Program-made: the position numbers and the translations under genes
Assembly: GCA_964457085.1 (NCBI GenBank)
Contig: CAYWDM010000003.1
Location: 186-64,185, forward strand
Length of the DNA stretch: 64,000 bases
Reading direction: 5' to 3'
Source: an uncultured Pseudomonadales bacterium
Lineage (GTDB): Bacteria; Patescibacteriota; Microgenomatia; UBA1400; PJMF01
Shown here: piece by piece, positions 1 through 64,000 of the stretch
Position numbering within the stretch: position 1 is the stretch's first letter
How the letters are laid out: each line of letters begins with the position of its first letter
The notes under the pieces: generated by a model
The model's database searches: none
What the model saw: only the letters and a program-made list of their open reading frames with translations
Told to the model about the DNA's origin: nothing

Positions 1-6
1 ATCATA

Positions 7-1527
7 TCAAAACGTAGCGGTTGCTGTGTAGGTAATGTAATTTTCATAATTACCTGCAGCAGTCGTTATATCTGGCATAATCCGGTAACATACGTAGACA
101 TTGTCATTAGCGGCAACTGTTGTGTCGCTAAAAATTGTTGTGGGGGATTCACTGGCTTCCAAATCCGGGAATCTTCGAGCTGAGAATACACGAGCACTTT
201 CATTATAGGCAAAGGCTTCAGTTACTGTAGTGTTGGCATCGTGTAGTGCAAATCCAAAGCCACTGTTGTCGGTGAGACCGGCATTATTCCATTCATCACT
301 TGTGGTGTGTGTGGCAGCAGCAGCATCTCCGCGGACATCTTGAATACAGCTTGGATTAAAAGAACCACTGCCAATTTGTGCAGTTGGATCACCGGTACAA
401 GTAGCTCCATTTCGACCCAGTTGATCATTTTCAGCAGCAGTGACTACATAGCCACCTGATGCGTTTGTAGCCACACTGAGGCCCTGAGCAGCATCGGTAA
501 AAGTGCCGATGGAGATTTCCTCAAACGGGACGTTGGTTGGGGTAGTGGTGACGTCAGTGGTAAGGCCGCAGACAGAAGCACCAGCATCTACACCGATAAT
601 TTTAAAGGTAATCTGAGGAGCCACATAAGCGGTGACTTTGACTGCTTCTATATATGCAACTTTAACTTCAGTGGTATCCACAGCACTGCCGCCATTATCT
701 AGATGCTGAAGAATTACTAGATAGGTATCAGAGACGCCAGCTACGTGACCTGCTTTAGGTGCTGGGTTGACCACTTGATTGATGGTGATCATTCCATTGG
801 CACCCCCATCAAAGTACGTACCCACTGCACCATTGCCAGTGTAGGAACAAACATATGAATGATAGCTAACACTGTTTATCGAGACTGCATGAGGTGTGGG
901 CACACCTGCTGCAAAGGTATAGCCAGTAATATCTGTTGGACAAGTCACGGTTGGGGCAACATTCCCATAGTCAAATGCACCACCGTCTGGAATACCATCC
1001 TCACTTGCAGTGCCGCCTGCACCTGCAGGAATTAAAATTCTGAAAGAGCCATCAAGTACAGCTGAAACTGTTTGATATCGCACGTTTAAGTTGGCAGCTT
1101 GGGTAGAGATAATATCATCACCTGCATCAGAGTCACCAGCGAGTAAAACGGAGGTTAATTGCATGGTGTTGAGTAAACTAGTCGGACCGATAGCACTAGT
1201 ACTCGCGACTGTGTACAACCCCATGGTGCTCGAATTGCCGATTCTGACGGTATCACCTTCAACTAATTGAGCTGATGAACTCGATGGATATGAGCCAGCA
1301 GTGTTGTTTGCCAAAGTATTAATGATAACTTTTGAGGTGCCAGTTACATTACCAGTATCAAGTGCACCACGAAATGAGGGACGAGAGTTGGTGGTGGTAA
1401 CTGAAACACTCAGTAAGTTAGCTGACTGTGAGCTGCCAAAATATTTGGCCACCACAAAAGCTCCTGTTACCAGGATTGCTGTTACCAATAAAAACCTAAT
1501 ACGACTACGAAACATAGGTGCTTCCAA
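7..1527 (-). CDS. hypothetical cell-surface/secreted protein (N-terminal TM anchor; Thr/Ser/Gly/Val-rich beta-type extracellular region)
   Basis: 506-aa ORF with N-terminal hydrophobic anchor (RFLLVTAILVTGAFVV) and low-complexity T/S/G-rich body. Last of four co-directional minus-strand genes (7-4385). Confidence 0.5.
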   Translation of the reverse strand: MEAPMFRSRIRFLLVTAILVTGAFVVAKYFGSSQSANLLSVSVTTTNSRPSFRGALDTGNVTGTSKVIINTLANNTAGSYPSSSSAQLVEGDTVRIGNSSTMGLYTVASTSAIGPTSLLNTMQLTSVLLAGDSDAGDDIISTQAANLNVRYQTVSAVLDGSFRILIPAGAGGTASEDGIPDGGAFDYGNVAPTVTCPTDITGYTFAAGVPTPHAVSINSVSYHSYVCSYTGNGAVGTYFDGGANGMITINQVVNPAPKAGHVAGVSDTYLVILQHLDNGGSAVDTTEVKVAYIEAVKVTAYVAPQITFKIIGVDAGASVCGLTTDVTTTPTNVPFEEISIGTFTDAAQGLSVATNASGGYVVTAAENDQLGRNGATCTGDPTAQIGSGSFNPSCIQDVRGDAAAATHTTSDEWNNAGLTDNSGFGFALHDANTTVTEAFAYNESARVFSARRFPDLEASESPTTIFSDTTVAANDNVYVCYRIMPDITTAAGNYENYITYTATATF

Positions 1528-1691
1528 TTACCATTATAACTACACTACACATCACCAATTTGACTGTCAAGAGGTGAGTCTTTCTGTCAGGTAGCGGCTA
1601 CCTCAAGTAGTGCAATTTGGGGCAAAAATGAGAACCTTTTTTACTCAGTAATTTTTACAATTATTTGATGGTTGGGTGACTGCATGAGTTG

Positions 1692-2708
1692 TTAACTTCT
1701 TGCTTGTAGTTGCTGAACGCGTTTTTGAAAATATTTGAATGTCACAAATAGTAGTGGGATTGTAAGTAGTACCAGCATGATACTGATAGGTAGGGCAACA
1801 ATAGTTCTCACTTGTTTACCCTGAGGTATGTCAATCAATATGGTGTATGTGCCCAATAAAAAGAGTGGCTGATGTGTTAGGAATTCTGATGGAAGCAGGT
1901 CGGGCTGTTGTAAAAGTGTCTCGAGATCACTTGTTTGCAGTGCAGTGGTGTCAAATGCTCTGGCTTGTCTTGAACTTTTAGCTAACACCATATCTGGATA
2001 CAGCACAAAGGTTTTAATGGGTTTGTTGAATGCGTTGAGAATGGTAATAGTGCCCTTGATTGGAGTTGCATTTTGACCCTGATTTGCAAAAGACAAAGAA
2101 AAACGTAATCTTTGCAAACTATCCATCCAGCTTCCCAATGAAAGTTTGCTCAATTCTAGTTTTCCTCGGTCTCGATCATCTGAACTAATGACAACCACCA
2201 AGTTGCTGCCGATTGCTCCAGTTACTTGTGATTGGCCGGCAAGGTTTGCTCCAATCCGAGAGCCACTCAGTAAAATAGACAACGGATATTCACCCTCAGT
2301 GGCGTCTGCTGGAACCACTAGATCGAGGATTAGTTTCTTTTCTGACTTGGCTTTCAAGGGAAACTCAGATTTCCAATTAATTTTCGGATCCCTAATTTTA
2401 AGATAAGGAAAATCAGAGTCATTGGCTAATACTGGCTGACCAGTGTGTCCATCACTTTTAAAATCTCGCAGTGTTAGGTTTGCAGAGATGTCACTAATTC
2501 CATCATTCTTGATTAATAGGGTATGTTTGCCAACCGTACCTGGCTTAATGCTTAAATAGGTGATTGGCGGAGACAAGCTGATATCGAGATCAGTATTAGT
2601 AGTTTGTGCTGAAACAGATGCGGGTTTGATGATATAGCACCAGCAAACAAAGGTGATGGCTAAGACGGAGAAAAAAATGGTTGGCTTGGGTTTGTGGGTA
2701 AACAACAT
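1692..2708 (-). CDS. hypothetical surface protein with signal peptide and C-terminal TM anchor
   Basis: 338 aa with N-terminal signal/TM and C-terminal hydrophobic helix followed by basic tail (LLFVTFKYFQKR). 3-bp gap to upstream gene. Confidence 0.5.
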   Translation of the reverse strand: MLFTHKPKPTIFFSVLAITFVCWCYIIKPASVSAQTTNTDLDISLSPPITYLSIKPGTVGKHTLLIKNDGISDISANLTLRDFKSDGHTGQPVLANDSDFPYLKIRDPKINWKSEFPLKAKSEKKLILDLVVPADATEGEYPLSILLSGSRIGANLAGQSQVTGAIGSNLVVVISSDDRDRGKLELSKLSLGSWMDSLQRLRFSLSFANQGQNATPIKGTITILNAFNKPIKTFVLYPDMVLAKSSRQARAFDTTALQTSDLETLLQQPDLLPSEFLTHQPLFLLGTYTILIDIPQGKQVRTIVALPISIMLVLLTIPLLFVTFKYFQKRVQQLQARS

Positions 2709-2710
2709 GG

Positions 2711-3517
2711 TTAATATCCTGGAACAGCAATATAGATAATCTCTGTGCGGTAATTGCCAGCAGTTTGGCCACCAACGATGCCAGCTTTGTAGGTCACAGT
2801 TGCTTGATTCTGGAAGGCGACACTTGCTGAACTCATCACTGGTTGCATGGCTTCGCTGGCACTATTATTAGCAAACTGACGGAAATAAGTGGCATCAGTA
2901 AAATCAACAGGAACTTGGCTACCAGTGATCGAAAATCCAAAGCCGGGGGTGGTGGGGTTGGTCCAAGGCTTGGCAATAGTTTCATTGCAGTCACTAGCGT
3001 CACAGGTGGTATCAGGAATGTAATCCAGATTATTTGAATGTTGCAGTGGATGCGACTCATAGGCATAGACGATGTAGCCGCCAGCACCCTTAGTATCAAT
3101 AGTAAGTACATTACTGTCTGACTTGTGTTCCTCTGGGAGCAGTTCTCCAAGTTCAATGAAAAGCTTCGAGATTGCAAACCGGAAGTAATGGATTGTGTAA
3201 ATATATTGAAAACCTGCTCCTAAAAATTTGGTGGCACTTTGATACGGGCCTGAAGCTGTTTGTCCGAGCGTTTCTGTAAGGTTGTAGGTAGTGCTGTCTT
3301 GACGGCCACTTCCGGTATTAAAATTGCCGAATTGGATTACAAAAGAGTCTGATTCAAGTCGTTCTGCAGTAGCTTGCTTGGGTAAGTAAAGAAAGAGAGT
3401 TGCCGCCACGACACAGCTAGTTAGCCAAGTAAAAATGGAGTGTTTTTGAGAAAAGTGAACTTTTCTGTCTCTACTTTTCTGTTGAAACTGTGGTGTCATT
3501 ATTAGTTTCTGTTTCAA
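2711..3517 (-). CDS. hypothetical secreted protein
   Basis: 268 aa with N-terminal hydrophobic segment; same operon as neighbours. Confidence 0.45.
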   Translation of the reverse strand: MKQKLIMTPQFQQKSRDRKVHFSQKHSIFTWLTSCVVAATLFLYLPKQATAERLESDSFVIQFGNFNTGSGRQDSTTYNLTETLGQTASGPYQSATKFLGAGFQYIYTIHYFRFAISKLFIELGELLPEEHKSDSNVLTIDTKGAGGYIVYAYESHPLQHSNNLDYIPDTTCDASDCNETIAKPWTNPTTPGFGFSITGSQVPVDFTDATYFRQFANNSASEAMQPVMSSASVAFQNQATVTYKAGIVGGQTAGNYRTEIIYIAVPGY

Positions 3518-4385
3518 AATGTACTTGTTCCTCTTGATATGGAGGTTCGTCCTGATTCAACTCCATTTCTGAGGTTTGTGCAGCAACATCAGCTATTTGT
3601 GATGTCGGTGTGAGGTTAGATTCAAATATGTCGATAGTAGTGGTGATTTGCTCGGTTATTTCTGGAAGTTCAGCTTCGAGTTCAGCATCGAGTTCGGTTA
3701 CATTATTTTCTCTAGCTTTGGTTTGTGAGATAAGTTCATCTGTAATCAGTGCAATCTCGGCCATTTCTGCTTGCATTTTTTGTTGATTTTCTCGAGGGAA
3801 AAATGACATTCGTTGCAATTTTTCAAGCTTACTTTCAAGAAACCCACTCATGAAGTTTTCTAGTTTTTGATCAATAAGTTGCGCTTCAAGTAGCTGCAGC
3901 TGTTGTTTCTGTAGATTATGTTGTTGAGCAATTGTCTTGGAATATTGGTCTTTAGCAAATAAGAAAAACAACATTACGATCGGTAGGCTGAGTAAAAATG
4001 ATAGCTCACTGAGGCTTGGGTCTGCGGTAAGCGCGAAATGAAATAGTATTATTTCCATGGTGGCTACGATAGCTGTGATCGAGTCAGATTTGATAGCAAG
4101 CACAAATAAATGCACAAAGCTCAAAAAGAACAGCACCGATCGAACGTTGCCAGTTGCTCCAATTAAGAGCAGGAAAGCCAAAGTCACCACCGCCATTTCA
4201 ATAGATGCATGGGTGGGCAATAATTGCCAGACTTTAGCCTTATGAACTTTTTTGATTCCAAAATATGCCAGTACCACTATGGCAAATAGTTGCAATGAAT
4301 AGGCACTCAGCAATGGAGTTTTAAGCCAGACATAGGTAAGACTAATTGCGATCGAGATGATAAGAATATGATAGGCAGATTTCAT
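3471..4385 (-). CDS. hypothetical polytopic membrane protein with acidic coiled-coil C-terminal tail
   Basis: 304 aa with ~5 predicted TM helices in the first 180 aa, then a Q/E-rich coiled-coil region. Confidence 0.45.
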   Translation of the reverse strand: MKSAYHILIISIAISLTYVWLKTPLLSAYSLQLFAIVVLAYFGIKKVHKAKVWQLLPTHASIEMAVVTLAFLLLIGATGNVRSVLFFLSFVHLFVLAIKSDSITAIVATMEIILFHFALTADPSLSELSFLLSLPIVMLFFLFAKDQYSKTIAQQHNLQKQQLQLLEAQLIDQKLENFMSGFLESKLEKLQRMSFFPRENQQKMQAEMAEIALITDELISQTKARENNVTELDAELEAELPEITEQITTTIDIFESNLTPTSQIADVAAQTSEMELNQDEPPYQEEQVHFETETNNDTTVSTEK

Positions 4386-4502
4386 CGGCAGGATTCAAAT
4401 AACAGTACTCAAAAGAGTCTCTGGTCTGCAATTAGTATACCCAAAGTTACGCTGTCTTTCATTGTATAATCAAGTTCTTATCAACAACAACAGTGACTAG
4501 TC

Positions 4503-6983
4503 ATGTCCAAACAAACAATAGTTCCAGAATATCAGCATCAGGAAGTCGAGAAGCGACTTCAAAGTGCTTGGGAACTTGCAGGCCTTTTTCAAAATGTGCC
4601 GGAAGTGGTTGGTGCTCCTGAAAAATCCAAGAAAAAATTTCATTTATTTGCTTTTGCATATCCATCTGGGGCAGGCTTACATGTTGGACACGTCGAGTCG
4701 ATGACGGCCTTAGATATTTTGTCTCGCCACAGTAGAATGCAGGGCAATCAAGTGTATTTTCCAGTTGGTTGGGATGCCTTTGGGTTGCCAGCTGAAAACT
4801 ATGCAATCAAAACTGGAATTCCTCCTGCAAAAACGACTTATGACGCGATTCATACATTCCGTCGGCAGATTAAAAGATTGGGCATCTCATATGATTGGGC
4901 CAATGAGATAGCGACCAGTCATCCAGAGTATTATCGCTGGACACAGTGGCTCTTTTTGCAACTATACCGTAAGGGTTTGGCCTACAAAGACATTGGCATG
5001 GTTAACTGGTGCCCCTCATGTCAAACAGTTTTAGCCAACGAGCAAGTAGTAAATGGACAGTGCGAGCGCTGTGATACCGCTGTGGTGCAAAAAGAATTGG
5101 TGCAGTGGTACTTCAAAATTACCGCCTATACAGAAGAATTACTTTCAGGATTAGATGACGTTGACTGGCCAACTCCAACCAAGCAACAGCAGCGACACTG
5201 GATTGGTAAGAGCAGTGGGGTTGAGATTGATTTTAGCTTGGATATGACGTCAATTAGTAATGCTAAAGTTGACGCGAATATTCAAGCCAAGCCAGAGATA
5301 TTAACCTGTTTTACCACCAGAATTGATACAGTTTTTGGAGTCACTTTTGTGGTGATTTCTCCAGAAAAATGGCAGTCCTTACAACTACAGCAGTACGTTA
5401 CAGCTGACCTGCAGAAATCGGTTGAAGAGTATGTAACTGCAGCTTTCCGCAAGACTGAGGAGGAGCGTAAGATTGGCGAAAAAGACAAGACGGGTGTTAA
5501 CACTGGACTCTTAGTGATAAACCCAATCACTGGCAAATCGGTGCCACTATTTGTCGCTGACTACGTTTTGGCTGGTTACGGCACTGGCATCGTCATGGGT
5601 GTGCCAGCACATGATGATCGTGATGAATCTTTCGCTAAAAAGTTCCAATTGCCGATCGTGCAAGTTGTAAATGAAGACAATTGCTTGGTGAATTCTGGAG
5701 AATTTTCCGGCCAAAGTTCTGCCGAGGCGAGAGCTAATTTGACTAATAAATTTACTCAATTTGTTAGACCAACTGTAAACTACAAGTTGCGAGACTGGTT
5801 GATCTCACGTCAACGGTATTGGGGCGCTCCAATTCCTGTTGTGTACGATCCAGAGGGCAATGCTCATCCAGTGAAAGAAGAGCATTTACCATGGCTACTT
5901 CCTGAAGATGTGGACTTCAAACCAACCGGTGAATCTCCACTAAAATCCTCTAAAGAATTCATCGAACGAACCGAGAGATTGTATGGAAAGGGTTGGAGAC
6001 CAGAGTTTGATACCATGGACACCTTTGTGGATTCCAGTTGGTATTACTTGAGATATTGTGACTCAAGAAATACTGCGGTATTCGCTGATCCAGATCGGCT
6101 CAAATCATGGTTACCAGTTGATATGTATTTAATTGGGCCTGAGCATATTGTGCTTCACCTCCTTTACTCACGTTTCTTTACTAAGTTTTTACGCGATGAA
6201 GGTTACCTAAACATTAACGAGCCATTCCAAAAGATGCGACATCAGGGCATGATTCTCGGTCCTGACGGTCGAAAAATGAGTAAAAGTAAGGGAAACGTTA
6301 TCAATCCAGATGAGGTTATTGAAAATTTCGGGGCAGATACATTGCGTGTATATGAAATGTTCATGGGACCACTTGAATCAGACAAACCATGGGATATCCG
6401 AGCAGTAGCTGGCGTATCACGTTTTCTAAAGAGATTTTTCAGTTTGGTAGTACACGAACAGTTGGCTCCAAAAGAGCGGTCAATTAGTGAACAGCTGACT
6501 AAAAAACTGCATCAGACAGTAGAGAAAGTAACTGAGGACATTCCAGCTTTGAAATTCAACACCGCTATTGCAGCGATGATGGAATTGGTCAATCTTTGGG
6601 AGAGTGAAATCAAAAAACAACGTTGGCTTGGTGCCGCAGGGGCAGAGATGGCAGTGCGGGTTTTAGCACCATTTGCACCTTTTATGTCTGAAGAGCTCTG
6701 GCAGCAGCACCTAGACGTTTCACACAAAGAGTCGATACATCTGCAGAGTTGGCCAGTATTTGATCCGAAACTAACTGCGGAGACAGAGCTGGTGTTGGCA
6801 GTGCAAGTGAATGGCAAGTTACGCGGTGAACTACGAATTTCAGCCGGTGAAATAGCAAACCAGGCACAGGTTATCACTCAATCAAAACAACTTCCTAGCG
6901 TCTTACCCTGGATTAAAGATCGGCAGATTGTGCGTGAGATCTATATCACTGGAAAGATTGTGAGTTTGGTGGTGGACAAGTAA
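4503..6983 (+). CDS. leuS: leucine--tRNA ligase
   Basis: 826 aa with class I HIGH motif (HVGHVES), KMSKS motif (KMSKSKGN) and LeuRS-typical domain layout. Confidence 0.95.
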   Translation: MSKQTIVPEYQHQEVEKRLQSAWELAGLFQNVPEVVGAPEKSKKKFHLFAFAYPSGAGLHVGHVESMTALDILSRHSRMQGNQVYFPVGWDAFGLPAENYAIKTGIPPAKTTYDAIHTFRRQIKRLGISYDWANEIATSHPEYYRWTQWLFLQLYRKGLAYKDIGMVNWCPSCQTVLANEQVVNGQCERCDTAVVQKELVQWYFKITAYTEELLSGLDDVDWPTPTKQQQRHWIGKSSGVEIDFSLDMTSISNAKVDANIQAKPEILTCFTTRIDTVFGVTFVVISPEKWQSLQLQQYVTADLQKSVEEYVTAAFRKTEEERKIGEKDKTGVNTGLLVINPITGKSVPLFVADYVLAGYGTGIVMGVPAHDDRDESFAKKFQLPIVQVVNEDNCLVNSGEFSGQSSAEARANLTNKFTQFVRPTVNYKLRDWLISRQRYWGAPIPVVYDPEGNAHPVKEEHLPWLLPEDVDFKPTGESPLKSSKEFIERTERLYGKGWRPEFDTMDTFVDSSWYYLRYCDSRNTAVFADPDRLKSWLPVDMYLIGPEHIVLHLLYSRFFTKFLRDEGYLNINEPFQKMRHQGMILGPDGRKMSKSKGNVINPDEVIENFGADTLRVYEMFMGPLESDKPWDIRAVAGVSRFLKRFFSLVVHEQLAPKERSISEQLTKKLHQTVEKVTEDIPALKFNTAIAAMMELVNLWESEIKKQRWLGAAGAEMAVRVLAPFAPFMSEELWQQHLDVSHKESIHLQSWPVFDPKLTAETELVLAVQVNGKLRGELRISAGEIANQAQVITQSKQLPSVLPWIKDRQIVREIYITGKIVSLVVDK

Positions 6984-7065
6984 ATAACTTTTGTCTCACT
7001 GCTAGACAGAAAAGCATCCAAATTCAGGCTTTGTCAGTTTTTTGTTGGCATAAAACACTACTGTA

Positions 7066-7764
7066 GTGTTCATGAAGCCCAACTACTTTCATTTTCTGCA
7101 AGATAAATTGCTAAAAATTTCAGATAGAGTCACTGACTATTTGGTAAAGCCAACGACGCAAATCAGCATATTGGTTTTTGGTTGTGCAATTACCATTTTT
7201 GGTGTGGCTGAATTGGCAGCGAGTAGTCAGACATCAGTTGTTGAGTGTCCAGATCAACAGGCTGAACGTCAATTTAGTTGCTCTCAGGAGACAGTGCCAC
7301 AGATTTCACCTCAAGCTAACCGAGTCAGTGTTGACATAGCTGGTGCCGTCAATAAGCCGGGTGTCTATGAGTTAGATAATCAACTAAAAATTGCTGATGC
7401 AATAACTGCAGCTGGAGGGTTTGCTAAAGTCGCCAACAGATCTTTGATTGCTCAAAGAATGAATCTCTCAGAGCAACTCCAGCCGTCTCAAAAAATATAT
7501 ATTCCATTTGAAGAGGAGCGTGATTTACCAGTAAGTAGTTCGATGAGCGAAACAACCAAAGTGGGTGATGAACAACAGACTTCAAAAGTGATCAATGTAA
7601 ATACAGCTGACCAAACGGCACTTGAAACTCTCAGCGGCATCGGTGAGGTCACAGCTCAAAAGATTATCTCAAACAGACCATATTCATCTATGGATGAATT
7701 GGTGGAAAAAAAAGTATTAAGCAACTCGCTGCTAGAAAAGCTCAACCTTTTGATTGAGCTGTAA
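7066..7764 (+). CDS. comEA: competence protein ComEA (SLBB domain + helix-hairpin-helix DNA-binding)
   Basis: C-terminal tandem HhH motif (INVNTADQTALETLSGIGEVTAQKIISNRPY...) plus SLBB-like region (VDIAGAVNKPGVYEL). N-terminal TM. Confidence 0.8.
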   Translation: MFMKPNYFHFLQDKLLKISDRVTDYLVKPTTQISILVFGCAITIFGVAELAASSQTSVVECPDQQAERQFSCSQETVPQISPQANRVSVDIAGAVNKPGVYELDNQLKIADAITAAGGFAKVANRSLIAQRMNLSEQLQPSQKIYIPFEEERDLPVSSSMSETTKVGDEQQTSKVINVNTADQTALETLSGIGEVTAQKIISNRPYSSMDELVEKKVLSNSLLEKLNLLIEL

Positions 7765-8297
7765 AAAAGTAAAAAAGACATAGACATAATAAAAGTTATA
7801 TACAATTTATTATAAGACTAAAAAATGAAGGCAGCTATGAAATAGGGGCAGACTGTAAATAGAAGGCACAGGCAGTGAAAACAAGACTGAGATCAATGTA
7901 TATAAAAAAGAATGGATGAATACAAACAGCTAACAGTGTTCGTCTAAACTTCGTAAGAAAAGTGAACAGTTTATAGTAAATAATAGAATTTCAAATGATA
8001 TATTAAAAAATATTTTGATACATTTATATTACCGCACACTTGATAAATAATTATAAGTGTTCATACTGTAGCAAAATTACTCGAGAAGAGAATGATCTTG
8101 GTTCTACGAACCAAACACGAAATTATGATTACCTTGTGTAATGGGGTTCAGCAGTTATTCGTATTAGGAGAGTACCCAGTTGCATTCAAACACACTTTTT
8201 CAATATGCACACCTCATGGCTGTATACCTGGTTAGCCTGCAGAATTAGCAATCTAACGTGATCGAGTGATAGAGGATCATAAAATAAAAAAAACACT

Positions 8298-9347
8298 ATG
8301 GATCAATATATTCCACACTTTTTCCAGATCATCCATTCGGTAAACAGTTGGCTGGCAGTTTTTTGGCAAGTTGGAGAGCTGGTTCGTTATAGGATACTAG
8401 ACACCCTTGCTCCATGGATTAGTTTGAATGACTTTGAGTTATTCCCGGGGTTGGTATTTGGTGATGTCGATTTGTTGTCAATCGATACAAAAAAGCAGTT
8501 AAAAATAGCTGGCATATTGCATGCACTATCTGCTTCTGGATCAAACGTAGGCATAGTTGGAATGTTTAGTTTTCAGATAACAAGAAGCACCAACAAAAAA
8601 ATCCAGATAATACTCGAGGCGGTATCTATCGTCATCTATTTGGCAATGGTAGGAGAGTCAGCCCCAATTATTAGGGCTATTCTCTCGAGACTGTATTTAC
8701 TTTTTGGACAGCACTTCCATTTACAGACTCATGGCATTTTTGCTTGGGCCATGTCTGCATTATTAATGGTTTGTGCAAAACCATCCTTTTTAGGTAGTAT
8801 CTCTTTTCAGCTCTCAGCATTAGCTTCTCTCGGTATTGTGCTGTTTTTACCAAGATTATCTGATGATAATCTTCATCAGTCGGGGAGACTGGCGGAATTT
8901 TTCCGCGAGGCTTTTTGGCAAACTGCAGCTGCACAACTATTTGTACTACCACTTTCTTTACTTGTTTTCGGTGAGTCGCCCACTAGTGCTCTACTAACCA
9001 ACACGATTCTGGCACCACTATTGCTTGCATTGACACTAAACGCATTTATTCTTGCCGTTTTTGGAGCCATTTGCGGTCTCCTCCAGGCAGGAAACCTCCA
9101 AATGCTAATTACTCTTATTTTGCCACTGAAAGACCTGATAATTGCATCATATAGACTGATAAATCAGTCTTTTATGACCATACTTTCAGCTATAAGTAGC
9201 TATGCAAGCGCATTGAACCACACTATTTCCCATTGGTGGCTGTTTGGCTTCATTATTTTGATCTTCGCTTTTCGTTTCGGCCGAAACTATAAACAAATCT
9301 CACGTTCATGCACATTCGCTCAAAGGCTGGGTCTGCAGTATGTCTAA
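8298..9347 (+). CDS. comEC: ComEC/Rec2 competence (channel) domain protein, N-terminal part of a split comEC
   Basis: Polytopic membrane protein with Competence-domain signature (ILHALSASGSNVGIVGMF). Its stop overlaps the start of the next ORF by 8 nt (ATGTCTAA). Confidence 0.7.
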   Translation: MDQYIPHFFQIIHSVNSWLAVFWQVGELVRYRILDTLAPWISLNDFELFPGLVFGDVDLLSIDTKKQLKIAGILHALSASGSNVGIVGMFSFQITRSTNKKIQIILEAVSIVIYLAMVGESAPIIRAILSRLYLLFGQHFHLQTHGIFAWAMSALLMVCAKPSFLGSISFQLSALASLGIVLFLPRLSDDNLHQSGRLAEFFREAFWQTAAAQLFVLPLSLLVFGESPTSALLTNTILAPLLLALTLNAFILAVFGAICGLLQAGNLQMLITLILPLKDLIIASYRLINQSFMTILSAISSYASALNHTISHWWLFGFIILIFAFRFGRNYKQISRSCTFAQRLGLQYV

Positions 9348-10263
9348 TGAAAAAAATATTTCTACTCACAATTCAAATTCTGTCGTTTTTTTCTCATTTA
9401 TCGTACTGTTAGTTTTTGTGTTAGCTTCGTTTTTTGTACTACTACACAAAAAGAGTGATACATCAGTACATATTGTGTTTTGTGATGTCGGCCAAGGAGA
9501 TGCTATCTTGATATATCAAGGTTTCTTCCAAATACTAATCGATAGCAGCCGAGATGACAGAGTGCTAGCATGTTTATCCCAAAATATTCCCATTTGGGAT
9601 CAAACAATTGAGGTTCTTGTCATCACACATTTTGATGCAGACCACTTTGGTGGTGTCACAACACTACTCAAACATTACAGATTCACTCAAATTTTTGCCC
9701 CAAAACATACTTCAGATGGTTCTCGAGGTGCTGGGCAGGCAGCATCCCAAAACGCTACTGAGTTACCTTTTGGCTTTGAGCCGAAAGAGCCGTTTTTTGG
9801 GCAAACTGTGAGTTTTGCCTCTGGAGCGACTCTAACTTTCTTGCCAATTGTTCCCTTAATCCAGGCTAACAAACAAATCTTTCCTGAATTGGTATCTTCA
9901 AATCTTTCAGATAATGACACCTCGCTTGTGACATTATTTCAGTATGGAACACTACATTTTTTGAGCGTTGGCGACTTGGAAAAGACGGGTGAATCAGTCT
10001 TAACTTCTCTCATCGAGTTTGGCCCGATAGATATCTTTAAGGTCGGTCATCATGGGGCAAAGACCAGTTCAACGATACAATTTCTCCAGGCTATCAACCC
10101 AAGAATGGCGATAATAAGCTCTGGACGCGACAACAGCTACGGCCATCCCGCTCAGCAAACACTGGATCGGCTGGGTCAAATGGGAGCCACTGTGCTCCGC
10201 ACTGACTGGATAGGCACGATCGAATTTGTGAGTGATGGTGCTATATGGTGGTTGGCAAACTAA
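9340..10263 (+). CDS. comEC: ComEC C-terminal metallo-beta-lactamase domain protein (split comEC, second part)
   Basis: N-terminal TM then MBL fold motifs (HIVFCDVGQGDAILI; ITHFDADHFGG; VGHHGAKTS), typical of the ComEC C-terminal domain. Confidence 0.7.
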   Translation: MSNEKNISTHNSNSVVFFSFIVLLVFVLASFFVLLHKKSDTSVHIVFCDVGQGDAILIYQGFFQILIDSSRDDRVLACLSQNIPIWDQTIEVLVITHFDADHFGGVTTLLKHYRFTQIFAPKHTSDGSRGAGQAASQNATELPFGFEPKEPFFGQTVSFASGATLTFLPIVPLIQANKQIFPELVSSNLSDNDTSLVTLFQYGTLHFLSVGDLEKTGESVLTSLIEFGPIDIFKVGHHGAKTSSTIQFLQAINPRMAIISSGRDNSYGHPAQQTLDRLGQMGATVLRTDWIGTIEFVSDGAIWWLAN

Positions 10264-10831
10264 TGTGTTGTAACTACCTATGCAATTATTTAAAGAGCTG
10301 ATAACTACTGTTACATATTTTTTAACGGAATGCAAGTATTTATAGTTCATTTACTATAAATTTCGAGCATTACTCAAGTAAAAAGTTACTCAATTTGGCT
10401 AGATTTGTTAGTACATTTGCTCAAGCTATTGGTGAAAGAGACCTCAATGAGCTTTGCCTTGGATGTATGTGGTGCCACTTGTGGGTAGCATTTTCGTCAA
10501 ATAATTGTTAGAAAGTTGACCAGTACCCATGACTTTCTGGTGCTATTTTTAGTAGTTTAGTGGACATTTGTATGAGAGTATGACGTCACTGTTTATAAAA
10601 ACCAAATAGAATCCGAATAAGAAATGCAAACAATGCCAAAACGAGTAAAAAAATTACATCAATAAACTACTTAAATATGTTAATTATCAAAAGTATAAAT
10701 GAGTAAATAATGTATTCAAAATGTTCGGTATTTTTTTACCATTTTTACTTGAGTAAATTTGAGAAGTATCTCAAGAATAGCGAGGTTCGGTAACTAATGG
10801 CAGTAAGTGAGTTCGTGCTAGAATCAAACCC

Positions 10832-12142
10832 ATGCTCTCATATCACGTTCACAAACTCGCTTCTGGATTAACAGTTTTGGCATTACCAATGCCGGCTGTT
10901 GAATCTCTAACTGTATTAGCTTTGGCCAATACTGGCTCACGCTATGAGTCTGAGAGTAGGTTTGGGGTGGCACATTTTTTTGAACACATGGTGTTCAAGG
11001 GCACTCGTAACTACGCAGACGCACAAGTGTTAGCGAGTGTGGTTGACGGAGTAGGGGCTGACTTTAATGCCTTTACCAGCAAGGAATATACCGGCTATTA
11101 CGTCAAAGCCTCTGCCAAACATTTCGAGCTGGCGTTAGATGTGGTTTCAGACATGTTGCTGGCTCCAAAATTGAATCAAGTTGATATTGATCGAGAAAAA
11201 GGGGTGATCATTGAAGAACTCAATATGTATGTGGATTCGCCACAGCGGCATATTGAAAATTTGTTTGATCAATTGGTGTTTAAGGGATCAGGTTTAGGTC
11301 ATGACATCATTGGTACCAAAGAGACGATTTCCAACCTACAGAGAGCTGACTTCGAGGCATTTTTAAGTGAATGGTATGGTTTGGGGAATTTGGTTTTGGT
11401 GGTAGCTGGTGACGACAGGGTGGTTGGTGGAGAGCACTTTTTAGATCAAGTATCAACTGCATTTGGCAAACAAATTGAGTTTAATCGACAGTCACAAGTT
11501 ACGGTGATGGACAAACTAGGTCCTAATCCACTGTCATCACAGCTGCAGCACCTTGAATTTCGTGAAACTCAGCAGGCTCATTTCGTATTGGGTTGGCCAG
11601 GATTAAAGAGAAATAGTGATCAGCGGTATGCTCAGTCACTGCTTTCAGTGATGCTGGGTGGCAACATGAGCTCGAGATTATTCAGTGAGGTGAGAGAGAA
11701 GCGTGGCCTTTGTTACTATGTACACAGTGCCATAGACCAATTTCATGACACGGGCATGTTTGGTGGGGCAGCGGGAGTCGATCCAGCCAGACTCGAGGAG
11801 GCAATTAAAGTTACTATCGGTGAGTTTGAGCAGGTAGCAAATGGCAAAAAGCCGTTTTCAGACGTTGAATTGAACAGAGCCAAAGAGTACATGAATGGAA
11901 AAATGGTGTTGGGGCTCGAAGATAGTGAGTCAGTGGCACAGTATTTTGGCATGAAGCAGCTATTACTGGGCAAAATCGAGACTCCAGAGGAGGTTCTGGA
12001 ACACATTCAGACGGTGACTTTGGACGAAATTCATCAGTTAGCGAAGCAATTAATCGTGCCAAATGAACTGCGATTTGCGTTAATTGGACCATTCAAAGAG
12101 CCGGAAGTGATTTCAAAATGGGTACAAGAGGCACATCAGTAA
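10832..12142 (+). CDS. M16-family zinc peptidase (insulinase/pitrilysin-like)
   Basis: Inverted zinc-binding motif HFFEHMVFKGT (HxxEH) near the N-terminus; 436 aa, typical M16 length. Confidence 0.8.
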   Translation: MLSYHVHKLASGLTVLALPMPAVESLTVLALANTGSRYESESRFGVAHFFEHMVFKGTRNYADAQVLASVVDGVGADFNAFTSKEYTGYYVKASAKHFELALDVVSDMLLAPKLNQVDIDREKGVIIEELNMYVDSPQRHIENLFDQLVFKGSGLGHDIIGTKETISNLQRADFEAFLSEWYGLGNLVLVVAGDDRVVGGEHFLDQVSTAFGKQIEFNRQSQVTVMDKLGPNPLSSQLQHLEFRETQQAHFVLGWPGLKRNSDQRYAQSLLSVMLGGNMSSRLFSEVREKRGLCYYVHSAIDQFHDTGMFGGAAGVDPARLEEAIKVTIGEFEQVANGKKPFSDVELNRAKEYMNGKMVLGLEDSESVAQYFGMKQLLLGKIETPEEVLEHIQTVTLDEIHQLAKQLIVPNELRFALIGPFKEPEVISKWVQEAHQ

Positions 12143-12287
12143 TTAATAATAAAGTATATTAAAAGATATTAAGATATAATTTGATATAGAAAACAAGAAA
12201 AACCAGACTAAAATAGAGGTAATAAGTTTGATAATTTGAGAAATTAAAGTAATCATTAAGTATCAAAATAGTAAAAAAGGAGACAAC

Positions 12288-12755
12288 ATGCAAGCAAGAA
12301 CTGCAGTGCTGGTAAAACCAGATGGATTACAACGAGGCTTGATCGGTGAGATCATCAGTCGCTTTGAACGTAAAGGCTTGAAGCTGGTGGGTTTGAAGAT
12401 GGTGCAAATGACCGACAAAATGCTGAGTGATTGGTATGTTGAGCACAAAGACAGAAGTTTCTTTGGCGACCTCAAATCATTCATGGGTTCGATGCCAATT
12501 GTGGCCATGGCTTGGGAGGGTGTTGATGCAGTGCCAGTGGTTCGCAAGTTGGTAGGCACCACATTAGGTCGTGAGGCTGAGGCTGGTTCAATTCGAGGTG
12601 ATTATGGTATGAGTCAACAAATGAATCTAATTCATGCATCTTCAAGTAATGATGATGCAGCTCGTGAAATTGATATCGTTTTTACCAAAAAAGAACTCTT
12701 TTCATATCATGGGACTTTAGAGTGTGTGATCTATGCAGATCAGGAGCGCAAATAG
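12288..12755 (+). CDS. ndk: nucleoside-diphosphate kinase
   Basis: 155 aa; TAVLVKPDG...NLIHASSS matches the NDK active-site region (NxxHGSD-like). Confidence 0.9.
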   Translation: MQARTAVLVKPDGLQRGLIGEIISRFERKGLKLVGLKMVQMTDKMLSDWYVEHKDRSFFGDLKSFMGSMPIVAMAWEGVDAVPVVRKLVGTTLGREAEAGSIRGDYGMSQQMNLIHASSSNDDAAREIDIVFTKKELFSYHGTLECVIYADQERK

Positions 12756-12786
12756 TTGCTGATTGTTACTAGATAATTTTGAAACG

Positions 12787-12824
12787 AAAAACCCCGCCTT
12801 GAGAAATCGAGAGCGGGGTTTTAA
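12787..12824. terminator. rho-independent terminator (bidirectional) after ndk
   Basis: aaaaaccccgc-loop-gcggggtttt hairpin flanked by A/T runs. Confidence 0.7.
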
Positions 12825-12833
12825 ATGTATTTT

Positions 12834-13202
12834 TTACCCAAGGACGTTGCCAGCTGCTTTCAGAATACCTACATTGCTTGGTGTAACAAATTTAATCTGG
12901 TCAGCAGTATATTCTCGAGTATATCCAACTCCACCAGGCCAAGTTAACACATTTGCACCTGGATCGGTATCATGCGAACCTGCTTGGGGAAATTCAGCGA
13001 TAATTATACCTTTATCAACTGAAACAACTCTAAAAATTTCCCATATAGTTTTGCCAGATTCACCAACCCAATGGCCACAGTCACCTGGTTGCCAATCATG
13101 GGCTTCTTCTTCTTTCCTGTTCACTTTTTCTTCTACCATAAACCCTTTCTTGTTATTTTGATTAGTATACATCAAGATAATATTGAAATGATGTGCTCCC
13201 AC
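12834..13202 (-). CDS. hypothetical protein
   Basis: 122-aa ORF with GTG start lying inside the duplicated tRNA-Arg 3' segment. An internal ATG (MVEEK, ~13139) is an alternative start. No recognisable domain. Confidence 0.3.
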   Translation of the reverse strand: MGAHHFNIILMYTNQNNKKGFMVEEKVNRKEEEAHDWQPGDCGHWVGESGKTIWEIFRVVSVDKGIIIAEFPQAGSHDTDPGANVLTWPGGVGYTREYTADQIKFVTPSNVGILKAAGNVLG

Positions 13203-13208
13203 CGGGAA

Positions 13209-13347
13209 GCTCCCTTTCAGGGATTAGCCACGGGCTTCGTAGGTTGTGTATCAGTGAAATACCCGCCTCCCTTGGCGGCAGGACCAAATGTCCATTTCCT
13301 ACGATGAGGTCAAATCATTAAAAACATCTTTAGGAAAAGATATTTTT
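13209..13347 (-). mobile_element. ~139-bp mini-element 3' of tRNA-Arg, flanked by a 22-bp direct repeat of the tRNA 3' end (13187-13208 and 13348-13369)
   Basis: Direct repeat aat[g/a]atgtgctcccaccgggaa, 21/22 identical. Insert starts with an A/T-run hairpin and holds a core related to GCCCGTGGC / cccttggcgg shared with other copies. Confidence 0.45.
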
Positions 13348-13354
13348 AATAATG

Positions 13355-13426
13355 TGCTCCCACCGGGAATCGGACCTGGATTTAAGGTTTAGGAAACCTC
13401 CGTTCTATCCGTTGAACTATGGGAGC
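13355..13426 (-). tRNA. tRNA-Arg (anticodon CCT)
   Basis: Hand-folded cloverleaf: acceptor GCTCCCA/TGGGAGC, D-arm GTTC..GAAC, anticodon loop TTCCTAA, T-arm CCAGG-TCCGATT-CCCGG; 72 nt. Confidence 0.8.
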
Positions 13427-13615
13427 ATGCGGATATCTGGATTATAGCGATTTTTTTTGAAAAAGGGGTAAAGTTGGGATGTGGCAGAAAGCTGGTCTTA
13501 GACTGCTGAAATTGTAGACAACATTAACGTTAAAATATTCAATTGGATTGAACTTGACTTGATCTAATAATTCAAATTCTTAACAATCTATTGTATTGGA
13601 GCAACAGCTTTGAGA

Positions 13616-14047
13616 TCAGGATTCCTCTGATCGTCTAACGAGTTCATCCATCAATGCATGCTCATTGTAGGATGCCCCTTTTTCCTCAATTTTTCCAAAA
13701 TATTTATATCCTGGAGTGGCTATCGTTGGGCGTCGTGAATAATCATGCGGGTAACTTCTCCAAGTATTTTCGTCAACCTCTTGACTTAGGCGAAAATGAC
13801 CATGGTAACTATTGCTGGAGCTTGTGAATTGTTTAATTAATTGTAGTAGTCCAACCCAATCCTGTGAGGCACCAAGTTGACTAAGTTGTTGTTTTATTCT
13901 GTCGTCAAAAACGGCTATGGGTTCTTTAGAGTTTAATTCGGTTGTGATGCCCATTGGTTGCAGGATATACTGCAACCTGTTCCAGATATATTCTGTTTTA
14001 AGAGTCTTTGCCCATTCTTTCATTTCCGCTTCATTTTGTTCAGACAT
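13616..14047 (-). CDS. hypothetical protein
   Basis: 143-aa ORF between two tRNA genes; no recognisable motif. Confidence 0.4.
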   Translation of the reverse strand: MSEQNEAEMKEWAKTLKTEYIWNRLQYILQPMGITTELNSKEPIAVFDDRIKQQLSQLGASQDWVGLLQLIKQFTSSSNSYHGHFRLSQEVDENTWRSYPHDYSRRPTIATPGYKYFGKIEEKGASYNEHALMDELVRRSEES

Positions 14048-14235
14048 ATACGAATTGATGCTTTTGTTGAGGCAATTCTTGCACGATCCGAGTGTTTCGT
14101 TTAGGTGTGTGGGAAATCTAGGAGTATTTGTTGAGTGAGTTTTACTTACTTAGCGGGCACGGGCGTCCGCAACTTGAATATATTTATAAAAGCACCTGCG
14201 GCACTTTTCTAAATATATGTCGGAGATGGCGGACT

Positions 14236-14349
14236 TACCTATTCATGCTCATGATTTTGACAAGCTGAATGATTTCGCTTGATTGGGCACAAGTCGTCCT
14301 TTTCTCATCACGTAGCTTCTAAAAAACCACTTTGTGATTTTTTAGAAGC
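14236..14349 (-). mobile_element. ~114-bp mini-element 3' of tRNA-Pro, flanked by a 22-bp perfect direct repeat tatatgtcggagatggcggact (14214-14235 and 14350-14371)
   Basis: Insert starts (tRNA-proximal end) with a 12-bp A/T-run hairpin gcttctaaaaaa/ttttttagaagc. It contains core tttcgcttgattgggcac, and ends with tcatgagcatga. It is homologous to the Trp-associated copy. Confidence 0.5.
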
Positions 14350-14355
14350 TATATG

Positions 14356-14429
14356 TCGGAGATGGCGGACTCGAACCGCCGACCTTACGATCCCGAACCG
14401 TACGCTCTAGCCATCTGAGCTAATCTCCG
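14356..14429 (-). tRNA. tRNA-Pro (anticodon CGG)
   Basis: Hand-folded: acceptor CGGAGAT/ATCTCCG, D-arm GCTC-AGATGGCTA-GAGC, anticodon loop TTCGGGA, T-arm GGCGG-TTCGAGT-CCGCC. Confidence 0.8.
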
Positions 14430-14487
14430 TTTATTTTTAGGGTACCGTGCTGCCAATTTGAACTGTGGACTTGGCAAGATAGCTCAA

Positions 14488-15852
14488 TTATTTTAACTCA
14501 ATTGTGTATAAATTGAGTGGAGAATCTGGACTGAATGCGGTGGTGATTACCAACCGACTGCCATCAGGCCATGGGTAGACAAAATTATTGGCGAATGGTC
14601 CAGAGTAAATAGTGGTGACGTTGGTGCCATCGTACGTCATGACCTGGATCTTATTGTCTCTGATGAAAAGCACATGCTTGGAGTCAGGGAACCACTGCAT
14701 TGTGTTGACATACATCGAACTGTGATATGAGTTGAAGTTGAGTGCAGTTTGAGCCGAAATAGTGGCTTGTAGAGCCTGGAATGCACTAGGACTGGACTCT
14801 AGCGTCATAGCTTGATTGGAGCTGAGGTCAGTAGCTAGAAGTTTTTTGAACACACCGTCGCTTGTGGTGTTTTCAGCGGCAACTTCAAAATTTTTATCTT
14901 CTTCACGGTCATACACATATATCTTCCCCGGGATGATTTGACGAGTTTCTGATTGAGTATTGCTGGCAGGAAGGGTTGGAGCTATGCCTTTGGGAATAGT
15001 TACTGATTGGGTGGCGGTATAAATGAGGCGTTTTTTGTCTGGTGAAAAATAAACATTTTTTGCAGATTGTGTAGCAACGGCAATTATTTCAGCTGGAAAC
15101 TTGTCCATAAACTGTCTCTCCCGTAGATACATTTCATGTTCCCACTCGGAAAGAATGGTTTTTTTCTTCCATCCAATATCTGGAGTGCGGTCAAGTTCAA
15201 TTTTTTTATCAATGCCAATCAACACATCACCTACAGCTGACATGATCAGTAACTCAGTGCTATCTGGTGACCAAGCTATATTGGCAGTGGCTAAATCATA
15301 TCGAGTGCTGTTGTCAGTGATTTGGCGAGGTCCTTTTTGCATACCAATTAAGTTGCTGATGTTGTTGAAATCAAGTATGTATAGTCCGGTTTTTAGTTGG
15401 CCAGAAGCGGTTGCAACGTAATACACGAGTTTTTGTCCATCTGGTGATGGTAAAACAGAGGAAACTCCAGTAAATGACAGTGGGGTGAGTGTGGGTGCTG
15501 AAGGAAAAAGTTGTGCGTTAGTTTGGGTGACTAGTTGCTCTTCAATGGAAAGGTTTTTTTCCCAAGAAGAATAGCCATCTTTGGAAATCTTGACGTGATA
15601 TTGCTTTGGTTCGAGATAGATAGTGCCATCAGTGGCAGTGACTAATTTGCCGTCAATATAGACTTCAGCACCAGTCGGAAATGAGTTGGCATTGAGCAGC
15701 CCCGTTCGTGGTGTAAAGCCACGGTCGGTATAGCGGAAGTTACCTTGTGCATACTGAATCGCCAAAAAAGTGCCGGCAATAATTATCAGTGCTGAAAATA
15801 CTGTATAGAGTAGTCGGGTATTAATGTGGGCCCATTTTTGTTGCTTCATCAT
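14488..15852 (-). CDS. membrane-anchored PEGA-domain protein with TolB-like beta-propeller repeats
   Basis: N-terminal TM, then PEGA signature (FPTGAEVYIDGKLV...YHVKISKDGY), then repeated WSPD/FSPD propeller-blade motifs. Confidence 0.6.
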   Translation of the reverse strand: MMKQQKWAHINTRLLYTVFSALIIIAGTFLAIQYAQGNFRYTDRGFTPRTGLLNANSFPTGAEVYIDGKLVTATDGTIYLEPKQYHVKISKDGYSSWEKNLSIEEQLVTQTNAQLFPSAPTLTPLSFTGVSSVLPSPDGQKLVYYVATASGQLKTGLYILDFNNISNLIGMQKGPRQITDNSTRYDLATANIAWSPDSTELLIMSAVGDVLIGIDKKIELDRTPDIGWKKKTILSEWEHEMYLRERQFMDKFPAEIIAVATQSAKNVYFSPDKKRLIYTATQSVTIPKGIAPTLPASNTQSETRQIIPGKIYVYDREEDKNFEVAAENTTSDGVFKKLLATDLSSNQAMTLESSPSAFQALQATISAQTALNFNSYHSSMYVNTMQWFPDSKHVLFIRDNKIQVMTYDGTNVTTIYSGPFANNFVYPWPDGSRLVITTAFSPDSPLNLYTIELK

Positions 15853-16897
15853 TTCAGTGTATTATAGCAACACCATGCCTAGAACATTATTACAAATTGT
15901 GCCCAAACTGGGTGTTGATATGGGTCGAGCGACCACCAGGTTTTGGCTGGAGGGTAGAGGAGTGGTTTTGGAAGAGGCAAGCTGCATCGCAATCGATGAC
16001 ACAACAGGAAAACTGATTGCAGTTGGTAATCAAGCCGCTCAGTTGCATCAGCGACTAGGTGAAGGGGTGCGAGTCGAGTGGTTGATCCAAGATGGCTTAA
16101 TTACAGATAGTGAACTAGTTATAAAGTTTTTGCATGCATTGTTGGGTAGGGTTTTGCCATATCGACTCATTGGTCCGATTGTATTGCTCAGCTTGCCCAG
16201 CGGTACCGCAGTAGCCATGGAGTCTGCATTGGTAAAAATCTGGCATAGTTTGGGAGCTCTTGAAGTATCTGTAATCGCTCAACCACTAGCTGCGGCTATT
16301 GGTTCTGGCGTACCTATTGCGGAGGCAAGCGGGGCGTTAATTGCGGTGTTAGGTGCTGGTGTTTTGGAAGCAGCTGGAGTGGCACTGGGAAGTCAAATCG
16401 TGGCTCGAAAGTCGCTCCAAGGTGGAGAATATATTGATGATTTAATCATGGCAGAGTTACGACAAAATCAACACTTTCTAGTGAGTAAAGAAGTTGCTCA
16501 ATTATTAAAAGAAAAACTGCTGAGTGTCAAAAAATCAATGCAACCACAAACAGTGATAGGCAAAAGTACGCTGTCAGGTGCTCCACAAGAATTAACCATC
16601 AAAACTGCACTACTTCATGAACCAGCAGTATTTCTCGCACAAGAAGTTTCTGGTTTAGTTAAAGAAGTATTGCGAGTACTCAGTCCAGCTGTAACCACAG
16701 ATGTAGTGACCAAGGGGTTGTTGCTGGCTGGTGGTTTGTCTCAAGTTGCTGGATTAGATGATTACTTGGTGCAGCGTTTGGGAATACCAGTGTCTGTGGT
16801 TGAAGATCCAAAGCATGTGGTAATCAACGGAATTGGTGAAGTGCTGACGAATTACCTCGAGTTTAAGGGGAGTTTGGGGTATCGGCAAATAAAGTAA
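15824..16897 (+). CDS. MreB/actin-like protein with degenerate nucleotide-binding motifs
   Basis: Collinear with MreB (LGVDMGRATT...; QPLAAAIGSGVPI...; LLAGGLSQVAGLDDYL...IPVSVVEDP). Phosphate-2 motif DIGGGTT is replaced by VLGAGVL. Likely true start is MPRTLL (~15875). Confidence 0.6.
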   Translation: MWAHFCCFIISVYYSNTMPRTLLQIVPKLGVDMGRATTRFWLEGRGVVLEEASCIAIDDTTGKLIAVGNQAAQLHQRLGEGVRVEWLIQDGLITDSELVIKFLHALLGRVLPYRLIGPIVLLSLPSGTAVAMESALVKIWHSLGALEVSVIAQPLAAAIGSGVPIAEASGALIAVLGAGVLEAAGVALGSQIVARKSLQGGEYIDDLIMAELRQNQHFLVSKEVAQLLKEKLLSVKKSMQPQTVIGKSTLSGAPQELTIKTALLHEPAVFLAQEVSGLVKEVLRVLSPAVTTDVVTKGLLLAGGLSQVAGLDDYLVQRLGIPVSVVEDPKHVVINGIGEVLTNYLEFKGSLGYRQIK

Positions 16898-16935
16898 AGA
16901 TGATATAGTTATTTTCAATTAAATGAAAGGAAGAT

Positions 16936-17232
16936 ATGGTAGATACAAAAGTTCCTGGACCAGCTGATGCTGAAACTTGGGTTAGAAACGTAATGGAAAT
17001 AAATGCAGATGCTAAAGATGGAGCTGGCAGTGCAAAAGAAGGTGAAGTTGAAATGTTGGTAGAAACTCAAGTAGATGCTGCACTTAACGTATTAGGCTTT
17101 GATCCAACTGTAATTGAGGAACTAAGACCAGAGTTAATCAAAGTTGCATTGGAAGCAGTGAATTCTGGCAAGATCAAAGCTGACCAGGTTGCCGCTTTTA
17201 TTACTGAAGACCTTTCGCAACCTAATGATTAG
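16936..17232 (+). CDS. hypothetical small acidic protein
   Basis: 98-aa ORF, good RBS (aaggaag), no domain recognised. Confidence 0.35.
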   Translation: MVDTKVPGPADAETWVRNVMEINADAKDGAGSAKEGEVEMLVETQVDAALNVLGFDPTVIEELRPELIKVALEAVNSGKIKADQVAAFITEDLSQPND

Positions 17233-18650
17233 GGTATTTCTAACAGTTTCTTAAACTGTTCCCCTCGATCTCGATAATCTTTGAATGTATTAAAACTGGC
17301 TGCAGCTGGACTCAGTAAAACGACGTCTCCAGCTAAGGCCAGTTTTTTAGTAGCAGTTATTGCTTCCTGCATGGTGGTGATGAAGAAATATTCAGGAATG
17401 TGTGTTGCACCAGCTGATTGTGCAGCTGCTTGTGCAGCTGCTTGAACATCGTTCAGTAATCTCTCCCCAGTGGTTGGAAAAAGAATCAAAGCTTTGATAT
17501 TTGCACTCACGATTTTTTGAGCGAGCTCAGTGTAATCTTGATGCCGTTCATATCCACCAGCCAGTAAAACAATGGGGTTTCCAGCGAAAGCTTCGATAGC
17601 ACTGATGGTTGCATTTGGCTCAGTGGCGAGTGAGTCATTGAAGTAACGTACCCCATCGACCTCGCCGACAAATTCCAGGCGGTGAGGAAGCGAACGGAAA
17701 CTGAGAATGCCGTCAGCTATCTGTTGGTTGCTCAGTCCATAGTGTTTGCCAATGATGATACTCGGAATGATATTAAGTAGGTTGTGCTTACCAGGTAACG
17801 GTATTTGGTTGGCAGACATCAGAGCTTCACCATGGTAGCAAATAGTTCCGCCGTCTAGCCAAACGATCTCTGATGATGCATGTGTGGTTAGGCTAAAAGT
17901 AAGTTGTTTTGCTGAGCCAAGCTTAGCAATTTTAGTTGGGTTAGTAAAATCTCGATTAAAAATTACTAAGTCGTCACTAGTTTGGTGTGAAGCTATCGCA
18001 GATTTGGCTGCAACATATGCCTCGGTAGTGGGGTAGTAGTCAAGATGTTCAGTGGTAATATCTTGAATAACGCTAATGTGTGGGCTGTAGGGCAAGTGTT
18101 GTAATTGATGGCAAGAAAGTTCTACGACTGCGAGACTTTTTTCTGTTAAATTATCGAGGCCAGAAAGTGGGGGAGTCCCAATGTTTCCGAGTAATACTGC
18201 GTCAAGACCACCAGCAACTAGTACGTGATGAATTACACTTGAGGTAGTGCTTTTGCCTTTGGTTCCAGTGATGCCAATGATTGGACAAGGGCAAAGTTCA
18301 AAAAAAAGTTGCGTGTTTGAGTGCAGCTGGCAGCCATGACTAAGTGCCTGTTGGATTGGTGGTTGGTCGGTGCGAATTCCTGGTGTGATGAATAGCACCT
18401 CAGATTTTTCAAGCTCAGATAAATATGAGTCTCCCAATTTCCACTCAAGCAATTGGTCAGTTTTTTTAATCTCAAACCACTCTGGCGATAGCTGTTCAAG
18501 ACTTTGACGATCAGCCAAGCTAAAAATTTGGTTGGGTAGGGCAGCACGCAAAAAGTGATATGTAGCCAGTCCCTCTCGAGCCAAACCAATAATGCAAATC
18601 GATTTGTTTTGCAGTTTAGTGATGGCTGGATGTGTTGACCAATTTGTCAT
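17229..18650 (-). CDS. murD: Mur ligase, most likely UDP-N-acetylmuramoylalanine--D-glutamate ligase
   Basis: N-terminal Rossmann-like segment (ICIIGLAREGLATYHFL), Mur ligase P-loop GITGTKGKSTTSS, 473 aa. Confidence 0.65.
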   Translation of the reverse strand: MTNWSTHPAITKLQNKSICIIGLAREGLATYHFLRAALPNQIFSLADRQSLEQLSPEWFEIKKTDQLLEWKLGDSYLSELEKSEVLFITPGIRTDQPPIQQALSHGCQLHSNTQLFFELCPCPIIGITGTKGKSTTSSVIHHVLVAGGLDAVLLGNIGTPPLSGLDNLTEKSLAVVELSCHQLQHLPYSPHISVIQDITTEHLDYYPTTEAYVAAKSAIASHQTSDDLVIFNRDFTNPTKIAKLGSAKQLTFSLTTHASSEIVWLDGGTICYHGEALMSANQIPLPGKHNLLNIIPSIIIGKHYGLSNQQIADGILSFRSLPHRLEFVGEVDGVRYFNDSLATEPNATISAIEAFAGNPIVLLAGGYERHQDYTELAQKIVSANIKALILFPTTGERLLNDVQAAAQAAAQSAGATHIPEYFFITTMQEAITATKKLALAGDVVLLSPAAASFNTFKDYRDRGEQFKKLLEIP

Positions 18651-18654
18651 AATT

Positions 18655-20175
18655 TTAGGTGCTCGGACTTGGAGTTAATAAGTCTTTAAGAGCAAACTCT
18701 AAGTCCTGCGGTAAGTGATGTTCGCTATCCCAGGCATTGAGTAGCTCGCTGAGCGGTTTTGCAGTTTCTAATGCAACAGCGACTTTCTCTTTAATATCTT
18801 TGAGTACCACTGGCAAGGTGAGGTCTTTTTCTTCAAGCTGTTTGATGCGATGAGCAAGCGCAGATAGCACTTCGGCTTTGGTGCCGACACACTCAAATGG
18901 TTTGTTAGCCTCAAAGCCAATTAATTGGTGAAAAATCGGTATCAAGTCAGCATCTTCATATAAGTTATGATCAAAAATTTGACCAACCAAAATTGTCTCC
19001 TCTAAGAAGCAGGACAACAAAGTGAAGACAAAGGCACATTTAGGACATTTTTGGCACCAGGTATTGGTTTTTTGGCCCACATTACAGCTGCGGAAAACCG
19101 GCCAAAATCCTGGATAGTGACTGAATTGTTTAGCAATTTGAACTTCTCCTAGTGGTCGTAAGATTGAAAAATAGCCTGGTTGGACGGGATATTGGCCAAA
19201 CCACTCATTTAAATATTCGCGAAAAGTTGTTTCAAATGCAAAGGTTTTTGAATATTGATGGTTGATGGTGAGATCGTGCCAAATTAGATTTCCTTCGTTG
19301 GCTGAGTTTTCATTCGAGACAACCACTTGCTCATATCCATAGATGCGAGCGGCCAGGATGCTGACAAACGCAAAATAGGCACTAAATGGCGTGTGTCCAT
19401 TTAGATATCCTAGAGCATTCAATTCGAGTAGGTGTGGATCAATTACTCGAGTAATACGGTGAATTTGAGTTGCATTAGACTGTGCTGCGACTGCTTCCGC
19501 AGCAGGGGAGAGTGGTGCTAATAAAATGGCACCATATGCAAAGCGATCGCTTTGGGTGCGGTTAAGCTGATCTAAGAAACCTAAAGTTACCGCTGAGTCT
19601 TTACCACCACCGACACCAACTAAAAATCGAGTTCGTGGGAGTATTGGAGGTTGTTCCAATTCAGATGAAGCGATAATAGTGTTTGCGGCAGCGGCAGAAA
19701 GCACGTCACCATCAAGCACAGTTTCTTGGTTAGTGATAGTGGATAGGTGAATATCTTGGTCTGAATCTGATGTGCTGTCAGATTGGCACTCAAACCGCAA
19801 TAAGCCTGGTTGCGATGGATCAATCTCATTTCGGTAAAAAAACTCAGCTAAACCATTGAGATAAAGTTCATGCCACCAAGCCAACTGTCCTGTTGATAAT
19901 TGACCTGCCTGAATAATAAATTGCGGTGAGCAAGTGGCTTTCCAGTAGCTGATTGCCTCAATCATTCCTAAATGAAGTAAATAATTGTTAGCTTCACTGG
20001 TGGCCAACCATTGACTAGTGGTATCTGGTACAGAATGAAAAGTGAGGTGAGGCACAAATTGATACTCACCAACTTGAAACTGAAACTCTACCACCAAATC
20101 ATTTTCAGAAAAATGCCAAGAGAATGATTTGAAGACAAACAATGGATATTGTTTTCTGAGCTGAGTAAACTGCAT
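18655..20175 (-). CDS. PP-loop superfamily ATP pyrophosphatase-like protein of unknown specificity
   Basis: SGGxDS-type PP-loop (LVGVGGGKDSAV) at ~residue 190, preceded by an unknown N-terminal domain, followed by a Cys cluster (CQKCPKC). Co-operonic with murD. Confidence 0.5.
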   Translation of the reverse strand: MQFTQLRKQYPLFVFKSFSWHFSENDLVVEFQFQVGEYQFVPHLTFHSVPDTTSQWLATSEANNYLLHLGMIEAISYWKATCSPQFIIQAGQLSTGQLAWWHELYLNGLAEFFYRNEIDPSQPGLLRFECQSDSTSDSDQDIHLSTITNQETVLDGDVLSAAAANTIIASSELEQPPILPRTRFLVGVGGGKDSAVTLGFLDQLNRTQSDRFAYGAILLAPLSPAAEAVAAQSNATQIHRITRVIDPHLLELNALGYLNGHTPFSAYFAFVSILAARIYGYEQVVVSNENSANEGNLIWHDLTINHQYSKTFAFETTFREYLNEWFGQYPVQPGYFSILRPLGEVQIAKQFSHYPGFWPVFRSCNVGQKTNTWCQKCPKCAFVFTLLSCFLEETILVGQIFDHNLYEDADLIPIFHQLIGFEANKPFECVGTKAEVLSALAHRIKQLEEKDLTLPVVLKDIKEKVAVALETAKPLSELLNAWDSEHHLPQDLEFALKDLLTPSPST

Positions 20176-20212
20176 TGGAAGCTATTATAATGGACTTGCT
20201 GCAAAACTTGCT

Positions 20213-21130
20213 TTGGCAATGTTTGTACAGAGCTTGGTTATCAAAAAAAATACCTACATGTCTTCGACCACATTTACACCACCAACTCATTCAAAATATC
20301 GCACCATCTCAATTTTGGGCCTGCCAATTTTTGCACAGTCTCGAGAAAATTGGCAAACATGGTTGAATAAAACTATCGACAGCCAAATTAAATCAGCAAC
20401 CACGCCAACTCTGATTTTTACTCCAAATGCTGAACAGTTAGTTCAGGCATATCAAGATCCCGGATTTTTAGATGATTTGCAGCAAGCAGATATTTTGTTG
20501 CCAGATGGTGTTGGACCGATATTGGCTTCATATTGGTTTGATCGGCACCATCCATTTACAGAACGACTGGCGGGTGCGGATGTAATTAATGATGTGTTGG
20601 CACAAGCAAAAGCAAAGCAATTGAGCGTGCTGATTGTGGGTGGCAGAGGATACGGATTTCCCAGTCAACTGGGATTTGCGCCAATTAAATTGCCTTTAGC
20701 TACTGGTTCGACACTCGAAGTGAACTGGATGCCGGGATACGCCGATATTGCTCATCCTACCCCCACAGAACACGCTACTGTTCGATTCGTAATCAACCAT
20801 CAAAAACCCGCGATTGTGTTGGTGGCCTTTGGTGCACCGTGGCAAGAAGCCTGGGCAATTAGACACCAAGAATTACTGGGTGCAGTTGGCACGAAATTAG
20901 TGATGGCGGTGGGTGGCTCGATTGACTTTATGCTCGGGAAAGTACCCAGAGCCCCTAAATTCATGCGCCAATTTGGCTTGGAATGGTTATTTAGGTTAGT
21001 GCTGGAGCCATGGCGGTGGCAGCGACAGCTGCGACTGGTGAGTTTTGTGCAGTTGTTGTTATCAGGCAAATTACAACAACTACCCATGGCAGTAAATACA
21101 ACTAAAAAAGATGCCGCTTGGCGAGATTAA
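20213..21130 (+). CDS. WecB/TagA/CpsF-family glycosyltransferase
   Basis: FTPNAEQLV...ADILLPDGVGPILAS matches the TagA/WecG N-terminal signature; 305 aa. True start may be an internal Met (~20258). Confidence 0.7.
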   Translation: MAMFVQSLVIKKNTYMSSTTFTPPTHSKYRTISILGLPIFAQSRENWQTWLNKTIDSQIKSATTPTLIFTPNAEQLVQAYQDPGFLDDLQQADILLPDGVGPILASYWFDRHHPFTERLAGADVINDVLAQAKAKQLSVLIVGGRGYGFPSQLGFAPIKLPLATGSTLEVNWMPGYADIAHPTPTEHATVRFVINHQKPAIVLVAFGAPWQEAWAIRHQELLGAVGTKLVMAVGGSIDFMLGKVPRAPKFMRQFGLEWLFRLVLEPWRWQRQLRLVSFVQLLLSGKLQQLPMAVNTTKKDAAWRD

Positions 21131-21141
21131 CAAGGAAAAAT

Positions 21142-21693
21142 ATGAAAAATGCCCTGATTTTACATGGCACAAATGACAACTCGAAAAAGAATTGGTTCGA
21201 GTGGCTTAGCCAACAATTGCAGAGTAAGGGGTATAAAACCTGGGTGCCAAACCTGCCTGGTTCCGATCGTCCAAATATTAAAAAATACAACGAATTTATC
21301 TTTTCACAAAACTGGAAATTTAACGATGAATCGATTTTAATTGGTCATTCATCAGGTGCGGTTGAAATCCTTGGTTTGTTGCAAGCATTGCCTGATGACG
21401 TAATAGTTGATCGTTGTTATTTGGTTGGCTCTTTCATTGATAATTTGGGCTGGGAGATACTCGACGGTTTGTTTGAGGAGCCATTTGATTTACCAAAAAT
21501 CAAAACTAAAGCTAATAAATTCATCTTCATTCACTCAGACAACGATCCCTATTGTCCGTTAGATCATGCTGAATATTTGTCCAAAGAGTTGGGCGGTGAG
21601 TTGGTGCTGGTTCCTGGACAACAACACTTCAGCATTGGGACTGGTGGAGAACAATATAGTCAGTTTCCATTACTGTTGGAATTACTACGGTAA
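21142..21693 (+). CDS. alpha/beta-fold serine hydrolase (YdeN/RBBP9 family)
   Basis: ALILHGTNDNSKKNWFEW... and nucleophile elbow IGHSSGA; ~185 aa, typical of this family. Confidence 0.6.
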   Translation: MKNALILHGTNDNSKKNWFEWLSQQLQSKGYKTWVPNLPGSDRPNIKKYNEFIFSQNWKFNDESILIGHSSGAVEILGLLQALPDDVIVDRCYLVGSFIDNLGWEILDGLFEEPFDLPKIKTKANKFIFIHSDNDPYCPLDHAEYLSKELGGELVLVPGQQHFSIGTGGEQYSQFPLLLELLR

Positions 21694-21709
21694 CTACTTT
21701 TATTAGCTC

Positions 21710-22906
21710 ATGAACGAAAAAGGCCTCAATCAGCGAGAGCACTTATTGCCAAAGATCAAAATTGATTGGAGTGAAAAATGGTCACAATATCAGAGAATAT
21801 TGAAAAATGAGAGTCAACTGATTGGCTTGAGTGAACTAACTGAAGAGAAGGGTGCTGAGATCACTGACAGCCTGCAATCAAGTGCAGGTCCAAACTGGAA
21901 ACTTGATGTACCTACGGCACATACTCGATCACCTAAGAACTGTGATCTGGCTTTTATCGACGATGAACAGTTGCAACATTCTATTAGGGAACTAATCACT
22001 ACAAATCCAGGTCAATTATTACAGTTGCAGGCATATTTTGAACAGCAACTTAGTTCTATAGAGGCACATGAAGATGCTTTGCGAGAATCACTATTTACGG
22101 CTGAGGATCTTTCTGAAGAAAATCTCAAACAACGATTAGGGGAACTCAAAAAACAACAAGAAAAGACTCGAATTGAGCTGATAACTAATGCATTGGCAAC
22201 TGCAGGGATACATTTGGGAGAATTTGACACAAATCAGTTGGGAAAACTATTTGAAACTATCCGACGCTCCGCAAACGAGTGGCAGAATTTAGCATACATC
22301 AACCATTTATTGGCAACAGCGGCCGGCATACTCACACATGTGTTGGTGACTGCTCATGAATTACTGCATTCACTTATTGGCGGGAAGCTGATTGATATGA
22401 ATGGAACTGCCTACCATGAGTCCACAAAGAGAAACCATAAAGGGATTTTGGGGAGAGTAATACATGAAGCGTGTACTCTTGCTCTGGAATACCTAATTCA
22501 AAATCAAAGCAATGAAAATGAAGCTCAAGATCCAGCATGGAAAACCATTGCTGAGTTTGGTGCGGGACGTATGCGAGCAGTTCGAGAGGCGAATAGATTG
22601 AGGATCCCAGCTACATTTGCGGAAGCTGCTAAAACACTAGAACAACCAGATTTACAACTCTCTGATTTAGACACAGTGGTGTACTCTGAAGGTGCCAAAC
22701 TAGCAATTGCACTTCGTCGAAATGGTTGGAAGTTAACAGATTTACCAGAGTTGTTAGAACGAATTGACACTACAGTTGTTACTATAACTGATTATGGTGA
22801 TTCGACTGAGTGGTCAAAAATATTTATCACCAAGAGTGAGAATGGGGTGCCAACGGAATATGAAAAAGTTATTCAAGCACTGAGACAATTAAAGCCAGTC
22901 ACTTAG
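21710..22906 (+). CDS. hypothetical protein with HExxH zincin-like motif
   Basis: 398 aa, coiled-coil-rich N-terminal half; TAHELLHSLIGG then downstream HES/HEA candidate third-ligand residues. Confidence 0.4.
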   Translation: MNEKGLNQREHLLPKIKIDWSEKWSQYQRILKNESQLIGLSELTEEKGAEITDSLQSSAGPNWKLDVPTAHTRSPKNCDLAFIDDEQLQHSIRELITTNPGQLLQLQAYFEQQLSSIEAHEDALRESLFTAEDLSEENLKQRLGELKKQQEKTRIELITNALATAGIHLGEFDTNQLGKLFETIRRSANEWQNLAYINHLLATAAGILTHVLVTAHELLHSLIGGKLIDMNGTAYHESTKRNHKGILGRVIHEACTLALEYLIQNQSNENEAQDPAWKTIAEFGAGRMRAVREANRLRIPATFAEAAKTLEQPDLQLSDLDTVVYSEGAKLAIALRRNGWKLTDLPELLERIDTTVVTITDYGDSTEWSKIFITKSENGVPTEYEKVIQALRQLKPVT

Positions 22907-22913
22907 TACTATG

Positions 22914-23741
22914 TTATAGCTCTGCACTTCCAAACGAATCTGTAACTGTCATAGGCTTTGCTTGTTTCCACACAAATTTGAAGAGCTGTTTTTGCATTTG
23001 TGCCAAATTTGCATTGTGAATTTCTACACAGAACGCTTCACCACCTTGGTAAGTGTAGAGTGCAGAAACGTCGTTGTAGAGCAATACTTCAAAGCGAATT
23101 CGAAATTCTTTTGGCGGAATATGGCGGATGTTCCAGTACGATTCCACCAATTCACTTACTTCTGTATGTGGCAAGATTTTAGTAAGGTTGGTGAGTTGAT
23201 TAGTTGTAATTTGGTGACTGACTAGCTCACGGCGAATATGTTCAGAAAACTCATAGTCAATGAATTTGCTCATATCTTGATCGAGTTCAAAAATGTAGAG
23301 TTTGTTTTTGGCGGCGAGTGAGTTGCAGGTAACTTGTTTGAGACCGTCCAGACCGCTAAAGTAGCGAACTTCAGATGACGAATGAAAAGTACTGGCCAGT
23401 GTGGATAGTTCTGCAATTAAATCTTGGCTTTGCTGTTGTAGTTTTCTCAACTGGGCTGCGTTCTCTTTCAAGTTAACTTCAAGCTGCTGAGGGTTGGCTG
23501 CTAAGAATCTAAAACCTGAAGATGCCATGGTACGAATCACTAGTTTTTTGTCAGTTAAATTGTCCAATATTCGATACACTTTTGTCCGAGGAAGTGGTAG
23601 CTGTCGACTGATCTCAAGTGCTGACTTTTCACCGTGTTCCAGAAGAAAAAGATATATTTTTGCGGTCTCAATATCCAAACCATGAGACTCAAGTTTATTA
23701 ATAATAATTGGTGAAAAACTGTCTGATTTTTTGGACATCAC
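22914..23741 (-). CDS. TrmB-family transcriptional regulator (N-terminal winged HTH)
   Basis: IETAKIYLFLLEHGEKSALEISRQLPLPRTKVYRILDNLTDKKLV matches TrmB N-terminal wHTH; C-terminal effector-like domain. Confidence 0.6.
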   Translation of the reverse strand: MMSKKSDSFSPIIINKLESHGLDIETAKIYLFLLEHGEKSALEISRQLPLPRTKVYRILDNLTDKKLVIRTMASSGFRFLAANPQQLEVNLKENAAQLRKLQQQSQDLIAELSTLASTFHSSSEVRYFSGLDGLKQVTCNSLAAKNKLYIFELDQDMSKFIDYEFSEHIRRELVSHQITTNQLTNLTKILPHTEVSELVESYWNIRHIPPKEFRIRFEVLLYNDVSALYTYQGGEAFCVEIHNANLAQMQKQLFKFVWKQAKPMTVTDSFGSAEL

Positions 23742-23780
23742 TTTGCATTATAACCCAAATACAGCTATAGTTGCCAAAAT

Positions 23781-24686
23781 ATGAAGCAATTATCAAGATT
23801 AACAGTTTTTCATAACAGTCGTGGCCTGTGGATGATTACATTGTCAGCAGTTTGTTTTGGTTCATACGGTATTTGGAATCGGTTAATGGGAGGTCAGTTT
23901 GGTGAGTTTTCTCAGGCAACACTTAGAGGTTTACTCTTAGTACTCTTACTGTTACCAGTTTTATTGGCAAAAAAACTATGGCATCCAATACAGGCAAAGG
24001 ACTGGAGGTGGTTTTTAGCAGTCGCTCTGACTGGAGGTTTGAATCAAGCACCAATTTTTATTGCGTTTCAGCAACTCTCTGTGGGGATGGCTACATTTTT
24101 GTTTTACGCCGGTTTGACCTTGGCTGGATACATAGTAGGTTGGCTAGGATTTGGTGAGAAATTAGATAGCGTGAAATGGATCTCATTTGGGTTGGCTATG
24201 ATTGGAGTTGCCTTGTTGTTTGGGCTGAGTATTGATAGTTCAAATTGGTTTGGTGGAGTAATGGCAATTTTGGCAGGGTTAATGGGTGGCGTGGAGGTAA
24301 GTTTTACTAAAAAAATTTCTGGAACATATTCATCAATACAAATTATGCTGTTACTGTTTGTGGCGATGGTGATTGGAAATGGAATTTTAGCAATACTCTT
24401 CAAAGAAGTGTTGCCACTGCAATTTGCACTTCCCGCAGTAAAAACTGCATGGCTATCGCTGATCGCGTATGCGTTGGCACTGGTCATCGCAATGGCAGCT
24501 GTTGTGGAGGGGTATAAAACGACTGAGGCTAGTTTGGGTAGTATTGTGGGACTTTCAGAAGTAGTATTTGCGGCAATTTTTGGCTTGCTGGTATTTGGAG
24601 AGCAGTTAAGCATGGTCCAGCTAGCTGGAGGTGTATTAGTGACTTTGTCTGCTGCAATGCCAGTACTGTTTCAGAAAAAAACTTGA
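23781..24686 (+). CDS. EamA/DMT-family transporter
   Basis: ~10 predicted TM helices in two repeats; 301 aa. Confidence 0.7.
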   Translation: MKQLSRLTVFHNSRGLWMITLSAVCFGSYGIWNRLMGGQFGEFSQATLRGLLLVLLLLPVLLAKKLWHPIQAKDWRWFLAVALTGGLNQAPIFIAFQQLSVGMATFLFYAGLTLAGYIVGWLGFGEKLDSVKWISFGLAMIGVALLFGLSIDSSNWFGGVMAILAGLMGGVEVSFTKKISGTYSSIQIMLLLFVAMVIGNGILAILFKEVLPLQFALPAVKTAWLSLIAYALALVIAMAAVVEGYKTTEASLGSIVGLSEVVFAAIFGLLVFGEQLSMVQLAGGVLVTLSAAMPVLFQKKT

Positions 24687-24716
24687 GCGTGTATTTTATA
24701 ATCTCGTTTTGGTTCT

Positions 24717-24744
24717 AAAAAACCCGGCTTGTGGCCGGGTTTTA
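24717..24744. terminator. bidirectional rho-independent terminator
   Basis: aaaaaacccggc-ttgt-ggccgggtttt between convergent genes. Confidence 0.7.
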
Positions 24745-24768
24745 CATTTTCTGTGAATATGAATCTAA

Positions 24769-25047
24769 CTAGTCTTCGTCACTGGGATTTACTCCAAGTA
24801 GCCAAAGCACTGCTTCTTTCTTGTAGCGACGATCGCCACGAGAGTTGATTCTAATAGCGGGTAGTTTGCCACGTTTGCCCCAGCGCTTGATGGTTAGGGG
24901 AGAGACGCGCAATAAGTCTGCCACTTCACGTACAGTGAGCAAATCAGGTAAGTTAGCAATATCAAGCTTGGTGGCATCTGTCGCCAAGCCGGTTTTTTTG
25001 CTTTCAGTCATCATGTCAACAGCTTGGTTGGCAGGTTGGTCAGTCAT
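24769..25047 (-). CDS. excisionase/AlpA-family helix-turn-helix DNA-binding protein
   Basis: LLTVREVADLLRVSPLTIKRWGKRGKLPAIRI..RGDRRYKKEAV matches the excisionase-family (MerR-like) HTH domain; 92 aa. Confidence 0.6.
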   Translation of the reverse strand: MTDQPANQAVDMMTESKKTGLATDATKLDIANLPDLLTVREVADLLRVSPLTIKRWGKRGKLPAIRINSRGDRRYKKEAVLWLLGVNPSDED

Positions 25048-25347
25048 GTAGAGTCCCTTTCTCCTTTATTACGTTAATTCAAAAAATGTCGATCATTATT
25101 AGCTTTCAACCATTACAAATCAGGTCAAAAGCCAACAACTTCCGGGGTGAGGGGTGATCGATATGGATCAAATATTGGCTTATCTATATCTAAAGTAGCA
25201 GAGTGGAAAGAACTGGGTCAAGGGGGAGTTTGGATTAATTGAGTTTTTACATGAATTTGTTTCATTTTGCTCATAACTTGCACATCTAATATGTAAGTAG
25301 TATGCTACAAACCAGAGTGAGCCCATACTAGTGTTGAGGAGAGAAGT

Positions 25348-25602
25348 GTGATTAAAGTTGCATCCACGTCCCACTCTAAGGTCGACAGTCGATATTATTG
25401 CAGTGACATGATTTTTGCAAACGTATTGACTCGAATTAGTGAGTTGGGAAGCATGGTTGGTGTCAATGTACTTGACATCGATGGTGTTCTAGTCGAGCTG
25501 GAGGAAGATGCTGATGACAAGATGGTCATCTTTACTCTCAAGCACGAGCTTGGTCACAAACGTGACCAAGTGTGGCGATCAATCTGTAGATTGTATAGTT
25601 AG
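25348..25602 (+). CDS. possible small ORF in AT-rich accessory spacer
   Basis: 84-aa ORF followed by a hairpin+T-run terminator (~25648-25685). Weak coding evidence. Confidence 0.2.
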   Translation: MIKVASTSHSKVDSRYYCSDMIFANVLTRISELGSMVGVNVLDIDGVLVELEEDADDKMVIFTLKHELGHKRDQVWRSICRLYS

Positions 25603-25810
25603 GCAGTCGCTGCTTAATGACACAGTTTACAGAACTTATTTGAAGGGTCGTGGCGTTACAGCCATGACCCTTTTTTATGAAAAGTGCTTTTAAGACTTGC
25701 GTTTGCAATTTACATAACAAATACACACTGGTTCTTGCGTAAAACGTCCCATAGTATGATAATTATGCCATCATCAGCAATGGTGAAATCCGCTCTTTAG
25801 AGGTGAGTAC

Positions 25811-26086
25811 ATGAAGGTTCAGCTGTTGTATCTGAGTGCAGATACTGCACGACTACAGATTCATGGGTCAGAGAAAGAAATGATCCAACTCTTTGATGCA
25901 CATTTTTCTCGGACGGAGGTGCAAACACCCCAGTCAGTCGAATATGCTGTCAACGGAGACACATGCCGTATTTCGTGCGGACAGATAGTGGTATCTGGCC
26001 GAAGCAGTGTGGCTACAGTTCTTGAGTCAATTTACCGACTCACAGGCAGGCCTGAGAATGAGGCTGCTTTCTCGAGCGATGATTAG
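25811..26086 (+). CDS. small hypothetical protein, paralog family member 1
   Basis: 91 aa with strong RBS (agaggtgagtacATG) and own terminator at 26154-26184. Shares motifs (RLQIHGSEKEMIQLF; YRLTGRPENEAAF) with the next ORF. Confidence 0.45.
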   Translation: MKVQLLYLSADTARLQIHGSEKEMIQLFDAHFSRTEVQTPQSVEYAVNGDTCRISCGQIVVSGRSSVATVLESIYRLTGRPENEAAFSSDD

Positions 26087-26153
26087 CACGACCTACGTTG
26101 TTCCTTAACCAATCTGGTTTGTGGAACGTCATAGCGTTGTGATATTACGACTA

Positions 26154-26184
26154 CCCCGGCTTGCAAAGGTCGGGGAGTTTTTTT
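26154..26184 (+). terminator. rho-independent terminator
   Basis: ccccggc-ttgcaaaggt-cgggg followed by agttttttt. Confidence 0.7.
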
Positions 26185-26342
26185 AATTCAATTGCTTACT
26201 TCCAATCAACCTGTAATTTAAATCACAATTCACTAACGATTTTTTATCGGCAGTATAATAGGCTTGCGTGTTGATCAATCCGTATTTATACGGGTCTTTC
26301 CCAAGTAACAACTGGGTACTTATGTTTTAAGTTGGAGGTCGT

Positions 26343-26627
26343 ATGAGTGTGCAATTGCTAGAACCAAGAAGTAGTGAAGTTCGGCTTGGCATTCAAGGGT
26401 CAAGCGATGAGATTCTTACTCGATTGAAGGCAAGTGATTCGTTGTTCTTGGCGAGTCCACAGCCTGCACAAGGTACCTTGTTTTACTATGGTGCCTCAGG
26501 TCAAATCACTGTTGTGGCTGGTCAGATTACCGTAGTCGGTAATGAAAGTGATCGGCGAATGGCTGTGGAAGCAGTGTACGAAATGGTGGGTCGCCCCACC
26601 AATGAAGCCGTATTTGTGGTTTCATGA
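26343..26627 (+). CDS. small hypothetical protein, paralog family member 2
   Basis: 94 aa; RLGIQGSSDEILTRL and YEMVGRPTNEAVF parallel member 1. Own terminator 26692-26721. Confidence 0.45.
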   Translation: MSVQLLEPRSSEVRLGIQGSSDEILTRLKASDSLFLASPQPAQGTLFYYGASGQITVVAGQITVVGNESDRRMAVEAVYEMVGRPTNEAVFVVS

Positions 26628-26691
26628 AGAAAACTATTGTGGATACCGGTTATTTCTTAGAAATGATTCGGTGTTTGAAGTAGCAGGCGAA

Positions 26692-26721
26692 AGGCCTTGG
26701 ATTCGTCCAAGGCCTTTTTTT
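26692..26721 (+). terminator. rho-independent terminator
   Basis: aaggccttgg-attcgt-ccaaggcc + ttttttt. Confidence 0.7.
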
Positions 26722-26800
26722 ATTTCTAAAACAAATTTTTTTTGATAAATTGCTGCAAATTTGATCATTGAAGTATAATTTATATTGAATTCCAACTGTT

Positions 26801-27061
26801 TTGGAGGGCACTATGCCTAAGATTGAAAGTGTTGAGAAGTTGGATGGTGAGGTGAGATTTCACCTCACCGGAGTTACGTACGCTCAAATAGAAGAGTTGC
26901 TTCGTAAGAAATGCCAGGGATCAGAGCAAGTGCGCGTGTTTTACTGGCAGGAGCATCGAGTGAGCGTATTTCAACCTGGAGCTGAGGTGCTTGTTGATAT
27001 CAACAGCACACAAGCAGAATTCCAGGAAATACTGGAGGGTTGGCTCAAGGAATTGGGCTAA
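26801..27061 (+). CDS. small hypothetical protein, divergent paralog family member 3
   Basis: 86 aa; VRFHLTGVTYAQIEELL parallels RLQIHGSEKEMIQLF. Own terminator 27074-27108. Confidence 0.4.
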   Translation: MEGTMPKIESVEKLDGEVRFHLTGVTYAQIEELLRKKCQGSEQVRVFYWQEHRVSVFQPGAEVLVDINSTQAEFQEILEGWLKELG

Positions 27062-27073
27062 ATCCTTAATCTA

Positions 27074-27108
27074 GACTCTGGTGCCAGAAGTGGTGCCAGA
27101 GTCTTTTA
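27074..27108 (+). terminator. rho-independent terminator
   Basis: gactctgg-loop-ccagagtc + ttttac. Confidence 0.6.
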
Positions 27109-27385
27109 CTTTGCACTGAAAAAAATTTACAACAACCAAATATTGACATATTCATATGTTATAGGATAATACTACATATGTGTTGAAAGTAGCTGCCAAG
27201 TGGTAGCCAGTCAGTTTCCCTTCAATAATTGTGGGAATCGTGCCTGGCAGCTTGGGGTTGCGACTCCGGGGTTTCGTCTCCGGTTTCAACATATCTTCAT
27301 AACTGCATTCCGGAGGGCCCTTTGGAATGCAGTTTATTTTTTTGTATGCACATTTTTTATCGAACTACTCGATTTGACCTGAACC

Positions 27386-27417
27386 AAAAACCCCGCCTGG
27401 TTTCCCAGGACGGGGTT
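27386..27417 (-). terminator. rho-independent terminator after rplL
   Basis: Minus strand aaccccgtcctgggaaaccaggcggggttttt. Near-identical copy at 43046-43083. Confidence 0.75.
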
Positions 27418-27448
27418 AGTTGTTTGCTTAAATTAAGCGTGAGTTCAA

Positions 27449-27850
27449 TTACTTGAGCTCGACGACGCAACCAGCATCTTCCAAGAGTTTCTTGGCTGCT
27501 TGTGCATCTTCTTTCTTAGCACCCTCAAGCACGGTTTTAGGAGCGGACTCGACGAAAGTCTTAGCCTCACCCAAACCAAGTTCAGCCTTTAATTGGCGAA
27601 CTGCTTTAATAGCACCGATTTTGTTTGAACCAGCATCTTTGAGGATGACGTCAAACTCAGTTTGCTCTTCAACTGGAGCAGCTGCTGCTGCACCTGGCAT
27701 AGCACCCATCATCATTGGAGCTGCAGCGGAAACGCCGAACTCATCTTCCAAAGCTTTAACGAGCTCTGAAACATCCATGAGGGATAACTTTTTAACTGCG
27801 TCCACAATGCTCTGGACTGGAGCGGAAAGGGTTTTCTTGTCTTCTGACAT
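27449..27850 (-). CDS. rplL: 50S ribosomal protein L7/L12
   Basis: 133 aa; N-terminal dimerisation segment, Ala/Pro/Met-rich hinge, C-terminal domain ([34 protein letters not shown]). Confidence 0.9.
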
Positions 27851-27891
27851 ATTGTTCCTTTATTAATTTTCTTATTACTACTTACTACTAA

Positions 27892-28401
27892 TTAAACTGC
27901 TTGTTTATCGGCAATTGCCTTTAGGGCATACACCAAGTTACGAGTACCAGCCTGCAAGACATTGACCAAGCCATATGCTGGACCGTTAATTCTACTAATT
28001 AAGAGTGAGATCAATTCTTTCTTGCCTGGCAACTTACTGAGAGCTTCAACTTCACCGATTGAGAGAGTAGCATCGCCCATGACACCTTCTTTAATATCAA
28101 GTTTCTCGGTCTCTTTTTTGAACTCAAAGAGTTTTTTAAGAGCACTGACCTCATCTTGAAACGAGAAGATGATGGCGTTCATACCCTCGAGGGATTTACT
28201 GACCTTGCCTTTACCGATAGCGATATCGATCAAAGTATTTTTACTGACATACATCTCACCACCAACTTCTCGCAGACTGGCACGAAGTTTGTTCTGTTGG
28301 TTCACACTGGTGGTGGAGTAATCGACGACCACAGCTGATTTAGCTCGGCTCAATTTCTCTTGCAGCAAGGCGATTTGACTTTGATTGTGTTTGTTTGGCA
28401 T
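27892..28401 (-). CDS. rplJ: 50S ribosomal protein L10
   Basis: 169 aa; directly upstream of rplL; L10-like N-terminal region ([25 protein letters not shown]). Confidence 0.85.
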
Positions 28402-28788
28402 ACCAAAACCTTAGTTGTAACTTGTCTTGCGACAAGTGTGTTGTCTAATTACTACTGAGTGGTCCAAAGTGGGGAGTCACCAAATTACTTGGTGCAAAAG
28501 TTGTCAAAATGACAAATGTTGTTTTCCTCGGCGTGCAATTTTCATCTGCTGGTTGGCGTTTTTGGCGCTAATCGCAGAACACGCTGTCTTTGGACTAGAG
28601 GGACATTATAACATAGGGGTGGAGTGGAGCAACTATGAGGCGACGGTGTGCTTTTGGGATTAAAGAGTTGGAGATTTTTTTTGGCCAGATTAGAGAAAAA
28701 TCTAGAGCATTTAGAAAAACTACTCGGGGACACAATGAGTTTCACTGTGTCCCCGGTAGCTCTGAAGTAAATTGTTTGTATCTTTTTG

Positions 28789-29124
28789 TTACGAGCCGCA
28801 ACCTAAGGCGCCATCAACTGGCGGGAAACAATCGTCACTTGCTGACATTGCAATCACTGGGATGAGTACCACTGCGGCACTCACGCCCAACGCTTTCAAC
28901 GCATGACTCTTGCCTTTAGGACAACGGTTTTGCATGTTGGTGATGGCTGTGCCAGCGCCAGCGGCGTTCAAATCTGCGGCGAAAAGTTCACTGCAAGCCT
29001 GGTCGCCTTCGCAGGGAAGGCGGTGTGGGCGACGACCTGCGGCAATAGCCGTGTTGGCGTGCTTTGAGTAACGGGCGATGAACCAAGCGATCAACGTGCT
29101 GGGTAATGCAAGAAGTTTTTTCAT
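28789..29124 (-). CDS. small secreted Cys-rich hypothetical protein encoded in a GC-rich (~54%) segment
   Basis: 111 aa with signal peptide and 6 Cys. Local GC clearly above the ~40% surroundings. Confidence 0.4.
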   Translation of the reverse strand: MKKLLALPSTLIAWFIARYSKHANTAIAAGRRPHRLPCEGDQACSELFAADLNAAGAGTAITNMQNRCPKGKSHALKALGVSAAVVLIPVIAMSASDDCFPPVDGALGCGS

Positions 29125-29136
29125 GTTACCTCCAAA

Positions 29137-29553
29137 CTATCTGATTGGGATTGACCAACCAGCTTCGCTGTAGGTGTAGCCGTCAGCATTAAGGGAAATT
29201 TCACCCTCATGTTTGACTGCTAAGCCACCTGCAACGGTGTACCATTGGTTAAACTTGCCACCTTGTTCGGGCAGACCATAACCAAATGTCTCGACGCAAT
29301 GGTCGTAAAAACGATCAATGTAGATTGCAATTCCATCAGCTATTTTTTCATCGCTGACATACAACTGGTCATGCACGATGTACATACGGTCAAGCGTAAT
29401 ATCGGCTGGCTTTGAATCAATGGGGGCACAGCCAGCACTAGCCAATAGTGCACATAGCACGATGAATAGGACTATCCCCACCATAAGATAGTAGAACCAG
29501 CGATTTTTCTCTCCTGGACCAAGTCCAGGATTGTACAGACGGTGCTTTTTCAT
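29137..29553 (-). CDS. hypothetical lipoprotein
   Basis: 138 aa; TM/signal followed by lipobox-like LASAGC. Confidence 0.45.
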   Translation of the reverse strand: MKKHRLYNPGLGPGEKNRWFYYLMVGIVLFIVLCALLASAGCAPIDSKPADITLDRMYIVHDQLYVSDEKIADGIAIYIDRFYDHCVETFGYGLPEQGGKFNQWYTVAGGLAVKHEGEISLNADGYTYSEAGWSIPIR

Positions 29554-29820
29554 TTGTTAGTCTCCTCGTTCGATTTTTGGCCCAAGAATTTGGGACGCGT
29601 AAAATGATCGAAGTTCAATCATTCAATGCGTCCCAAAAAAGACCAGTGTCATCACCCAAAGATATATATTTACTTCAGAACTGTTAAAGCACCTTCATAT
29701 CAAGCATTTACTTGCAATAAGAACAACTTAATTTGAAGTGGAGGAATGGTACCAAGGCCCATAATAAGTTGTTTGAGTACAACCTGAGTGAAACCTGATT
29801 TTTTGTTGGGCTGAGTGTCT

Positions 29821-31806
29821 TTAGCTAGTCAGAGGAAAATGCTTGCGTTTTCTGTTAATCAAAGCATCCTGGTGGCGAATTTTTTGGTTTTGTGTATCGA
29901 GTTGAGATATAGCTGTACTCATAATTTTGTCGGTTGGATCGAGACTGAGTTTTCGTTTTTCCCAACCAAATCGATTGAGTAAATTACCAAGAATATTGAT
30001 GGGCAAACAGAGTTGGGTCTCGCACCATACGATGGAGTTTCTATTTTCCTGTGACATGTTAGTAAACTCCACTGGGAGTATTCGATGAATCTGATTAGTT
30101 GCAGCATCATACCTAGTAGGCAGGAGAATATAGAGCATGCCAAATCCGACGCCACCCTCTGGTGTTGAAACAACAATGTCTTTGAGAAAACTGATGGGAA
30201 TTTGTGCATCTGGAGTTGTAACATTGCCATCCTGATACATTTCTTGCAACTGTTGATAACTGAATTTTTGATGCCAATAACCATCTAAATTGCTGATAAC
30301 ACCAACTGCCTCGGTAGAGGCATGCTCTACGTCAGCAGAATACTTCGATGACAATTGATTTGCTTTTAATACTGTTTCTGCCAATTTAGCTTCATCGCCA
30401 TTAGTTGGGACAGCTCGTGCACGAATAATATATTGCAGTGAGCGAGCCTCTTTCTCTACGGGGGTGATGATGTCTTGCAACTCTTGAGTATCTCTTGGAT
30501 TTTTTAAAGCATCTGTAATAAGATTTTCTAAATCTGCCAGGGAGTTGAATGCTTCATCAATTGGTGTTTCTGCAGTATTTTCATTTATTTGCAATTCACG
30601 ATTTTTAAGTGCCGCTTTAATGGCGGCTCGTAGTGGCGCACTAGCATCGCGGCTGAGAATATCAGCTAAGGCTGAGCCTGAGGATTTCATGCCTGCCTGA
30701 ATGGTCCAATTCGTGTCGTTAGCATCAATAATGCCACTCTCGTGGAGAAATCTATCCATGATCATGGTTGAAAATTGTGCATTTGAACGAAGTGCATCTG
30801 GTATAGGAATTTTTTCGTGCATGCACTTGTGTGTGATTGCATACGCGTGTGGAAATGCACGCGAGATCCAAAGTTCTTGTAGATAGACCATAGCGTCATT
30901 GATATTTGATTCAAGAGCTTTTTTTAATGGATCTGAAGCAATACTAACGATGTTGACATCTCGGAGTATTTTTCGAATGCTTGCCAACTCTTGTAGCTTT
31001 GACTCTGGCATTTTCTCTGCAGGAATCATCAGCGTGCTTGTGATTTTATCCAATAAAAAAAGCAAAATTTGTCTCGGCTGTTCTTGAAATAAGCTGATTA
31101 GTTCGGCTCGTGCTTCGGAAGAGTAATTCTTGATCAACTCGTCGATGCGAGCTAGATCTTTCTCAAGAGTTGAAAGGTAAAAGTCTGGTGTGGTTTTTTT
31201 TGAAAAGACGCTAGTTAGTGCGGCTTCATGTTTGGGCGAAATGGAGTTCCAGCGTGATACTTTTCGATAGGCAGTTAACGCACAGAGCATCTCCGCATTT
31301 CTATATCCATCCATGCCACCGGCGATTAGAGTATCGACCTCCCAAATAGTTTGCATCCGACGGACGTCTTGTTTGCTTAGTGGATTGCCGCCAAAAATTT
31401 CTTTTACAATTCCGCTGCCAGTAGCCCGTCTTATCATCGATGGATAAAACTGAGCTGATTCACCTACTATAAACGGTGTGTGTTCGTGCCGATCGCTACT
31501 ATTAATCCACTGGGGCACAACTCTACCAGTTGCTGGATGAGGACTATAGGAAATGCTGGCACCGGTTGCATTTGTGCCACTTTGAGCTTTTTTTGTAAGA
31601 AAAGCCTCGTATTCATATGTTAAAGTGGGTATATTTCCATCCCCAAGTTGTAGCTGATTGGGTGTTTGTAGAGTTTCAAATGGCTGATATTCTGCCTGCC
31701 ATTGTTGGACAAATTCGTTTGGTGCCTTTTCTTGTTTTGAAAACAATGAGCGAAAGAATCGACTTGCCGAGTCTGGATGTGATGCTTCGCTACCATTATT
31801 TCCCAT
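29821..31806 (-). CDS. large hypothetical protein (661 aa), no recognisable domain
   Basis: Long ORF co-directional with, and 20 bp downstream of, the wHTH regulator gene; soluble, no signal peptide. Confidence 0.5.
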   Translation of the reverse strand: MGNNGSEASHPDSASRFFRSLFSKQEKAPNEFVQQWQAEYQPFETLQTPNQLQLGDGNIPTLTYEYEAFLTKKAQSGTNATGASISYSPHPATGRVVPQWINSSDRHEHTPFIVGESAQFYPSMIRRATGSGIVKEIFGGNPLSKQDVRRMQTIWEVDTLIAGGMDGYRNAEMLCALTAYRKVSRWNSISPKHEAALTSVFSKKTTPDFYLSTLEKDLARIDELIKNYSSEARAELISLFQEQPRQILLFLLDKITSTLMIPAEKMPESKLQELASIRKILRDVNIVSIASDPLKKALESNINDAMVYLQELWISRAFPHAYAITHKCMHEKIPIPDALRSNAQFSTMIMDRFLHESGIIDANDTNWTIQAGMKSSGSALADILSRDASAPLRAAIKAALKNRELQINENTAETPIDEAFNSLADLENLITDALKNPRDTQELQDIITPVEKEARSLQYIIRARAVPTNGDEAKLAETVLKANQLSSKYSADVEHASTEAVGVISNLDGYWHQKFSYQQLQEMYQDGNVTTPDAQIPISFLKDIVVSTPEGGVGFGMLYILLPTRYDAATNQIHRILPVEFTNMSQENRNSIVWCETQLCLPINILGNLLNRFGWEKRKLSLDPTDKIMSTAISQLDTQNQKIRHQDALINRKRKHFPLTS

Positions 31807-31826
31807 GTATCTAATATACCAGGGGA

Positions 31827-33002
31827 TTAGGAGAGATAAATGTAGCCCTCTCTTTTCTTAGTGACAATACGGCTCTCAGGAAGAACAAGCTCAAGTTTAT
31901 CTCGTAGTGCTGAAATAAGTTGGTCAATTGCCCAGTCAGAATATTTAGTTTCCCAAGATTCTTTCCAAATTGCTTCAGCGATCATGTCTCGAGATACTAT
32001 ATCTCCTTGATTCTCTTCAAAGAGATTGAGAAGTGTTCGTTGTGATGGAGTTAACATTAATACTTGAGATACAACATTCGGTATTTTTGGTTCAATTTTT
32101 TCAAGCTTCATTCGACCAAAGTACTCCTTGAGTAGGGGAGTGAAAGGGGAAAAACTATCAGCGGCATTTTTGATGTAGCCAAATTTAAGTAAAAAACGTG
32201 TTTCTTTTGAATTAATTTCTAGGTTATTTGTAAATAATGCTGTTTGGTAACTAGCTGTAAGATCATTGAGAATACCAATTACTTGAGATTCCAGGCGAGA
32301 ATCTCTGAGATTTGGTTTTATCCATGATGGATTTTCAGAAATTTGTAAACAGAGGGTTTTAATAATACCTGGCAAGCCGCCAGAAAAGTAAATTACTGCT
32401 TCGGTTTGTTGTTTTGATAGTTGAATGTCATATCTGGCTTCTTGAACCGCGATCATGACTCGCGAATCAGTATCGTTTTCAGGCCTGAGTGGTGTGATCG
32501 CTCCAATAATTTGTTCGTGATAGTTGGCGTTCTTCTCTATTGGGGATAGTAAATATGGCAACATATTACTCACTGTAGTGAGAGTGACGAATGTGCAGCC
32601 GGACCTGTTGCCATGTCGAAGCTGGGTAAAAAGTCGTACCAACGTTGGATCGAGCAGTGTCTCGTGAAGCCCAGTATAAATGACAAATACAATTGGTTTT
32701 TTTTGTATTTGTATTTCAATTTTATTTATGAGGTCGAGTGAATTCAGGGTGTTTGGTTGATGAAGTGCCTCTGAAAAAGAAGCTTCTAATTCTTGAAGTT
32801 GTTGAGCTGACTGGTCACATAATGAAAAATCAAGGAATACTGGGGTATAAGAACTGTCGCTGCTCTTAATTGCCTCGACTATGGCAGCGTACCAAAAATC
32901 CAATCCTGTCTCATACATACTGACAATAGTGATGGGATCACAAGCTTTTATCTGTTTGCATACAATCTGGATGACTGATTTCGCGTAATTAGTTAACTGC
33001 AT
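31827..33002 (-). CDS. transcriptional regulator with C-terminal OmpR/PhoB-type winged-helix DNA-binding domain and unknown N-terminal domain
   Basis: C-terminus LTPSQRTLLNLFEENQGDIVSRDMIAEAIW...ISALRDKLE...KKREGYIYL matches the trans_reg_C wHTH. N-terminal ~290 aa lacks a receiver domain. Confidence 0.55.
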   Translation of the reverse strand: MQLTNYAKSVIQIVCKQIKACDPITIVSMYETGLDFWYAAIVEAIKSSDSSYTPVFLDFSLCDQSAQQLQELEASFSEALHQPNTLNSLDLINKIEIQIQKKPIVFVIYTGLHETLLDPTLVRLFTQLRHGNRSGCTFVTLTTVSNMLPYLLSPIEKNANYHEQIIGAITPLRPENDTDSRVMIAVQEARYDIQLSKQQTEAVIYFSGGLPGIIKTLCLQISENPSWIKPNLRDSRLESQVIGILNDLTASYQTALFTNNLEINSKETRFLLKFGYIKNAADSFSPFTPLLKEYFGRMKLEKIEPKIPNVVSQVLMLTPSQRTLLNLFEENQGDIVSRDMIAEAIWKESWETKYSDWAIDQLISALRDKLELVLPESRIVTKKREGYIYLS

Positions 33003-33146
33003 ATTTTTTTACTACAACTAGCACACAACATAGATTTTTTTAACAACTGAATTCAATTCTATTATAGATGGATATACAACTGATATTCGTAGCATCATTA
33101 TGGGTTTATAACCTCCGGGAAATCCAATCCCGCGGGAGGTGCACGT

Positions 33147-33422
33147 ATGGCAAGAATCGATACATATCTGATTCCTGCCACTTCCAGTAGCACTGGGTAC
33201 ACCATGTACCTACTCCAGACTGAAAACGACTGGGAGCGGGCAGGAATTACCGCGTTGAGTCAACGCGGCCATGACGTCTCATCAAGACCAGTATTTGTTA
33301 ATGGTGAGACACTTTGGTGCGTTTGTTTCCGAACTACAATTTCGGAGATCGAAGGCATGCGAACGTTGGTGGAGGAAGAGGCGCAATTGTGCAAACAAAC
33401 TGCTCAGCCTGCACTTCTCTAA
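33147..33422 (+). CDS. hypothetical small protein
   Basis: 91-aa ORF followed by a strong terminator at 33438-33470. Confidence 0.3.
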   Translation: MARIDTYLIPATSSSTGYTMYLLQTENDWERAGITALSQRGHDVSSRPVFVNGETLWCVCFRTTISEIEGMRTLVEEEAQLCKQTAQPALL

Positions 33423-33437
33423 AACCATCATGGAATG

Positions 33438-33470
33438 AAAGCCGTCCCTACTTAGTGGGGACGGCTTTTT
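33438..33470 (+). terminator. rho-independent terminator
   Basis: agccgtccc-tacttagtg-gggacggct + ttttt. Confidence 0.7.
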
Positions 33471-33484
33471 ACATTGTTTAGCTA

Positions 33485-35563
33485 ATGGTACTTGAGGTGG
33501 CTGTAATCATCCAATTGCCATTTGAGCTCAAAAAGTATTTGATACAGACAATGAGAAAAAATACTTTATTTGGCTTGATTGTTAGCTTTTTGTTAGTTAT
33601 CACTGCAATACTTGGCATGGCCAAGGAAGCACAAGCTGCTGATAAGTCATATTCAATAGATTCTGTTTTGATTGATTCTACGATTCTGCCCAGTGGTGCC
33701 ATGAAAGTGCAGGAGCGGCGCACCTACGACTTTACCGGCGATTATCGTTTTGCATATCAGACCATCAAGTTTCAACCTGATCAACAAACTAACCCTCAGC
33801 GTATTGAGCCATACATATTGAGTCAATTTCAGTTGTGCGAACGTGAGGTTTGTTATCAATTATTGCCAAGTAACCAAGTAAATTGGCAAACTCCAAGAGA
33901 GAACCCAGATCAAACTTTTGTGGTTGAGAAAAAGGCGGATGAATATTACATCCAATGGCATTTTCGTGCAGATTCAATCAAAAAAGAATTTACTCTATCG
34001 TATGTTGTAGACAATGCGGTAACCCAGCACGATGATACTGCGGAACTCTATTGGCAGTGGATTGGCAGCGGTTGGGCGGTTTCACAAAATTTGGTTAAGA
34101 TTACCACACATTTGCCAGTTGGTATTGCCAGTGATCAAATAAGTGCTTGGGCTCATGGTCCATTGACTGGAATAGTGTCGATTCCCAGCACTACTGAAGT
34201 TGAGTTCTCGGTACCTTCTGTTCCAACCGGCAAGTTTTTTGAAGGCAGGATTGTGTTGCCAAAATCCATAATTTATGGAGGGGCCAAAGGTAGTGGGAGC
34301 TTGGCAAGCATCGGAAATCAAGAAGCCACATTTATCGAGAAGACCAAGCAAAAAGTTGCAAAATACGATTGGATGGCACGCATGGCCATTTTTGGCTTTT
34401 TAGGCTTGCTTGGAGTGATGGTATTTGGGTTTGTTTTAATGTTACACAACTTTTGGTTGCATCATAAAGATCAGATGTTGCCATGGTTGCTGAGTAGTCA
34501 GGGACAATGGGAACCACCCAGTGATATAGATGCAGCACAGGTCGACCAATTACTAACAGCACAGAAAGCGATTACACCGAGAGCTTTTACAGCCACGATT
34601 TTGTCGCTAGTGCGGAAAAAAGTTTTAAAGTTTAGACGTAGTGATACCAAACAAGGGTGGTTATTTCCTGACTACGTTTATTATTTGGAGTTTATGGCTC
34701 ATGACGAAGTAATTGCAGCAAAACTTTCTGGAATTGAAAAGCATGTTAAGAACTTTCTGTTTAATATTCCCGAGACAATGATCTCATTTGGTGGCAAAGA
34801 AATCTCGGTGTTGCCAGTTAAAAGCATTACTGCTTGGGCACAAAGTCACAGAGAAACCAGTTATCAATTTTTTCAAGATTTAGCAGAAAAAACCCTTAAA
34901 GAAAACCTGAGTGAAGGCTTTTTTGATCAGGAGGCTCATAAGCGTTCAAGTCACTTTATTTTTTACGGTGTGGGTTTTATTGTTTTTGCAGTCGCAATTT
35001 TAATTGGATCCCTATCACTAGCTGATTCGTTGCAAACTGCGTCTGGATTTGCCGATGGGCTGCGTGTCATCGGACCAATTGCGATGTTCTTAGGTGTTGG
35101 CATGGGGTTAATTTCATTTTATCTGACTTCTCGAGGTGAAAAGCGTACTGAACAGGGTTTTGCAGAGGCCAAGAAGTGGGCAGCATTCAAAAAACACATG
35201 CAGGACTATCAAAAAACGAAACAATATCCGATCGACTCGATTATTTTGTGGGAGAAATATTTGGTATACGGCACAGTCTTGGGAGTTTCAGCAAAAGCAC
35301 TATCGCAGTTACCAGTGCAATTTAGTCCAGCAGATCAAGCGATACTCACTGGCTATTGGTTGGGAAGTACGGATAGTGTGGGAGGCGGTGGTATGAATAG
35401 TATTGGTGATTTATCTTCGAGTTTTCAATCTCTTTCGAATGCATTAACGAGCGTTTCCAGTGCTGCATCCAGTAGCTATGGAGCCTCTGGCTCAGGATCA
35501 TCTGGTGGATCATCCGGTGGTGGTGGCGGAGGAGGTGGCGGTGGTGGCGGTGGTGCGGGGTAA
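33485..35563 (+). CDS. DUF2207-like membrane protein with C-terminal poly-Gly tail
   Basis: Signal/TM, large extracytoplasmic domain, TM helices, then Ser/Gly tail ending GGGGGGGGGGGGGAG, as in DUF2207 proteins. Probable start MRKNTLF (~33551). Confidence 0.5.
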   Translation: MVLEVAVIIQLPFELKKYLIQTMRKNTLFGLIVSFLLVITAILGMAKEAQAADKSYSIDSVLIDSTILPSGAMKVQERRTYDFTGDYRFAYQTIKFQPDQQTNPQRIEPYILSQFQLCEREVCYQLLPSNQVNWQTPRENPDQTFVVEKKADEYYIQWHFRADSIKKEFTLSYVVDNAVTQHDDTAELYWQWIGSGWAVSQNLVKITTHLPVGIASDQISAWAHGPLTGIVSIPSTTEVEFSVPSVPTGKFFEGRIVLPKSIIYGGAKGSGSLASIGNQEATFIEKTKQKVAKYDWMARMAIFGFLGLLGVMVFGFVLMLHNFWLHHKDQMLPWLLSSQGQWEPPSDIDAAQVDQLLTAQKAITPRAFTATILSLVRKKVLKFRRSDTKQGWLFPDYVYYLEFMAHDEVIAAKLSGIEKHVKNFLFNIPETMISFGGKEISVLPVKSITAWAQSHRETSYQFFQDLAEKTLKENLSEGFFDQEAHKRSSHFIFYGVGFIVFAVAILIGSLSLADSLQTASGFADGLRVIGPIAMFLGVGMGLISFYLTSRGEKRTEQGFAEAKKWAAFKKHMQDYQKTKQYPIDSIILWEKYLVYGTVLGVSAKALSQLPVQFSPADQAILTGYWLGSTDSVGGGGMNSIGDLSSSFQSLSNALTSVSSAASSSYGASGSGSSGGSSGGGGGGGGGGGGGAG

Positions 35564-35596
35564 ACAAATTTTCTGATTTGATTGCGGCAACTCATC

Positions 35597-35701
35597 TGGC
35601 GGTACACCCCAAGAGTGTTTGCAGGGTGAATTTCATTCACTCAGCGGGCACGGGCTTTGTAACTCCTGCTTGCTCAATAACTGAGACCACCCTTGGCGGT
35701 A
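35597..35701 (+). repeat. solo copy of the GGGCACGGGC-core mini-element, not at a tRNA, bracketed by 8-bp direct repeat tggcggta
   Basis: ttcactcagcgggcacgggctttgta...cccttggcgg matches the Arg-associated element (cacgggctt[ct]gta...cccttggcgg) and the solo copy at 14133-14170. Confidence 0.4.
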
Positions 35702-35714
35702 TAATCAAGATCTA

Positions 35715-36995
35715 ATGTTTTTAACTTCATTAACTACTGTATTCAAAAATAGCTGGTTGCTCGGCAAAAATTTTAATAATCTGACGACCAAACCTTCGCT
35801 GAATCGTAATATTTGGCTCTTCTATCTATCCAGTTTTCTTTCCGGACTGATTTTTATTATTCCAGTGTGGGTGTGGTTCGAGCGGCGGATGTTGACTGTT
35901 GGCCAGATGGCTGGACTCGAGGCAGTTGGTACCGCTCTAACACTAGTATTGGAGTTACCAACAGGAGCGTTTGCTGATCTATTTGGTCGAAAGGCAACAG
36001 CTGCCATTGGGTTATTGCTGCAGGGAATTGGTAATGTTGTTTGTGGGTTATCGATTGAGCCAGTGCAGTTTACCGTTGGTTTCATGATCTGTAGTGTGGG
36101 CTCAGCTTTGCTGTCTGGAGCCAATGACGCGTTGTTATTTGACTCGCTCAAAGAAATGGGAAGAGAAGATGAGTTTGCTAAAATGAGCAGCAAAAACGCC
36201 ATGAGTTTCCAAGCTGGAATCGTGATTGCGACTCTGATTGGTGGATACCTTGCAGCTTATTCGCTGAGTTTGCCATATATGCTTTATGGCGTGGCTTTAT
36301 TATTGGCAGCAGTAGCGTTTTCATTCAAACAAGAGCCAAATATCGATAGTGAAGTATTCACCCTCAAAAACTATCTGCTGCAAACGAAAGCAGGAGTGAT
36401 GGAGTTGTTTCGTAGTGAGAAAGTATTTGAGTTATCCTTGTTTTACATTCTAGTCGGTGGCATCACTTGGTCATCTCAGTCATTTTTCAATCAAAATTTT
36501 GCGGTAGATCTTGGACTGACGCCAGTTGAGATTGGCTGGATTTTTAGTGTTGTTCGAATTGTTAACTCAATAGTAATCTGGAAATTAGTGCATTCAAGTT
36601 GGCTGAAGCCGCACATTGCATTTATTTTATTTGCTGTGTTGTTGGCGGTGGCATATCTACCTGGATATTGGGTGGGCAAATGGGTTGGGGCAGCAGTTAT
36701 TGCTCTTGCTACTTTTGGAAGCACAGCTCGGTTTGTGATTTTGGGTCAATATTGCAATCATGAATTTCGATCGAAGAATCGGGCTACGGCAATATCTGCT
36801 CTAAACATGGGTGTGAGCATATTTTATGTGGCAGCAATGGTGCTGGGTGGATGGTTGATGGAGCAGTTTTCAACTAAATTAGTTATCTCACTGCTGGGAG
36901 TTTTTACAGTAATGACTGTCTGGCCACTCACTTTCGTGTTAGTGAAAAAATATCACACGGCAAAAGCATGCGGGCAACAAACCTCAGATACTTGA
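35715..36995 (+). CDS. MFS transporter
   Basis: 12 predicted TM helices; MFS loop 2-3 motif (GAFADLFGRKAT). Confidence 0.75.
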   Translation: MFLTSLTTVFKNSWLLGKNFNNLTTKPSLNRNIWLFYLSSFLSGLIFIIPVWVWFERRMLTVGQMAGLEAVGTALTLVLELPTGAFADLFGRKATAAIGLLLQGIGNVVCGLSIEPVQFTVGFMICSVGSALLSGANDALLFDSLKEMGREDEFAKMSSKNAMSFQAGIVIATLIGGYLAAYSLSLPYMLYGVALLLAAVAFSFKQEPNIDSEVFTLKNYLLQTKAGVMELFRSEKVFELSLFYILVGGITWSSQSFFNQNFAVDLGLTPVEIGWIFSVVRIVNSIVIWKLVHSSWLKPHIAFILFAVLLAVAYLPGYWVGKWVGAAVIALATFGSTARFVILGQYCNHEFRSKNRATAISALNMGVSIFYVAAMVLGGWLMEQFSTKLVISLLGVFTVMTVWPLTFVLVKKYHTAKACGQQTSDT

Positions 36996-37000
36996 GAACA

Positions 37001-37036
37001 AAAAACCAGCCCACATTTCATGCAGGCTGGTTTTTA
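37001..37036. terminator. bidirectional rho-independent terminator
   Basis: aaaaaccagcc-loop-ggctggttttt between convergent genes. Confidence 0.65.
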
Positions 37037-37045
37037 GAATAACTA

Positions 37046-37978
37046 CTAGACTTGTTTCTGTCTTCTTTGCCAGAACCAGTAGATAACTGCTGCTGGGATC
37101 CAAATCGGTGAATAGACTACGATCCAGATTGCTAGGTTGGCAAAACTACGAGCAGTTTGAATCATTGACCGAACTGCTTCTTTGTAAATTTGCTGTGGTC
37201 TCCAACTGTTGTCAGGTGCATATGGCAATGCAAGCTCATCGGTCGAGAGATATACACTGACACTAGCCAATTGTGTGGTTTTCTCTAGATATCGTTGTTG
37301 ACCTTTGAGTCCATCAAGCTCTGCTTGGAGGTTCATGATTTCGCGCTGAACTTCAAGCATATCGCTGATTTTATTGGCTGAGCGAAGCATTTCTTCCATT
37401 TTTGCCTTTGTGGCGATGACGATTCGGAGTCGCTCTTCAATATCAGTGTATTGATCAGTTACATCTGTGCCACTGACATATTCTGAGACTACTTTGACAC
37501 CGATGCCCCTGATTTGTTCGAGGGTTTCGGTTAGTTTTTCAGCTTGAACTTTGATATTAACTGAGCCGCTCGAACCACCTTCAGGTGAGCTCATTTGTGA
37601 ATTAACCATGAAACCACCATTTTGGAATGCCAAACCTGAAACTTGATTAATGGTAGATTTTACGTCTTTCACTTTCATTGAAAGATTGGTGTCAGTAGAG
37701 ACCATGCGGTCTGCTTGATTGTAGCTGTTTTGAACTTCACCACCACCGCCTGCAACTGGCAAAGCCATTCTTTTGGCCATCATTGGAGCCGGAGCAACAT
37801 CTGCCATTGAATTAACACCACCCATGCCTGAGTCATAGCTGATGGAACGAGTAGCCCCGTATTGAGGTACGTTGTTACCAAGCAATAGATACAGCACCAA
37901 AGCAATAGCTGCGGTGGCAAGTTTATTATGTTTAATCCATTCCAGGATTCTGGTGGGGAAACTTTGCATATCAATCAT
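37046..37978 (-). CDS. membrane protein, DUF4349-like architecture (N- and C-terminal TM flanking a coiled-coil extracytoplasmic domain)
   Basis: 310 aa; TM at residues ~20-40 and ~280-300; central coiled-coil (EEMLRSANKISDMLEVQREIMNLQAELDGLKGQQ). Confidence 0.4.
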   Translation of the reverse strand: MIDMQSFPTRILEWIKHNKLATAAIALVLYLLLGNNVPQYGATRSISYDSGMGGVNSMADVAPAPMMAKRMALPVAGGGGEVQNSYNQADRMVSTDTNLSMKVKDVKSTINQVSGLAFQNGGFMVNSQMSSPEGGSSGSVNIKVQAEKLTETLEQIRGIGVKVVSEYVSGTDVTDQYTDIEERLRIVIATKAKMEEMLRSANKISDMLEVQREIMNLQAELDGLKGQQRYLEKTTQLASVSVYLSTDELALPYAPDNSWRPQQIYKEAVRSMIQTARSFANLAIWIVVYSPIWIPAAVIYWFWQRRQKQV

Positions 37979-38068
37979 TGTAGCAAACTGGAGTTAGGAT
38001 AAGTATATGGTTAGATTGATCCCTTATGTAATATTTAAAACATTGTTAGAACCATTTAGACTAGTGCT

Positions 38069-39243
38069 GTGTTGTCAGGTGAATATTCGTTTTTTGATAT
38101 GAGTAAAGTGTCTAGGATAATTAATTTTATAAAGCACAGATCAGTATTTTTATCTTTACTGCTAATTGTTTTGGTGGCAGTGGGCCTAAGATTTGTTAAC
38201 CTCGAGCTAAGCAGAGACGTAGAATTTGATCAGGCCAGAGACTTATTAGTGACAAACACATGGCTTTCTATGGTGCTGACAAAATGGTTGTTCCACATGC
38301 TGCAGGAGGAGCATGGGTTTTATTAAACACTCCAGTTTATTTTTGGTTAGTCATGATCCTGTGGTGGATTGCGAGAACCCATTTGGGTGTCTTGTTCTTA
38401 TACACTTTGATTAGTACATTGGTCAGCGTGTTAGCTTTTTTGGTAATGCGTCAGCTAATACCTCAGCAACCTAAATTGGCAGTCATTTTAGCCACAATTG
38501 TGGCTTTTTCTGAACCACTTATTATGGCTGCAAAAGATATTTGGCAGCCACATTTTGTACCACTGTTTACCTTATTAACTTTGTTGCTTTATTTTTTTGG
38601 TTTGAGGAAACGTTCTAGCCTATTTATATTTTTAGCACTACTTTGTGCATTTATAACTTTTCTAGAGCATTACTCAGGAATTTTTATTCTGTTGCCAATC
38701 AGTGTTTTGGCAATCGGAGTTTTCGTGACACAAAGAAAATGGCGACAGTTAATGATGACTCTGTTTTGTTTGATTGGTTTTTTTTGGATGTGGGTAGCTT
38801 TGAGCAAATCGAAGCTAGATCAAGTGACTATGGTTCCAGCTTTCGATTTGAGCACAAGTAGTTTGGCTGGCAGGGTTATTCAGCCAACTTTTATAACAAA
38901 TGTTTCGCTGACAGCCAAATTTTTTTTTGATCTCAAATCAGACAGCTTGGCATTTTTTATCACCATTGGCTTAGTCGTAGGACTTGTTTTAGTTGTAATT
39001 TTTGATGGAAAGAGGGACTTAAGTAAACAATCACTGTTGTTCTTGACAGTAAGCATGCTAGCTTTTGGTTTCTATCCAGAATCGTTAGCACAAACGCAAC
39101 ACTACTTATTTGTTTCTTATATTGTTATGGCAGTAACAACTACGGTTTTAATTGGTTTTTTATGGCGAAAAAATGTACCACTCGGACTTTGTGTTTTATT
39201 ACTTGTGCTAGAGGGTGTAAACCGTAATTACATTGTCGGCTGA
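38069..39243 (+). pseudogene. GT-C (ArnT/PMT-like) glycosyltransferase gene interrupted by a frameshift near 38245-38265
   Basis: ORF 38069-38326 carries the GT-C N-terminal region incl. acidic loop motif (EFDQARD). The continuation (GADKMVVPH...; many TM helices) is in the -1 frame as ORF 38260-39243. Confidence 0.5.
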
Positions 39244-39402
39244 AGTAGAGGATCCATACACATATGTAGTCTGTCGAGTGCCTGGCATGATTTGTCCGCC
39301 GGCTGCCATGGTGTATAGTGCAAGCAAAGAAGTATATATTGGACCTATCTCCAAAGTCTACCAAGTTGAAGGTTTAGACTTACGTTTTCCAATTTCGGAT
39401 TT

Positions 39403-39717
39403 TTAATCAATTTTTTCCTCAGGGGATATGCTGGCTGAAGGCGTGGCGTTGTCTAGTTCTGGCAGGAGTACTGGTCTTTCAACTTTAGTGCCCGTTTTGT
39501 ATGAAATTGCAACATCAGTCTTCAATAGATTCTCAAGTATTACCACTAAGTGTGGTTTGACTGTAATTGGACGAATAATCTCTCCTTTTTCATTGGGAGG
39601 TGGGGAACATGTTTGGTTTGGAGCATTGCAGGTAACGGTTATGGGCCAAGCAAGCACAGCGATGACTAGCAAAATGATGACTTCAACGAACTGCAGCGGT
39701 TTTACGAATTGAGACAT
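39403..39717 (-). CDS. small hypothetical membrane protein (pilin-like hydrophobic N-terminus)
   Basis: 104 aa; N-terminus KPLQFVEVIILLVIAVLA resembles prepilin hydrophobic helix with Glu at +5 but lacks the canonical Gly. Confidence 0.35.
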   Translation of the reverse strand: MSQFVKPLQFVEVIILLVIAVLAWPITVTCNAPNQTCSPPPNEKGEIIRPITVKPHLVVILENLLKTDVAISYKTGTKVERPVLLPELDNATPSASISPEEKID

Positions 39718-39870
39718 ATTGACAAGCTATTGTAATCCAAGTGGAGCACGATGAAATAGATAGAGAACTAGTGTTACAATATCACTCACAATGTTTGCTC
39801 ATTTATCAACTACCACTACAACTACAATCCCCGCCGGGGAGTAGATGACTGTGGTTTGTTGCTGTCATCA

Positions 39871-39896
39871 CCTCCCTGATCGGGGAGGTTTTTTTA
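39871..39896 (+). promoter_or_regulatory. terminator/attenuator hairpin in thrS leader
   Basis: cctccctgatcggggagg followed by ttttttt, ~120 nt upstream of the likely thrS start. Confidence 0.45.
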
Positions 39897-39913
39897 TTAA
39901 ACAATAGCAATGT

Positions 39914-41833
39914 ATGGTGCATCACGCATCAAAAAATCAACAACCTATCGTAAAATATACCTATTCGAATGAACGCAACTGTTTACGCTCAAATCGAATA
40001 CAATCAACTAAGGAAATTATGTCAAAAGCAGAAGCAAAATTAGTCAATAAATCAGAACAAGAGCAATACTTGCTCAAATTACGTCACACTGCGGAACATG
40101 TGTTACATCAAGCCATGAAGGAACTGTATCCCAGCATCCACTTGGCTATGGGTCCAGCTACCGATGAGGGATATTATTTTGATTTTGATGGAGCAGTTGC
40201 TGGCCAAGAAAAAGTGACGATCGCAGAGAGTGACTTCCCAAAAATCGAGAAACGAATGCAGCGAATTATTCAGCAAAATCTGCCGTTAATTCGTCAAGAA
40301 GTCGAAGTGTCACAAGCACGCGAGTTCTTCATCGGCAATCCATATAAACAAGAGTGGTTGGATAGTATTGAAGCCAAAGGTGAAAAAGTAACAGTCTATT
40401 GGACGGGCGAACCAGGTGCTCCGAACAGCATGGTTGATCTATGTGCTGGCCCACACGTTGAGCGAACGGGTGAGATTAAAGCAGTTAAATTGCTGAGTGT
40501 GGCAGGTGCCTATTGGCATGGTGATGAGAAAAATAAAATGCTAACGCGTGTATATGGCACCGCATTTACTGCAAAAGAAGATCTCGATCAATTTTTATGG
40601 CAGCGCGAAGAAGCCAAGAAGCGTGATCATCGCAAGCTGGGTCGTGAATTAGAACTATTTTTCATCGATGAAATGGTGGGCAAGGGATTGATTATGTGGT
40701 TGCCCAAGGGCACCATTGTTCGTGATGAAATCGAGAAATTGGTGCGTGAAACCGAGAAAAAAGCTGGGTTTGTGAGGGTAGTGACGCCACACATCGCCAA
40801 GGAAGAACTCTATCTCACTTCAGGTCATTTGCCTTATTACAAGGATAGCATGTACCCACCCATGGTGATGGATGACGGCACCTACTACCTCAAGGCCATG
40901 AACTGTCCGCATCATCACCGCATCTATAGTCACAAGCCTCGAACCTATCGTGAATTACCACTGCGCATTGCTGAATATGGCACTTGTTATCGTAATGAAT
41001 TGTCCGGTACGTTGTCTGGTTTACTCAGAGTGCGTGCATTGGCAATGAATGACGCACACATGTATTGTCGCCGTGATCAGATCAAACAAGAATTCAAGAG
41101 TGTGATGGAGATGATTCAGGAATACTTCAAGATTTTTGGATTGGAGAATTACTGGTTCCGACTTTCTAAATGGGATCCAGCTCATACCGAGAAATATATT
41201 AACCAACCCGAGAACTGGGAGTATGCACAGCAGATGATTCGAGAGGTGCTGCAAGAAATGCAGGTGAAATTTGTGGAGGCAGATGACGAGGCAGCTTTCT
41301 ATGGACCAAAAGTTGATGTTCAATTCAAATCAGTAATTGGTCGGGAAGAGACCATGTCGACGGTTCAGTTGGATTTCTTAGCAAAAGAGCGATTTGGCTT
41401 ATCGTATGTCGATGAAAAAGGCGAGAAAAACGATCAAGTGTTTGTAATTCATCGAGCACCATTATCTGTGCATGAGCGATTTATGGCATTTTTGCTTGAA
41501 CAATACGCTGGTGCATTTCCAACTTGGTTGGCTCCAGTCCAAGTAATCGTTTTGCCAATCGCAGATCGCCACAATGAGTACGCTCTGAAGGTTAAAAACG
41601 CCCTTGAATTAGCAGATGTGCGGGTTGAGTTGGATGACCGCTCAGAACGGCTAAATGCCAAGATTCGCGACGCTCAGATGCAGAAAGTTCCCTACATGCT
41701 TGTTGTCGGAGATAAAGAAGCAGAGGCTGAACAGGTGGCAGTGAGAAAACGTGAAGGTGGGGATCAAGAAGTGATTAGTCTGGCAGATTTTGTGCAACTG
41801 ATTTCAGCAGCTATCTCAGAGCGAACAAACTAG
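39914..41833 (+). CDS. thrS: threonine--tRNA ligase
   Basis: Class II core motifs and second-additional-domain His motif (HTAEHVLHQA). Likely true start MSKAEAK (~40020), giving ~604 aa and lacking the N-terminal TGS domain. Confidence 0.9.
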   Translation: MVHHASKNQQPIVKYTYSNERNCLRSNRIQSTKEIMSKAEAKLVNKSEQEQYLLKLRHTAEHVLHQAMKELYPSIHLAMGPATDEGYYFDFDGAVAGQEKVTIAESDFPKIEKRMQRIIQQNLPLIRQEVEVSQAREFFIGNPYKQEWLDSIEAKGEKVTVYWTGEPGAPNSMVDLCAGPHVERTGEIKAVKLLSVAGAYWHGDEKNKMLTRVYGTAFTAKEDLDQFLWQREEAKKRDHRKLGRELELFFIDEMVGKGLIMWLPKGTIVRDEIEKLVRETEKKAGFVRVVTPHIAKEELYLTSGHLPYYKDSMYPPMVMDDGTYYLKAMNCPHHHRIYSHKPRTYRELPLRIAEYGTCYRNELSGTLSGLLRVRALAMNDAHMYCRRDQIKQEFKSVMEMIQEYFKIFGLENYWFRLSKWDPAHTEKYINQPENWEYAQQMIREVLQEMQVKFVEADDEAAFYGPKVDVQFKSVIGREETMSTVQLDFLAKERFGLSYVDEKGEKNDQVFVIHRAPLSVHERFMAFLLEQYAGAFPTWLAPVQVIVLPIADRHNEYALKVKNALELADVRVELDDRSERLNAKIRDAQMQKVPYMLVVGDKEAEAEQVAVRKREGGDQEVISLADFVQLISAAISERTN

Positions 41834-41889
41834 CTAATTCCAGTAATTATATTGGGATTTTTTAGAGTTTTATTCCAACTCTTTATCCA

Positions 41890-43038
41890 TTAAGACTGTT
41901 TCTTGTCACCGAGTCGTATTGCAACCGCATAATCATGAGTTTGAATGTTGCTAGATGAAGTATCTATCATTGCAAGTCCTCCGCCTCCTGGCACGCCATC
42001 GAGTGGGATGCCAATGCCAATTTCAGAACCAGTCAAACTGATTCCGGTAGTGAGTCCGCCGCCGAGTGGAGTACCAGCTCCCACATCAAGTCCAATCTCC
42101 CAATCCTTAGATGTGGAGCTGGTGGTGTATCGACCCTGACGATTGAGTACGGGAGATTTGGCTTTTTTATTTGCCTCCGCTAGGATTAATCGCGTTGCTG
42201 TTGCTTGATCGAGTTTGTTTTTAGTAATCAATAGCTTCAGAATGGTTGTGGTTTGGCTTGAGTCAAGGTTGCCGATGACTTCTGCTAAAACAAGAAATGC
42301 TCTTGATCCTTCAGTGACTTTATCCGATTTTTTAAACAACTTTTTAGCTATTATTTCAGTAGATAATTGTTGATATCTAGTTAGAACAGCCTCAATAGAA
42401 CTTTGTAGAGCTGCTTGCATCAACGCACAGTGTGTAGTTTCAGAGTCTTTTGCGGCGTCACTTACAGCAATATATGTGTCCATGATTTTTTTGTAGTCAT
42501 TGTTTTCAGCATATGTCGCCGAGGCCATTGAAATAGCAGTGGACCACTCCATGCTTGTAAATGTCTTGTCGCTTTTGAATTTCTGTGCAAGGGTGATGAC
42601 ATTTTCTATAGGAACTTGATTGGTTTCAGCGATTACTGCAGCATCAGCTGCATAACTCGGATCCCAACCCAGTGCTTTGGCACTTTCAAATGCTGCGATC
42701 ATTTTCTCCTGAGTTTTAGTAGTTAATTCAGGTCTGTCTGCAACCTGCCAGCCTATTCCGGCAGTTAATTCGCAAATAATTTCATGTGAGAGCCGTATCC
42801 CTCTGAGTTTTTGTGAAAATGTTGGTTTGTATTTTTCGACGAATGCATCGAAAATATCGAGAGCTTTTTCATTTCCACTTAACCAATTGCCAGCTGTAAC
42901 TAAGTTGGTGCTGGCAGCAGCATCCAACTTACGCTTGTCTTTTGTGAATGGATTTTCAATCTGGTGTAGCTGCTCAGTCATAACCATATGATGCCACACT
43001 TCTATTTGAGTCACAACTTTAATGTGGGGAAACTCCAA
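41890..43038 (-). CDS. hypothetical protein with Gly-rich C-terminal region
   Basis: 382 aa; helical N-terminal part, C-terminal GLDVGAGTPLGGGLTTGISLTG...GVPGGGG. Confidence 0.4.
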   Translation of the reverse strand: MEFPHIKVVTQIEVWHHMVMTEQLHQIENPFTKDKRKLDAAASTNLVTAGNWLSGNEKALDIFDAFVEKYKPTFSQKLRGIRLSHEIICELTAGIGWQVADRPELTTKTQEKMIAAFESAKALGWDPSYAADAAVIAETNQVPIENVITLAQKFKSDKTFTSMEWSTAISMASATYAENNDYKKIMDTYIAVSDAAKDSETTHCALMQAALQSSIEAVLTRYQQLSTEIIAKKLFKKSDKVTEGSRAFLVLAEVIGNLDSSQTTTILKLLITKNKLDQATATRLILAEANKKAKSPVLNRQGRYTTSSTSKDWEIGLDVGAGTPLGGGLTTGISLTGSEIGIGIPLDGVPGGGGLAMIDTSSSNIQTHDYAVAIRLGDKKQS

Positions 43039-43045
43039 GGAGAAC

Positions 43046-43083
43046 CAAAAACCCCGCCTGGTTTCCCAGAGCGGGGTTTTTAT
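43046..43083 (-). terminator. rho-independent terminator after rplA
   Basis: aaaaaccccgcctggtttcccagagcggggttttt, near-identical to the rplL terminator. Confidence 0.75.
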
Positions 43084-43121
43084 TTCAATTTCAATCGATC
43101 TGACTCCTTCGGTCGAAAATC

Positions 43122-43862
43122 TTAAGCCACTAAGGCGATTTTAACGCCTGGACTCATGGATGCTGCGATGGAAACTTTAATTGCTTTGCCACGGAGAGCT
43201 TTAAGAGCTGCTTCGAGGTTTTCAACTAATTGTTTACTATCCATGTCGAGTTTTCCAACTACCATGTGTAGTAATGGAGCTTTTTTCTCACCTCGAATGG
43301 TGACCTTGCCACCTTCAAGCTCTTTTTTCTTGAGCTCTGGGTTATCAGTTAAAGTGCCATTCTTTGGGTTTGGCATTAAACCTTTTGGACCCAAGACTCG
43401 AGCAAATTTTGCGAGTTTTGGCATGAATTGAGGTGCACAGACTAAGACGTCGAAGTCGATTGTGCCTGCACCAATTGAGGTTAACAGCTCGTCAGAGACG
43501 ATCGCCACCTTAAGTGTACGACCAGTTGAGTGAGGGAGACTGAGGGTGATATTGGCACCTTCTTCTCTAATCACTGCGTGAAGTTCTAGCGAACCAGTAA
43601 ACGAAGTGTATGAGAGTTTTTTAATTAACTCGATGGCTACTGCTGGCTCGTAGTGTTTGGTCTTATCGACCTTAGAACGAACTGAGTAGTATTTGCGGCT
43701 GCGAGCACTCACTTTAGTGGGTTTTTTGTCCACTGCAGCTACTGCTTCGCCATCTACTATTTCAACTTCACCAGTTTCTGATTCAGATTCTGCATCAGGA
43801 GCGGCGACGATTTTAATTTCGTCGGTCGAAGTCATGTCGGTATTGCGTTTTCTTGATCCCAT
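43122..43862 (-). CDS. rplA: 50S ribosomal protein L1 with ~50-aa acidic N-terminal extension
   Basis: Core L1 similarity (KVAIVSD...VLGPKGLMPNPKNGT...KVTIRGEKKAPLLHMVVGKL) preceded by E/D-rich extension. Confidence 0.85.
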   Translation of the reverse strand: MGSRKRNTDMTSTDEIKIVAAPDAESESETGEVEIVDGEAVAAVDKKPTKVSARSRKYYSVRSKVDKTKHYEPAVAIELIKKLSYTSFTGSLELHAVIREEGANITLSLPHSTGRTLKVAIVSDELLTSIGAGTIDFDVLVCAPQFMPKLAKFARVLGPKGLMPNPKNGTLTDNPELKKKELEGGKVTIRGEKKAPLLHMVVGKLDMDSKQLVENLEAALKALRGKAIKVSIAASMSPGVKIALVA

Positions 43863-43876
43863 ATATTTCCTTTGAG

Positions 43877-44302
43877 TTAGTCGGTAACTTCCACACCCAT
43901 ACTTCTAGCAGTACCGATCACAGATTTGACGGCACTGTCTACATCATTGGTGTTTAGTTCTGTTAATTTTTGCTCTGCAATCTCGCGAGCCTGTGCCATG
44001 GTCAATTTACCCACTGACTTAGTCTTGGGAGTTGCACTTCCAAGCTTTATCTTCAGTGCTTGCTTGATCATGTTTGAGACTGGAGGCAATTTCAACACAA
44101 AAGTGAAAGAGCGATCCTCGAAAACAGTGATCTCGGCAGGAATGACTTGACCACGCTTATCGGCAGTTTTGTCGTTGTACTGTCGCAGAAAGTCCATCAT
44201 GTTAATACCTGCTTGACCCAAAATTGGACCTACTGGAGGCGCTGGAGTTGCACTACCGGCTGGTAGATTTAGTTTTAAGATTGTTTTGACTTTTTTAGCC
44301 AT
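43877..44302 (-). CDS. rplK: 50S ribosomal protein L11
   Basis: KLNLPAGSATPAPPVGPILGQAGINMMDF, classic L11 N-terminal domain; 141 aa. Confidence 0.9.
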   Translation of the reverse strand: MAKKVKTILKLNLPAGSATPAPPVGPILGQAGINMMDFLRQYNDKTADKRGQVIPAEITVFEDRSFTFVLKLPPVSNMIKQALKIKLGSATPKTKSVGKLTMAQAREIAEQKLTELNTNDVDSAVKSVIGTARSMGVEVTD

Positions 44303-44423
44303 TATTTTGTACCTCTATTTTGTTAGTAGCTCGTAGTTTTGTTTGTCCCCGGGCATCAGATAGTCAGTGAATGCGATCTGATGAGAAGCCCCGGCCCTTT
44401 GGACCGCCAAAACCTTGGCTGAT

Positions 44424-45092
44424 TTATACTTTTTGAATCTGCAGAAAATCGAGTTCGACTGGTGTCTCACGACCAAAGATATTGATCAAGACCTCAACCT
44501 TACCCTTACCTTCATCAATTGCGTTAATAGTACCCAAGAAGTCGTTGAATGGCCCGTCCACAATCTTGACGGCTTCACCTTCCACAAAATCAGCTTTGAA
44601 TTGTGGCTCCTTCTGAGTCATGTATTTTTGAATTGCTTCAACCTCATGCTTTGGCAGGGGAGTAGGCTTACTACTCATACCCACAAAACCAGTCACACCC
44701 TGAGTGGTGCGAACTGCCAACCAAGAATCATCAGCCATTTCCATGTTTACTAGAATATAACCTGGGAAAATCTTCTCACTGATGGTTTTGCGTTGACCGC
44801 GGCGAATTTGAATTTTTTCTTGAGTTGGAATTAAAACTGCCAAGACTTTGTTGGTTAAATGCAGTGTTTCTGCACGTTGCTTCAGAGTTTCAGCCACTTT
44901 TCGCTCATGGCCAGAGTAGGCATGAACCACGTACCATTTGGCTTTTTTATTCTCAAGCGTGGAGATAATCACCACATTTGGAGAATCAACTTTGACCTCT
45001 TGTACCTCTGGAGGAACAATGACTTCAGTCTCGATTGTTGTAGCTGCTGCTTTGGCTTTTTTAGGCATAAGATTTCTTTTTATGGTTCTCAA
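44424..45092 (-). CDS. nusG: transcription termination/antitermination factor NusG (with N-terminal extension)
   Basis: NGN domain (KWYVVHAYSGHERKVAETL) and C-terminal KOW (GEAVKIVDGPFNDFLGTINAIDEGKGKVEVLINIFGRETPVELDF). Confidence 0.85.
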   Translation of the reverse strand: MRTIKRNLMPKKAKAAATTIETEVIVPPEVQEVKVDSPNVVIISTLENKKAKWYVVHAYSGHERKVAETLKQRAETLHLTNKVLAVLIPTQEKIQIRRGQRKTISEKIFPGYILVNMEMADDSWLAVRTTQGVTGFVGMSSKPTPLPKHEVEAIQKYMTQKEPQFKADFVEGEAVKIVDGPFNDFLGTINAIDEGKGKVEVLINIFGRETPVELDFLQIQKV

Positions 45093-45188
45093 GGTTGATG
45101 GGGCAATTAGGCTGACACCACAGACCTTTTTGACCAGGATATTGTATCGTATATTTTATGATTTACTAGATATCGTCTCAATGCTAGG

Positions 45189-45413
45189 TTAGCGAGAAAT
45201 TAAACTACTGATTAGTTTTTGAAAGATAAAATCAAGTCCACCAATATAAAGAGCTACAACTGCACTCACACCAATCACTAAAAGGGTGAGGTTGGTAGTT
45301 TGTTGCTTGGTTGGCCAACTCACTTTCTTGAGTTCAGCTACCACATCTTTCATATACTCTGTTAGTTGTCGCATGTGAGAGTGGATTGTATCAAATTCCT
45401 GGTGGTTGTACAC
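45189..45413 (-). CDS. secE: preprotein translocase subunit SecE
   Basis: 74 aa; single C-terminal TM with SecE-like VSWPTKQQTTNLTLLVIGVSAVVALYIG; upstream of nusG. Confidence 0.7.
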   Translation of the reverse strand: MYNHQEFDTIHSHMRQLTEYMKDVVAELKKVSWPTKQQTTNLTLLVIGVSAVVALYIGGLDFIFQKLISSLISR

Positions 45414-47499
45414 CGCGCTGCTTGAGACGCTCCATCATTGAGTTTGCAGATTCATTTTTTGGTGTCTGCATGTTGAGGTTTTGTTTCAAGTGCTCAAGAC
45501 GTCTTTGCTCTGATTCTAGATCACTCGTTTTTTGGGCAGTATTTGGATTTATGTAGCGTGCGTCTTTGCGGCGACTGTCACCAAAGAGCATTGGGAGCAC
45601 TAATAATGCTACAACTATTAAGAGTAGGCCACCAAGAATGAATGGCAATTTAGTGAACAAGCTGGTGATCCAGGCTGGTTTTTGTGTTGTCTTATTATCA
45701 GTTCCGCCAGTTGAATCAACTTTTTTCGTAGTACTGGTAGTTGCAGCTGGACTAACTGAAGGCTTGCTGTCGATAACACCAGAAGTGGTTGATCCAATTG
45801 CTAATTCTGGATCCTCACCAATTTCAGTAGCACTGCAAATGAAGCTGGCTAAGTTGGCTGGTAATCTACAGCGATTTGAATAGCAGCGTAGTCCCAATGC
45901 ACAATCGCTGTTGCCGGCACAGGTTTCATTACACTGCATTTCAGCAGCCTCTGTAGTGAGTTCTGAGCCACCTTTTTCGTTCGAATAAGACTCAATTACA
46001 CGGTACACAGATTTCTTCGCTGGTGCCTTGCAACTAGTATCTGGTTGGTTTTTGGGGTTGCGGCAACGATTCCAGTAACAACTGAGTCCAGCAGTGCACT
46101 CTCTTGAGTCTGCACAGTACTCATTACAACTGCGGTTTAGACCTTTGTCTGGAGCTAAAACACATGAGGTGCTATCAACATTGCCAGCACGGCGACATTG
46201 GTTGTTGGAACAAGTGAGGTTTGGAGCACATTCAGTATTAGAACTGCATGACTCATTACATTGTTTGTAGCTCACTCCACCCACACCTGCACATTTGGGG
46301 ATAAAGAAGCGCACCACACTACTATGTTTACCATTCCATAGCCTGAAATAGTAATTTACTTCAGGATAGAAAGAGTAGAGAGTTTTTTTGCCATCACTAT
46401 AGGTTCGGAAGTTGGTACTATCTGTTACTAAGTACGAGTCACCCAGAGTACTTGTACCACCAGAAACTTCTTTATTTGCGAAATCACGGAAGTCACTGTA
46501 GATACTGACATCGATTGCAGTAACATTTGGGTAACGGTTTTTGTTCCAGAGAACGTATGTTGAGTTTCCGATTGTGCGGTCATACCAACATGCTTCGTAG
46601 GTATACAAGCTGAAGTCTGGGTCATAACCAACTGTTTCACAGGCTTGAGTCAACTCTTGCATAGCTTCAGTTTGGTACCAAGTACAGTTGGCTGGAGTGG
46701 TCGCCACGGTGCGAGTTTTCCAACCATTGGTACATGCACCCCAATCTGAGTAGGTGTAAGCACATTGTTGGAGACAACTCTGCTCAAGTTGAGTGGCATC
46801 TGGGGCAGCGCAAGTTGACGGGTTTGCGGTATAAGTGCGGATTTGTTTACCGTTTTGGCAGCTTGACCAAGCCCCAAACGAATAACTGCAGACATCTTGG
46901 ATCACATTCAATACTACGTTTTCTACGGTGTTTAGTACGTCTTGATTGGCGGTTTGATACCGAGTAACAATTGTTTTACTTTGGTCGAAATCTAGGCGGT
47001 ATGCATTAGTGGAAGCAGGAATCAAGCTGAGGGCCATCAAAGACTCGTTCCCAGAGGTGCTGAATGGGTCACCGACGACATTTGGTAACAGCATGAATTG
47101 ATATTGGTATCCATTTGTAGTGGCCTTGCCATTCCAATCGGCTAAACGTAATTTCGGATTAGTGACTCGGTAGGAAAAACCCGATCCAAATTGTTGGTTC
47201 TCTCCAGTAACTGTCAAATCAAGGGTTAATTGGACGGCACTTACTTGAGTATTATTGGTGTTGATGTCAATCTGAATCGGAGATTCTGTGCCAAGTTTGA
47301 GCGTAGTAGTGGGACTAGTTATGTGCACCACACCATTGGTTACGCTGGCTTGACCTCGCAAATCGGTGTCTTCGCGTAATTGTTTTTGTAACAGCAAGGA
47401 ACTAACAGCTAAAAAGCCAAAAAGTGTTAATATCACCACCCATAAAACAGTGGAAATGGGCTTGGTAAGTAGTGGTTGAGTGCCGAGTGTGCGCTTCAT
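45391..47499 (-). CDS. large secreted/anchored Cys-rich repeat protein with N-terminal cohesin-like module; paralog of 48450-50483
   Basis: N-terminal TM, cohesin-like segment (LGTESPIQIDINTNNTQVSAVQLTLDL). Central region collinear with the paralog (YTYEACWYDRTIGNSTYVLWNKNRYPNV...KCAGVGGVSYKQCNESC...). Four ~25-aa 5/6-Cys modules ending C..NRCR. Start overlaps secE by 23 nt. Confidence 0.55.
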   Translation of the reverse strand: MKRTLGTQPLLTKPISTVLWVVILTLFGFLAVSSLLLQKQLREDTDLRGQASVTNGVVHITSPTTTLKLGTESPIQIDINTNNTQVSAVQLTLDLTVTGENQQFGSGFSYRVTNPKLRLADWNGKATTNGYQYQFMLLPNVVGDPFSTSGNESLMALSLIPASTNAYRLDFDQSKTIVTRYQTANQDVLNTVENVVLNVIQDVCSYSFGAWSSCQNGKQIRTYTANPSTCAAPDATQLEQSCLQQCAYTYSDWGACTNGWKTRTVATTPANCTWYQTEAMQELTQACETVGYDPDFSLYTYEACWYDRTIGNSTYVLWNKNRYPNVTAIDVSIYSDFRDFANKEVSGGTSTLGDSYLVTDSTNFRTYSDGKKTLYSFYPEVNYYFRLWNGKHSSVVRFFIPKCAGVGGVSYKQCNESCSSNTECAPNLTCSNNQCRRAGNVDSTSCVLAPDKGLNRSCNEYCADSRECTAGLSCYWNRCRNPKNQPDTSCKAPAKKSVYRVIESYSNEKGGSELTTEAAEMQCNETCAGNSDCALGLRCYSNRCRLPANLASFICSATEIGEDPELAIGSTTSGVIDSKPSVSPAATTSTTKKVDSTGGTDNKTTQKPAWITSLFTKLPFILGGLLLIVVALLVLPMLFGDSRRKDARYINPNTAQKTSDLESEQRRLEHLKQNLNMQTPKNESANSMMERLKQRGVQPPGI

Positions 47500-47505
47500 A
47501 TACAG

Positions 47506-48366
47506 TTATCTAGTCCATTCTTTAACCATGACTGAGTAATCAAAAATGTCGATCTTTTTATCGTGATTGATGTCATACATCAAATCGGCTGGTGAGCTAT
47601 CAAAGAAGTGCATGCTGAGCAGGTCAAAATCACTTTGGTTTACTAAACTATCTCCGTTTAAGTCTGAATCTGCACAAAAGACATAGTTTGGTTGTAGTTT
47701 AATTTCACAGGCTGGATCCTCAAACATACATGCAGATTTCCGGATACAACCAATTTTCTGTTTCTCGCAACGTTGGCCATTTACTGATACACCGCAGCTG
47801 TATCCGATTGGTGGTGCAATTAAGATGCAAGAACGTCCAGCATCGACTGGTAAACATTCTGTGCCACACCAATCACATTTCAGAGGTCCTTGAGTTGGAG
47901 TGGGGGTGGCTGTTGGCTGTGGTGCTTTACAATCTTGAGAGCAATTGCAGTAGTTTTCACCAAGACCACAAACGCCATCGCCACATTTGGTACAAACAAT
48001 TGCACCTTCGGCACGCATACATTGACCAGTAGTATCTGGCTTGTCTCCAGTTATTTGAGTTAACCCTGAGCAACATTGTGGTTTAGTTCCATCAATAATG
48101 CTTGCTTTACCACCTTCGTATATACAGGGCGGTGGATATGAGTCTACAGCTGCAGTTAGGCTATTTTCTGCGACTACATTTGTACTGGCAGCTCGTCGTA
48201 AATCTTGAGAGCGTGAGACCATTGCCAAGCTAACAACGACTCCAACAGAAAGTATTGTAAGAAATAGTAGCGAAACAACAATTGTTATTGGCAGTTTTTT
48301 AAGATCAGCAGCAGTTTTTTTTGAATCAACTGAGATCGTTTGACCGGTAATTTCAGGCATCACCAT
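47506..48366 (-). CDS. membrane-anchored Cys-rich protein with C-terminal dockerin-like repeats
   Basis: N-terminal TM; Cys-rich body (KCGDGVCGLGENYCNCSQDC...). C-terminal duplicated Ca-binding-loop segments DLNGDSLVNQSDFDLL / DINHDKKIDIFDYSVM. Confidence 0.6.
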   Translation of the reverse strand: MVMPEITGQTISVDSKKTAADLKKLPITIVVSLLFLTILSVGVVVSLAMVSRSQDLRRAASTNVVAENSLTAAVDSYPPPCIYEGGKASIIDGTKPQCCSGLTQITGDKPDTTGQCMRAEGAIVCTKCGDGVCGLGENYCNCSQDCKAPQPTATPTPTQGPLKCDWCGTECLPVDAGRSCILIAPPIGYSCGVSVNGQRCEKQKIGCIRKSACMFEDPACEIKLQPNYVFCADSDLNGDSLVNQSDFDLLSMHFFDSSPADLMYDINHDKKIDIFDYSVMVKEWTR

Positions 48367-48449
48367 CTAGCATAGAATCAAGTCAGGGTACAAGTCAATA
48401 GAACACAACAGCCCAAATGATAGATGGGCTGTTGTGTTCTTAAATGCGA

Positions 48450-50483
48450 TTATTTTTGCTCTGGAGTAGAACTCGAAATTGGTCTGCCATAACTCTGACC
48501 TCCAGTTGCAGGAGTTGTGGGAGTTGCGGGACCATTGTTTAGACCAGCAGCTGGTCGAGTTGCAGTTGGCTGTACTGGTTGTGCTGGTTGCATTGGTGTC
48601 GGATTTGCAATCAATGACTGACCAGACTTTGCCTGCAGGGCAGATAGAATCCGTGGTACCCCAAGCACTGCTGCCACAGCAATGATAATAATCCCAAGGA
48701 TTAATGGCACAGCTGCGAATGGTGAACTGGCTTTTTTGGCTGGAGCGGGGGTAGCCTCAGTTTTGTCAGGGAAATCATTAACCAATTTCTTCACAGTGGT
48801 TGGCTTAGCACTTGGTTTGGCACTAACTTTAGGTGAAGGTGACACGTTTAACACCACATTTGCTTTTGGTGTTGGTGAAACGGTACTGGTCACCACTATG
48901 GTTGGACTGACTTTTGCAATTGGCTTAACTGTTGGTCTGCGAGTTGGTCTGACTGTGTCCCCATTATCGTCAACATAGCCACCAGTACCAGTGTCATCAG
49001 TACTAGATGTAGGTGGTTGGCAACGAGTATTGGCTGGGTTTGTCAGCAGACGACATTGATCGTTGTAACAGCGGAGATTGGCTGGGCAGTCGCTATTGGT
49101 GCTACAACTCTTATTACAGTCAACTACAACACCTGGCTTCACTATGGTTCTGCAAGAGACATCCTCAAGACTTTGAGAGTTGCGGCAGCGGTTGTACCAG
49201 CAAGTAAGTCCATTTGAACACTCGCTACTGTCTGCACAATATTTGTTGCAACTGGTTGTGGTGGTAGTGACACTTGAGCAGCTCTGGTCGTCGGTTTTTT
49301 GAGGTGCACGGCAGCGGTTGTACCAACAGGTGAGACCGTCGGAGCATTCGCTGTTGTCACTACAGTATTCATTACAACTGCGTTTAATACCTTTGTCTGG
49401 AGGCAACACACAACTAGTGTTGTCTTGATTGTTGATACGGCGACACTTACTGTTGTAACAATATAAGTTGGTAGCACATTCATCGTTGTTGCTACATGCC
49501 TCATTACATTGTTTGTAGCTAACTCCGCCAACTCCAGAGCATTTAGTTACTTTGTAGGTGGTGATTGCACTGTGTCGATTATCGTAGAACAGTCGCAAAT
49601 AATAAGTAATTTCTGGATCAAAGGTAAATGCACCTTTACTGCTGTTGTACCAGCGGAAATTGGTGCCATCAGTCATGGCGAAGCCATTACTGAGTGGTTT
49701 TGGATTAGTCACATCCTTATTTGCATACTCACTAAAGTCGGCTTTAGTGCTAATGTCTACAGATTTGATGTTGGGATAACGGGTGTTATTCCAGACGATG
49801 TATGTAGATGAACCATTTGAGCTATAGTTCAAACAAGCTTCGTAACTATAGACAAAGAATTCTGCGTTAGTGGGGACAAGAGTGGGTGTTGGAATGATTG
49901 CCACATCAGCAATTTTTACATCCAAATCTGTATGTAAACTAACTGCATCAGTGGATTCTCCCTGAGCACCAACAGTAGTATCTTCTTGAGAAAAGGTGAC
50001 TCTAGTTGAGTCCGATTTTTGTAGTGCTTTGAATGTTGCTGTCGCTAAGACTCCTTGGCCGGTTAAATAGGGTGGGTTGGCATTTGTTGGGACAATTACA
50101 GAGTATGAGGCAATGCCAGCAGCTCCGTTGACAGAGTTAATTAGTTCTTGTGCTTGAGAGGCAAACGCACCCTTTTCAATCTTTATTAACTCTAGATAAC
50201 TTTTGTCATATCGCAAGCCAACGTCCACAGCCTTAACTAAATTGGCATTGGTGTTAATATCAACTTTTACGGTAAAAATTTGTCCTGGGCCAACTGTTGC
50301 GTTTGATGTGGTTAGTCCTAATGTGGTGGCTGGCGCAGCTTTGCTACCCAAATCTTGATTCCCACCAAGTAACGCTATGCCTGCAGCCAATCCAACCATG
50401 ACAATAACCAGCAAAAACCCGACGATTGGCACTAACAGTGGTAGATGGGTGTGGTGAAAGCTGTGTGATTTAAGTTTGGGCAT
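48450..50483 (-). CDS. large secreted/anchored protein with cohesin domain, Cys-rich repeat modules and Pro/Thr-rich C-terminal region
   Basis: Cohesin signature GPGQIFTVKVDINTNANLVKAVDVGLRYDKSYLELIKIEKGAF...GVLATATFKAL (cf. CipA cohesin PGDTV.IPV....I..CDF.L.YDPNVLEI.EIEPG). Four C-x3-C-x5-C...NRCR modules. TPTP-rich tail with C-terminal TM. Confidence 0.65.
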   Translation of the reverse strand: MPKLKSHSFHHTHLPLLVPIVGFLLVIVMVGLAAGIALLGGNQDLGSKAAPATTLGLTTSNATVGPGQIFTVKVDINTNANLVKAVDVGLRYDKSYLELIKIEKGAFASQAQELINSVNGAAGIASYSVIVPTNANPPYLTGQGVLATATFKALQKSDSTRVTFSQEDTTVGAQGESTDAVSLHTDLDVKIADVAIIPTPTLVPTNAEFFVYSYEACLNYSSNGSSTYIVWNNTRYPNIKSVDISTKADFSEYANKDVTNPKPLSNGFAMTDGTNFRWYNSSKGAFTFDPEITYYLRLFYDNRHSAITTYKVTKCSGVGGVSYKQCNEACSNNDECATNLYCYNSKCRRINNQDNTSCVLPPDKGIKRSCNEYCSDNSECSDGLTCWYNRCRAPQKTDDQSCSSVTTTTTSCNKYCADSSECSNGLTCWYNRCRNSQSLEDVSCRTIVKPGVVVDCNKSCSTNSDCPANLRCYNDQCRLLTNPANTRCQPPTSSTDDTGTGGYVDDNGDTVRPTRRPTVKPIAKVSPTIVVTSTVSPTPKANVVLNVSPSPKVSAKPSAKPTTVKKLVNDFPDKTEATPAPAKKASSPFAAVPLILGIIIIAVAAVLGVPRILSALQAKSGQSLIANPTPMQPAQPVQPTATRPAAGLNNGPATPTTPATGGQSYGRPISSSTPEQK

Positions 50484-50491
50484 ATATACTT

Positions 50492-51412
50492 TTATGTTCC
50501 TATAAGTTGAGTGATGATTGCGTAGTCAATTGCATTGATTTTGCCATCATGATTGAGATCCGCTTCTGGCAAAATTGAAACTGGACGTAAATATGCAAAC
50601 ACTAACAAGGCGACATCTTGGCTGTCGACAGCACCATCGTGATTAAGGTCGCCTGTTTTATACCCAATTGGGGTAGTGGGGGTAGGACTGGCAACTCCAG
50701 AGATGGTTGGGGTGACAGTTGGGGCATTGGGACATGCTGTCATATTTGTTGACCATGTGCCGTTTACAGCTGGACAGCAATACAGACGATTGCCGCAAGA
50801 CTCGGCACGACCTACAGCATTACAGGTACTGTCAGTCGAAGTACCGTCAGATTCTGGTGGGTGACAGTTTCGCAATACGCCATCTGTGCCTGGACATTCT
50901 TCTACACAGGGGATTGGTATTGTGGGTGTTGGTGTGCCAGCATTGGGAGTGGGTGTTGGTGTCGAAGTCGGTGCGGGTGTCGGAGTTGGTGTCTTGGTGG
51001 GAGTGGGACTTGCAACATTAGGAGTAGGAGTTGGCGTCTTGGATGGTGCAGGTGTTGGAGTGGCACAAGCAGTCATTGCGGTGGTCCATGCACCACCAGC
51101 GGAGGGACAACAGTAACTCTTGCCACCGCATGGTTCAACTCTTCCTTTAACGTTACAGGTACTATCTGCTGAGCTGCCATCTGGTTCTGGTGGAGTACAG
51201 TTTCGCAAAACATTATCTTTGCCAGGGCATTCTTCTTTACAGCCGCCAGCTGCGAGATTGTTAGTGTTAAATCCAGCTGCATCCCTGCGTGGATCTTGGT
51301 TTTGTTGCACGAGTACGACTGCGGCGGGAATAGCCACAGCCATGAATACTAATCCAAGCACAATACGGAGTTGGCTTGTATTTGGCTGTTGCTTAGGGTG
51401 TTTAGAACTCAT
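50492..51412 (-). CDS. secreted Cys-rich protein with internal tandem duplication, PT linkers and C-terminal dockerin
   Basis: Two ~48-aa copies (ECPGKDNVLRNCTPPEPDGSSADSTCNVKGRVEPCG / ECPGTDGVLRNCHPPESDGTSTDSTCNAVGRAESCG), TPTPTP linkers. C-terminal dockerin repeats GDLNHDGAVDSQDVALL / ADLNHDGKINAIDYAII. Confidence 0.6.
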   Translation of the reverse strand: MSSKHPKQQPNTSQLRIVLGLVFMAVAIPAAVVLVQQNQDPRRDAAGFNTNNLAAGGCKEECPGKDNVLRNCTPPEPDGSSADSTCNVKGRVEPCGGKSYCCPSAGGAWTTAMTACATPTPAPSKTPTPTPNVASPTPTKTPTPTPAPTSTPTPTPNAGTPTPTIPIPCVEECPGTDGVLRNCHPPESDGTSTDSTCNAVGRAESCGNRLYCCPAVNGTWSTNMTACPNAPTVTPTISGVASPTPTTPIGYKTGDLNHDGAVDSQDVALLVFAYLRPVSILPEADLNHDGKINAIDYAIITQLIGT

Positions 51413-51542
51413 AAAACAAGCGAAAATATTCGCTAATTCATTGAATCATTATCGGCGGTGTTTATCAACTAACAAGAATGTCGTCCTGATGATTCAGTAT
51501 CAAATAATTGGGTCACTTACGTAGTGGACAATTGATAGTCAA

Positions 51543-53618
51543 TTAGGTTCCAATCAAATCAAGCAGTTTCGCGTAGTCGATCGCGTTGATTCGATTATCG
51601 GAGTTAAGATCGGCTTTTGGTTTGGCAGATGCTGCCTGGCCATATACTGTGATCATCATTTGTACATCTTGTTGGTTAACTATATTGTCTTGATTCAAGT
51701 CACCCAATTTATTAGTGGTTACAGTTGGCACAGTAGTATTGGTTGGCAATGGGGCGGTAGTACTGGTGATGATGGGAGTAACGCTTGGTGTAATGGCTGG
51801 ATTTCTTGTTGGAGTTGGTGAAGGTATTCTGGTTGGTGTTGGGGTAACAATACGAGTTGGGGTTGGTGTGGCTGCAGGGACAGTTGGCGTTGGTGTTCTG
51901 GTTGGCGTAGGGGTGCGTGTGGCTGTCGGTGTGGGAGTGGCTGTTGCCTGTGGTGTGATGGCAGTGCAGTTTGGCCCAACGGTGTTTGAACCATCATTGC
52001 AGTCTGGAATTGCATGTGCTGCACAGGAAGCTGGACAGCCTGTTGCTGGTTTGGTGTTGTCAGTACCCCAGAAACAGTAGCTGTCGTTGTCGCGGTCACT
52101 ACAGGTGATCGCAGCCTTGCTGGCTGGTGGAATAATGTTTTTGCTATAGAGAACTGCTGGGTCACTGGCAGCGACATAAATACCCGCCATGGTTTCTATA
52201 CCTGGGTCACTGGTGATGGTTTTGGCCACAATTTGGTTGTATGCAGTGAGTACATTAGATGTGGCTCCTGGAATAGTGCCTTGCATCACATAGCGGAAAT
52301 AGCCGCCCTCACCGAAAGTGGTGTTCCAGCTGTTTTTTATGATCCAATATTCAAGTCCAGTTGCATTGTCTTTGCCCCAGCCAACAATAGAGATTACATG
52401 CAAACCCTGGTATGGAGCAGTGACTGTTTTGGCGTAAATACCGCTTTGGTAATAATACAAATCTTCAAAGACAGCAATACTTGCTGTGACTGGGCCATGT
52501 TCAATGATTGCACGCTTAATATTTTGGGCAGTGGCATACGTGTCTAAAATATAGTTTGTTTGATCTTTCCAGACGACTGCAACCGCTTCTTTATCTGATT
52601 TATAGAGTGAATCAGCGGTCGACTGTCCACATCTGGGATTTGGACATGCACAGCTGGCAGTTGAGCGATCACATGCCTTGTAGCTGTTGCAGGACTCAGG
52701 GATGATCCCTGAGTTTTTTGCATAGATAAAATAGTCACTCGAAAATCCACCAGTGGCACAAATATTGTTGTAAGCTGTGGCGGTGTTACAAACGATCGCA
52801 TCTTGTTCAGAAAAATCTAAATTGAGTCCAGGTTGGTTAAGGTGGGAGCCGACGTTAGCCTCTAAAGTTGCAGTGCTCCCAAAAACGGTACAAGAACCAC
52901 AATTTGCTTGATCTTTTACAGAGGATACAAAGTTGCCGCCGTGAATTTGTCGCCAGTCATAGTTTGCAGGAAGAGTAACTCCCTGATCAAGCTCCGCACT
53001 AAGGCCATTGCTGCTACCCAAAATACTTGTATTTGCTGAGTAGGTTGTGGTGACATTTGCTGCTGGTTTGCCGGATGACTTCAACTCATTGAGGTTTGCA
53101 ATATTTTGCAGTTGAAATGGCTTGGCGTAGTTTTCCTCTTTGAGACGCTTTGCGGCTACGGGACTATATGAGGAGACCTTCCAGGTTTTTTCAACACTAT
53201 TTTTCCCTGGGGGTGGCACAGCTAGAGCAGCATTCTCAAATTGAGTAATTTTATTGGAGTGAGCAATGATTTGGGTCTGATTTAGGTTAAGACCTGCTTG
53301 ATTAGATTGTTGTTGAATTTGCAGTGTTTTTGCATCAAGACTGTAGTTACCTCCAGAAGCTTGTTGTCGTAAATCTTGGCCAGTTGCGTTCAGTGCAAGT
53401 GCAGTAATGACGCCTACTACTAGTAAGCCTAATAAACCAATCGCTCCAAAAAATTTAAGTTTTTTTTGAGGGTTATGGTGTGGTTGGAATGAGTCTGTGG
53501 CAGGGGGTTGGGTGGTAACAACATGGACATCTGCAGAAACAGGTAAAACTACAGGACTCGGCAAGATATCTGCTAAGTTGTTGTGATTCTGTGGTGATTG
53601 TTGAGAACTGCCAAGCAT
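51543..53618 (-). CDS. membrane-anchored papain-family (C1A) cysteine protease with Pro/Thr linker and C-terminal dockerin
   Basis: Catalytic signatures: Gln/Cys (VKDQANCGSCTVFGS), His (HVISIVGWGKD), Asn-Ser-Trp (WIIKNSWNTTFGEGGYFRY). Linker TPTPTATRTPTPT. Dockerin GDLNQDNIVNQQDVQMM / ADLNSDNRINAIDYAKL. Confidence 0.8.
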   Translation of the reverse strand: MLGSSQQSPQNHNNLADILPSPVVLPVSADVHVVTTQPPATDSFQPHHNPQKKLKFFGAIGLLGLLVVGVITALALNATGQDLRQQASGGNYSLDAKTLQIQQQSNQAGLNLNQTQIIAHSNKITQFENAALAVPPPGKNSVEKTWKVSSYSPVAAKRLKEENYAKPFQLQNIANLNELKSSGKPAANVTTTYSANTSILGSSNGLSAELDQGVTLPANYDWRQIHGGNFVSSVKDQANCGSCTVFGSTATLEANVGSHLNQPGLNLDFSEQDAIVCNTATAYNNICATGGFSSDYFIYAKNSGIIPESCNSYKACDRSTASCACPNPRCGQSTADSLYKSDKEAVAVVWKDQTNYILDTYATAQNIKRAIIEHGPVTASIAVFEDLYYYQSGIYAKTVTAPYQGLHVISIVGWGKDNATGLEYWIIKNSWNTTFGEGGYFRYVMQGTIPGATSNVLTAYNQIVAKTITSDPGIETMAGIYVAASDPAVLYSKNIIPPASKAAITCSDRDNDSYCFWGTDNTKPATGCPASCAAHAIPDCNDGSNTVGPNCTAITPQATATPTPTATRTPTPTRTPTPTVPAATPTPTRIVTPTPTRIPSPTPTRNPAITPSVTPIITSTTAPLPTNTTVPTVTTNKLGDLNQDNIVNQQDVQMMITVYGQAASAKPKADLNSDNRINAIDYAKLLDLIGT

Positions 53619-53684
53619 GCCAAGTTGTTGTGAACAAAACTCATTCTACAGTGTAAGAAACTCGACTCACAATAGGGAACAAGT

Positions 53685-54074
53685 CTATTTGGACACCGGC
53701 TGAATTGGGGCCAGACCGCCAGTACAACGCCAATTAACAGTTGCTTGTTGAGTCACTTCCTGCACTACACACGCAGGATTACAACCAGTCTTTTTCTGGT
53801 CAAGGTCAAACCACCAAGTTTGAGAGTGGGGGTTGTAGAAAGATTCTGTACTTAAATTGCCAAATTTATTACAGTCACTAGCAAGTGCAATTGCACGAGC
53901 TTCATCCTGAGTTAGTTTGCTTGCCGGAGTGGGGATAATGGTTGGTTTGTTCAGATCTTGACTTGGTTGGACGATGTTTTCTGCAGGTGAAGTGTTGGTG
54001 GTGCAACCAGATAATACTGCTCCGGACAATAGCACGGTGATAAGATATGTGAGTTGTCGACTAGATGTAGACAT
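53685..54074 (-). CDS. small lipoprotein, possibly PepSY-like
   Basis: Lipobox LSGC; TQDEARAIALAS...YNPHSQTWWFDLD weakly resembles PepSY domain pattern. Confidence 0.4.
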   Translation of the reverse strand: MSTSSRQLTYLITVLLSGAVLSGCTTNTSPAENIVQPSQDLNKPTIIPTPASKLTQDEARAIALASDCNKFGNLSTESFYNPHSQTWWFDLDQKKTGCNPACVVQEVTQQATVNWRCTGGLAPIQPVSK

Positions 54075-54117
54075 AAGCTAGTTATAGTATACTGCGTACA
54101 GCTCGTGGAGAGCAGCA

Positions 54118-55032
54118 ATGAATATGTTACAAAACTCAAAAATGCCTAAAAAAGTTCGTAAAGCAATTGTCACTGATGCCGGTTTTGCAAGTCGTTATTT
54201 GCCAATAACCAAGACCATGCCGAAGGCAATGCTGCCCCTTGGAAACAGACCAATCATGCAGTTTGTGGTCGAGGAGTGTGTGGAGGCCGGAATCGAGGAG
54301 ATCATTATTGTATCCACTCCTGAGGGCAAGCCAATTTATGAGGATTACTTCAATAATAATGTCAACCGTATTCGCAAACAATTAGCTGAACAAGGCAAAG
54401 AAGATCGATATGAGTCGGTTCAAGATGTGCTCAACTTCCCTAAAATTCATGTGATCACACAAGATCCCAGTTTGCCGTATGGCAACGGTTCTCCAGTAGC
54501 GTCAGCTCAAAAATTTGTGGAAGCAGAAGAAGCATTTCTAGTGCTATATAGCGACGATGTTGTGTTTGGGCAGCCTGGTGATGCCAAAACCTTGGTTGAT
54601 GCTTATGAAAATAATCCTGATAGCGAAGCCATTATTATGGCTCAGGAAGTTGATTCTGATGTAGTTGATAAATATGGCATCATTTCATTTAAGAGCGGTA
54701 CTAAAAATGAACTGAGTCATATCGTAGAAAAACCAAAAAAAGGTACTGAGCCATCGCGCCTCGCATCATATGGCCGTTACCTGATGAAGCCATCCATTTT
54801 TCAGTATTTGAGCTCAAATAATACTGGGCTAGACGGTGAGCTATGGACAGTTGATGCTATTACTCAAATTGCACAGACGAATAAAGTTTTAGTATCAACC
54901 ACTAAAGCACAGTGGGTGACAACTGGTGATCCAGAGAACTATTTCAGAGCACATTTACAGTTTGTGATGACCAAAGAAAAGTATGGAGAAAAAGTTCCTA
55001 CTTGGGTGAAAGAAATCGCCAGTGGACACTAA
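54118..55032 (+). CDS. galU: UTP--glucose-1-phosphate uridylyltransferase-like sugar nucleotidyltransferase
   Basis: N-terminal KAIVTDAGFASRYLPITKTMPKAMLPLGNRPIMQFVVEE matches GalU G-x-G-T-R loop region; 304 aa. Confidence 0.7.
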   Translation: MNMLQNSKMPKKVRKAIVTDAGFASRYLPITKTMPKAMLPLGNRPIMQFVVEECVEAGIEEIIIVSTPEGKPIYEDYFNNNVNRIRKQLAEQGKEDRYESVQDVLNFPKIHVITQDPSLPYGNGSPVASAQKFVEAEEAFLVLYSDDVVFGQPGDAKTLVDAYENNPDSEAIIMAQEVDSDVVDKYGIISFKSGTKNELSHIVEKPKKGTEPSRLASYGRYLMKPSIFQYLSSNNTGLDGELWTVDAITQIAQTNKVLVSTTKAQWVTTGDPENYFRAHLQFVMTKEKYGEKVPTWVKEIASGH

Positions 55033-55423
55033 TCGAGCATTTGGGTGTCACAAATATCGTGTCAATAGTTGGTTTTAAATTGTAATTAGATACAATACAA
55101 ATAGAGCACATTTACAGATTTCCACAGTCAAACGCGAGAGGTGGCAAGTCATTTTCCTCAACAGCTTTTGACAGGGTTCGCTTGTGCGACAGTTCCTTGG
55201 AATTGTAGCCGGCTTACCCACCTGGATTTATTTCCGGGGAAAGAACGTCGCCTCGCGCGCTGGGCTGTGGCACTTTTGTTTGATTTAGAGATGGGCTTTC
55301 CATTTTCACTTCGTCAGTTAGTCATCATTTTGCACACAGTACTTTCAGAAAAATTCCTGATACAATACCTTTTTGTCTCAACTGGATTTATACTGTCCTG
55401 GTAGAAAATAGATGAGATGGATG

Positions 55424-55496
55424 CCTTCGTAGCTCAGTCGGTAGAGCGCAGTCTTGGTAAGACTGAGGTCTCGGGTTCGATTCCCGACGAAGGCTC
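55424..55496 (+). tRNA. tRNA-Thr (anticodon GGT)
   Basis: Hand-folded: acceptor GCCTTCG/CGAAGGC, D-arm GCTC-AGTCGGTA-GAGC, anticodon loop TTGGTAA, T-arm TCGGG-TTCGATT-CCCGA. Confidence 0.85.
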
Positions 55497-55537
55497 AGAA
55501 GTTGGTTCTGCAGCCAAATACTGCAAAAACAGCTTAA

Positions 55538-55619
55538 GCCAAGTTACTCAAGTGGCAACGAGGGCAGTCTGTAAAACTGCTGGCATTAGCCTTCCCAGGT
55601 TCGAATCCTGGACTTGGCA
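55538..55619 (+). tRNA. tRNA-Tyr (anticodon GTA), type II with long variable arm
   Basis: Acceptor GCCAAGT/ACTTGGC, 3-bp D-stem, anticodon stem GCAGT/ACTGC loop CTGTAAA, 14-nt variable arm, T-arm CCAGG-TTCGAAT-CCTGG. Confidence 0.8.
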
Positions 55620-55640
55620 CAAACAAACTGTGCAAACCAA

Positions 55641-55666
55641 ATCACCTGTCATGGGTGATTTTTTTG
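55641..55666 (+). terminator. rho-independent terminator after tRNA-Thr/Tyr pair
   Basis: atcacc-tgtcatg-ggtgat + ttttttt. Confidence 0.7.
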
Positions 55667-55904
55667 TGAATTTAATTTATTTGTCCAAATTTTCAAAAAT
55701 TGAATCGAGTCGACAAGGGGGTACTGCTCATCTTAAGAATGGCTATTGTCTTATTAACATCCTATAACATTGACAAAAGGGATGCATGGTGCTACCTTTG
55801 ATAGTGGCAATATTTTCTGGTAACAAATGCTGTTTTCCAAGAGATGTTGCAAATAATACTCGCACTTTAAAATCTTTACTTTATTCAGTTGTAAGTAACT
55901 TTCT

Positions 55905-56675
55905 GTGCATATCGTGCCTGGAGAGTTACTTACAATTCAAAAAAATCATGGAGATAAGATGAGCCTCAAACGAAAGATATGGACTTTGGTAGCGGTGACC
56001 ATTATTACCGCTGGAATATGCATTACTAATCCGTTTGGAATTAATGAACGGATTACAGATTTGCTTAATGGTAATTATGATGTTGTTGCGGCAACGGCTT
56101 ATGTCGATACCACAACAACTATCACACTACCTGAAAGCGAGTTTAGCATTTCACTCTCATTTGATTTTGGGAGTGAATATCCAGCAGGGAGTAACGACCC
56201 CGAACTGTGGAATGAACTGCAGCGTGAGCTGCAGGAACTGTTCCTAAGCAACGGCGTGTTCAACCAAAAAAAGATTGTCAGCCAAGTGCCGACAATCAAC
56301 TGGTTAAAACAGAATGCTGAAGTTTGGAGTTCTGGAACCAGGGTACACTACGTACTTGATTTACCAGTTGATGGCATCCTGATGGCTGCCAGTACCAAAC
56401 AACAGTACCAATCGGTCACTGCCTATGATGATGCTCCATTTGCTGGTGAAGTGAACGGATACTATTTCACTTACCAAATCAAGGACTATACCAGCCAGCA
56501 CGTTATGGGTTGGTATGCAAATGACAGCGTAACTGCTGATATTCTCCACGAAAAACAACTCCTGTTTATATATCCAGACGGGCATAAGATTATTTTGACT
56601 GTGCCATCTGAGATGTTGAATGAAGGGGTTGCAGAAGGCGACACATTTAGTCTTCGAATGAAGAAAGTAGAGTAG
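55905..56675 (+). CDS. hypothetical membrane-anchored/secreted protein
   Basis: Likely start MSLKRK (~55949) followed by TM (IWTLVAVTIITAGICI); 240-256 aa; terminator at 56786-56813. Confidence 0.45.
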   Translation: MHIVPGELLTIQKNHGDKMSLKRKIWTLVAVTIITAGICITNPFGINERITDLLNGNYDVVAATAYVDTTTTITLPESEFSISLSFDFGSEYPAGSNDPELWNELQRELQELFLSNGVFNQKKIVSQVPTINWLKQNAEVWSSGTRVHYVLDLPVDGILMAASTKQQYQSVTAYDDAPFAGEVNGYYFTYQIKDYTSQHVMGWYANDSVTADILHEKQLLFIYPDGHKIILTVPSEMLNEGVAEGDTFSLRMKKVE

Positions 56676-56785
56676 TGTGAGAAGCACCCAAAGGTGTTTG
56701 TGTGGATTAAAATCCATGCGAATACTGGAGGGTGCTTTTCTATTAATGCAGTTACTTGCTTAAAGTGGATGTGGGAACTGTCAAA

Positions 56786-56813
56786 AAACCCTCGTTTTTC
56801 GACGAGGGTTTAT
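56786..56813 (+). terminator. rho-independent terminator
   Basis: aaccctcg-tttttcg-acgagggtt + tat. Confidence 0.6.
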
Positions 56814-57148
56814 ACATTCAAAAATTTGAAAATTTGTGCTTAGTGAGCAGCGTTATATTCAAGTGAAGAATGATGATTTTGGATTATCTATCGTGAATAT
56901 GACTGCCACTACGAAGTGGTGGCTGAACGCGATGATGGTGCTAAGTTGCCTATGGGATATTAACAAGCTACAAAGATCAGAGCCGCCTCGTAAGGGCGGC
57001 TCTGATCTTTCAGTCCGTAAAACTAGGGGTTAAAAAGTGTATTTTTTTCAGACCAAACATTCAAAAATCATCGGACTTGCAGCTACCTCGTGCATACTTG
57101 CCATGTGTCGGGTAAAATAGCCTACGTCGATAGTGTTGTGATCGATCT

Positions 57149-57220
57149 GCCACCTTAGCTCAGCGGTAGAGCACCTGTTTTGTAAACAGGTGGTCCTGGG
57201 TTCGAGACCCAGAGGTGGCT
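57149..57220 (+). tRNA. tRNA-Thr (anticodon TGT)
   Basis: Acceptor GCCACCT/AGGTGGC, D-arm GCTC-AGCGGTA-GAGC, anticodon loop TTTGTAA, T-arm CTGGG-TTCGAGA-CCCAG. Confidence 0.85.
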
Positions 57221-57281
57221 CAGTTTTTTTCAAAATAAATTGTGATCGCTGACGACTGAGTCAGTTCAGGACGCATCTGCT

Positions 57282-58070
57282 ATGACACTATTTCACGCGT
57301 TGGTATTGGGAGTTATTGAGGGCATAACTGAGTTTCTACCAGTTTCTTCAACATTCCATATGATTGTGGCCGCTAAATTTTTGGGCATTCCACAGGACGA
57401 ATTTACTACATTTTTCGAGGTTTTTATTCAAGCTGGAGCTGTATTACCCCTAGTAGTGATGTTTGCCAAAGAGTTGCTTTTAGATCGCAAATTATTGATA
57501 AAAGTTGTTGCTGGGTTCATTCCAGCGGCAGTAATTGGATTGATATTACATAAAATCATTAAATCGGTATTTTTCTCTGCAGACTGGTTGATGGTGGCGA
57601 TGTTTATTGGAGTTGGACTGCTGTTTATCTTGATTGAATGGTTACTCAAGAAACAAAAACTATTGGCTGAGAAATCATTAGCAGAAATCACCACTTTTGA
57701 ATCGATGAAAGTGGGCTTTTTCCAGGCATTGGCGGTGGTTCCAGGTGTTTCGCGCTCAGGTGCGACTATGGCAGGGGGTATGTTGTCTGGTTTGAATCGT
57801 GAATCAGCAGCAAAATTTTCATTTTTATTGGCAATTCCAACTATTTTTGCAGCATCTGCACTCGATTTATTTCAATCAAGAGAGATGCTTGCTGGCATCA
57901 CTTCAGAACAGTGGACCATGATCGCGGTTGGTTTTTTAAGTGCTATGGTTGTTGGCTGGCTCTGTGTCAAATGGTTGCTTGGTTACTTAAAACAACACGG
58001 CTTGGCCTGGTTTGGTTGGTATCGAGTGATCGCTGGCGTGATGCTGCTATCTTGGATGCTTTTAAAATGA
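57282..58070 (+). CDS. uppP: undecaprenyl-diphosphatase
   Basis: LGVIEGITEFLPVSSTFHM signature of UppP/BacA; ~8 TM; 262 aa. Confidence 0.9.
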   Translation: MTLFHALVLGVIEGITEFLPVSSTFHMIVAAKFLGIPQDEFTTFFEVFIQAGAVLPLVVMFAKELLLDRKLLIKVVAGFIPAAVIGLILHKIIKSVFFSADWLMVAMFIGVGLLFILIEWLLKKQKLLAEKSLAEITTFESMKVGFFQALAVVPGVSRSGATMAGGMLSGLNRESAAKFSFLLAIPTIFAASALDLFQSREMLAGITSEQWTMIAVGFLSAMVVGWLCVKWLLGYLKQHGLAWFGWYRVIAGVMLLSWMLLK

Positions 58071-58095
58071 GAACGAGTAAGCACAACAGTGTTTC

Positions 58096-58818
58096 GTGTT
58101 TAGTATGAAACACATCGAGTTATCGCCACAAATATCAATCGTAATTTCGCATAAAATTGATGGTAACTTTCGAGGTGTGGAAAGTGTGTCTCCATGGTTA
58201 CAGCAGGTTGGTGTTAGTACTCCAAAAATGACGCATCTGCAGTTGGAGCATGGTGACCAGGTGGCAGTGATTAATGCGGAATCTGCATTATTGCTGGCTG
58301 CTGATAGTGCTGTTTTGTCTGGCGGAGCTGGCGGCATAAGTCTGGTAGTTGGCGATTGTATTCCGGTGGTGATGGTTGATCCTGAGACTCATCTTTTGGC
58401 TTTAGTGCACGGTGGCTGGAGGTCACTTCGCTCTGGAATCATTCAAAAAACAATTACCACTCTATGTGACAATGGAGCGAAAGCTTCCCGAATTCAAGTT
58501 TGGATTGGACCGGGAATTAGACCTTGTTGCTATCGAAGTGATACGGAGCCACTGCAGGCAAATGAACAAGATTGGTGTTCATTTGTGACTAAGATTGACC
58601 AAGATGAACAGGAAAAAATTGACTCAGAAATGAGGTGGCAGATTGATTTACCAGGGTATATTTCTTCTATTAGTCAGAAACTTGGAATTTCAAAAAAACA
58701 GATCATAGACGAAGGAGTTTGTACATGCTGTCATCCACAGGATTTTTATTCTCATGTGCGTAGTAAGCAAACTGAGGAAGTGGATGGTAGATTTTTTGTA
58801 GCGACTTTTTGGAAGTAA
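58096..58818 (+). CDS. pgeF: peptidoglycan editing factor PgeF / YfiH-family (DUF152) protein
   Basis: VVGDCIPVVMVDPETHLLALVHGGWRSLRSGI matches the conserved Cys/His active-site block of the YfiH/PgeF family. Confidence 0.75.
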   Translation: MFSMKHIELSPQISIVISHKIDGNFRGVESVSPWLQQVGVSTPKMTHLQLEHGDQVAVINAESALLLAADSAVLSGGAGGISLVVGDCIPVVMVDPETHLLALVHGGWRSLRSGIIQKTITTLCDNGAKASRIQVWIGPGIRPCCYRSDTEPLQANEQDWCSFVTKIDQDEQEKIDSEMRWQIDLPGYISSISQKLGISKKQIIDEGVCTCCHPQDFYSHVRSKQTEEVDGRFFVATFWK

Positions 58819-58923
58819 TCAAATCACTTCAACAGCAATACGCTGCTAATAAACAGCCAGTCAACAAATTTCTGATTCATGATAAAATACCTGTCTGTAG
58901 TCTGAATCTGAAGGAGTAATCGT

Positions 58924-59133
58924 ATGGCAGCCACTAAGAAGAAAAAAGGTCCTCGTCAAGCAACCGGCTTGCAATGTAGCAAATGCAAAGCATTTGGGTA
59001 CGTGACCGAATACAACAAAAACAACGAAACCTTAAAGAAGCAAACCTCTGGTGAGAGTACTTTCCCAATCCAGAAATATTGCAAGAAGTGCAAGGCACGA
59101 ACCGAGCACAAGATGATGAAGAAACTTAAGTAA
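58924..59133 (+). CDS. rpmG: 50S ribosomal protein L33 (zinc-ribbon type)
   Basis: LQCSKCKAFGYVTEYNKNNETLKKQ...KYCKKCKARTEHK parallels B. subtilis L33 (LACTECGERNYISKKNKRN...KKYCP) with CxxC...CxxC. Confidence 0.65.
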   Translation: MAATKKKKGPRQATGLQCSKCKAFGYVTEYNKNNETLKKQTSGESTFPIQKYCKKCKARTEHKMMKKLK

Positions 59134-59232
59134 AAGTTTATTTCTTTTTCAGAATTTCCCATTCGCAAATAAACCAACACATAGTCTAGTCTTATGTTGT
59201 CGGCTCTGCTGTCGTAAGATGGTAGTGCAACT

Positions 59233-60333
59233 ATGGCACTTGAGCAGGGCAAACCTACCATCAACTCCTATGACATCACTCAGACTCAAAATTGGGAGCA
59301 TGATCGAGATATCAGAGAAATTGAAGGTACTTGGAGACTCGAGGACGAATTTGCAATTCCAACGGTTGATCAGTTGCTTTCTGAACAAATTGAACTGGCG
59401 ATAGCGAGTGGCAAATCTGAAGTTGCAGTTTTGGACATTGGCAGTGGCGATGGTGGGTTACTGTATGACGTGGTTAATCATCCCAAGAAATTAGCAAAAA
59501 CTTGGCAACTACTGCAAACTCACCCTGAATTAAAAATTAAATTGATCGGTCTAACTGACGCCAAAAAACCTGAAGACTTTTTGGCTAAAATTGCCATACC
59601 AACTAGTACTGAGAATCCACAACTGACGGCAGATAATTATTTTTATACCGTGACTGCCACACAAACCATTGAGCAGTTTCTGGAAGCAGCACAGCAACCT
59701 GAAGTGCAACTTATACTAGCAACGGTTTCATTGGCGTATATGGGTGCCAATACTTTTTCAAAGACAATGGACGATAGCTTTGCAGCGCTTGGGCCATCAG
59801 GGAAGATGCTTGTTTCTAATTATGGAACCAAGCATCCCGGCTTTCATGTTTCTTCGATTGTAAAAACACTTAATGCTTCTGGACTGCAAAACTCAGAGCA
59901 GGAATGGCAGCAAGATTTACACGCATTGTTCACCGGTGATGCTTCGGCAGATGATGTTGATTTAAATACATTCCTTGGAATGGCGAATGACATTATGAAA
60001 AGATTTCAGCGTATCCCTGAAATGGCTCAAGCTTTTGAGATTGCCAAGAAAAAAATGGAACTGCGAATGCAGACTCTTCCCAAGTTGTTACGAAATATTT
60101 TTGTGGGTAGAAAGAAAAAAGAGCATGAGTTGTATGGGTATAAGAATGTGTTCGTGGTGGCACTAATTACTGCGATTCAAGAATTGGGGGAACGAAAAGT
60201 GCGTGAGCTTTGGCATGAAAAAATCAATATCCTTGATAGATTTGTGGAGCAGTATCAAGATCAGCTGGCCAAAATAGAGCGGACAGACACGACTATTTAT
60301 TTACAAAAAAATGCTGCCGTGCAGCCTGTATGA
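59233..60333 (+). CDS. hypothetical protein with class I SAM-dependent methyltransferase-like N-terminal motif
   Basis: Motif I-like VAVLDIGSGDGGLLYDV; 366 aa. Confidence 0.45.
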   Translation: MALEQGKPTINSYDITQTQNWEHDRDIREIEGTWRLEDEFAIPTVDQLLSEQIELAIASGKSEVAVLDIGSGDGGLLYDVVNHPKKLAKTWQLLQTHPELKIKLIGLTDAKKPEDFLAKIAIPTSTENPQLTADNYFYTVTATQTIEQFLEAAQQPEVQLILATVSLAYMGANTFSKTMDDSFAALGPSGKMLVSNYGTKHPGFHVSSIVKTLNASGLQNSEQEWQQDLHALFTGDASADDVDLNTFLGMANDIMKRFQRIPEMAQAFEIAKKKMELRMQTLPKLLRNIFVGRKKKEHELYGYKNVFVVALITAIQELGERKVRELWHEKINILDRFVEQYQDQLAKIERTDTTIYLQKNAAVQPV

Positions 60334-60372
60334 GACGGAATTTTCGCTCACAAAAGGTGGTCTGATACCAGA

Positions 60373-61860
60373 CTAGTGGCGTACCTCTGACATCATTTTG
60401 ACAATATTTTTAGCACCAGTTAGATAGAGATCAGGTAGGTTTTTGGCAGCCAGTTGGGCTTGGTATACCCATGGCAACCCATGTCGTTGCATTTTAGTGA
60501 TGGCTTTAATTTGTTCAAAAATATTCATCACTTCTGCTTTTTGAGCTACTCCAGCAATCTCAAAACGCTGACGCACATTGTGTTCCCATTCACCCCATTC
60601 TTGGAGTGTCAGCAGGAAGCAACCAGCTGCAGCCACGTCATAAGCCATGTCACCGGATGGTTTGGAGATGAAGCCATCTGCCCAAGGGAAACCGTATTTA
60701 ATCAGTAATTCATTGGCATCGACAATCTGTGGATGATAGAGCACTGTCAGTTCATGGTGCTGTTGGTGTAGTCCCAGCCAGTGTCGAATTCGACCACTAA
60801 TGGTGTATTCTGCAGGATCATGTTCATTGATTAATTTGGTGGTTAATCGCTCTTTTCTGGCGATATCGAGGACACTATTCTTAATATCGCTATGTGTGCC
60901 GGCATAGACCATTATTTGCAACAGTCCGTGATGGTGTCGCATCACTGGAGCTAATTGACTCATAATCGTTTCAATCTCAACTTTGTTGGTTCCCAGTCCG
61001 CCAGTGGTAATACAAATACGGAGTGGTCGATTGGCACGCCATGGTTTTTTGTGGGTTCCGGCTGCGATCACTCGGGGATCAATTGGCGGTCCAGTCACAA
61101 ATACGTGACGGGGATCAACATATTTGCCCATACTTACCGCTTTTTCAAAAAATTCATGCTTGGTGGCTTCATCGAATAAACAAAACCACATATTTGGTTT
61201 TTCTGCATTGGCTAAATAATCAGAGCGAACGTGTGGATCGGTAATAACTTGAACAACTGTTTTGCCCATTTCAGCCAAAATATTCCCGGCTGCGATATGT
61301 AGGGATAAAATTGGTTTTTTTATGTCTTTGCATAAGTAGTAAAGCGGAGGAGTGATGCTCGAGAGAATGGGCAGTTTTTGACGTCCAAATCGATCAACAA
61401 TGTCTTTTAGTTGTTTGAGAAGTGGATGTCTAGCTAAAATTTTCCCAACAGTCTCAGTGATAGTTATTTTTGACCAATCAGTGCGACTGACATAGTTAGT
61501 TGGGTCAACAATCCAGGCTTTTTTTGGGTCAATTTTACTGCCCCAAGCAGCGACGCCGATACCTAGAGCCATAGAAAAGTGTGCACGAGAGAGCACAATA
61601 TCGTTTGTGGTATCGTTTTCAGCTAAACCATGCAAACCTTTCAGGTCTTCTTGATAGGTACCAGCTACTGTGATCACAGGCAAGTTGGTTGATTCAAGAA
61701 ATTTTTTGTCTTTGGCAAATGTCTGTTGCAGTGCGGAGTCGAGGGTGACAGGTGCTAAGTTTTTCCGTTTGGGTACGGCAGACGTACCATATGAACTGGC
61801 AGTTTTTTCGGTCGGGGCAGACATACTACTAGCGTAGCTGGTTTTGGTGTAGTTTGCCAA
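60373..61860 (-). CDS. GT-B fold glycosyltransferase (MGDG-synthase/MurG-like, GT28-type C-terminal domain)
   Basis: RICITTGGLGTNK...LQIMVYAGTHSD...ISKPSGDMAYDVAAAGCFLLTL pattern typical of diacylglycerol glycosyltransferase/MurG-like enzymes; 495 aa. Confidence 0.5.
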   Translation of the reverse strand: MANYTKTSYASSMSAPTEKTASSYGTSAVPKRKNLAPVTLDSALQQTFAKDKKFLESTNLPVITVAGTYQEDLKGLHGLAENDTTNDIVLSRAHFSMALGIGVAAWGSKIDPKKAWIVDPTNYVSRTDWSKITITETVGKILARHPLLKQLKDIVDRFGRQKLPILSSITPPLYYLCKDIKKPILSLHIAAGNILAEMGKTVVQVITDPHVRSDYLANAEKPNMWFCLFDEATKHEFFEKAVSMGKYVDPRHVFVTGPPIDPRVIAAGTHKKPWRANRPLRICITTGGLGTNKVEIETIMSQLAPVMRHHHGLLQIMVYAGTHSDIKNSVLDIARKERLTTKLINEHDPAEYTISGRIRHWLGLHQQHHELTVLYHPQIVDANELLIKYGFPWADGFISKPSGDMAYDVAAAGCFLLTLQEWGEWEHNVRQRFEIAGVAQKAEVMNIFEQIKAITKMQRHGLPWVYQAQLAAKNLPDLYLTGAKNIVKMMSEVRH

Positions 61861-61988
61861 GTGGGAACGATTGTCTATTTAATTCTTTGCAGCTTTGGCT
61901 AACTCGTTTCTGGCTGACATCTCGAGAGTGATACGGTACAATTACCAACACTGACTTGTTGAGGATTTTTGTCAGTGCACTTTAACTT

Positions 61989-62059
61989 AGGGCTATTATG
62001 TAATGGTAGCATTGAGGTCTCCAAAACCTTCCGTCAAGGTTCGAATCCTTGTAGCCCTG
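61989..62059 (+). tRNA. tRNA-Trp (anticodon CCA)
   Basis: Acceptor AGGGCTA/TAGCCCT, D-arm ATGT-AATGGTA-GCAT, anticodon stem GAGGT/ACCTT loop CTCCAAA, T-arm CAAGG-TTCGAAT-CCTTG. Confidence 0.8.
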
Positions 62060-62061
62060 CA

Positions 62062-62186
62062 CTTATAAAAAAACGAGCAACAGCTCGGATTTTTTATAAG
62101 TATGAGAGACGAGGATGCCCGTGCCCAATCAAGCGAAAACATCCAGGAAAACATCCAGTTAGTAAACTCATGAGCATGATGGGGTA
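62062..62186 (+). mobile_element. ~125-bp mini-element 3' of tRNA-Trp, flanked by 18-bp direct repeat aatccttgtagccctgca (62044-62061 and 62187-62204)
   Basis: Starts with A/T-run hairpin aaaaaaacgagc-aaca-gctcggattttttt (doubles as tRNA terminator). Core gcccgtgcccaatcaagcgaaa, end motif ctcatgagcatga; homologous to the Pro-associated copy. Confidence 0.5.
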
Positions 62187-62241
62187 AATCCTTGTAGCCC
62201 TGCAGAAATAACAAACCAGCTGTGATAAGAATTTAATTCTT

Positions 62242-62460
62242 ATGATTGAATCAAGATTACTTCACGCTCAAACTATGTTTGAGTTGAGTCTAGAATGCGG
62301 TGAAGATTTAGTTAAAATTAAGACCGCATTTGATGGTCTAAAATTACGTGAGAAACAAGAATCTTTTTTGAAATTTTTTACCGATGACCAGATTATTAAA
62401 TCTGGCATATTTGCCAGTATGTCAGATTTAACAACCGCCTTTCCTAATTTAAGGTACTAA
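62242..62460 (+). CDS. hypothetical small protein
   Basis: 72-aa ORF; weak evidence. Confidence 0.25.
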   Translation: MIESRLLHAQTMFELSLECGEDLVKIKTAFDGLKLREKQESFLKFFTDDQIIKSGIFASMSDLTTAFPNLRY

Positions 62461-62781
62461 TAAATTGACCTTTTAAAGGTTCATTATTTAGTACTGACAA
62501 ACGTGTATTTGAAATAGGTTCCTGCATCCTCAACCAGTGCCTACAGTATCCTATAATATTTGACTTGTCGTATTTTTCTCTATATAATTATCTCGTTATT
62601 TTGGATGTGTTATTCTGGTTGCCAGATTAATTCGTCAAAATGACATTGTTCTTTAACACTTGATGAGATAAATGAGCTAGCGAGTGGCATCTTTTCCATC
62701 TTAAGTGGTGGATAAGCTTCCACTCGTTAGGTAGCTGCGTAGCTATTATGTGAGTGAATAAATTTTTCGGGAGAACAAAGC

Positions 62782-63159
62782 ATGTTTAATCCGTACAACG
62801 AACTTACAACAATCTACGCCATCGCTGGGCTGATAATGGGACTTTTGTCTTTACTATTAGCATTGATTGAAATCGTCTCTTTTTTCGAAGCCAAAAAAAA
62901 TAAGGGGCTGTTTTGTTTTGCGACTGTCATGGCAATAGCCGCAGTGTTTGACTTTGGACTTGCCAGATCAATTTACATTTTTGTTTTCTTGGTAACCATA
63001 GTTATCATGATCAAAAAAATAGAATTGAACGAATCAAAGTTCGCTCAAACATTGAGGATAGTACTTTGGCTACTTATCCCAGCTATTGCAATTCTGGCAT
63101 TAAAAATGATCACACCAATCTGGTGGGATCAAATTATGCGCATCTTGTCAACGTATTAA
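62782..63159 (+). CDS. hypothetical small membrane protein
   Basis: 125 aa, 3-4 predicted TM helices, followed by terminator at 63164-63195. Confidence 0.35.
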   Translation: MFNPYNELTTIYAIAGLIMGLLSLLLALIEIVSFFEAKKNKGLFCFATVMAIAAVFDFGLARSIYIFVFLVTIVIMIKKIELNESKFAQTLRIVLWLLIPAIAILALKMITPIWWDQIMRILSTY

Positions 63160-63163
63160 AGAA

Positions 63164-63195
63164 AAGACCCTGGGTTAAAATCCAGGGTCTTTTCG
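63164..63195 (+). terminator. rho-independent terminator
   Basis: agaccctgg-gttaaaat-ccagggtct + tttcgg. Confidence 0.6.
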
Positions 63196-63253
63196 GTTTA
63201 ACTTGTTATTTAAATTTGAGTTCAAGCGATGCTCTCTAGAGTACAATTACTAG

Positions 63254-63673
63254 ATGACTTTAATTTCAAATGCCATGGTTCCAGAGCTAAGTATCTCCAA
63301 TTTTGAAAAGAGTTTGGATTTCTATACCAGAATTTTAGTTTCTCCATTTAATATATAAGAGAAGAAGAAGGGTTTGCATATCTCACTTTAGGTGATGTTC
63401 AACTCATGATTGATCAGATTGGAAAAGGAGGAGCTTGAGAAACGGGCAAATTTTAATACCCTCTTGGGCCTGGTGTTAGTATGCAAATTGAAGCTCTGAG
63501 CATTGAGCCTTTATAAATAATCTTGAGCGGGATGGCGTTAAACTATTTTTAGAAGTTGAAGAGAAGTGGTACCGTAAAGATGAAGTGGAAGTTAGAAATA
63601 GGCAATTTATAGTTCAGGACCCTGATGGATATTTGTTGAGATTTACTGAAGATCTGGGCGAGAGAGTGATTAA
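63254..63673 (+). pseudogene. decayed VOC-family (glyoxalase/bleomycin-resistance-like) gene with multiple frameshifts/stops
   Basis: Frame 1 gives MTLISNAMVPELSISNFEKSLDFYTRIL then a stop. Other frames carry GFAYLTLGDVQLMIDQIGKG and the VOC C-terminal block FIVQDPDGYLLRFTEDLGE. Confidence 0.45.
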
Positions 63674-64000
63674 ATAAGTTCCCACACCCTTCACTAGTGC
63701 CTGCAGATATAAAAAACGAGCATTTAGTTCGTTTTTTAATACCTGAGCTTTGTGAAAAATATATCAGCTATTTTTTTATTGATTGCTCTCTTCTCGACCA
63801 AATCTTGCTTCCAGCGAACCCAATAAATCTCATGACTCTTATTACTCGAGGATCTTCAGTTGAACTCTGACCTTTCACTGAAAGCATGATTTTTTCCTCA
63901 AACTCACCTTTTGTACTAGATGACAATACAAGTAAATTAATCATACTGAGTGTTTGTGCCGTAACTTCACTGCTTGGCATTCCTGCTAGTTCAGAAATTT

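Follow-up and report, generated by a model that had tools for sequence, protein, structure and literature searches.

A cluster of six co-directional genes (G1 to G6, 45391-54074, minus strand) probably encodes a non-cellulosomal cohesin-dockerin system by which a patescibacterium displays proteins on its cell surface, a reading to which we give a probability of about 0.65. The cluster lies in a stretch of 64,000 nucleotides, hereafter the window, and the source bacterium is a Microgenomates-type member of the Patescibacteria (CPR), as placed by its named relatives. Every open reading frame was found at the coordinates given below. The preliminary description of this DNA had listed five consecutive genes followed by a lipoprotein; the genes are real and on the minus strand, but the interval holds six of them and the lipoprotein gene is the first in transcription order, not the last. 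Outside these genes, the 64-kb window contains no dockerin segment, no match to a cohesin profile and no Cys module. Hydrophobic helices are present at the N-terminus of G1 to G5 and at the C-terminus of G1 and G3, in line with the earlier claim that these proteins are membrane-anchored or secreted. Matches to the Pfam families Cohesin, Dockerin_1 and Peptidase_C1 were all obtained, the N-terminal modules of G1 and G3 proved to be cohesin-like and the catalytic Cys and His of the peptidase are in place.

The cluster is directly followed by secE (45189..45374, minus strand; 61 aa counted from its ATG), located 16 nt downstream of G1, and then by nusG, rplK and rplA. The overlap between G1 and secE that had been reported results from the choice of start codon: it exists solely for the longest open reading frame, starting at a GTG at 45413, whereas the ATG of the public gene call leaves the 16-nt gap. 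The tight adjacency itself is real and conserved. The intergenic distances are also short between G4 and G3 (8 nt) and between G2 and G1 (6 nt). A promoter and terminator scan over 42800-55300 returned counts no higher than those of shuffled sequence and therefore has no bearing on the operon structure.

G3 (48450..50483, minus strand, 677 aa), a paralog of G1 with 35% identity over 443 aa, is composed of a canonical cohesin head, a mid module, four 6-Cys modules, a P/T-rich linker and a C-terminal transmembrane helix. Its cohesin (49905..50339, minus strand, aa 49-193) contains the VGLRYDKSYLELIKIEKG block and is recognised by Pfam Cohesin PF00963 with 37.6 bits over aa 61-181 (cut-off 24.1). 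When its profile was compared with the sequences of the PDB, all 11 matches were cohesin-bearing scaffoldins, the first eight at E-values of 6e-4 to 1e-2. G1 (45391..47499, minus strand, 702 aa) is a type-I-like membrane stalk protein in which an N-terminal helix and a TDLRGQA motif are followed by a divergent cohesin (46891..47352, minus strand, aa 50-203), two TSR-like Cys modules and a mid module of about 110 aa, and then by three DPY-like 6-Cys modules with the spacing C-x3-C-x5-C-x5-C-x4-C(+1) (45835..46260, minus strand, aa 414-555), an S/T/P linker, a transmembrane helix (45571..45669, minus strand, aa 611-643) and a cytoplasmic tail terminating in MMERLKQRGVQPPGI. Against the Pfam family Dumpy_DPY (PF21164; cut-off 27), the 6-Cys modules of G3 score 28.6 bits and those of G1 stay below the cut-off with 22.3 bits, but this is a match to a short Cys pattern, which makes a homology to the insect Dumpy module doubtful. 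Nothing credible was found for the mid module in Pfam, NCBIfam and PDB-sequence searches.

The head of G1 is missed by Pfam, PF00963 giving no match even at E<=1, but its family profile matches PDB cohesins at an E-value of 1e-3 and hhalign relates it to the G3 cohesins with a probability of 75%. At the fold level, the modelled head is a nine-stranded flattened beta-sandwich (jelly-roll) superimposable on solved cohesins, and cohesins occupy the top ranks of both fold searches, with 2xdh and 2vo8 among the best structural matches. The predicted structure thus confirms this head as a cohesin jelly-roll, and the proposal that both ~700-aa paralogs carry a cohesin-like N-terminal module holds, by Pfam for G3 and by fold for G1. 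Because the best-ranked entries of the two fold searches are cohesins, a generic Ig-like domain, as hinted by a weak Big_7 match, was rejected. The G1-type cohesin family comprises 519 representative clusters at E<=1e-3, is devoid of Pfam annotation and invariably comes immediately behind the N-terminal helix, at residues ~50-205.

Type I dockerins consist of two tandem segments of about 22 residues, each formed by a 12-residue EF-hand-like Ca loop (D1, N/D3, D5, N/D9, D12) and a helix. Duplicated 12-residue Ca-loop segments, 30 aa apart, are found at the C-termini of G2, G4 and G5, the only open reading frames of the window to possess them. Three dockerins had been announced from the outset; two of them exceed the Pfam Dockerin_1 cut-off (PF00404, 22.9 bits), with 38.2 bits for G4 and 29.8 bits for G5, while that of G2 falls below it (19.5 bits) and is rescued by its family profile (A7), which matches solved dockerins at E-values of 5e-10 to 1e-5. 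The G4 and G5 dockerins, designated type A, share 51% identity and either of them only 26-29% with that of G2, designated type B. G2 (47506..48366, minus strand, 286 aa), located 6 nt upstream of G1, is a predicted exported, Cys-rich protein with 20 Cys and a CDWCGTEC motif, whose dockerin (47509..47676, minus strand, aa 231-286) harbours the Ca loops DLNGDSLVNQSD and DINHDKKIDIFD. G4 (50492..51412, minus strand, 306 aa), located 8 nt upstream of G3, is also predicted to be exported and displays two copies of an 8-Cys module, P/T-rich linkers and a C-terminal dockerin (50495-50662, minus strand, aa 251-306). The Cys-rich parts of G2 and G4 retrieved nothing credible from Pfam, NCBIfam and PDB-sequence searches.

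The third dockerin protein, G5 (51543..53618, minus strand, 691 aa), is a papain-family cysteine peptidase, predicted to be exported, whose Peptidase_C1 domain (52281..52973, minus strand, aa 216-446; Pfam 148.7 bits) is followed by a Cys-rich module, a P/T-rich linker and a dockerin (51546-51713, minus strand, aa 636-691). Its best solved relatives are dipeptidyl peptidase I (cathepsin C, E-value 1e-32) and cathepsin B (E-value 1e-24), over ~240 aligned residues. The C1 assignment made initially is borne out by the alignment of Gln237, Cys243, His407 and Asn429 with the intact catalytic set of both cathepsins. G5 differs from them by a Thr after the catalytic Cys in place of Trp/Tyr (its orthologs have Ala or Trp), by the lack of an assignable exclusion domain or occluding loop and by the addition of the N-terminal membrane signal, the C-terminal Cys-rich module, the P/T-rich linker and the dockerin. 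No I29-type propeptide was detected: Pfam, NCBIfam and PDB-sequence searches gave nothing credible for the 130 aa that separate the membrane helix from the catalytic domain, the lone Pfam match being to a viral envelope family at chance level (E-value 0.09), and this segment is possibly another kind of pro-region. The C-terminal Cys module gave nothing credible in Pfam, NCBIfam and PDB-sequence searches, and the same holds for G6 (53685..54074, minus strand, 129 aa). From its sequence, G6 is predicted to be a lipoprotein, since a lipobox conforming to [LVI][ASTVI][GAS]C (L21-S22-G23-C24; LSAC and LAGC in orthologs) follows a basic then hydrophobic N-terminus. It is found along with the C1 peptidase gene in three of four loci.

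The five exported proteins, G1 to G5, share an N-terminal motif consisting of the transmembrane helix and QDLRQQA, for which no description was found in the searched literature. The site is not a canonical one for signal peptidase I, with a Gln at -3 and a distance of 12-15 residues past the hydrophobic core. If the N-terminal helices are uncleaved, G1 to G5 would stay tethered by their N-terminus and the geometry of the system would be different. At the other end of the stalk, a cytoplasmic C-terminal motif, M(M/L)ERLK(Q/E)(K/R)G, is kept across distant G1-type members and is absent from G3.

The conservation of the locus was examined in 15 loci gathered without reference to dockerins or secE. 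Cohesin-type and dockerin-type genes lie side by side in a common slot in at least 11 of these 15 loci. In related Patescibacteria, 14 loci have a G1-type stalk gene directly upstream of secE-nusG-rplKA, most of them at a distance of -4 to 82 nt, so that the linkage to secE is stronger than could be appreciated from this DNA alone. Three loci with the G1-type protein only (L004, L007 and L018) display an adjoining small protein with a G2-like dockerin, and two others (L003 and L016) have the G1-type cohesin and no type-B dockerin in the slot. In four cases (L009, L011, L014 and P0195) cohesin and dockerin are carried by one chain, resembling adaptor scaffoldins; P0195 is located elsewhere in its genome, away from the secE slot. 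The G3-type cohesin and the C1 peptidase with a type-A dockerin occur together in 4/4 loci and in 0/11 of the others, but these four come from closely related genomes and may represent a single evolutionary event. The passengers differ widely between genomes, including C1 peptidases, LRR proteins and various Cys-rich proteins. We read the pair of G1 and G2 types as the ancestral core, in a conserved slot just upstream of secE, and G3-G6 as an expansion seen in one clade.

The most likely function, we infer, is the Ca-dependent display of a protease and of Cys-rich binders on cell-surface stalks. G1 and G3 would be exported and retained in the membrane through their C-terminal helix, and a single cohesin would be raised above the membrane by the P/T-rich linker and by the disulfide-rich 6-Cys modules, stacked rigidly on one another. 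G2, G4 and G5, exported by a like N-terminal signal formed by a hydrophobic helix then QDLRQQA, would plug into these cohesins in a Ca2+-dependent manner through their C-terminal dockerins. Gene adjacency, co-occurrence and the sequence type of the dockerins point to the canonical cohesin of G3 as the most likely partner of G4 and G5, and to the divergent cohesin of G1 as that of G2. In a predicted fold of the G2 dockerin fused to aa 1-203 of G1, the dockerin helices are at the expected places; the confidence is only moderate for the dockerin part (pLDDT 49-75, with a pTM of 0.60), and these values are scores in which the interface is not visible. The stalks would therefore carry a cathepsin-like cysteine peptidase together with small Cys-rich binding proteins, and likely uses would be the attack on or grip of host or partner surfaces and the scavenging of peptides. 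A proteolytic or host-attachment complex, as suggested in the preliminary description, may be an appropriate reading of the cluster.

Cellulosomes are built on a scaffoldin with tandem cohesins, usually with a CBM, onto which dockerin-borne glycoside hydrolases assemble. In favour of a miniature cellulosome or amylosome devoted to polysaccharide breakdown are the shared use of cohesin-dockerin pairing and the cellulosomal nature of the nearest solved structures. However, no CAZyme family, be it a glycoside hydrolase, a CBM or another, was matched when G1-G6 and the segments left unassigned in them were scanned with Pfam, the scaffolds have a single cohesin each and no tandem array, the lone enzyme is a C1 peptidase and the window offers no dockerin protein beyond G2, G4 and G5. 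This identity was accordingly rejected as extremely improbable, in agreement with the initial view that the cluster is not a cellulosome.

Two other readings accept the modules as real. The dockerins might not bind these cohesins, the proteins acting as independent Ca-stabilised adhesins for host glycans or proteins, clustered with a protease. The pairing is deduced here and the fused co-fold is uninformative on the interface; moreover, Wang et al. 2023 (PMC10633639) speculated that SEML1_0315, an essential dockerin-domain envelope protein of Southlakia epibionticum (Saccharibacteria), targets host-cell glycans. Such independence is nevertheless unlikely given that cohesin- and dockerin-type genes adjoin in most of the loci, that the dockerin type tracks the cohesin type, that both modules share one chain in some relatives, as in adaptor scaffoldins, and that, in all the solved systems retrieved, their closest structural relatives are mutual partners. 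The essentiality of the Saccharibacterium protein (PMC10633639) could also speak for a housekeeping envelope structure, such as a lattice of the S-layer type or one that spans the wall, or else a protein-export accessory, instead of a host-interaction or proteolytic device. This would explain a core gene locked to secE-nusG-rplKA, the slot being strictly kept in 14 loci, as well as the tail motif conserved among distant members, and would agree with the large size of the family. We hold it to be about equally improbable, since the widely varying passengers are typical of interaction or accessory functions, some members (P0195) are located elsewhere in the genome and synteny alone does not demonstrate a functional link to Sec.

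The closest known systems are the cellulosome anchoring scaffoldins and type I cohesin-dockerin pairs of Clostridia, e.g. OlpA/OlpC of C. thermocellum, CohA2-Doc0917 of C. acetobutylicum and ScaB/ScaC/ScaE of R. flavefaciens. Unlike these, the present locus belongs to a Patescibacterium and is fixed beside secE. Its stalks consist of 6-Cys DPY-like modules and are fixed in the membrane by a C-terminal helix prolonged by a cytoplasmic tail, whereas cellulosome scaffoldins use SLH domains or sortase. Pairing outside cellulose degradation has precedents in the R. bromii amylosome (PMC4611034), in the non-cellulosomal modules of Peer et al. 2009 (cited in PMC6487960), and in the cohesins of Archaeoglobus fulgidus (2xdh) and of the C. 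perfringens toxin complex (2vo8/2jh2). Dockerin-bearing peptidases have been reported from rumen metagenomes, with a C10 peptidase-dockerin and with 'protein catabolism' functions. By its description, SEML1_0315 is similar in being a dockerin-domain surface protein of a Patescibacterium with a proposed role in host interaction, but it belongs to a different class and no cohesin partner is mentioned (PMC10633639). In the searched literature, neither a cohesin-dockerin system in Patescibacteria nor a C1 (papain-family) peptidase-dockerin in such a context was found described, and the same applies to the G1-type cohesin family and to the locus linked to secE.

It is conceivable, if on balance doubtful, that the gene at this slot across this whole branch of the Patescibacteria encodes the anchor of a lineage-wide surface assembly platform, combining a cohesin family not recognised before, an N-terminal signal of its own for sorting or processing (helix and QDLRQQA) and a conserved cytoplasmic tail motif, M-M/L-E-R-L-K-x-K/R-G, coupling it to something inside. 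It would amount to a new system of protein sorting and display with which these host-dependent bacteria form their interface with partner cells. Of the versions known, the present cluster, equipped with two cohesin specificities and with a cysteine protease in docked form, would then be the most elaborate.

Binding as predicted would make the pairs a source of orthogonal cohesin-dockerin specificities for protein engineering and of markers to find the surface proteome in CPR metagenomes. The shared N-terminal motif may be the hallmark of an export or processing route specific to the lineage. The analysis also brings to light over 500 surface proteins with a cohesin, a family left unannotated by current domain databases. 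Patescibacteria represent a large share of bacterial diversity and most of them apparently live attached to other cells; to our knowledge, little is known of the proteins at their cell-cell interface beyond type IV pili. The locus constitutes a concrete and testable candidate for this interface, in the form of a modular cohesin-dockerin display with a docked cysteine protease, adjacent to secE in many genomes.

The slot between a divergent NTP_transferase (galU-like) gene, which forms its upstream border, and secE, nusG, rplK and rplA, which follow downstream on the same strand, is filled by six minus-strand ORFs: G6 (53685-54074), G5 (51543-53618), G4 (50492-51412), G3 (48450-50483), G2 (47506-48366) and G1 (45391-47499). 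Intergenic gaps from G6 to secE are 66, 130, 8, 83, 6 and 16 nt. The overlap with secE proposed in the preliminary description amounts to 23 nt, is present only with the longest possible ORF (GTG start) and gives way to the 16-nt gap from the ATG of the public gene call, whose 61-aa product has the same length in all relatives. A promoter-like site with an extended -10 (45385-45412, minus; TGTACA-16-TACAAT, with a TG preceding the -10) falls within the 3' end of G1 and just ahead of secE, which may thus also be served by its own candidate promoter; matches of the promoter scan as a whole were not above chance. In GC content the interval does not stand out from the rest of the window. Directly downstream of rplA, a 382-aa ORF (41890-43038, minus, TTG start) is Gly-rich at its C-terminus and matches no Pfam family; in the related locus L002, an unannotated gene of 320 aa takes the corresponding place.

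Cohesin-like heads had been attributed to the two ~700-aa membrane stalk paralogs, G1 and G3, and both attributions hold, by a Pfam Cohesin match for G3 and by profile matches and predicted fold for G1, in which Pfam finds no cohesin. In hhalign, an alignment of 24 G1-family heads (A4) matched the cohesin profile of the G3 family at 75% probability (E 2.5e-5); by sequence, it matched solved R. flavefaciens cohesins (E ~1e-3). The AlphaFold2 model of the G1 head reached a pLDDT of 93.7 and a pTM of 0.86, and its top 34 Foldseek matches in the PDB were all cohesins. Together, these profile, sequence, model and Foldseek matches show the G1 head to be a genuine though divergent cohesin.

The two heads do not align with each other by BLAST; the proteins share 35% identity over 443 residues, spanning a mid module, the Cys modules and the anchor. 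A pattern search identified three C-x3-C-x5-C-x5-C-x4-C(+1) modules in G1 and four in G3, both proteins having a marginal Pfam match to the Dumpy-DPY Cys module. Each of G1-G5 has one N-terminal hydrophobic helix, and G1 and G3 have a second near the C-terminus. The beta-rich mid module of ~110 aa (G1 aa 295-405, 46285-46617; G3 aa 208-317, 49533-49862; minus) is flanked by an invariant Cys pair, has the consensus ...Y.YE.C......G.S.Y..W...DFRxFAxK...TNFR...YYFRL...C.G, occurs in only part of the family and has no Pfam or PDB-sequence match. Ahead of it, G1 aa 204-290 (46630-46890) form two ~40-aa units (C-x-Y-x-Y-x2-W-x2-C-x-N-G-x-Q/K-x-R-T...C) resembling thrombospondin type-1 (TSR) repeats, their sole match, weak and below cut-off (E 5e-4), being the PTN/MK C-terminal domain of TSR-like fold; relatives carry 0-4 copies. 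At its cytoplasmic C-terminus (aa 687-702, 45394-45441), G1 finishes with SMMERLKQRGVQPPGI. Long Pro-rich tails of distant family members close with the recurring motif M(M/L)ERLK(Q/E)(K/R)G(V/I)xxP, which is absent from G3 paralogs; this points to a putative intracellular binding partner.

The proposal of three dockerin-ended proteins is borne out by Pfam Dockerin_1 for G4 and G5 (above cut-off; G2 falls below it), by the match of the G2 dockerin family profile to solved type I dockerins (E 5e-10 to 1e-5), and by two 12-residue Ca-loop segments, spaced exactly 30 residues, at all three C-termini in a pattern search. Ca-loop segments, cohesin and Cys modules occur nowhere else within the 64-kb window. 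G5 is, as claimed, a papain-family protease, with a Pfam Peptidase_C1 match and Gln237, Cys243, His407 and Asn429 aligned with the catalytic set of cathepsins; the best alignments of this domain are to dipeptidyl peptidase I (E 1e-32) and cathepsin B, and no I29 propeptide is detectable. No known domains were found in the Cys-rich non-protease cargos, and the NCBIfam search of G1-G6 yielded nothing beyond Pfam. A lipobox (LSGC, Cys24) is present in G6, for which searches gave no relatives of known function and no detectable homology. A small lipoprotein gene encoding four conserved Cys stands directly upstream of the C1-peptidase gene in three of four peptidase loci (G6, minus; L002 6602-6988; L016 3200-3589); such lipoproteins could be candidate cognate inhibitors or chaperones of the peptidase.

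Exact window proteins are present on metagenome contigs, and the named relatives ('Patescibacteria group', 'Candidatus Pacebacteria', 'Candidatus Woesebacteria') belong to the Microgenomates group. G3-type proteins are a rarity, numbering 8 in 5.8 billion clusters, and the G1-type head is common, with 519 representatives at E<=1e-3 (216 at <=1e-10), always at residues ~50-205, right behind the N-terminal helix. Sampled G1-family members share the order N-terminal helix, QDxRxxA motif, cohesin, variable inserts, 6-Cys modules, S/T/P linker, TM helix and long Pro-rich tail, ending in most of them in M(M/L)ERLK(Q/E)(K/R)G(V/I).

We compared 18 loci found via G3 or G1 homologs or a Cys-module peptide scan, secE not being a selection criterion. 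Among the 15 with usable flanks that include secE, a stalk protein with Cys modules is encoded immediately upstream of secE-nusG-rplK-rplA in 14 (a 100-aa ORF intervenes in L018), generally with a gap of -4 to 82 nt, and the divergent NTP_transferase borders the other side in 13. One more distant family member lies 2.3 kb from secE and another elsewhere, so that the linkage is strong but not universal. At least 11 slots combine a dockerin-ended protein with a G1-type cohesin. Both modules are on one chain, cohesin N-terminal and dockerin C-terminal, in L009 (1377-3221), L011 (5674-8382), L014 (1338-3029) and the relative protein P0195, an architecture shared with adaptor scaffoldins; such chains would imply multi-tier assemblies in some genomes. 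A G3-type cohesin with a dockerin-bearing C1 peptidase is found in four loci, the one in the window (also recovered as contig L001), L002, L003 and L016, accompanied by the lipoprotein in three, and the remaining eleven lack this set. Because the four are the closest relatives as well, the co-occurrence may reflect a single evolutionary event. Nine loci (L005-L008, L011-L015) have records titled 'uncultured Pseudomonadales bacterium' or 'Opitutaceae bacterium', and a Patescibacteria-type neighbourhood with NusG and L11 68-77% identical to those of the window; these titles are probably generic or mis-binned labels.

G1-G5 also share, 3-8 residues past the hydrophobic helix, the motif Q-D-(L/I/V/P)-R-x-x-A (consensus QDLRQQA; T for Q in G1, G for R in G3), at 47347-47367, 48184-48207, 50333-50359, 51275-51298 and 53358-53378 (minus), respectively. 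No other ORF in the window has it, and ~35 ORFs with unrelated passenger domains carry it in L002-L018. In a predicted structure joining the G2 dockerin to G1 aa 1-203, the helix extends through 'LLLQKQLRE' and the motif falls in a low-confidence linker ahead of the cohesin. The motif differs from the textbook signal-peptidase I site, Pfam and NCBIfam contain no model that matches it, and the literature searched does not mention it; it may serve as a signal for sorting or processing that is specific to the lineage.

From the modules, topology signals, gene order and co-occurrence, we infer that G1 and G3 would be C-terminally anchored stalks, each presenting one cohesin, onto which exported G2, G4 and G5 would dock by Ca-dependent dockerins. 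G4 and G5 would pair with G3, and G2 with G1, because the small dockerin genes each have a cohesin gene as immediate neighbour, at 8 and 6 nt, because dockerin identity is 51% between G4 and G5 and 26-29% between these and G2, and because genomes with the G1-type cohesin alone have G2-like dockerins (tail ...DY(S/T)x(M/L)xxx(W/F)); among the loci compared, such genomes never have the ...INAIDYAxxxxLIG(T/S) dockerin type. The cargos would be one enzyme, the cathepsin-like cysteine peptidase, and Cys-rich proteins.

That cohesin and dockerin modules act independently as adhesins is unlikely, their genes being repeatedly conserved side by side. The link to secE and the conservation of the cytoplasmic tail motif speak for a housekeeping envelope or export-linked structure, but the highly variable cargos make it similarly improbable. 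A mini-cellulosome is ruled out, as the preliminary description had anticipated, by the absence of any GH or CBM family from the cluster and the single cohesin per scaffold.

Cohesin-dockerin pairs outside cellulosomes are established from archaeal cohesins and C. perfringens toxin-complex cohesins, further examples being R. bromii amylosomes (PMC4611034) and rumen dockerin-peptidases, and a dockerin-domain protein was reported as essential in a Saccharibacterium (PMC10633639). The modules themselves would not surprise a specialist. In the literature searched, we found no description of a cohesin-dockerin system in Patescibacteria, of the G1-type cohesin family, of a cohesin-dockerin link to secE, of a TM-anchored stalk of 6-Cys modules or of a C1 peptidase docked in a system of this kind. 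For the proposed assembly, plausible putative roles in this reduced-genome organism would be to attach to or attack a partner cell by means of a surface protease and binders, or to scavenge peptides. A real, testable lead into CPR cell-surface biology is provided by the conservation of the locus across the lineage, by the hidden cohesin family and by the N-terminal motif that the exported proteins share.

Follow-up and report, generated by a model that had tools for sequence, protein, structure and literature searches.

Duplicated 3′ ends at three tRNA genes

What is the origin of the short segment of DNA that directly follows a tRNA-Trp gene and is itself followed by an exact second copy of the 3′ end of that gene? 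The gene lies in the 64-kb stretch of DNA that was analysed here (referred to as the window), in which ARAGORN found six tRNA genes that all pass the Rfam gathering score (6/6). According to the original prediction, tRNA-Trp is followed by a 125-bp insert flanked by an 18-bp direct repeat of the tRNA 3′ end, and related inserts at tRNA-Pro and tRNA-Arg would make it part of a family of miniature integrative elements. The Trp insert and its repeat proved exact, with coordinates correct to within one base, and the three loci were found to comprise the following features:

61914–61942, promoter-like site upstream of tRNA-Trp (CTGACA-17-TACAAT; promoter scan)
61989–62060, + strand, tRNA-Trp(CCA) (ARAGORN; Rfam RF00005, 56.4 bits)
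62044–62061, + strand, Trp proximal repeat R1, an attL-like core (AATCCTTGTAGCCCTGCA; tRNA nucleotides 58–73 plus 2 trailer nucleotides)
62062–62186, Trp insert of 125 bp between R1 and R2
62187–62204, + strand, Trp distal repeat R2, an attR-like core and exact copy of R1
14355–14429, − strand, tRNA-Pro(CGG) (ARAGORN; Rfam)
14350–14371, − strand, Pro proximal repeat R1 (the 22-mer AGTCCGCCATCTCCGACATATA; tRNA nucleotides 58–73 plus 6 trailer nucleotides)
14236–14349, − strand, Pro insert of 114 bp between R1 and R2
14214–14235, − strand, Pro distal repeat R2 (exact 22-mer)
13354–13426, − strand, tRNA-Arg(CCT) (ARAGORN; Rfam)
13352–13369, − strand, Arg proximal repeat R1 (the 18-mer TTCCCGGTGGGAGCACAT; tRNA nucleotides 59–73 plus 3 trailer nucleotides)
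13209–13351, − strand, Arg insert of 143 bp
13191–13208, − strand, Arg distal repeat R2 (exact 18-mer)

All three of these tRNA genes are intact, with Rfam RF00005 scores of 56–61 bits. On the cloverleaf, the repeats start in the T-loop at nucleotide 58 (Trp and Pro) or 59 (Arg), from where they span the T-stem, the acceptor stem and the discriminator before running into 2, 6 or 3 nt of genomic trailer (CA for Trp, CATATA for Pro and CAT for Arg). CCA is absent from all three, and since the repeats carry genomic trailer in its place, the copies were made from DNA and not from mature tRNA, which rules out a retro-type origin from the latter. Within the window, AATCCTTGTAGCCCTGCA occurs exactly twice, and no further occurrence appears when three mismatches are allowed (approximately 0.05 expected). 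Copies of the 3′ end were also searched for with the Thr-GGT, Tyr and Thr-TGT tRNAs of the window, and none was found. The repeats had been announced as target duplications of 18–22 bp; these lengths are exact, but the term does not fit, since what flanks the inserts are identity blocks of the att type, by which the tRNA is restored, and not TSDs made by a transposase.

The insert structures are traversed at 100% identity in Logan assemblies of two sequencing runs (L001, L003 and L004), and this read-through in independent assemblies shows that they are not assembly artefacts. The matching Logan contigs derive from SRR12261223-25 and represent the one strain that is present in the collections (L004 and L005 being identical). 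Another contig (L002), examined for a conspecific empty site because it seemed to diverge at tRNA-Arg, turned out to be chimeric, its assembly having joined in DNA of a high-GC organism. The window also matches a 228-kb NCBI MAG contig.

Alignment of the Trp and Pro inserts

Compared in tRNA orientation, the Trp and Pro inserts consist of the same blocks in the same order, namely the hairpin, TGAGA..GGA, GTGCCCAATCAAGCGAAA, AAA(N1-2)CAT, TCATG-AG-CATGA and GGTAA. The individual elements are located as follows:

62062–62100, Trp hairpin with long A-run and T-run, bidirectional and intrinsic-terminator-like (terminator scan of both strands; fold)
62061–62072 and 62090–62101, outer arms of the Trp hairpin, with the inner stem at 62074–62087
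14315–14349, − strand, Pro hairpin (fold; inverted-repeat search)
62101–62120, + strand, weakly conserved Trp spacer, in which TGAGA..GGA is common to the Pro copy (alignments)
62121–62138 (+ strand, Trp) and 14273–14290 (− strand, Pro), conserved core 18-mer GTGCCCAATCAAGCGAAA, identical in both
62135–62146 and 62147–62158, + strand, 12-bp tandem duplication in Trp (GAAAACATCCAG twice)
62168–62179 (Trp) and 14243–14254 (Pro), palindrome TCATG-AG-CATGA (TCATGAGCATGA), identical in both

Local alignment of both inserts yielded a score of 56, against 15.6 ± 2.4 for dinucleotide shuffles (n = 2000; z = 17). After removal of the hairpin (the first ~40 nt) the score was still 42, with shuffles at 14.5 ± 2.5 (z = 11), and no shuffle attained the Trp–Pro score with the hairpin either included or removed. 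The similarity of the inserts is thus not restricted to the A/T hairpin, and their predicted collinearity, with a common core and a common block ahead of the distal repeat, is borne out by the identity of GTGCCCAATCAAGCGAAA and TCATGAGCATGA in both copies. Even when three mismatches are allowed, these two matches to GTGCCCAATCAAGCGAAA are the only ones in the window (0.1 expected), and TCATGAGCATGA is located 8 nt ahead of the distal repeat in both inserts. Their P-side ends are alike, running from TCATGAGCATGA through NNN and GGTAA to the core.

At the position where the Trp insert has GAAAACATCCAG twice, the Pro copy has one unit (GAAATCATTCAG), and subtraction of one 12-bp unit brings the Trp insert to 113 nt, versus 114 nt for Pro. 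With the duplication removed, 91 of 120 alignment columns are identical (85% of the ungapped columns), and no segment of non-homologous junction is visible in the alignment. The AAA(N1-2)CAT motif, a candidate arm-type site, occurs as two or three direct copies per insert (three in Trp). The outer arms of the Trp hairpin form a 12-nt inverted repeat that is 100% complementary, and the hairpin outer arms differ between the copies by a compensated change (CTTATAAAAAA/TTTTTTATAAG versus CTTCTAAAAAA/TTTTTTAGAAG). On the basis of these alignments, the Trp and Pro inserts can firmly be assigned to one homologous and gene-less family, with a similarity that extends from end to end and beyond the hairpin.

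A similar hairpin, likewise composed of an A-run, a CGAGC stem and a T-run, is present elsewhere in the window (63711–63741).

Architecture of the Arg insert

The Arg insert displays the same layout as the Trp and Pro inserts (i.e. a hairpin, ~100 nt, a palindrome and the repeat), with the following elements:

13314–13353, − strand, 16-bp, A/T-flanked hairpin
13237–13304, cloverleaf-like fold of 68 nt (MFE frequency 0.54; z = −2.1)
13211–13223, palindrome TCCCT-GAA-AGGGA (5-3-5), 2 nt before the distal repeat

Folds and the terminator scan place a bidirectional terminator-like hairpin right 3′ of each of the three tRNAs. The sequence similarity of the Arg insert, when its alignments were compared with shuffles, was not significant (z of ~2 to Trp and ~0 to Pro). 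The Arg insert is akin to the Trp and Pro inserts in architecture only, and its membership of their family is not demonstrable by sequence. That three tRNAs carry related inserts, as had been claimed, therefore holds for the architecture of all three and fails for the sequence of the Arg insert.

Coding capacity of the inserts and the window

Only ORFs of ~20 codons are present in the inserts, without a conserved reading frame. In fact, the short ORFs of Trp and Pro lie in different frames relative to GTGCCCAATCAAGCGAAA on both strands, and this mismatch between two homologous copies rules out a coding insert. Since they have no coding capacity, the inserts cannot move by themselves, and any recombinase acting on them would have to come from elsewhere. 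Pfam and NCBIfam revealed no integrase, recombinase or transposase among the ~40 ORFs of the window. No promoter-like site within the inserts, an outward promoter included, passed the promoter scan. Moreover, the inserts have no terminal inverted repeats, their sole inverted repeats being those of the hairpin that lies inside the insert on the side of the tRNA.

The corresponding tRNA loci in related genomes

Judging from the proteins encoded next to these loci, the organism belongs to Patescibacteria/Candidatus Pacebacteria (names as given by the sources). Related Pacebacteria show 65–77% identity in the neighbouring proteins and thus represent different species rather than conspecific strains. 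The DUF6938 protein that neighbours tRNA-Trp is also found in L024 and L025 (76–77% identity), while L027, L028 and L029 have the order PEGA protein, tRNA-Pro, variable genes, tRNA-Arg, variable genes, NDK and M16 peptidase, with 65–74% identity in the neighbouring proteins. The 3′-end duplicate is absent both at tRNA-Trp of the former two and at tRNA-Pro and tRNA-Arg of the latter three, so that all five of these relatives contain unoccupied tRNA sites. The core 18-mer was not found in any of these relatives either.

The genes past the distal repeats (ORF72/ORF125, ORF143 and ORF122) are lineage-specific, as they have no counterpart in the relatives. ORF72 is also contained in the NCBI assembly GCA_041443045.1. 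The presence of such genes after each R2 marks the positions just 3′ of the Trp, Pro and Arg tRNAs as hypervariable, as integration hot spots are. ORF143, which lies beyond the Pro distal repeat, was an ORFan in a search of 5.8 billion proteins. The possibility that it points to a parent element was considered and rejected, as its single homologue belongs to a cassette that is flanked by repeats but is unrelated and contains no tRNA.

Beyond the Pro distal repeat, one further hairpin was noted:

14188–14208, terminator-like hairpin 3′ of Pro R2, pairing on the tRNA strand only

This hairpin is possibly the displaced native terminator of tRNA-Pro, and no hairpin as clear as this one follows Trp R2 or Arg R2.

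Search for further copies, a parent element or a helper

When the three inserts were compared with the whole window by blastn, nothing beyond the inserts themselves was retrieved. The conserved 18-mer yielded 5 matches in genome contigs and 12 in metagenome contigs, all of which are attributable to chance, being limited to 18–23 nt and located in unrelated coding sequence without a tRNA nearby. Scanning of viral contigs for the core 16-mer, for the palindrome followed by GGTAA and for the three tRNA-end repeats, taken as potential attP cores, gave chance matches or none, the one exact viral match (L037) falling within high-GC phage coding sequence. Likewise, the Trp insert had no match among phages and plasmids with blastn at distant settings, and an nhmmer profile built from both homologous inserts detected no additional copy in the 43 compared sequences. 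In total, the 64 kb contain two homologous copies, with none in the remainder of the window and none among the 43 compared sequences, and the genome, metagenome, viral, phage and plasmid collections yielded no parent element, recombinase or extra copy.

Integration at the tRNA 3′ end as the preferred explanation

Exact, tRNA-specific repeats in the same register, combined with intact tRNAs and with relatives in which the duplication is absent, constitute the signature of recombination between an attP site and a tRNA gene. We consequently favour, with moderate confidence, the explanation that the inserts are bare-attP-like, integrase-less miniature elements that entered the 3′ ends of tRNA genes through a recombinase provided in trans, with their mobility being putative. 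Integration as the mechanism, the class of the recombinase and its supply in trans are what we infer from this anatomy.

Each structure would then be the footprint of site-specific integration, most likely of the tyrosine-recombinase type, at the 3′ end of a tRNA gene. The incoming attP would have carried a core that copies tRNA nucleotides 58/59–73 and a few trailer bases, and upon recombination with the tRNA gene (attB) the element-borne 3′ end would have entered the gene, leaving the tRNA intact. As a result, the strong bidirectional terminator hairpin (P′ arm) would land right after the tRNA, and the original 3′ end would be displaced 114–143 bp downstream, where it is now presumably seen as R2. 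The P arm of ~65–85 bp would comprise the direct AAA(N)CAT repeats and, next to the core, the 5-2-5 palindrome. The inserted DNA would be essentially a bare attP, as the insert plus one repeat comes to 136–161 bp. For the Trp locus, this integration model predicts an empty-site junction in which tRNA-Trp...CCCTGCA is followed by GAAATAACAAACC, and a circle junction that reads ...GATGGGGTA, then AATCCTTGTAGCCCTGCA, then CTTATAAAAAAACG.

Only the tRNA-specific core would have been exchanged between the Trp and Pro elements, for which two routes can be envisaged. A miniature element may have recombined homologously with a related attP of full length, or a crossover may have taken place within the near-universal T-loop only, after which R1 would have been converted from R2. 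The distal repeats are perfect and yet the homologous arms are ~15% apart, which suggests recent insertion of copies that had already diverged.

A number of observations speak against this explanation. No recombinase, parent or further copy emerged from the collections searched, and 85%-identical arms next to wholly different tRNA cores would need the core swap outlined above. A circle of 130–145 bp is also very small for an arm-dependent integrase to excise or integrate. Furthermore, native sequence is expected after R2, yet a terminator resembling that of L024 is found after Trp R1, and the Arg insert is not tied to the Trp/Pro family by sequence. Of the miniature integrative family mobilised in trans that was originally proposed, the Trp and Pro inserts do stand as one family, but the Arg insert can be added by architecture only, and no integrase, further copy, circular junction or empty site in a conspecific strain was found in support of mobilisation in trans.

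Alternative origins of the inserts

Rather than as miniature elements, the inserts could have arisen by independent decay, in which two or three larger tRNA-integrated elements (prophages or islands with related integrases) eroded by deletion to their att-proximal arms in this streamlined genome and left CIME-type remnants that never were mobile miniatures. We consider this unlikely, even though several observations agree with it. CPR genomes are small and deletion-prone, which counts in favour of decay, and the Arg insert is unrelated in sequence, as a different parent would give. In addition, attL/attR-like repeats without an integration gene fit the CIME definition (PMC5704250), and degenerate elements and stray partial tRNAs are common beside tRNAs (10.1101/2020.12.28.424599; PMC9897764). 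However, the Trp and Pro inserts match collinearly from one end to the other (113 versus 114 nt), and deletions that arose independently in two elements would not coincide at both breakpoints. Collinearity, equal length and the absence of a deletion junction argue for one miniature ancestor instead of two decay events. The narrow size range of 114–143 bp and the same layout in all three inserts are not expected from random decay either, and the distal repeats, although non-functional, are still perfect.

A second possibility, which appears improbable, is that the inserts are native tRNA trailers next to a local and non-mobile duplication (by slippage, repair or segmental duplication), with the likeness of Trp and Pro reflecting a regulatory or terminator module of the host. 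In its favour, the Trp hairpin resembles the terminator of the unduplicated tRNA-Trp in L024 (35 versus 15.5 ± 2.4 for shuffles; z = 8.3, from shuffles that do not keep palindromic A-run/T-run terminators), and a comparable hairpin occurs elsewhere in the window (63711–63741). The resemblance to L024 may be due to convergence, or L024 may have retained the left end of an older element; given this likeness, part of the Trp insert may also be old or native-like. Nevertheless, nothing in the Trp insert past the hairpin is common to the relatives, which moreover lack the core 18-mer and the duplicates; if a module of the host were involved, related genomes should contain it as well. Local duplication also fits poorly with exact duplicates at three different tRNAs that have the same T-loop start.

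Thirdly, the inserts might specify a structured small RNA, either an sRNA or a tRNA-like RNA, of which the distal tRNA fragment is a functional part. In line with such an RNA, the Arg insert contains the cloverleaf-like fold of 68 nt described above, and in the folds of both the Trp and the Pro insert, some stretches base-pair with the distal repeat of that locus. Outside the hairpin, however, the Trp and Pro inserts fold no better than shuffles (z of −1.6 and −1.0, respectively), and the two-sequence consensus fold holds no informative covariation beyond the hairpin, its pairs being invariant or derived from two sequences only. The suggested covariance check of the conserved core as an RNA structure thus returned no evidence beyond the hairpin. 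Rfam gave no family match for the inserts even at E≤10, with only sub-threshold noise at both loci. A terminator hairpin also lies upstream of the region, and no promoter-like site was found within the inserts. On the whole, we deem a structured RNA improbable.

Finally, guides and retroviral primer-binding sites have a length range that includes 18–22 nt and favours guide-directed homing (by a CAST-like spacer, an IS110 bridge RNA or a TnpB guide) or a retroelement primer-binding site, but such an origin is largely refuted by the anatomy and gene content of the loci. The copies are direct repeats that adjoin the end of the tRNA and have genomic trailer instead of CCA, and Tn7-like ends and TIRs are absent. 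Neither the window nor the adjoining 7 kb yielded a transposase, Cas protein or reverse transcriptase, and the inserts are too small for a guide RNA scaffold and without an Rfam match.

Comparison with known integrated elements

Of the defined categories, CIMEs come closest to the inserts. CIMEs keep attL and attR while having lost or lacking genes for integration and transfer, and presumably rely on the recombinase of a related element (PMC5704250). Like the CIMEs of Streptococcus and other Firmicutes, whose target is often a tRNA gene, the inserts described here are att-flanked, reside in the 3′ end of their target gene and lack integration genes; their attL/attR-like repeats enclose no integration or transfer gene. 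CIMEs are nevertheless defined by a known parent and have been demonstrated to be mobilised in cis once accretion has taken place, whereas no parent was found here in the collections searched, and the inserts differ further by their size of 114–143 bp, the absence of any gene and the presence of two homologous copies with different tRNA cores. The described CIMEs that we know of are kilobase-scale decayed ICEs/IMEs that keep some gene content, and the CPR host of the inserts presumably lacks conjugation.

After integration of an element into a tRNA gene, a complete copy of the tRNA and a partial one are present (PMC9897764; 10.1101/2020.12.28.424599), and partial tRNA genes have been documented as attR sites (PMC9897764). 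Furthermore, a preprint on tycheposons reports islands close to tRNAs in which degenerate elements occur together with stray partial tRNAs (10.1101/2020.12.28.424599), a pattern also seen here; such stray partial tRNAs are marks of older events. The inserts have in common with islands, prophages and tycheposons the partial tRNA direct repeats and the variable, lineage-specific genes beside the tRNA. With regard to tRNA-integrated elements in general, the direct repeats of the tRNA 3′ end and the intact tRNA are present, and an integrase of their own is absent. Islands, prophages and tycheposons, on the other hand, do have their own integrases, measure ~4–120 kb and often show identity blocks of ~40 nt. 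Remnants of islands are irregular in size and content, unlike the collinear ~115-bp units seen for Trp and Pro.

MITEs are short, non-coding and non-autonomous, depend on a trans-supplied enzyme and fall in a similar size class (PMC11602168). They are characterised by TIRs, by short fixed-length TSDs made by DDE transposases and by many insertion sites, whereas the inserts have neither TIRs nor a target-independent TSD of fixed length, and instead carry 18–22 bp tRNA-specific repeats that rebuild the target gene. By analogy, the inserts may function like an integrase-dependent counterpart of MITEs or a miniature counterpart of CIMEs, and, as these groups are defined, they belong neither to the MITEs nor to the autonomous tRNA-integrating elements.

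The attP sites of lambda and HK022 share their core with attB and have arms with directly repeated arm-type sites and sites for accessory proteins, and related lambda/HK022-type phages can retain the arm sites while core specificity changes. The Trp and Pro inserts, in which the arms are conserved and the cores differ, form a parallel to this, although lambda attP spans ~240 bp within a 48-kb genome and the putative arm-type motifs described here derive from only 2–3 short repeats. IMEXs integrate by means of the host Xer recombinases, as they have none themselves, and are flanked by duplicated recombination sites, but they target chromosomal dif and are phage or island genomes, whereas the inserts are ~120-bp units at tRNA genes.

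As a tentative and still doubtful extension of the preferred explanation, the inserts may belong to an ultra-small (~115–145 bp), non-coding "bare-attP" class, the equivalent of MITEs for integrases, whose members carry a tRNA 3′ end and a terminator, rely on a trans-acting recombinase, exchange their core but retain their arms, spread as one family across several CPR tRNAs and possibly occupy or disable phage attB sites.

Implications for mobile elements and annotation

Should the inserts prove to be propagating units, no integrase-dependent elements of smaller size would have been described, and site-specific recombination that targets tRNA genes would have non-autonomous "miniatures" of its own. 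Their ~85% identical arms next to different tRNA cores would in that case amount to a natural experiment on the re-targeting of att sites, as represented by two homologous copies in one genome. They would also show directly that site-specific integration is active in Patescibacteria/CPR, for which few integrated elements have been described to our knowledge. If they are decay relics only, they would be an ordinary by-product of the turnover of tRNA-adjacent islands. In practical terms, the stray partial tRNAs and terminators brought in by such inserts affect tRNA annotation and the prediction of island boundaries.

With regard to the assemblies, that of SRR12261223 breaks within the Trp hairpin, as L023 ends at 62103 and L005 begins at 62074, with an overlap of 30 nt. 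This break indicates a graph fork at 62073 or 62104 in SRR12261223, at a position that differs from the one expected for excision at the Trp repeats.

Assembly behaviour at the tRNA loci

Assembly of the sequencing run SRR12261223 in Logan was interrupted within the A-run/T-run terminator-like hairpin that opens the insert behind tRNA-Trp, leaving two contigs, L023 and L005, that overlapped by 30 nt (window 62074-62103). In run SRR12261225, in contrast, the assembly was continuous across this hairpin. Together, the break with its 30-nt overlap in the one run and the read-through in the other point to an alternative path in the SRR12261223 sample, either a variant or a second locus, that carries the same 30-mer of the hairpin. 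Logan contig L002 (3431-3825), which appeared to diverge at tRNA-Arg, proved to be a chimera in which the 5′ part of the window's tRNA-Arg was fused to the 3′ end of a tRNA, with its flanking DNA, from a high-GC organism.

Fold of the tRNA-Arg insert

The core of the insert behind tRNA-Arg (window 13237-13304, minus strand) yielded a 68-nt cloverleaf-like fold (MFE frequency 0.54, z-score of –2.1) in which three hairpins are enclosed by a 7-bp stem, and no tRNA was called in this core by either ARAGORN or Rfam.

ORFs beyond the distal repeats

Each of the three distal repeats, i.e. the second copies of the tRNA 3′ ends, preceded a small, lineage-specific ORF that shared the strand of the tRNA:

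62242-62460, after the tRNA-Trp copy
14047-13616, after the tRNA-Pro copy (ORF143)
13202-12834, after the tRNA-Arg copy

A homologue of these ORFs was found in none of the related species examined. ORF143 (window 13616-14047) was an ORFan whose sole homologue, P0242 (48% identity), came from another metagenome, where it was flanked by long direct and inverted repeats, a setting that resembles a mobile cassette. The repeat pairs at this locus (contig L039) were:

1231-1335 and 2163-2274
1406-1448 and 2116-2158

Furthermore, a stretch of 28 residues of ORF143 recurred ca. 20 times in P0243, a protein of 1158 aa.

Other repeats and gene content

A 43-bp repeat, composed of a hairpin and GCGGGCACGGGC, was present at window 14122-14164 and 35613-35655 (79% identity between copies), with one copy lying ca. 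50 nt past the distal tRNA-Pro repeat and upstream of ORF143. Its 10-mer GCCCGTGCCC was also found within the tRNA-Trp insert (62117-62126), and occurred three times in the 64 kb versus ca. 0.1 expected.

A 37-bp terminator-like sequence, GAACCAAAAACCCCGCCTGGTTTCCCAGGACGGGGTT, likewise occurred in two copies (95% identity), located directly past rplL and rplA, respectively (window 27381-27417 and 43042-43078). The ca. 15.6-kb segment between them, which separates nusG-rplK-rplA from rplJ-rplL, could be an insertion dividing the ribosomal protein cluster.

Finally, large proteins that look secreted were clustered at window 45391-53618, and their features included cohesin and dockerin domains, internal repeats and a papain-family protease; such cellulosome-type modules are unusual content for a Patescibacteria genome.
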